A stretch of 11,341 bases of DNA, from the NCBI GenBank assembly GCA_049510745.1, contig JBEKYR010000074.1, forward strand, positions 1 through 11,341, written 5' to 3'. Under the pieces are notes generated by a model. That model saw nothing but the letters and a program-made list of their open reading frames with translations, searched no databases and was not told where the DNA came from. This document shows positions 1 through 11,341 of this stretch, piece after piece. Source of the stretch: Verrucomicrobiota bacterium. GTDB taxonomy: Bacteria; Verrucomicrobiota; Verrucomicrobiia; Limisphaerales; Palsa-1400. The translations under genes were made by a program, and so were the position numbers. The number at the start of each line of letters is the position of its first letter. The first letter of the stretch is position 1.

Positions 1-11
1 CGACGGAAAAT

Positions 12-53
12 GTGTTCGGCGAGGCGCCGAACACGGCGGGCGAGGGCGCCCGC
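12..53. repeat. Tandem double hairpin (REP-like palindrome / possible terminator) downstream of dinB
   Basis: GTGTTCGGCG-agg-CGCCGAACAC (12-34, 10 bp) then GCGGGCG-aggg-CGCCCGC (36-53, 7 bp). Confidence 0.55.
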
Positions 54-103
54 GCTCCCCAAAACCCCTACGCCTCAGCGGCTACAGTTTTCATGAAATT
101 GCT

Positions 104-1177
104 CTAAAGCAGCGCCAGTTGCTGTCCGCTCGGCTCGCGCAGATTGCTGACCCCCAGTCCCAGCAACCGCAGCGGACGCGAAACCAGTTTGTCCCGGCCC
201 AGCAGGAAACAACCCAGCCGGTAAATGTCCGCCGCCTCGGTGATCGGTTCCTCGACGGAAATCTGGCGCGTGAGCGTGGTGAAATCACCGTAGCGCACCT
301 TCACCTGGACGGTGTGCGCTCCCAATCTTCTGTGTTTGAGCCGCGCCGAGATATCCGCCGCCTGTTCTCTCAGGCAGGCGCGCAGCACCTTCCGGTCGTC
401 GGTGTCTTTGAGAAACGTTTCTTCGTTGCTGATGCTCTTGATCTCGTCCCCAAGTTCCAGCGGACGGTCGTCTTCGCCGAACGCAAACTGCTTCAACTTC
501 GGCCCAAACGAACCGACCAAGGCCCGCAGATCGCCCGCGTAATCCTGCAAATCCCCAACCGTGACGATGCCCGCCCGGCCCAGCGTCTGTTCGGTGACTT
601 TGCCGACGCCGTAAAGCACCCGCGCCGGCAGCGGCCGCAAAAACAGCACCTTCTCCCGGTCAGAAATAACCGTCAGCCCGTCAGGTTTCTTGTGGTCGCT
701 GGCGATTTTGGCCAGCAGCTTGTTCGAGGCGATGCCGATGGTGGCGGTCAACTTGCGCTCGGACAGAATCCGCTCTTTCACGTGCCGCGCCAACGGCACG
801 GCCTTGAGCAGCGAGGCGTCCGCCTCCTCCGCCTGGCTGATGGCGGACACGTCGAGATACGCCTCGTCGATGGACATTGGCTCGACGACCGCGCCGGTCT
901 GGGCGGCAATCCGCATGATGTGCCGTGATTCTTCCCGGTAACGATCCATGTGCGGACGCACGAAAATGCCCTTGGGACAAAGCCGCCCCGCCGTCGCGCT
1001 GGGCATGGCGGAGCGGACGCCAAACTTCCGCGCCTCATAACTGGCGGCGCAGACCACCCCGCGCTGAGTCGGCGGCGCGCCGACGATCACCGGCCGTCCG
1101 CGCAGCCCTGGATCATCGCGCTGCTCCACGGAAGCGAAAAACGCATCCATATCCAAATGGAAAATCACCCGAAACAT
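104..1177 (-). CDS. dinB: DNA polymerase IV (Y-family)
   Basis: 357 aa; HLDMDAFFASVEQ, AASYEAR, SIDEAYLD, KLLAKIASD, GVGK motifs and C-terminal clamp-binding-like QQLALL. Confidence 0.97.
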   Translation of the reverse strand: MFRVIFHLDMDAFFASVEQRDDPGLRGRPVIVGAPPTQRGVVCAASYEARKFGVRSAMPSATAGRLCPKGIFVRPHMDRYREESRHIMRIAAQTGAVVEPMSIDEAYLDVSAISQAEEADASLLKAVPLARHVKERILSERKLTATIGIASNKLLAKIASDHKKPDGLTVISDREKVLFLRPLPARVLYGVGKVTEQTLGRAGIVTVGDLQDYAGDLRALVGSFGPKLKQFAFGEDDRPLELGDEIKSISNEETFLKDTDDRKVLRACLREQAADISARLKHRRLGAHTVQVKVRYGDFTTLTRQISVEEPITEAADIYRLGCFLLGRDKLVSRPLRLLGLGVSNLREPSGQQLALL

Positions 1178-1376
1178 CGCAAAGGGAGATTACCACGAAC
1201 GCTGGAAAGGCAGAAGACCCGTATGCGCGGCCCTTTCATTCTACCCGCGAATCACGCTGGCGGTTCATTTGAGCACAGAAGAATGCTGTTTCGGCCAAGG
1301 AAAGTGGAACAACCGCCAGAGCAAAAATTCTGGATTTGGAATGGCGAATCGGTTCGCGCCTCTGTAGCCTCGACCC

Positions 1377-1781
1377 ATGCTCCTAACGCTGACGACGAGG
1401 CACAGGCCAGCCACGGATACCTACCGAGACACAAGGCTTGGCGGTTTCGATGCGGCTGCCGTGGTGGACGTAATCGAGCATCTTCACCCGCCGCGGCTGG
1501 CTGCGTTCGAGCGCGTGCTTTTTGAATGCGCCAAGCCGAAAACCGTCGTCATCACGACGCCCAATCGTGAATACAATGTGAAATGGGAAACTCTCCCAGC
1601 CGGCAAGTTCCGCCACCGTGATCATCGCTTCGAGTGGACTCGCGAAGAATTTCAGGAATGGGCGCATCGTGTCGGAGCCCGATTCGGTTACGGCGTGCGT
1701 TTCGTTGCCGTTGGGCCAACTGATCCCGTCGTTGGTTCTCCAACGCAGATGGGAATATTTGAAACGAGTTTGCACCTATGA
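1377..1781 (+). pseudogene. hen1: Hen1 RNA 3'-terminal 2'-O-methyltransferase with large in-frame internal deletion
   Basis: Typical Hen1 N-terminus MLLTLTTRHRPATD joined directly to C-terminal TYRD...VIEHL...TTPNREYN...FRHRDHRFEWTR...PTQMGIF; only 134 aa, SAM-binding motif I absent. Confidence 0.88.
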
Positions 1782-2653
1782 AATCGAACGCACAATCGAC
1801 CGCCCGGCTTTGGGTTTTGCTTGCGCGTGACGCGCGCGTTGCCGCAATTCTCCGGCGCGGTCCTTCGCGTCAAGTGCAGTTGATAAAGTGGGATTTGAGG
1901 GACGACACATTTGAACATGGCCAGTGGTTCAAAGGACGCATTTATGAGAGGCGGTGTGATTTGTCGCCTGCAGGCGCCCTCCTGATCTATTTCGCAGCAA
2001 CTTACAAGCAGCCACTACAGTCCTGGACTGCCATAAGCAAAGTTCCGTGGTTTACGGCCGTTGCCATGTGGCCGAAAGGTGACGGTTGGAATGGCGGCGG
2101 GTACTTTGTTGGACCCTATGAAATCCATCTGGATCATTCGCAACGCGAAAGTTCGCCACACCCTCAATTTGTCAAGGGTTGTCGAAAAGTCCGCATCTCA
2201 TCATGGGCAACTGCCCGTGGTGAAGACGTACCAGTTTGGCACTTCCTTCTAAAGCGTGACGGCTGGTCACAAACTGCAATCGGGACTTGGGGCGAATATG
2301 GTGAAGCCAAAGGATACGCTTGGAAGGCGAAGACGCCCGAAGAATGGCGAAAGCCACATCCCAAATTGCCAATCCATCTGGAGATGAGAATTGAAGGGAT
2401 CGGCAGGAGGGGTGGGCCTTGGTATTTCATCAATTACCGCGTGGTCAATGACTCAAGCGCAATCGTGGAAGATCTCGGGATTGCTGACTGGGCAGAATGG
2501 GATCGAGACGGAAGTCTACTGTATGCCCGGGACGGGTGTCTTTTCCGGCGCAGATTTTTGAAGCATCAGTCAAAACCGGCGATACAACTTTGGGATTTCA
2601 ATGCGGCCAGGTTCGAGGCGATCGCACCGCCAGCGACAGCGAGAAAGCTTTGA
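1778..2653 (+). CDS. Hypothetical Trp/Gly-rich protein (possibly beta-propeller-like) in the hen1-pnkp operon
   Basis: 291-aa open frame, ATGA overlap with hen1 stop, ends 1 nt before pnkp ATG; DLSPAG and WAEWDRDGSLLY resemble TolB-like blade motifs (weak). Confidence 0.8.
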   Translation: MKSNAQSTARLWVLLARDARVAAILRRGPSRQVQLIKWDLRDDTFEHGQWFKGRIYERRCDLSPAGALLIYFAATYKQPLQSWTAISKVPWFTAVAMWPKGDGWNGGGYFVGPYEIHLDHSQRESSPHPQFVKGCRKVRISSWATARGEDVPVWHFLLKRDGWSQTAIGTWGEYGEAKGYAWKAKTPEEWRKPHPKLPIHLEMRIEGIGRRGGPWYFINYRVVNDSSAIVEDLGIADWAEWDRDGSLLYARDGCLFRRRFLKHQSKPAIQLWDFNAARFEAIAPPATARKL

Positions 2654-2654
2654 T

Positions 2655-3063
2655 ATGACCATTACCATCCCAGAGCTTTCATTCGTCGTCCTGATCGGCG
2701 TGTCCGGTTCCGGCAAAAGCACTTTCGCTCGAAAGCATTTTAAACCGACGGAGATTTTATCGTCCGATTATTGTCGCGGCTTGGTGTCGGACGACGAGAA
2801 CAGCCAGGCGGCGACAAAGGATGCTTTTGAGGTGTTGCAATTCATCGCCCGTAAACGGCTGGCGGCGGGGAAGCTTACCGTCGTGGATGCCACGAATGTG
2901 CAGCCGGAATCGCGCAAGCCGTTTGTGGCAATCGCCCGTGAGTTTCACTGCCTGCCGGCTGCTATTGTGCTGGATTTGCAGGAACGAACCGTTGCGCCGT
3001 GTTCATGAAGCCGTCTTTGGCGTGTTGGCTTTAGAAAGCGAGCCCGTTGACCCGCGGCTCTAT
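2655..3063 (+). pseudogene. pnkp: Polynucleotide kinase-phosphatase-ligase (Pnkp) with large internal deletion
   Basis: N-terminal kinase (GVSGSGKST, LSSDYCRGLVSDDENSQAAT, VVDATNVQ) to ~2987, then in another frame the Pnkp extreme C-terminus EPLRRVHEAVFGVLALESEPVDPRL (2986-3060). Confidence 0.9.
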
Positions 3064-3079
3064 TTCATCGTGAAGCAGA

Positions 3080-4510
3080 TCACCGCCCCGGCCGGCCTTT
3101 GCGGGCCACGCCGGTCTTGATCGCGGCTTCGGTCACGGCGGCGGCGACGCGTTGCACCACCTCCCGGTTGAAGACGCTGGGCACGATGTATTCGGGACTT
3201 AATTGCCGGGGCGCAATGCAGCCCGCGATGGCGCGCGCCGCGGCCAGCTTCATCGCTTCGTTGATGCGCCGGGCGCGCACGTTCAAGGCGCCCCGGAATA
3301 TCCCCGGAAACGCCAGCACGTTGTTGATTTGATTCGGATAATCGCTCCGGCCGGTCGCCACAATCCACGCCCTCGCGGCGGCTTCTTCCGGCATTATTTC
3401 GGGGGTCGGATTGGCCAGCGCAAATACAATCGGTTTGGCGGCCATGCAGCCCAGCGCCTTCGCCGCGATCAATCCCGGTCCGGAGACGCCGATCAAGACA
3501 TCCGCTTTCCGCAAGGCGTCCTTGATACTGCCGCGCAAGCCGCGGGGATTGGTGGCGGCCGCCAGTTGCCGCTTCGCTTCGTTCAAATCGGCGCGCGTGC
3601 GGCTGTGGAGAATCCCCTTCCGGTCGCAGACGACGATGTCTTTCACCCCTGCCTGCCGCAACATCGCGGCGATGGCGGTGCCGGCCGCGCCCGCTCCGAG
3701 AATCACGGTGCGCAGGCCGGCCAGTTTGCGGCCCGCCAGGCGCGAGGCGTTCAACAGCGCCGCCAGCACCACCACCGCCGTGCCGTGCTGGTCGTCGTGA
3801 AAAACGGGGATGTCCAGCCGTTCCTGCAAACGTTGCTCGATTTCAAAACAGCGCGGCGCGGAGATGTCTTCCAGGTTGATGCCGCCAAAGCCCACCGAAA
3901 AATTGGCCACGATGTTGATGATTTCGCCGGTGTCCTGAGTGCGCAGGCAGATGGGGTAGGCGTCGATGCCGGCAAATTCCTTGAACAACATGGCCTTGCC
4001 CTCCATGACCGGCATGGCGGCTTCCGGGCCGATGTTGCCCAGGCCCAGGACCGCCGAGCCGTCGCTGACCACGGCGACGGAATTGCCTTTGATCGTCAGT
4101 TGCCAGACTTTGGCGTGCTCCTCCGCAATCGCGGAACAAACCCGCGCGACGCCGGGTGTGTAAGCCATCGAGAGCGTGTCCCGCTTGGTCAGCGGCACTT
4201 TGTTCTGGATCGAAATTTTTCCGCCCAGGTGCAGGAGAAAAACCTGGTCCGAGACGTTGGCGACGGTGACTTCCTTGAGTTTGCGGATGGCCTGGACGAT
4301 GGCCTCCATGTGCTCGAAGTCGCGCGCCCGCACCGTGATGTCGCGCGTCATGCGCTTGGCGTCGGGGTTGACAATATCGACGGCGCCGAGGTCGCCGCCC
4401 TGGCGGCCGATGATGTGGGTGAGCCTGGCGAACATGCCGATGCGGTTGGGATAGGTCAGCCGCATGACGAAGCTGTAGCTGACGGAGGGAGGTGTTTTTG
4501 CGGAGGTCAT
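3080..4510 (-). CDS. NAD(P)-dependent malic enzyme with N-terminal ACT domain
   Basis: 476 aa; [70 protein letters not shown]. Confidence 0.95.
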
Positions 4511-4734
4511 AGTTTTATCAATATCTCCTGTCGTTTGGTGTCATGCTCAAGAGCGGTTCTTCCGCGGCCACGATGGTTTCATCCGCCCCGCCCTGGTCGC
4601 GGGGGCCTCTGAAGCCGGTCTCGTTCATGCGGACTTGATAGCCGGATCCGGCGCTGTTGACAAACGCAAAGTCTCTTTCGGAGCGCGGCCAGGTGGCTTG
4701 ATGAGGGAAAGGCGTCAGCGCGTGTGGCAGCACC

Positions 4735-5733
4735 TCATGGATGGCCGGGCTTCTGAGCAACCAGAACGGAGTTCATGCCCTCATCCTGGCGCGCCACCGC
4801 CGCACCGGCAAAGCCCGCTGCTTCGAGGTCTTCTCGCAATTCTTCGAAGGTGTATGTGCCGCCGCCCTCTGTTGCGACGAGCATGTTCACGGCAAACAAC
4901 GCGCCTGCCACCGGATGCGTGTGGGTCGGATGCATCAGGATATCGCGGATGACAATCCGGCCCGCCGGCATCAGCGCCTGGAATGCCTTGCCAAAGAGTT
5001 GGCGATTCTGCTTCCGGGAATTCTGGTGAACAATCGCACTGACCCATGCCAAGTCCGCGCCGGGCGGAAGCGGATCTGTCATGAAATCTCCCGCCACAAA
5101 CTTGACACGGGCTGCCTTTGCCTCTTCCGCCAGAAGACGCCGGGCCATGGGAATGACTTCCGGCAACTCGAACAGAATGGCTTTGGCCGCCGGACAGGCG
5201 CGGAGAAACGCCCGCGTCCAGGTGCCGGAGGCGCCACCGATATCCAGCAGGGTGCGGAACTGGAGCGGTTGGATGCTTGCAATTAACTGATCGGCCACCG
5301 GAGCCGAAACGTTGTGCATCGCCCCGATGAACGCTTCCTGGTCGCTCTTCTCGCCACGCACACTGGGGGATCGCTCGGCGGGTTGGCCGGTCTTGACGAC
5401 CCTGGCCAACTGGACCCATCGGCGCAGGCAGTTGGCCTGGTGCTGGGCCATGGCGAGTATGCTGTGCGGGCCGGAGGCCGTGAGACAAGCATCCGCTCCG
5501 GGAGAGAGGGAGTAGCGATCCGCCTTCTTCACCAAAAGCTGCAGGGCGGTCAGCGCATCGAGCAAAATCGTCAAGCCGCGAGGATCGCAAGAGAGTCTGC
5601 GCGCAAGGACGGGGGCCGTGAGCGCTTCGGAGGCGAGGGCGCTAAAAAGATCCAGGTCCGCCGCGGCAGCCAAAACCGCGGCGCCATGGTAGCCTCGGGC
5701 CAACTCCAACAACCCGTCTGCATTCCAGTTCAT
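4735..5733 (-). CDS. SAM-dependent O-methyltransferase (class I, N-terminal dimerisation domain)
   Basis: 332 aa; LLDIGGASG motif I, FVAGDF, N-terminal AAADLDLF winged-helix region. Confidence 0.9.
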   Translation of the reverse strand: MNWNADGLLELARGYHGAAVLAAAADLDLFSALASEALTAPVLARRLSCDPRGLTILLDALTALQLLVKKADRYSLSPGADACLTASGPHSILAMAQHQANCLRRWVQLARVVKTGQPAERSPSVRGEKSDQEAFIGAMHNVSAPVADQLIASIQPLQFRTLLDIGGASGTWTRAFLRACPAAKAILFELPEVIPMARRLLAEEAKAARVKFVAGDFMTDPLPPGADLAWVSAIVHQNSRKQNRQLFGKAFQALMPAGRIVIRDILMHPTHTHPVAGALFAVNMLVATEGGGTYTFEELREDLEAAGFAGAAVARQDEGMNSVLVAQKPGHP

Positions 5734-5882
5734 TGTAGTTCAAAGCATGCCGCCGCGAACCGGTCAGGCGCGACATAAATCTGACGAGCGTTTCCAAGAG
5801 TCTGGAGCGACCGAGGGCCGCCATAATAAGGTCCGCATCAACCAATCCGAATATGTGAATTCGAGATCAATCTGCCCCGCCC

Positions 5883-5945
5883 GCAAAATATTTGTAAAAT
5901 TTGCAAAATATTTCTTGCATGTAACCAGTGACATGTGCTATACGT
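5883..5945 (+). promoter_or_regulatory. Putative sigma70-type promoter of the tRNA array with AT-rich UP region and internal operator-like palindrome
   Basis: TTGCAT (5915-5920), TGn-TATACG (5936-5944), repeated GCAAAATATTT upstream, CATGTAAC-ca-GTGACATG (5918-5935). Confidence 0.55.
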
Positions 5946-5956
5946 CTTTAAGTTCG

Positions 5957-6127
5957 ATGAAGACTTGCTTAAACATATCAGCCACGAGTTGGCCGACGAT
6001 GGCGGTCGCGAAAGCGACACGTCATAGCCGGTACACCCAAGGCTATGTGTTTAGCCTTGGACTATCCTTGGCATCCATCGGGAAACAGCCCGAGGGTAAT
6101 TTGGATAGACACGGTGTAGGCAGGTAA
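5957..6127 (+). CDS. Putative attenuator leader peptide (56 aa)
   Basis: ATG just downstream of predicted -10; stop 21 nt before terminator; all 20 amino acids and 46 distinct codons; last codons complementary to terminator 5' arm. Confidence 0.65.
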   Translation: MKTCLNISATSWPTMAVAKATRHSRYTQGYVFSLGLSLASIGKQPEGNLDRHGVGR

Positions 6128-6148
6128 CGAATCGAAACAGAATTTTTC

Positions 6149-6185
6149 ACCCTGCTTACCCCGCGTAGGCAGGGTTTTTTATTTT
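6149..6185 (+). terminator. Intrinsic terminator (attenuator) ahead of the tRNA array
   Basis: ACCCTGCTTAC-cccgc-GTAGGCAGGGT 11-bp stem (one G:U) followed by TTTTTATTTT. Confidence 0.88.
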
Positions 6186-6474
6186 CCCTGTATGACTGAG
6201 ACGAGAATGGCAGATAACGAAAGACGAACGATCTGTGAACAAGAATAGAGCGACATCCAGGTGATGTCTTTTGGTGACAATTTGAATTTGGCGAGGACGA
6301 GCAGAGAAGCCTCACCGGTGGGGTCTGCCCACGACCAGAAGACAGCGTCACCAAGACGAACGAGACGAATTTTAGATTTACAAATTAAGGGCTTCGCAGG
6401 AGGTGTGCCCCTAAACACCGAAACAGCCGCCGTGAAACCGCGGGTTGGGATCGAATAGATCGCCAAGAGGTGTT

Positions 6475-6490
6475 TGTTCTTTGTTGAAAT
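6475..6490 (+). promoter_or_regulatory. boxA-like antitermination motif
   Basis: TGTTCTTTG directly upstream of the first tRNA-like element; resembles rrn boxA TGCTCTTT. Confidence 0.45.
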
Positions 6491-6495
6491 GGCAT

Positions 6496-6559
6496 GGGCC
6501 GGGAGCAATTCAAGTGCAGAATGCAAAATGCAGAGTGCGGAATCCTCTCCCGGCCCCCA
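6496..6559 (+). pseudogene. tRNA-like remnant, anticodon arm replaced by heptamer repeats
   Basis: GGGCCGGG/CCCGGCCC stem ending CCA, D-like GCA-attcaag-TGC, T-like AGAG-tgcggaatc-CTCT; centre is AGAATGCAAAATGC. Confidence 0.4.
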
Positions 6560-6597
6560 ATTTTTCCACTACAAAGCGCCGAATGAAGAATCAAGAA

Positions 6598-6960
6598 TCA
6601 CCCACTGGATTCCTGGTTACGCCGTGCCGTATTAATCGAGGAGATGGCGATGGCAACGAGTTCATTGGCCTCGCGCAGCAGGTCGGCGGCGTTTGTGTTT
6701 GCCTTGCCCGACTCCCGCAACAACTCAATCCAATAGGCAGATTCATCAGCCTCTTCGAGCACTGTCCCCATTTTGGAGATGAAGTCGGCTTTGGACTTGG
6801 CGCGACAGGCAGCGCGATAGTTCGCCCCAACCGAGCATCCGGATCGAAGCAGCTGTCGCCCAAGGGTTTTGCCTATGTCGTCCTTTGGCAGACTTTCGCA
6901 GAATTTCATCACTTTGAGCGCAAAATGTTTCGTTCGAAGTTGTAGATTCTCGTGTTTCAT
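6598..6960 (-). CDS. Four-helix bundle protein (23S rRNA intervening-sequence protein-like family)
   Basis: 120 aa; LGRQLLRSGCSVGANYRAACRAKSKADFISKMGTVLEEADESAYWIELL signature; flanked by inverted heptamer repeats. Confidence 0.92.
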   Translation of the reverse strand: MKHENLQLRTKHFALKVMKFCESLPKDDIGKTLGRQLLRSGCSVGANYRAACRAKSKADFISKMGTVLEEADESAYWIELLRESGKANTNAADLLREANELVAIAISSINTARRNQESSG

Positions 6961-7003
6961 TATTTGAACTCTGCACTCTGCATTCCAAACTTTCAACTTC
7001 AAA

Positions 7004-7075
7004 AGGCTGAGCGTCAGCACGCGGCCGAGTCTCCAAAACTCAGCTTACTCCGGGCGGCACGGAGGCAGCCTGCCA
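7004..7075 (+). tRNA. trnW: tRNA-Trp(CCA), atypical
   Basis: AGGCTG/CAGCCT acceptor, G73, CCA; GAGT-ctCCAaa-ACTC; T arm CTCCG-ggcggca-CGGAG; short D arm. Confidence 0.7.
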
Positions 7076-7081
7076 TTTTCC

Positions 7082-7156
7082 GGGGTCGTGGCAGACAAGC
7101 AATGCACTTGCCTTGCAAGCAAGTTTATATGGGAGCGTTACCCATCGACTCCACCA
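7082..7156 (+). tRNA. trnA: tRNA-Ala(TGC)
   Basis: GGGGTCG/CGACTCC with G3:U70, A73, CCA; CTTGC-ctTGCaa-GCAAG; T loop AGCGTTA. Confidence 0.9.
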
Positions 7157-7256
7157 GCCTTCGCCCGCTGCGTGTCAGCGGGCGAAGGCTGCCCGCCATA
7201 GCTTTAGCGACGGCGGGCCTTATCGTTCATCCTGCGCGGCTACGGCTGGCAGGCCA
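7157..7256. repeat. REP-like spacer module
   Basis: Starts GCCTTCGC directly after CCA, nested hairpins, ends GCTACGGCTGGCAGGCCA. Confidence 0.75.
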
Positions 7257-7262
7257 TTTCAC

Positions 7263-7340
7263 TGCGGGGAACTCGACTAAAGCACAGAGGACGGTCTCAT
7301 AAACCGTTTGAGGCAGGTGTGATTCCTGCCCCCGCTACCA
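7263..7340 (+). tRNA. trnM: tRNA-Met(CAT), initiator-like acceptor
   Basis: TGCGGGG/CCCCGCT with 1:72 mismatch, A73, CCA; ACGGT-ctCATaa-ACCGT; T loop TGTGATT. Confidence 0.85.
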
Positions 7341-7346
7341 ATTTCC

Positions 7347-7434
7347 GGGAAGTGATCCGGCTGCCGGTCTGTAAAACCGGTGTCTTCAAACAAGCTGGAA
7401 GCGACGACTGGAGCATTACCAGCACTTCCCACCA
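7347..7434 (+). tRNA. trnY: tRNA-Tyr(GTA), D-armless, 8/4-type fold
   Basis: GGGAAGTG/CACTTCCC, A73, CCA; CCGGT-ctGTAaa-ACCGG; 27-nt variable region; CTGG-agcatta-CCAG. Confidence 0.75.
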
Positions 7435-7535
7435 GCCTTCGCCGCCGCGTAGCGGGGGGCAAAGGCTGCCGCGCCGTAGCTTTAGCGAAGGCGGGCTTTA
7501 TGCACCGTCCTGAGCGGCTACGGCTCGGCAAGCCA
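7435..7535. repeat. REP-like spacer module
   Basis: GCCTTCGC...CGCCGTAGCTTTAGCGAAGGCG...GCTACGGCTCGGCAAGCCA; same layout as 7157-7256. Confidence 0.75.
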
Positions 7536-7539
7536 TTTC

Positions 7540-7619
7540 GGACTCGTAGCTCAATCAGTCCCGACGAGTCGGGATTGTCTGCGGGAGGGTTGAGGGTGCA
7601 ACTCCCTTCGGGTCCGCCA
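7540..7619 (+). pseudogene. trnD: tRNA-Asp(GTC)-derived gene disrupted by a small palindrome
   Basis: GGACTCG/CGGGTCC, G73, CCA, T arm intact, GTC at 7577-7579; D-stem 3' strand and anticodon 5' strand replaced by GTCCCGAC-ga-GTCGGGAT. Confidence 0.65.
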
Positions 7620-7620
7620 T

Positions 7621-7695
7621 CAGCGCGTAGTGTAGGAGCAACATGCTTGGCCTGGGACCAAGTGACCGCAGGTGCAAGTCCTGCCGCGCTGACCA
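7621..7695 (+). tRNA. trnP: tRNA-Pro(TGG), C33
   Basis: CAGCGCG/CGCGCTG (C1:G72), A73, CCA; CTTGG-ccTGGga-CCAAG; T loop TGCAAGT. Confidence 0.88.
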
Positions 7696-7702
7696 TTTCG
7701 AC

Positions 7703-7778
7703 GCTGCCGTGGCCGAACATATCAGGCATCCGTCTTCTAAGCGGATAGATGCAGGTGAGAATCCTGCCGGCAGCGCCA
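7703..7778 (+). tRNA. trnR: tRNA-Arg(TCT)
   Basis: GCTGCCG/CGGCAGC, CCA; TCCGT-ctTCTaa-GCGGA; T loop TGAGAAT. Confidence 0.88.
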
Positions 7779-7779
7779 T

Positions 7780-7854
7780 TGCCAGGTGGTGTCAAAGTAG
7801 CACGGCGGCCTGTTAAGCCGCGAGGTGTTGGTGCAAGTCCAACTCTGGCAGCCA
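7780..7854 (+). tRNA. trnN: tRNA-Asn(GTT)
   Basis: TGCCAGG/TCTGGCA (U1:A72), G73, CCA; GCGGC-ctGTTaa-GCCGC. Confidence 0.9.
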
Positions 7855-7861
7855 ATTTTAC

Positions 7862-7952
7862 GGAGGGCAGGCAGATATAAGCTGGCTGCGCCTGTCCCGA
7901 AAACAGGATCGGCTCAAACCCGAGGTCGGAGCGTTACCGACGCCCTCCGCCA
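7862..7952 (+). tRNA. trnS: tRNA-Ser(CGA), C33
   Basis: GGAGGGC/GCCCTCC, G73, CCA; CCTGT-ccCGAaa-ACAGG; long variable arm; T loop AGCGTTA. Confidence 0.88.
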
Positions 7953-7986
7953 GCCTTCGCTCTCCGAGCTACGGCTCGGCAAGCCA
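7953..7986. repeat. Minimal REP-like spacer module
   Basis: GCCTTCGC-tctccga-GCTACGGCTCGGCAAGCCA. Confidence 0.75.
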
Positions 7987-8014
7987 ATTCAAACCCTTAA
8001 CGAAAGGAAATCCC

Positions 8015-8170
8015 ATGAAGCCCGTCCTGCGCTATCAAAGCCAGTTGCTCTTTCGCAAGAGCTATAAACCACGTCGTGTCATTCGCATCCGACCGACCGT
8101 AAAGCTGAATCTTGTGTTCCGCCCTGCGCACCGGTTCGGCGTGAAACCGCAATTAATCACCGTCTCGTAG
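8015..8170 (+). CDS. Small highly basic hypothetical protein (51 aa)
   Basis: GAAAGGAA Shine-Dalgarno-like motif before ATG; 13 K/R, no D/E; stop overlaps 5' end of tRNA-Ile. Confidence 0.5.
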   Translation: MKPVLRYQSQLLFRKSYKPRRVIRIRPTVKLNLVFRPAHRFGVKPQLITVS

Positions 8171-8231
8171 CTCAAAAGCAGAGCCTCCGGTCGATAACCG
8201 GAAGAAGCAGGAGCGTTACCTGCCGGGACGA
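8161..8231 (+). tRNA. trnI: tRNA-Ile(GAT), C33, CCA displaced by insertion
   Basis: CGTCTCG/CGGGACG, A73; GCTC/GAGC D stem; TCCGG-tcGATaa-CCGGA; T loop AGCGTTA. Confidence 0.82.
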
Positions 8232-8363
8232 TCCGCCTTCGCCCTTCGGGCTACGGCGGACAGGCCAGCCTTCGCTCTTCGCTGCGCTACGAGCTACGGC
8301 TCGGCAAGCCCTGCGAATTCGCACTGAAGTTCATCGCGCCGTAGCGCGTAGCGCGAAGGCGGA
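8232..8363. repeat. Composite REP-like spacer (three units)
   Basis: TCCGCCTTCGCC..GCTACGGCGGA, GCCTTCGC..GCTACGGCTCGGCAAGCC and inverted CGCCGTAGC..GCGAAGGCGGA. Confidence 0.75.
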
Positions 8364-8438
8364 CCCCGAGTAGCTGAGGCAGATTAGCGCCTCCCTGAAG
8401 AGGAGGAGACGTTGGCGCGATACCAACCTCGGGGGCCA
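8364..8438 (+). tRNA. trnF: tRNA-Phe(GAA)
   Basis: CCCCGAG/CTCGGGG, CCA; CCTCC-ctGAAga-GGAGG; T loop CGCGATA; unusual G73. Confidence 0.85.
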
Positions 8439-8459
8439 TTTGTTGGCCCTATGCAAGTA

Positions 8460-8537
8460 GTCCGTGAATGCAAAGCAGCTCGCGCAGCCGGCCCTTCAAG
8501 CCGGGCCTAATCGGTGCAAGTCCGATCACGGATGCCA
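8460..8537 (+). tRNA. trnE: tRNA-Glu(TTC), C33
   Basis: GTCCGTG/CACGGAT, G73, CCA; CCGGC-ccTTCaa-GCCGG; ATCGG-tgcaagt-CCGAT. Confidence 0.85.
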
Positions 8538-8542
8538 CTCTT

Positions 8543-8639
8543 AAATGCAGAATTGAGAATGCAGAATGCAGAATTGCGTCAAACGCAGTGGGGCTTGGCG
8601 CCTTTTCATTCTTCATTCATCATTCTGCCTTCTGCATTT
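8543..8639. repeat. Inverted heptamer-repeat hairpin (GAATGCA)n...(CATTCT)n without cargo ORF
   Basis: AAATGCAGAA (8543-8552) complementary to TTCTGCATTT (8630-8639); 7-nt periodicity on both arms. Confidence 0.75.
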
Positions 8640-8646
8640 CCGCAAA

Positions 8647-8722
8647 GCCCCCGTGCCTCAGAAGCGACAGGGCGAGTTTCGTAAACTCGTAATCGTCGGT
8701 GCGAGTCCGACCAGGGGCTCCA
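8647..8722 (+). tRNA. trnT: tRNA-Thr(CGT)
   Basis: GCCCCCG/CAGGGGC (one mismatch), CCA; CGAGT-ttCGTaa-ACTCG; GTCGG-tgcgagt-CCGAC. Confidence 0.85.
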
Positions 8723-8820
8723 ATTCAGTCAGTGAATTGATGGTTCAGTGAATGAGCGAGGGGGACGGGTTTATGGCCGCTTGCCTCCAATTCACTGACT
8801 CAGTGATTCGCTGATTCTCA
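8723..8820. repeat. Inverted degenerate octamer-repeat hairpin
   Basis: AGTCAGTGAATTG complementary to CAATTCACTGACT; AGTGAAT/ATTCACT-type units. Confidence 0.65.
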
Positions 8821-8832
8821 AACTGTTTTCCT

Positions 8833-8907
8833 GGTGATCATGATGTAACAGCAGCATCACGCCCCGTGACGGCGTTTGTGCCGGTGCGAATCCGGTTGGT
8901 CACCCCA
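8833..8907 (+). tRNA. trnH: tRNA-His(GTG), C33
   Basis: G-1:C73, GTGATCA/TGGTCAC, CCA; ACGCC-ccGTGac-GGCGT; T loop TGCGAAT. Confidence 0.88.
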
Positions 8908-8918
8908 ATTTCGACAGG

Positions 8919-9049
8919 CCGAAGTTGATCGGTGAGGCATGACCTCCAACGGCTTCACCCTCTCCGACCCAAACGACCGCGGGATGCTGGACGTGGTTGG
9001 CTTCGACACGACGGTGCCGGCGGTCATCGCGGACTTTGTTCGCGAATAG
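8919..9049 (+). pseudogene. C-terminal remnant of Ro60/Rsr (TROVE-vWA) RNA-binding protein
   Basis: 8936-9049 translates [37 protein letters not shown], matching the conserved Ro60 C-terminus (F(S/T)[16 protein letters not shown]); PKLI just upstream in another frame. Confidence 0.8.
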
Positions 9050-9110
9050 CGAACGGTTCAAGGACGCCAGGAACAACGCGGGCGGAGGCGAGAATCTCCG
9101 CCCGCTCTTT
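9029..9110 (+). repeat. 82-bp direct repeat copy 1 (Ro60 3' end plus terminator-like hairpin)
   Basis: 75/82 identical to 9783-9864; contains GCGGGCGGAG-n8-CTCCGCCCGC followed by TCTTTTT. Confidence 0.9.
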
Positions 9111-9144
9111 TTCACTTAAACCCTTCACAATTATGAAAGGACGT

Positions 9145-9750
9145 ATGAAAACTAAGCGCACCAAACGCCAATCCAAATTGACGTTCAGGTTGAGATCTTA
9201 CGGCAGCTACATTGACGAGGCCTATCAACTTGAAGCGACGCTTGCCAAGAAGCCTGCTCGTCTGCAGATCGACATGGTGGGATCAGGCGAGATTCCGCCC
9301 GATGCCGCGCTCCTCATGCGATCCATCCTGCAAAAACGATCGCCCAAGACGCGTCTTGTCACGAACGCGCGCTCCAGTCTTCAAGGATCTTCCGTTCTCA
9401 TCTGGTTGCTCGGCGACACGAGAATCATCCGCGAAGACGCGCGCCTGCAGTTCCGTTCCGCCGGCGCATTCTCAACCGATGCCGATACGGCTTGGAAAGA
9501 TCGCAGCTTCTTCGATGACGACCCATTCGAAGAAGAGGACTACCTCAAGGTGCTTCAAGCTATCAACGAATTCCTTCCCGTTAAGGAATTAGCCGGACAT
9601 CCGATCGAAGTCCCGGTCTTGAAGGAATTTGGACTGGTGGACAACGAAAAGCTGGACGACTTGCTCGCCACCGCCTTTCAAACGGCGAAAGAAACCGGCG
9701 AAAAGCAGCGGCCAAAGCCTAAAACGATTGCGAAAGTACCAAGCCAGTGA
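9145..9750 (+). CDS. Hypothetical protein, divergent ClpP/crotonase-like fold, probably non-catalytic
   Basis: AAAGGA RBS before ATG 9145 (alternative ATG 9133); LQIDMVGSG...LVTNARSSLQGSSVLIWLLGDTR...ARLQFR and LKEFGLVD align by eye with ClpP motifs. Confidence 0.65.
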   Translation: MKTKRTKRQSKLTFRLRSYGSYIDEAYQLEATLAKKPARLQIDMVGSGEIPPDAALLMRSILQKRSPKTRLVTNARSSLQGSSVLIWLLGDTRIIREDARLQFRSAGAFSTDADTAWKDRSFFDDDPFEEEDYLKVLQAINEFLPVKELAGHPIEVPVLKEFGLVDNEKLDDLLATAFQTAKETGEKQRPKPKTIAKVPSQ

Positions 9751-9782
9751 CTCCGACGAAGACGGCGGCACTGAAGCCTGAT

Positions 9783-9864
9783 GCGGACTTTGTTCGTGAA
9801 ACGCGAACGGTTCAAGGACGCCAGGAACAACGCGGGCGGAGGCGGAAGTCTCCGCCCGCCCTTT
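9783..9864 (+). repeat. 82-bp direct repeat copy 2
   Basis: 75/82 identical to 9029-9110; hairpin stem conserved, loop diverged. Confidence 0.9.
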
Positions 9865-9903
9865 AATCTGGATAACAACTCTGCTTTGAAGTTTAAGTGA
9901 TGT

Positions 9904-10650
9904 ATGCGTTTGCACGTTCTCTGTGATCTGCACTTGGAATTTGGGCCGGTCAGAATCCCGCCCGCCGATGCCGATGTGGTGGTGTTGGCCGGAGACATTG
10001 ATCTTGATCGCGGGGGTTGCCAATGGGCGCAATCCCACTTTCCAGTCAAACCCGTCATTTATGTTTTGGGCAATCACGAGTTTTATCGCCATTCCTTGCC
10101 AGCCTTGACAGAGGATTTAAAACGGGAAACTGAAAACAGCCATATTCATGTGCTTGAAAACGACGCCGTCGAAATCGGCGGCTACACGTTTCTGGGATGC
10201 ACGTTGTGGACCGATTTTCAATTGTCAGGCGACGCGGAAGCAGCGATGCGGGTCGCAGAGGGGTTGATGAACGATTACAGGGTCATTCAGTTTAACCCCA
10301 AAAATCGCGCGTTGCGTGCCAGCGACACCGTTCGGCTGCATACCGAGTCCGTCGCCTGGATGCGCAAGGCTTTGGCGAAATGCAATCCCGCGCGCACTAT
10401 CGTGGTGACACATCATGCGCCGAGCGCCCGGGCCGAGGCCCCATATCATGCCGACAGCCCGCTCAAGCCGGCATTTTCGTCCAACTTGGATAATTTGATT
10501 GAGAAGAGCGGCGTTCCGTTGTGGATTTTCGGGCACACGCATTACAACGTGGAATACACGATTGGTTCCACCCGCGTCTTGACGAATCAGCGCGGTTATC
10601 CATCGGAAGGGTGTCGAGGCTTCGATCCTGGGTTGGTCATCGAAGTCTGA
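9904..10650 (+). CDS. Calcineurin-like metallophosphoesterase
   Basis: 248 aa; DLH, LAGD, GNHE, THH, GHTH metal-binding motifs, TNQRGY C-terminus. Confidence 0.93.
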   Translation: MRLHVLCDLHLEFGPVRIPPADADVVVLAGDIDLDRGGCQWAQSHFPVKPVIYVLGNHEFYRHSLPALTEDLKRETENSHIHVLENDAVEIGGYTFLGCTLWTDFQLSGDAEAAMRVAEGLMNDYRVIQFNPKNRALRASDTVRLHTESVAWMRKALAKCNPARTIVVTHHAPSARAEAPYHADSPLKPAFSSNLDNLIEKSGVPLWIFGHTHYNVEYTIGSTRVLTNQRGYPSEGCRGFDPGLVIEV

Positions 10651-10656
10651 GAAAAC

Positions 10657-10731
10657 ATCCCGTTGGCCGAGCAGCCCAGGCGGCGGTCTGCAGAACCGCA
10701 AAGGCTGGTGCAACCCCAGCACGGGATTCCA
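10657..10731 (+). tRNA. trnC: tRNA-Cys(GCA)
   Basis: ATCCCGT/ACGGGAT, U73, CCA; GCGGT-ctGCAga-ACCGC; GCTGG-tgcaacc-CCAGC. Confidence 0.88.
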
Positions 10732-10737
10732 ATTCTC

Positions 10738-10809
10738 CGGGCATAGGTGTTGAGAGAAACACGCCGGTCTTCCAAACCGGAATACAGGGCGCGATACCCC
10801 GATGCCCGA
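10738..10809 (+). tRNA. trnG: tRNA-Gly(TCC), atypical acceptor end, CCA displaced
   Basis: CGGGCAT/ATGCCCG; GTGT/ACAC D stem; CCGGT-ctTCCaa-ACCGG; T loop CGCGATA; ends uncertain by 1 nt. Confidence 0.75.
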
Positions 10810-10874
10810 TCCGCCTTCGCCGGGGGCTACGGCGGACAGGCCAGCCTTCGCCAAGGCTACGGCTTGGCAAGCCA
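10810..10874. repeat. Composite REP-like spacer (two units)
   Basis: TCCGCCTTCGCC-ggg-GGCTACGGCGGACAGG-CCA-GCCTTCGC-caag-GCTACGGCTTGGCAAGCCA. Confidence 0.75.
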
Positions 10875-10878
10875 CTTC

Positions 10879-10956
10879 CGCGACGCGAACACCGGTGCCG
10901 GCCAGGGTTTCACAGACCTGGCTGCGGTGGTTCAACTCCGCCTTCGTGTCGCGTCC
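10879..10956 (+). tRNA. tRNA-like element, best read as aberrant tRNA-Val(CAC)
   Basis: 11-bp closing stem CGCGACGCGAA/TTCGTGTCGCG, GCCAGG..ttCACag..CCTGGC arm with a bulge, GGTGG-ttcaact-CCGCC T arm, no full CCA. Confidence 0.45.
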
Positions 10957-11031
10957 GGGTTGCAAACTTTTACAGTGAAGTCCCGGCTCTTAACCGGCGA
11001 GAACGCGGTGCAATTCCGCGGCAACCCACCA
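10957..11031 (+). tRNA. trnK: tRNA-Lys(CTT)
   Basis: GGGTTGC/GCAACCC, A73, CCA; CCGG-ctCTTaa-CCGG; CGCGG-tgcaatt-CCGCG. Confidence 0.87.
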
Positions 11032-11140
11032 AATTCAGTCAATGAGTTTACGAATTAGTGAATCAGTGAATTTGCATCGGAACATCATCATCGTTGAATT
11101 CACAAACTCACTAACTCATTGATTCATCAATTCACTCATT
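11032..11140. repeat. Inverted degenerate octamer-repeat hairpin
   Basis: TCAATGAGTT..AGTGAATC-AGTGAATT versus AATTCAC..AACTCACT-AACTCATTGA; same family as 8723-8820. Confidence 0.65.
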
Positions 11141-11146
11141 GGTTTC

Positions 11147-11223
11147 GCTCCCGTAGCTCAAAGTATTAGAGTGCGACGCTTCGAACGTCGCGGTTGCAGG
11201 TGAGAGTCCTGCCGGTAGTGCCA
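11147..11223 (+). tRNA. trnR: tRNA-Arg(TCG)
   Basis: GCTCCCG/CGGTAGT (one mismatch), CCA; CGACG-ctTCGaa-CGTCG; GCAGG-tgagagt-CCTGC. Confidence 0.85.
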
Positions 11224-11230
11224 CTTTCAC

Positions 11231-11314
11231 GGGCATGTGGTTCAACCCGAACAGCAGAGGGTCCAGACTCAGACTCTGGCAGCCTTGGGGGTGCAAGTCC
11301 CTTCATGCCCACCA
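11231..11314 (+). tRNA. trnL: tRNA-Leu(CAG), short variable region, enlarged D region
   Basis: GGGCATG/CATGCCC, A73, CCA; CCAGA-ctCAGac-TCTGG; 7-nt variable region; T loop TGCAAGT. Confidence 0.72.
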
Positions 11315-11341
11315 GCCTTCGCTTGCAGCGCAGCCAGAGCA

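What the first reader, a model, noticed from the sequence alone, without database searches (positions are those of the whole stretch)
5957..6185. Pan-codon leader-peptide attenuator gating a full tRNA array
Seen: the 56-codon leader ORF encodes all 20 amino acids and uses 46 different sense codons by hand count. About 37 would be expected even under uniform codon choice, and fewer with GC bias. It includes all four Thr and all four Gly codons, both codons for Lys, Asn, His, Tyr and Gln, and rare TTA, ATA, CTA, AGA and AGG. Its last codons contain GTAGGCAGG (6116-6124), an exact copy of the terminator 3' arm (6165-6173). CGG-t-GTAGGCAGG (6112-6124) can therefore pair with CCTGCTTAC-c-CCG (6151-6163) and block the terminator. 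Established: trp/his-type attenuators use this geometry but sense one amino acid through codon runs. Inference: a ribosome reaching the stop masks the antiterminator (array off), while stalling from loss of any tRNA or general ribosome inhibition allows read-through into a backup tRNA set.
Basis: partly seen in the sequence, partly recalled or inferred. Interest (0 to 1): 0.92.

Follow-up and report, generated by a model that had tools for sequence, protein, structure and literature searches.

The report
All-codon test frame gating spare tRNAs
A small reading frame that uses almost every kind of codon sits in front of a cluster of spare tRNA genes in soil Verrucomicrobia, and it probably works as a built-in translation test that switches the cluster on when ribosomes falter.

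Summary
ORF 5957-6127 has 56 codons, 46 of them distinct, and all 20 amino acids. The last 9 nt before its stop copy the terminator's 3' arm. The codon count is extreme: 0 of 82,014 stop-free 56-codon windows of this genome reach 46.

The ORF, its stop position, the terminator and the complementarity recur in 74 distinct leaders from Limisphaerales (Verrucomicrobiota). Indels are in frame, frame 0 has no internal stop, and 63 of 74 keep all 20 amino acids, with rare residues relocated when lost. In 57 of 61 loci with room, tRNA genes follow.

I read it as a trp-type ribosome-mediated attenuator that tests decoding in general rather than one amino acid.

Corrections:
- Only the 9-bp antiterminator core is conserved.
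- A third pairing closes the RNA over the start codon.
- A second conserved ORF and a second terminator lie before the tRNAs.
- The array is not complete in this window.

Translation and regulation were not tested. I found no paper describing this. The scan noted the same device earlier on another contig of this genome.

The parts
5915..5944 (+). Promoter-like site: TTGCAT (5915-5920), 18-nt spacer ending in TG (5936-5937), TATACG (5939-5944). The predicted start is about 5950-5952, which leaves only 5-7 nt before the AUG.
   Evidence: Read. The block is conserved in relatives, where conservation begins at about 5905. RNA contigs of 4 runs cover from 5953-5964 onward and not 5902-5952. The consensus scan did not list it because the sixth base of its second hexamer is not T.
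5957..6127 (+). ORF1, the leader 'test' frame: 56 codons, 46 distinct, all 20 amino acids, stop TAA.
5953..5971 (+). 5' strands of the closing helices. UUCGAU (5953-5958) includes the A and U of the AUG. Region 1 is ACUUGCUUA (5963-5971).
   Evidence: MFE fold. On 74 sequences helix 1 is 76% paired with 4 pairs changed on both sides, and helix 2 is 83% paired.
5979..6110 (+). Internal hairpins inside ORF1 (helices 3-9), forming a multi-branch fold.
   Evidence: Fold z-score -7.2. Helices 5, 7, 8 and 9 have 5-7 pairs each with changes on both sides.
6116..6124 (+). Region 2: GUAGGCAGG, the last three codons of ORF1. It pairs with either region 1 or region 3.
   Evidence: GCAGG is invariant in 74 of 74 sequences.
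6131..6136 (+). AUCGAA, the 3' strand of the helix that buries the start codon.
6149..6186 (+). Terminator 1: 11-bp stem (region 3 at 6151-6159, region 4 at 6165-6173), 5-nt loop, then a T run.
   Evidence: 97.4% of cells are paired on 74 sequences. The hairpin energy is -17.5 kcal/mol.
6252..6268 (+). Hairpin GACAUC-CAGGU-GAUGUC. Its 3' arm holds the AUG of ORF2.
   Evidence: 58-59 of 59 sequences paired.
6264..6458 (+). ORF2, a second conserved small frame: 64 codons, 40 distinct, 17 amino-acid kinds, stop TAG.
6387..6476 (+). Near-invariant structured RNA module overlapping the 3' half of ORF2. It carries two Shine-Dalgarno-like boxes, AGGAGGUG and AAGAGGUG.
   Evidence: Stand-alone copies exist in genome G005, one with a stop directly upstream in the ORF2 frame. 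In this genome it occurs only in the two leaders.
6496..6565 (+). Terminator 2: GGGCCGGGAG (6496-6505) pairs with CUCCCGGCCC (6547-6556), followed by UUUUU (6561-6565). In this window the loop is enlarged to 41 nt by GCAGARUGC repeats.
   Evidence: A regex found it in 47 of 63 intact relatives.
6598..7020 (-). Four-helix-bundle ('23S rRNA intervening sequence') protein gene, inserted between terminator 2 and the array. It is not part of the conserved leader.
   Evidence: Pfam PF05635 at 4e-14. TIGR02436 at 9e-23. Most relatives lack it at this place.
7004..11314 (+). Array of about 15-16 non-canonical tRNA-like genes with encoded CCA. It is interrupted by ORFs and cut by the contig end.
   Evidence: 8 genes by ARAGORN at default settings. 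11 at or above Rfam's gathering score. 15 on the + strand with relaxed ARAGORN. A Trp(CCA)-like gene at 7004-7075 was seen by eye only.

Best explanation
The stretch 5950-6186 is a ribosome-mediated (trp-type) transcription attenuator. Its leader ORF is built to need nearly every tRNA, so it tests decoding in general rather than the supply of one amino acid.

Inferred mechanism:
1. Transcription starts a few bases before the AUG, and a ribosome loads while the RNA is still being made.
2. The last three codons (region 2, 6116-6124) can pair with the terminator's 5' arm (region 3) and so block the terminator.
3. If the ribosome gets through all 56 codons and reaches the stop in step with the polymerase, it covers region 2. 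Regions 3 and 4 then form terminator 1 and transcription ends.
4. If the ribosome is held up anywhere in roughly the first 47 codons, region 2 is free. It pairs with region 3 and the polymerase reads on. The hold-up could be a missing, uncharged or cleaved tRNA, or a drug-slowed ribosome.
5. The finished, ribosome-free leader closes through region 1:region 2 and a helix that buries the AUG.

Read-through leads into a second small ORF with its own terminator and then into an array of spare, oddly built tRNAs.

Shown here: the sequence features, their conservation, the covariation and the link to tRNA arrays. Inferred: translation, coupling with the polymerase and the regulatory outcome.
For: Extreme codon diversity:
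- 46 of 56 codons are distinct, against 0 of 82,014 stop-free genome windows.
- The ORF engages 40 of 42 anticodon species; 2 of 21,658 gene windows do as well.

The frame is kept. The counts are on 74 distinct leaders of 81. I dropped 7 aberrant ones: L062, L083, L087, L094, L098, L099, L108.
- Length is a multiple of 3 in 73 of 74, across 10 length classes. The spacer after the stop shows no such bias.
- Internal stops by frame are 0, 290 and 269.
- The start is ATG in all but one sequence (GTG in L021). The stop sits directly after region 2 in 71 of the 74; in L018, L043 and L084 one further codon precedes it.
- dN/dS is 0.43 over 25 disjoint pairs.

Diversity is kept:
- 63 of 74 have all 20 amino acids, against 28.0 +/- 3.3 after column shuffling (0 of 2000 shuffles reach 63).
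- Sequences that lost W or H at the consensus site have it elsewhere in 9 of 9 and 13 of 13 cases; Y in 24 of 29; E in 26 of 28.
- Distinct codons average 41.8 (range 35-47). All 74 lie above the expectation from genome codon usage, and 91% above uniform synonymous choice.

Structure:
- The antiterminator 9-bp core is paired in at least 92% of sequences per pair, with 5 sequences showing UA to CG changes.
- The terminator is 97.4% paired. The whole fold is 84.4% paired against 29-41% in slid controls, with 35 pairs changed on both sides against 20-23.
- Stop-to-stem spacing is 21-29 nt, and 22-23 nt in 53 of 74.

Folding with a masked ribosome footprint: in the nascent RNA the 2:3 pairing has probability 0.94-0.97, and it drops to 0 once the P site is at codon 52 or later.

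Context: same-strand tRNAs lie downstream in 57 of 61 loci with room and in 19 of 24 relatives' loci.

RNA: contigs from 4 metatranscriptome runs of 4 studies cover 5953-6513.
Against: - There is no direct evidence of translation or of regulated read-through.
- No Shine-Dalgarno sequence precedes the AUG, the 5' UTR is only about 5-7 nt, and the AUG is paired in the mature fold.
- The ORF is a strongly structured RNA (z -7.2). Variability by codon position is nearly flat (0.66/0.69/0.79), so much of the conservation acts on the RNA.
- At equilibrium the nascent RNA forms the antiterminator even without a ribosome (P 0.94). The no-translation state may therefore be ON rather than OFF, unlike trp.
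- Terminator 1 is not the last gate. ORF2 and terminator 2 follow, and I found no consistent antiterminator for terminator 2.
- Regions 2-4 are almost invariant, so covariation there rests on one pair (5 double changes against 6 mismatches).
- The relatives are not independent, and the shuffle tests ignore phylogeny.
- I kept only leaders with a recognisable terminator for the counts.
- The RNA data are contigs, mostly from relatives, and some cross terminator 1. They show neither 3' ends nor regulation.
Confidence: 0.6

Rival explanations
1. A structured cis-regulatory RNA, like a riboswitch or a protein-binding leader. The multi-branch fold 5953-6136 would bind a ligand, protein or RNA, and closing of the 1:2 helix would decide between antiterminator and terminator. 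On this reading the open frame is not translated.
For: Fold z-score -7.2. Helices covary. Variability by codon position is nearly flat. The AUG is buried and there is no Shine-Dalgarno sequence. The P1/antiterminator/terminator layout is typical of riboswitches.
Against: Frame 0 has 0 internal stops against 290 and 269 in the other frames. Length is in frame in 73 of 74, and the start and stop are conserved. dN/dS is 0.43. Extreme codon and amino-acid diversity with relocated rare residues has no reason to exist in an untranslated RNA. No Rfam family matches, T-box included.
Confidence: 0.14
2. The same attenuator architecture, tuned to ribosomes stalled by particular antibiotics or by a nascent-peptide arrest motif (erm/cat/vmlR-type). 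On this reading the codon diversity is secondary.
For: Conserved peptide blocks such as MKTC.NI, WP, TRHS, VFSLGLS and LDR. Known drug-sensing leaders use the same terminator/antiterminator logic (recalled knowledge; papers seen only as listings).
Against: Those leaders are short and need no full codon set. Here diversity is extreme and maintained. The conserved blocks coincide with helices of the RNA fold.
Confidence: 0.1
3. ORF1 and ORF2 are ordinary small-protein genes, each with its own terminator. Their products of 56 and 64 residues would act with the tRNA array, for example as regulators or toxins.
For: Both frames are conserved. dN/dS is below 1 for ORF1. Transcripts are present in metatranscriptomes.
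Against: Constraint on the peptide sequence is weak. ORF2 variability by codon position is flat at 1.06/1.05/1.04. The end of ORF1 is a copy of the terminator arm. Neither peptide matches a Pfam or NCBIfam family. Neither has a Shine-Dalgarno sequence.
Confidence: 0.08

Closest known systems
Leader-peptide transcription attenuators of amino-acid operons (trp, his, leu, thr, ilvGMEDA, pheA of enteric bacteria). Recalled knowledge; PMC3082878 on pheL was seen only as a listing and abstract start.
   Same: A short ORF sits before an intrinsic terminator. There are three mutually exclusive pairings (1:2, 2:3, 3:4). The stop codon is placed so that a ribosome that finishes covers region 2.
   Different: There is no run of one regulatory codon (thr and ilv sense two or three amino acids). 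Instead 46 different codons and all 20 amino acids are used. The ORF is 56 codons and contains a multi-branch fold. The 5' UTR is almost absent. The controlled genes are tRNAs, not biosynthetic enzymes.
Antibiotic-responsive ribosome-mediated attenuators (erm/cat leaders, B. subtilis vmlR, bmrCD and yxjB, P. aeruginosa PA5471.1-armZ, msrD leader). Recalled; PMC6851288, PMC10314930 and PMC13041342 were seen only as listings and abstract starts.
   Same: They sense impaired translation in general through a stalled ribosome on a leader ORF that frees an antiterminator.
   Different: Those leaders are short, and the stall is caused by a drug together with a peptide motif. They control resistance genes. 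None is reported to carry a complete codon set or to control tRNA genes.
[quoted passage not shown] PCC 7120 (PMC8421152; abstract start and passages read).
   Same: A supernumerary tRNA array. In Anabaena it is silent and is induced when translation is impaired, which is the physiology proposed here.
   Different: In Anabaena control is through direct repeats over the -10 box and the start site (a putative repressor). The words leader, attenuat- and terminator occur 0 times in that paper, and its repeat motif is absent from this window.
T-box riboswitches
   Same: A leader RNA with an antiterminator/terminator choice that reports on tRNA status.
   Different: There is no Rfam T-box match. I saw no T-box sequence or specifier loop. 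Here the sensor would be a translating ribosome, not direct tRNA binding.

Membership tests
Ribosome-mediated (leader-peptide) transcription attenuator | A short ORF upstream of the regulated genes, conserved as an open frame. | tested here: met
   On 74 distinct leaders: 0 in-frame stops against 290 and 269 in the other frames, length in frame in 73 of 74, and a conserved start and stop.
Ribosome-mediated (leader-peptide) transcription attenuator | An intrinsic terminator shortly after the ORF. | tested here: met
   11-bp stem plus a T run. 97.4% paired on 74 sequences. It lies 21-29 nt after the stop. Leaders without a recognisable terminator had been dropped before this count (7 of 81).
Ribosome-mediated (leader-peptide) transcription antiterminator | An antiterminator that excludes the terminator and overlaps the end of the ORF, so that a terminating ribosome masks it. 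| tested here: met
   The 9-bp core 6116-6124/6151-6159 is paired in at least 92% of sequences per pair. With a masked footprint, P(2:3) falls from 0.94-0.97 to 0 once the P site reaches codon 52.
Ribosome-mediated (leader-peptide) transcription attenuator | A 1:2 pairing that competes with the antiterminator. | tested here: inconclusive
   Helix 5963-5971/6117-6125 is 83% paired and dominates in the full RNA (P 0.94). In the nascent RNA 2:3 wins at equilibrium (P(1:2) 0.03).
Ribosome-mediated (leader-peptide) transcription attenuator | A cluster of regulatory codons for the sensed amino acid. | tested here: not met
   No codon occurs more than 3 times, and 46 of 56 are distinct. This is the point of difference, hence 'variant'.
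Ribosome-mediated (leader-peptide) transcription attenuator | The leader is translated, and read-through rises when the ribosome stalls. | not testable with these tools
   Only RNA contigs were available. There is no Ribo-seq, Term-seq or genetics.
T-box riboswitch | Match to the T-box covariance model (Stem I, specifier, T-box sequence). | tested here: not met
   No Rfam hit up to E = 10 in 5900-6600 other than four chance-level matches.
L-array (long tRNA gene array) | A dense run of supernumerary tRNA genes that duplicate the dispersed set. | tested here: met
   About 15 same-strand tRNA-like genes lie in 7082-11314. The genome has a dispersed set on 37 other contigs and arrays on C73, C74 and C75. 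The published threshold of 20 genes at 2 per kb (abstract of PMC4758250) is not reached within this cut contig.
L-array (long tRNA gene array) | Anabaena-type direct repeats over the -10 box and the transcription start. | tested here: not met
   The pattern from PMC8421152 gives 0 matches in the window with up to 1 mismatch.

The most novel reading that the evidence does not exclude
The two tandem small frames form a general 'decoding self-test'. Loss, discharge or cleavage of any single tRNA species stalls the test ribosome and turns on a spare set of structurally recoded tRNAs that escape the damage. Such damage could come from anticodon nucleases of toxins, phage-defence systems or phages. 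On this reading the terminated leader also persists as an abundant structured small RNA.
Probability: 0.3. Interest if true: 0.9.

Novelty: new variant of a known kind. Interest (0 to 1): 0.82.

Why it matters
Known attenuators read the supply of one to three amino acids, and drug-sensing leaders read one kind of stall. A leader that needs about 40 of 42 tRNA species would be a single-transcript sensor of the whole decoding apparatus, and a regulatory logic for tRNA genes that has not been described.

It would give a mechanism for how cryptic tRNA arrays are held silent and released under translational stress. That behaviour is shown experimentally only in Anabaena, where it works through a different device.

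It is directly testable. In a defined transcription-translation system each tRNA or synthetase can be left out in turn and read-through of one terminator measured.

It also supplies a natural 'all-codon' reporter sequence.

Tried and rejected
- One search aligned the paralog in the wrong orientation. It was redone.
- Rfam over the whole window (E up to 1) and over 5900-6600 (E up to 10) gave no family for the leader. T-box, GOLLD, ROOL and Y-RNA-like ideas were dropped.
- Pfam and NCBIfam gave nothing for the ORF1 and ORF2 peptides.
- IMG/VR viral contigs gave 55 pattern hits, none confirmed.
- An 18-codon mini-ORF at 6192-6248 (MTETRMADNERRTICEQE) is not kept in one frame in relatives (and by eye).
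- Frames starting after the AAGAGGTG box (from TTG or ATG at 6474-6492) have no conserved stop (by eye).
- I looked for an antiterminator for terminator 2 by folding the nascent RNA of 14 leaders. Partners were inconsistent in 13, and in one the arm was not found.
- The Anabaena promoter repeat is absent.
- RNA contigs come mostly from relatives at 90-99% identity. Their depth differences between 5953-6105, 6106-6258 and 6259-6462, the stretches without cover (5902-5952, 6565-6972) and the low cover over the tRNAs cannot be read as transcript ends or expression levels.
- The shares of 0.09-0.17 in the run search are no evidence of habitat.
- Literature searches found no paper describing a leader ORF with a complete codon or amino-acid set before tRNA genes. 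Subscription journals are not covered.

Full report
**What is there.** The window is a whole 11,341-base contig (C74) of a 5.6-Mb, 94%-complete genome. Relatives place it in Verrucomicrobiota, order Limisphaerales (record titles).

- ATG 5957 to TAA 6125-6127 gives 56 sense codons, 46 of them distinct, and all 20 amino acids.
- It holds all four Thr and all four Gly codons and both codons of Lys, Asn, His, Tyr and Gln.
- It holds TTA, ATA, CTA, AGA and AGG, which are rare here (RSCU 0.07-0.33).
- GTAGGCAGG occurs at 6116-6124, the last three codons, and again at 6165-6173, the 3' arm of an intrinsic terminator. That terminator has an 11-bp stem at 6149-6175, a 5-nt loop and a T run.

**Is it more than chance?**
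- Uniform codon choice gives 36.8 +/- 2.4 distinct codons. Stop-free shuffles of the ORF give 36.9 +/- 2.35, and 46 is reached in 1e-4 of them.
- In the genome itself, 0 of 32,547 56-codon windows in long ORFs reach 44 (mean 29.7, max 43). 0 of 82,014 stop-free windows in six frames reach 46 (max 44).
- By Watson-Crick and wobble rules the ORF engages 40 of the 42 anticodon species encoded outside the arrays. Gene windows give 28.5 +/- 3.8, and 2 of 21,658 reach 40.
- Given the peptide, the synonymous choice is also more diverse than expected: 46 observed, 50 possible, 39.5 +/- 2.2 under uniform choice (p 0.004) and 36.3 +/- 2.3 under genome usage.

**Relatives.**
- The stretch 5845-6527 has a 94%-identical paralog on contig C73.
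- It matches in 32 of 61 related genomes searched, counting this one, and in 22 of 30 genomes of the same family.
- A scan of one genome per species, with the peptide alignment as query, gave 76 loci. Peptide identity went down to 43%. 8 of the 76 sit in bins labelled as other phyla.
- From 97 ORF-bearing copies I removed 16 duplicates and 7 aberrant copies, leaving 74 distinct leaders. The aberrant copies were:
  - L062 and L083, frameshifted near the end;
  - L087, L098 and L108, truncated or diverged;
  - L094, with a decayed terminator;
  - L099, with 46 codons.
- Four further copies run off contig ends (L012, L080, L082, L091).

**Is the frame real?** On the 74 leaders:
- The region from start to stop is a multiple of three in 73. 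It falls in ten length classes from 150 to 180 nt.
- The spacer between stop and terminator varies from 21 to 29 nt with no such bias.
- Internal stops number 0 in frame 0 against 290 and 269 in the other frames.
- The start is ATG in all but one sequence (GTG).
- The stop (TAA, TGA or TAG) follows the invariant GCAGG directly in 71 of the 74. In L018, L043 and L084 one more codon comes first.
- dN/dS over 25 disjoint pairs is 0.43.
- Variability by codon position is only mildly skewed (0.66/0.69/0.79).

So the frame is maintained, the peptide sequence is weakly constrained, and much of the conservation acts on the RNA. That profile fits a leader peptide better than a functional small protein.

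**Is the diversity maintained?**
- 63 of 74 leaders have all 20 amino acids, 9 have 19 and 2 have 18. Distinct codons average 41.8 (range 35-47).
- Random 56-mers drawn from the family's own pooled composition have all 20 in 3.3% of cases.
- Shuffling residues within alignment columns gives 28.0 +/- 3.3 complete sequences, and 0 of 2000 shuffles reach 63.
- Rare residues are relocated rather than lost. All 9 sequences without W at the consensus site have W elsewhere. The same holds for H in 13 of 13, for Y in 24 of 29 and for E in 26 of 28.
- These tests ignore shared ancestry, so the number of independent events is smaller than the counts suggest.

**RNA structure.**
- 5945-6190 folds far better than shuffles (-98.5 kcal/mol, z -7.2). 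The fold is a multi-branch structure.
- It is closed by region 1 (5963-5971) pairing with region 2 (6117-6125), and by a further helix, 5953-5958 with 6131-6136, that buries the AUG.
- On the 74 sequences this fold is 84.4% paired, against 29-41% when partners are slid. 35 pairs change on both sides, against 20-23.
- The antiterminator, region 2 with region 3, has a 9-bp core that is paired in at least 92% of sequences at every pair.
- At one pair 5 sequences changed UA to CG together and 6 are mismatched.
- The same lineages (L013, L014, L021) also changed region 4, so regions 2, 3 and 4 move together.
- RNAalifold on its own chose the 2:3 helix.

**Footprint folding.**
- With a ribosome footprint masked, the nascent RNA up to 6163 forms 2:3 with probability 0.94-0.97 for every P-site position up to codon 48. 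The probability is 0 from codon 52 on.
- The full RNA prefers 1:2 (0.94) together with the terminator (0.99).
- 2:3 also forms at equilibrium when no ribosome is present. Whether an untranslated leader terminates, as in trp, or reads through depends on kinetics that I cannot compute.

**Context.**
- tRNA genes follow on the same strand in 19 of 24 relatives' loci and in 57 of 61 genome-collection loci with at least 1200 nt of room. The median distance from the stop to the first tRNA that ARAGORN finds is 572 nt.
- Terminator 1 is not the last element before the array.
- A second frame, ORF2 (6264-6458, 64 codons), is intact in 63 distinct copies of 72. Its stops by frame are 0, 267 and 144, and variability by codon position is flat. 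It has 35-42 distinct codons and 17-19 amino-acid kinds in the copies listed, with a mean of 38.5 over all 72.
- The AUG of ORF2 lies in a conserved hairpin (6252-6268).
- The 3' half of ORF2 overlaps a near-invariant RNA module of about 90 nt (6387-6476). That module also occurs alone at several places in genome G005, with a stop directly upstream in frame in the copy I read (L109).
- A second terminator follows at 6496-6565. I found no consistent alternative pairing for it.
- In relatives, terminator 2 is followed at once by tRNA-like genes: Gly(GCC)-like, Trp(CCA)-like, then Ala(UGC).
- In this window a four-helix-bundle gene on the other strand (6598-7020) is inserted there.
- The array here has 8 genes by default ARAGORN, 11 at or above Rfam's threshold and 15 on the + strand at a relaxed threshold. 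All have an encoded CCA or CGA end and unusual T loops. The contig end cuts the array, so 'full' is not shown.

**Expression.**
- Contigs from four metatranscriptome runs of four studies lie on 5953-6513. None lies on 5902-5952.
- Adapter junctions fall at 5964-5967.
- Some contigs cross terminator 1.
- The leader is therefore transcribed in nature from about the predicted start. Contigs, mostly from relatives, cannot show 3' ends, strand or regulation.

**Literature.**
- Five searches found no description of a leader ORF with a complete codon set, or of an attenuator before tRNA arrays.
- The Anabaena L-array paper (PMC8421152; abstract start and passages read) shows that such an array is induced by translational stress. 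It attributes control to promoter repeats, and that motif is absent here.
- Earlier notes of this scan describe the same device on another contig of this genome as two 'test reading frames' before spare tRNAs and Ro60. They describe the RNA module as a repeat seen elsewhere.
- I confirmed the two frames and the stand-alone copies independently. I did not test the Ro60, Y-RNA, GIY-YIG or elbow-recoding claims.

**Verdict.** The best reading is a trp-type attenuator turned into a general decoding test (confidence 0.6). It is a new variant of a known kind.

Noticed in passing
window 6264-6565: A second conserved small ORF (64 codons) sits here. Its 3' half overlaps a near-invariant RNA module of about 90 nt carrying AGGAGGUG and AAGAGGUG boxes, and a second terminator follows. 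How this second stage works is unexplained.
   Followed up: partly
L109-L115 (G005:C1, seven places) and L028: The 6387-6476 module occurs alone in another genome. It is preceded by AT-rich short direct repeats, and no tRNA was called within 1.2 kb. In the copy I read (L109) a stop lies directly upstream in the ORF2 frame, so there it acts as RNA or DNA, not as coding sequence.
   Followed up: partly
window 7082-11314: The array tRNAs are non-canonical. Their T loops read GGUGCAAGUCC or GGAGCGUUACC instead of GGUUCGAAUCC, CCA is encoded, and Rfam scores are only 42-55 bits.
   Followed up: partly
window 7004-7075: A tRNA-Trp(CCA)-like gene ending in CCA, with a GGCGGCA T loop, seen by eye. ARAGORN and Rfam both miss it. 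It is conserved in relatives after terminator 2.
   Followed up: no
window 11231-11314: A tRNA-like gene (Rfam 29.7 bits) for which relaxed ARAGORN calls a four-base anticodon (gact) in an enlarged loop.
   Followed up: no
G000:C73:2821-2897 (-): The paralogous array holds a tRNA that ARAGORN calls 'Stop(tta)', that is, a possible UAA reader. Most leader ORFs end in TAA. Whether this feeds back on the leader is open.
   Followed up: no
window 6516-6538 and 6973-6981; also L079, L101, L106: GCAGARTGC-type short repeats fill the loop of terminator 2, and one recurs inverted on the far side of the four-helix-bundle gene. The same gene with similar repeats sits after terminator 2 in several other lineages, like a small cassette that targets this spot.
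   Followed up: partly
window 9078-9105 and 9832-9859: Two copies of a GC-rich hairpin (GCGGGCGGAGGC...GCCTCCGCCCGC) lie inside the array region. They are near an unassigned 272-codon ORF (8932-9750) and a metallophosphoesterase gene (9904-10650).
   Followed up: no
window 5918-5936: CATGT is repeated 14 nt apart inside the promoter spacer and is partly conserved in relatives. It may be an operator in addition to the attenuator.
   Followed up: no
loci L038, L047, L062, L070, L073, L098, L102, L107: 8 of 76 leader copies lie in bins labelled Acidobacteriota, Binatia, Saccharimonadales or Limnocylindrales, some on contigs longer than 100 kb. This could be mis-binning or horizontal transfer of the array.
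   Followed up: no

Follow-up and report, generated by a model that had tools for sequence, protein, structure and literature searches.

In Anabaena sp. PCC 7120, the trn operon is a long one-strand run of supernumerary tRNA genes with an adjacent HNH gene and an association with RtcB and Hen1-Pnkp (PMC8421152), and in these traits, as in the patchy distribution and short-arm Leu tRNAs of Anabaena-type long tRNA arrays (L-arrays), it resembles the array analysed here. The operon is induced more than 100-fold; under stress its tRNAs are cleaved, late in the response, while the housekeeping tRNAs tested are not, and a sponge role has been proposed for them. The elbow sets the two arrays apart: G18/U55 is present in 17 of 19 parsed Anabaena genes, in contrast to G55 in 19 of 20 genes here, and the idea that the Anabaena array is likewise of the G55 type (2 of 19 parsed genes) was thus rejected. 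The Ile(GAU) tRNA of the Anabaena operon combines A18/G55 with G54/G58 and is reported to be charged in vivo; its charged band migrates aberrantly and mischarging is possible (PMC8421152). The main text of that paper holds no match for elbow, G18, U55 or T-loop. Control also seems to differ, as the Anabaena operon is reportedly governed by promoter direct repeats and the repressor TrcR (PMC10272220), whereas the present array seemingly follows a leader-peptide attenuator.

The 8/4 allo-tRNAs of Mukai et al. are irregular polycistronic tRNAs with the 8-bp acceptor and 4-bp T stem of our Tyr gene, and their clusters, which turned up in RNA data from soil and peat, lie near toxin-antitoxin genes, as here. 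Our Tyr gene differs in its permuted, pseudoknotted D arm, although it may correspond to the "E-loop" tRNAs of the same work (PMC5389517), the main text of which contains no match for G55, U55, G18 or Verrucomicrobia. The contact between G18 and pseudouridine 55 is among the most conserved in biology, and whether it is needed has long been debated. Suppressor tRNAs selected in vivo for alternative D/T-loop contacts (Zagryadskaya 2003; Doyon 2004) reportedly included G54-G58 and purine-rich elbows that supported suppression in E. coli; these were laboratory selections in one tRNA, whereas the array is a natural, array-wide set.

Content and distribution of the array

The window, i.e., the whole stretch of 11,341 nucleotides that was analysed, holds 20 tRNA-like genes, all on the forward strand between 7004 and 11314, as found by script and hand parse (Table 1). 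ARAGORN recovers 8 of the 20 and Rfam 13 at E<=1, and lowering the ARAGORN threshold produced noise. This under-annotation may be the reason that no report of the variant seems to exist; we found no description of a G18/U55 to A18/G55 swap in the literature, where coverage of subscription papers was thin. Contig C75 carries the array onward with more G55 tRNAs, a HipA-like/HTH pair, and RibD-C-like, HNH and truncated RtcB-like genes, and this continuation to the HNH and RtcB-like genes makes it an L-array of the Anabaena trn type. It is long, same-strand and non-periodic, has HNH and RNA-repair neighbours and a patchy distribution, and exists besides a dispersed housekeeping set. The array is supernumerary, since the same genome holds a second array on contig C73 and 42 dispersed tRNAs parsed elsewhere. 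Its neighbours include RNA-repair and toxin-antitoxin genes.

Of 251 genomes of the order, 82 carry the leader region; G55 gene pairs also occur on viral contigs and in records whose titles name several phyla, and the viral contigs show the same A18/G55 elbow. This patchy distribution is consistent with horizontal spread. A BLAST search with the array in collections of plasmids and phages returned short single-tRNA matches only. The original prediction, made from the sequence alone, had missed the upstream leader and attenuator, the continuation on contig C75, the loop variants of Trp, Phe, Gly and Met, and A60.

Table 1. Coordinates of the features in the window
Feature	Position	Strand	Remarks
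Hen1 fragment, RNA repair, upstream of array	1377-1781	+	TIGR04074, partial
Pnkp fragment, RNA repair, upstream of array	2655-3008	+	TIGR04075, partial
Predicted sigma70-type promoter	5915-5945	+	-35 and extended -10 in sequence; putative function
Leader ORF, 56 codons	5957-6127	+	all 20 amino acids, 46 different codons
Antiterminator strand (last leader codons)	6116-6124	+	complementary to terminator 5' arm
Intrinsic terminator hairpin and U tract	6150-6180	+	arms in 46/46 aligned leaders
Conserved non-coding leader	6190-6510	+	6467-6487 complementary to contig C75 trailer 6219-6239
Four-helix-bundle gene inserted in leader	6598-6960	-	PF05635, TIGR02436; absent from C73 paralogue
tRNA-Trp(CCA)	7004-7075	+	G54/G58, G55, short D arm, extended anticodon stem; 53 homologues aligned
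tRNA-Ala(UGC)	7082-7156	+	A54/U58, G55, A60
tRNA with CAU anticodon	7263-7340	+	G55, U56
tRNA-Tyr(GUA)-like	7347-7434	+	8-bp acceptor, 4-bp T stem, G55, A54/U58
tRNA-Asp(GUC)	7540-7619	+	G55; hairpin insertion
tRNA-Pro(UGG)	7621-7695	+	G55
tRNA-Arg(UCU)	7703-7778	+	G55; A56 with U19
tRNA-Asn(GUU)	7780-7854	+	G55
tRNA-Ser(CGA)	7862-7952	+	G55; A54/U58
tRNA-Ile(GAU)	8161-8231	+	G55; A54/U58
tRNA-Phe(GAA)	8364-8438	+	G55; C54/A58
tRNA-Glu(UUC)	8460-8537	+	G55
tRNA-Thr(CGU)	8647-8722	+	G55
tRNA-His(GUG)	8834-8907	+	G55
Metallophosphoesterase gene inside array	9904-10650	+	PF00149, E 3e-12
tRNA-Cys(GCA)	10657-10731	+	G55
tRNA-Gly(UCC)	10738-10811	+	G55; C54/A58
tRNA-Val(CAC)-like	10879-10952	+	sole U55 gene of array; without D stem
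tRNA-Lys(CUU)	10957-11031	+	G55
tRNA-Arg(UCG)	11147-11223	+	G55; A56 with U19
tRNA-Leu(CAG)	11231-11314	+	G55
Overlap with start of contig C75	11282-11341	+	60 bases

Exchange of the 18:55 contact

Script and hand parse upheld the original count of 19 G55 genes among 20, against 1 among the genome's 42 dispersed tRNAs (Fisher p = 9e-14). The loss of G18G19, originally claimed for most D loops, was seen on hand reading in all 19 G55 genes; the lone exception of the array, Val(CAC) at 10879, has U55 and retains GG in its D-loop segment. Among 977 genes from 102 loci holding both states, 972 are concordant for A18/G55 or G18/U55, with a permutation maximum of 700, although here and below the compared loci share ancestry and overlap in part, so that permutation values overstate significance. 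Where the D loop has 7 nt, all 123 U55 genes carry GG, and 506 of 575 G55 genes carry AG. Stems are paired as well in G55 genes as in U55 genes. The G55 genes are closer to the U55 genes for the same amino acid than to G55 genes for other amino acids, and the change thus arose in parallel across isotypes; a single G55 ancestor of all array tRNAs is disfavoured by the same likeness. Taken from the sequences, the alternative elbow is almost certainly real and a distinct fold, and over 1,800 distinct natural genes have a replacement for the G18-pseudouridine 55 contact.

G55 in housekeeping tRNAs had been named beforehand as an observation that would speak against a special elbow, and this applies marginally, as this genome's tRNA-Glu(CUC), a stand-alone gene, is A18/G55 too, the other 41 of 42 dispersed tRNAs having U55 and GG. 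Across 30 loci of this gene, located by DNA search (a short pattern applied across the phylum matched at chance level and was dropped), 16 are A18/G55, 13 are G18/U55, none is intermediate and one was unparsed; five differ from the gene of this genome at 18 and 55 only. The pair is therefore a tolerated alternative that is not specific to the array, and the flip suggests that the two elbows are near-equivalent. Such otherwise identical alleles make the question of necessity testable by a two-base change.

Remodelling of 54:58 and 19:56 and the type of T-loop

The original readings of A54/U58 in Ala, Tyr, Ser and Ile, and of A56 with AU in the D loop in both Arg genes, hold; to these we add G54/G58 in Trp, C54/A58 in Phe and Gly, and U56 in Met, with A60 accompanying A54/U58 and G54/G58. 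Covariation in homologues, proposed as a check at all three pairs, is present at 54:58 (420/474, permutation maximum 340) and 19:56 (1,563/1,709, permutation maximum 1,508) as it is at 18:55. The alignments show that 19 tracks 56, that 54 tracks 58 and 60, and that 18 and 55 switch together. The earlier reading of selection for a distinct elbow rather than decay gains support from these three covariations and from the parallel change across isotypes. The 54:58 pair is U/A in 535/564 U55 genes versus 1,268/1,846 G55 genes, and it loosens only after the arrival of G55.

According to bioRxiv 2022.12.26.521914, YGNRA loops hold a near-invariant A that is intercalated and contacts the G at position 2 through a bond to its sugar edge. 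Like the YGNRA loops of FMN and cobalamin riboswitches described there, the array has a position-2 G, a position-4 purine, an A from the partner loop and, in part of the genes, U-A or C-A closure. Position 57 is a purine in 1,844/1,846 G55 genes, which fits a YGNRA loop with G at 2 and a purine at 4, the partner-loop A covaries with the position-2 G as in a T-loop with an intercalated A, and closure of positions 1 and 5 is U-A or C-A in 1,399/1,846; the A/U (189) and G/G (169) genes lie outside YGNRA. The same source, as far as available, also mentions a G-G closed rRNA loop, has no counterpart of A54/U58 with A60, and places tRNA loops in the class with U at position 2, where the array tRNAs have G. 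The array elbow would thus match a YGNRA T-loop with an inserted A, its geometry being carried over from riboswitch structures: A18 would intercalate between 57 and 58 and bond to the sugar edge of G55, by which the L shape would be kept without pseudouridine.

Irregular and damaged genes

The expectation that stems stay paired proved mostly right; the exceptions are a hairpin insertion in Asp (7540), one acceptor mismatch each in Thr and Arg(UCG), and the non-standard architectures of Tyr, Trp, Val and Leu. The insertion breaks the Asp gene relative to the intact paralogue on contig C73, which makes it a probable pseudogene, and the encoded CCA of Ile and Gly is not intact. In Tyr, which is without the local D arm of a cloverleaf, the 5' strand pairs inside the variable loop instead: 7356-7362 pairs with 7393-7399, crossing the variable stem, and AG follows at 7400-7401. 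In 43 unique homologues, this crossing helix gives 265 Watson-Crick cells against a permutation maximum of 227, and 334/344 cells of the 8-bp acceptor are paired, the 4-bp T-stem pairing having served as filter. The extra-helix pattern gave 0 matches over the long-D Leu genes.

Leader and predicted attenuator

In attenuators of the trpL, hisL, pheL and ilvL type, the 5' arm of an intrinsic terminator pairs with the end of a short ORF. The array leader shares this design, with a conserved short ORF between promoter and terminator and an antiterminator at the ORF end that excludes the terminator. It differs in that it samples nearly all codons once, whereas the known leaders repeat one, and in that the genes under its control are tRNAs. 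The -35/-10-like boxes recur at the same place in aligned leaders, the frame is open for 52-59 codons in 45/45 leaders with an aligned ATG and includes all 20 amino acids in 41/45, and the leaders hold on average 42.4 distinct codons versus 29.7 (maximum 42) in 20,000 genome windows. When 6085-6190 is folded, the antiterminator is preferred, and two homologues show a three-way compensatory change; the arms are nearly invariant, so that support by covariation is thin (2 sequences). We predict that the leader is a likely translation-failure attenuator. A ribosome finishing the ORF would cover the antiterminator strand, and transcription would then end at the terminator, while stalling at nearly any codon, or the absence of translation, would free the strand and let transcription proceed into the array, which would make the array a rescue tRNA set for failed decoding. 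If it is a true attenuator, the leader is a general translation-failure sensor governing tRNA supply.

The contig C75 trailer that is complementary to the leader lies just ahead of the HNH gene, and the leader/trailer complement occurs in 11 loci, some of them redundant. A metatranscriptome search returned 24 runs, which matched only 7-14% of words. Four metatranscriptome runs, each from a different study, hold contigs that span leader and tRNA stretches with a minimum of 85% identity; these come from relatives, DNA carry-over is possible and there is no silent control, so they are no proof of expression.

Possible functions of the alternative elbow

The locus as a whole is probably a horizontally spread L-array of spare, mostly functional alternative-elbow tRNAs forming an attenuator-controlled rescue set, and it is quite likely that most of the genes function in translation. 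As the main driver of G55 we tentatively put escape from tRNA-attacking enzymes first, at somewhat less than an even chance: G55 would hide the array tRNAs from enzymes that read the standard T loop, with independence from TruB as a linked benefit. Many tRNases cut anticodon loops, and the ordinary anticodon loops of the array count against escape, as do the stress cleavage of the Anabaena operonic tRNAs and the fact that their array works with mostly U55 genes. In favour of escape, one nuclease is known to cleave the T loop between T and pseudouridine (PMC9086364); no cognate nuclease was identified for the array.

Modification independence could be the main driver instead, which we consider rather doubtful; a burst of tRNA during blocked translation would outrun TruB, and the A18/G55 elbow would be stable without the enzyme. 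G55 is not pseudouridylatable and breaks the TruB substrate consensus 53-GUUYRANYC-61 (PMC7912444), thus 19 of 20 array genes fail the canonical pattern of U55 within this consensus plus G18G19; the looser 54:58 pair of G55 genes is expected if TruB recognition holds 54 and 58, and E. coli aminoacylation drops without TruB (PMC11214086). The proposal of a host without TruB was rejected, as the enzyme is present in 151/151 genomes of the order searched, which speaks against modification independence, as does the strong induction of the mostly U55 Anabaena operon; the 19:56 remodelling and the architectures of Tyr, Trp and Val are also left unexplained. The suggested independence from TrmA is moot, with neither TrmA nor TrmFO over cut-off in this 94%-complete genome, in which the E. 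coli-type TrmH C-terminal domain was not found either.

Neutral toggling between two equivalent elbows, with relaxed selection and fixation by descent within a single array family, would account for the flips of single-copy Glu(CUC) within the order and for mixed arrays with 10-80% G55. It is nevertheless unlikely, as a separate double change is needed per isotype, just one dispersed gene switched, and 65 of 161 loci with at least 8 genes are all G55 and 92 at least 90% G55 (the loci overlap and were selected for G55). The elbow might also be a tag for separate handling such as fast turnover after stress, or the RNAs might be toxin-soaking decoys and not decoders; the late cleavage and proposed sponge role in Anabaena and the odd folds or missing CCA of some genes agree with this. 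A decoy should resemble host tRNA, not differ at the elbow, CCA is encoded in 1,716/1,846 G55 genes (partly forced by the filter), full anticodon sets are kept, and neither the window nor contig C75 showed a dedicated decay enzyme, which makes a tag or decoy very improbable. Simple decay of a silent array would fit the damage in this copy (Asp, Ile and Gly; truncated RtcB, Hen1 and Pnkp) but has next to no probability: stems covary, dozens of genomes share the conserved pattern, and decay is refuted by the rarity of intermediates (10 G55 genes with GG only and 4 U55 genes with AG only among about 2,080) and by the Glu(CUC) flip without an intermediate.

An extension of the escape reading, possible but doubtful, is that Verrucomicrobia and mobile elements hold a complete second tRNA system, in which a pan-codon attenuator would sense tRNA destruction or ribosome arrest and free about 35 shape-recoded tRNAs (A18/G55 elbow, shuffled 54:58 and 19:56, short-arm Leu, pseudoknotted Tyr), taken by host synthetases and ribosomes and not by general tRNA-attacking enzymes. 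If this is true, a widespread class of T-loop-reading toxins or defence nucleases is yet to be identified. The TruB-independent tRNAs, perhaps resistant to some tRNases, could be useful scaffolds for engineered translation.

Covariation and spread of the alternative elbow

The original prediction read the array as carrying a distinct, selected tRNA elbow, i.e., a D-loop/T-loop contact with A18/G55 (AG in the D loop) in place of the standard G18/U55 (GG). Our analysis supports an elbow that is real, selected and widespread, as 18:55, 54:58 and 19:56 covary and G55 occurs across phyla and in viral contigs. Parsing found 20 tRNA-like genes in the window, spanning 7004-11314 on the + strand, and confirmed G55 in 19 of them, A54/U58 in Ala, Tyr, Ser and Ile, and A56 together with AU in the D loop of both Arg genes; G54/G58 is found in Trp and C54/A58 in Phe and Gly. 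ARAGORN detects 8 and Rfam 13 of the 20 genes.

The survey comprised 2,442 unique genes from a parser that uses stem scores only and makes no sequence demand on either loop; it loses low-scoring and oddly built genes, and D-loop tests are limited to genes with a parsable D stem. Of the genes with G55 and C56, 1,391 show only AG, 10 only GG, 76 both and 103 neither; of those with U55 and C56, 429 show only GG, 4 only AG, 51 both and 3 neither. The claimed covariation was borne out, with statistics that are all inflated by kinship among loci: at 18:55, the 102 loci with both states contain 977 unambiguous genes, of which 972 are concordant (within-locus permutations averaged 655 and reached 700 at most); at 54:58, U/A, A/U or G/G occurs in 420 of 474 class-level genes (within-anticodon permutation maximum 340); at 19:56, a purine and then the complement of base 56 occur in 1,563 of 1,709 G55 genes (maximum 1,508). 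AG is lost with A56 (7/64) or G56 (2/45), and AU or AC is found instead, mostly in Arg genes. Beyond the prediction, 54:58 is U/A in 535 of 564 U55 genes versus 1,268 of 1,846 G55 genes, and A60 accompanies A54/U58 (181/189) and G54/G58 (154/169).

Housekeeping tRNAs with G55, which the prediction took as contrary evidence, were looked for in the same genome (5.6 Mb, 94% complete): 41 of 42 parsed dispersed tRNAs have U55 and GG, and the exception is the stand-alone tRNA-Glu(CUC) on contig C34. Matches to this gene exist in 70 of 81 genomes in the order; the 30 closest loci comprise 16 with A18/G55, 13 with G18/U55, no intermediate and one unparsed, and five Glu(CUC) loci differ from this genome's gene at bases 18 and 55 only. 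On sequence comparison, it is the cleanest case of a coupled 18:55 switch.

BLAST with the array gave matches, many of them weak, in 153 of 401 genomes of the class. G55 is present in 467 of 474 unique tRNAs (regions with at least four genes) of 40 regions fetched from 38 matching genomes and picked for the strongest multi-gene matches, and a pattern search for adjacent G55 gene pairs yielded 116 stretches in viral contigs and at least 142 in genome contigs; both samples favour G55 and are not an unbiased frequency of the state. Among the matches listed, the majority of the genome stretches belong to Verrucomicrobiota, with others in Myxococcota, Planctomycetota, Acidobacteriota, Gemmatimonadota and members of Cyanobacteria, Bacteroidota, Gammaproteobacteria and Chloroflexota. 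In arrays with more than 80% G55, U55 is kept most often by CAU-anticodon tRNAs (14/46), several of which show initiator-like 1:72 mismatches. A small C55 class at viral loci keeps G18G19 (12 of the 15 whose D loop could be parsed, all loci).

Parallel origin across isotypes

Gene similarity indicates that the elbow switch arose in parallel across isotypes. With loops masked, best-of-10 identity of G55 genes is 0.619 to same-amino-acid U55 genes versus 0.563 to other-amino-acid G55 genes, the former being closer in 1,252 of 1,845 comparisons (156 ties), and opposite-elbow pairs at least 80% alike were found for 17 anticodons. The switch is uneven among isotypes in 55 mixed loci (chi-square 88 versus permutation maximum 43), the G55 share being high in Phe (21/29), His (17/24), Ile (22/32) and Thr (33/49) and low in Ser (7/38), Arg (12/56), Asn (9/38), Leu (20/77) and Ala (9/34). 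Among the enzymes serving the slow group, SerRS, LeuRS, ArgRS, AlaRS and GatCAB contact the tRNA elbow, but PheRS contacts it too, so such contacts would not by themselves explain the pattern.

Unusual architectures

The Tyr(GUA) gene combines an 8-bp acceptor with a 4-bp T stem and has no local D arm. In 43 unique homologues, which include two viral loci, bases 10-16 are paired with a segment of the variable loop: Watson-Crick cells number 265 against a permutation maximum of 227, the search pattern having fixed some of the 3' strand. An AG comes after this segment, which lies within a variable stem of 3-4 bp that has weaker support (147 versus maximum 150). Formation of both helices would make the molecule a pseudoknot, its probable fold, in which the D loop is permuted. 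The Val(CAC)-like gene has an 11-bp terminal helix, a long anticodon stem and about 15 homologues, and the Trp architecture resembles that of tRNA-Pyl. The long Leu linker may pair with the variable region; a pattern test for this pairing gave zero matches. Short-arm Leu tRNAs occur in many other arrays.

Function, structural model and possible causes

In the Anabaena trn operon (NC_003273), 17 of 19 parsed genes have U55 and two G55, namely Ile(GAU), with A18 and G54/G58, and Glu(CUC). According to the available text of PMC8421152, 23 of 26 operonic tRNAs are charged in vivo, and Ile(GAU) gave a charged band of aberrant mobility; it is the only experimental support for an A18/G55 tRNA being made and charged. 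FMN and cobalamin riboswitches have T loops of the consensus YGNRA; a nearly invariant A is intercalated there between positions 4 and 5, with a bond to the sugar edge of the G at position 2 (bioRxiv 2022.12.26.521914, accessible part). Array A18/G55 maps exactly onto this loop and array C54/A58 onto CGNRA, a match that makes it most likely that the array tRNAs use a riboswitch-type version of the same T-loop module.

We hypothesize that G55 would let array tRNAs escape tRNA-attacking enzymes, a tentative but plausible driver suggested by several features: the setting is mobile and viral, repair and toxin genes lie nearby, the putative sensor would respond when tRNA is lost, the tRNA shape is remodelled more widely, and a toxin that cuts the T loop exists (PMC9086364, in part). 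Two points speak against it: a cognate enzyme was not identified here, and the Anabaena operonic tRNAs were those cleaved (PMC8421152, same text). Selection for independence from TruB is a somewhat doubtful alternative: G55 abolishes the TruB target and substrate consensus (PMC7912444, excerpt), and both the release of 54:58 in G55 genes and the drop in charging without TruB (PMC11214086, excerpt) fit it. All 151 genomes of the order that were searched have TruB, as does the host; TrmA and TrmFO gave nothing over the cut-off in the 94% complete host genome. Neutral toggling between elbows is improbable, as drift would hardly switch every gene of an array (65 of 161 loci are entirely G55) while 41 of 42 dispersed genes stay, and a turnover tag or decoy we consider very unlikely.

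L-arrays with HNH and RtcB are already known, and the available portions of PMC5389517 and PMC7609411 do not mention G55. In openly readable article text, neither the A18/G55 swap nor control of tRNA genes by a leader attenuator was found described. Related work reportedly includes suppressor selection by the Steinberg group and a 2012 paper on the Anabaena tRNA cluster.

Leader and candidate attenuator

Matches to the leader region upstream of the array were found in 82 of 251 genomes in the order. ATG is present in 45 of 46 aligned leaders, the remaining one being cut by the locus end, and the ORF is open for 52-59 codons in all 45 and holds all 20 amino acids in 41. Different codons average 42.4 per leader (n=45) and 29.7 in equal-length windows of the genome's long ORFs (maximum 42, n=20,000); the window's leader has 46, a value that 1,232 stop-free shuffles never reached. 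Replacement changes exceed silent ones (818 vs 262), thus it is the variety of codons, more than the peptide sequence, that is conserved. The final leader codons base-pair with the terminator's 5' arm, naked RNA 6085-6190 folds into an antiterminator, and all three attenuator strands change together in two homologues. We infer a candidate pan-codon attenuator for the array, which would be on whenever the ribosome fails to complete the leader.

The non-coding segment that follows is conserved, with several hairpins and its last 130 bases >90% identical across many families, and has no Rfam match. Within it, a 21-base segment, which may resemble boxA, is complementary to a trailer directly before the HNH gene, and the complement is present in 11 fetched loci, some redundant. 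This pairing may close the transcript in a long helix, perhaps like an rRNA processing stalk.

Surroundings of the array

Features of the window (the entire contig C74), of C75, which continues the array, and of C34
Feature	Position	Strand or place	Remarks
Hen1 C-terminal and Pnkp N-terminal fragments	window 1377-3008	upstream of array	291-aa ORF of no assigned family between
Promoter-like site	window 5915-5945	+	from sequence
Leader ORF	window 5957-6127	+	56 codons, all 20 amino acids; aligned leaders
Terminator	window 6150-6180	+	hairpin with U tract
Non-coding segment	window 6190-6510		
Leader segment / trailer	window 6467-6487 / C75 6219-6239		complementary
Trp gene	window 7004-7075		short D arm, extended anticodon stem; kept in 53 homologues
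Tyr(GUA) gene	window 7347-7434		
Basic ORF, 51 codons	window 8015-8170	inside array	also in array of contig C73
205-aa ORF, unassigned	window 9133-9750	between His and Cys genes	inserted
Metallophosphoesterase gene	window 9904-10650	after 205-aa ORF, between His and Cys genes	inserted
Val(CAC)-like gene	window 10879-10952		only U55 gene in array; no D stem or CCA
Leu genes	window 11231-11314; C75 1-330		unusually long linker ahead of D stem
HipA-like toxin and HTH antitoxin pair	C75 531-2148	opposite to array	inserted; duplicated Ser-gene start around pair
Stand-alone tRNA-Glu(CUC)	C34 35893-35967	dispersed	A18/G55; parsed
Palindromic hairpin elements	window 7157-7257, 7435-7535, 7953-7985, 8232-8362, 10812-10875	directly 3' of tRNA ends	

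The start of C75 is identical to the window's last 60 bases, and there the array continues with more G55 tRNAs, the HipA-like/HTH pair, a RibD-C-like gene, the HNH gene and a truncated RtcB-like gene. Contig C73 carries a paralogous array with the same leader. The Hen1 and Pnkp fragments appear to be a broken RNA-repair operon. The 51-codon ORF has no Pfam match. A direct repeat of about 45 bases, noticed by eye, flanks the 205-aa ORF (near 9050 and 9803), and the inserted palindromic elements are mostly missing in the C73 paralogue.
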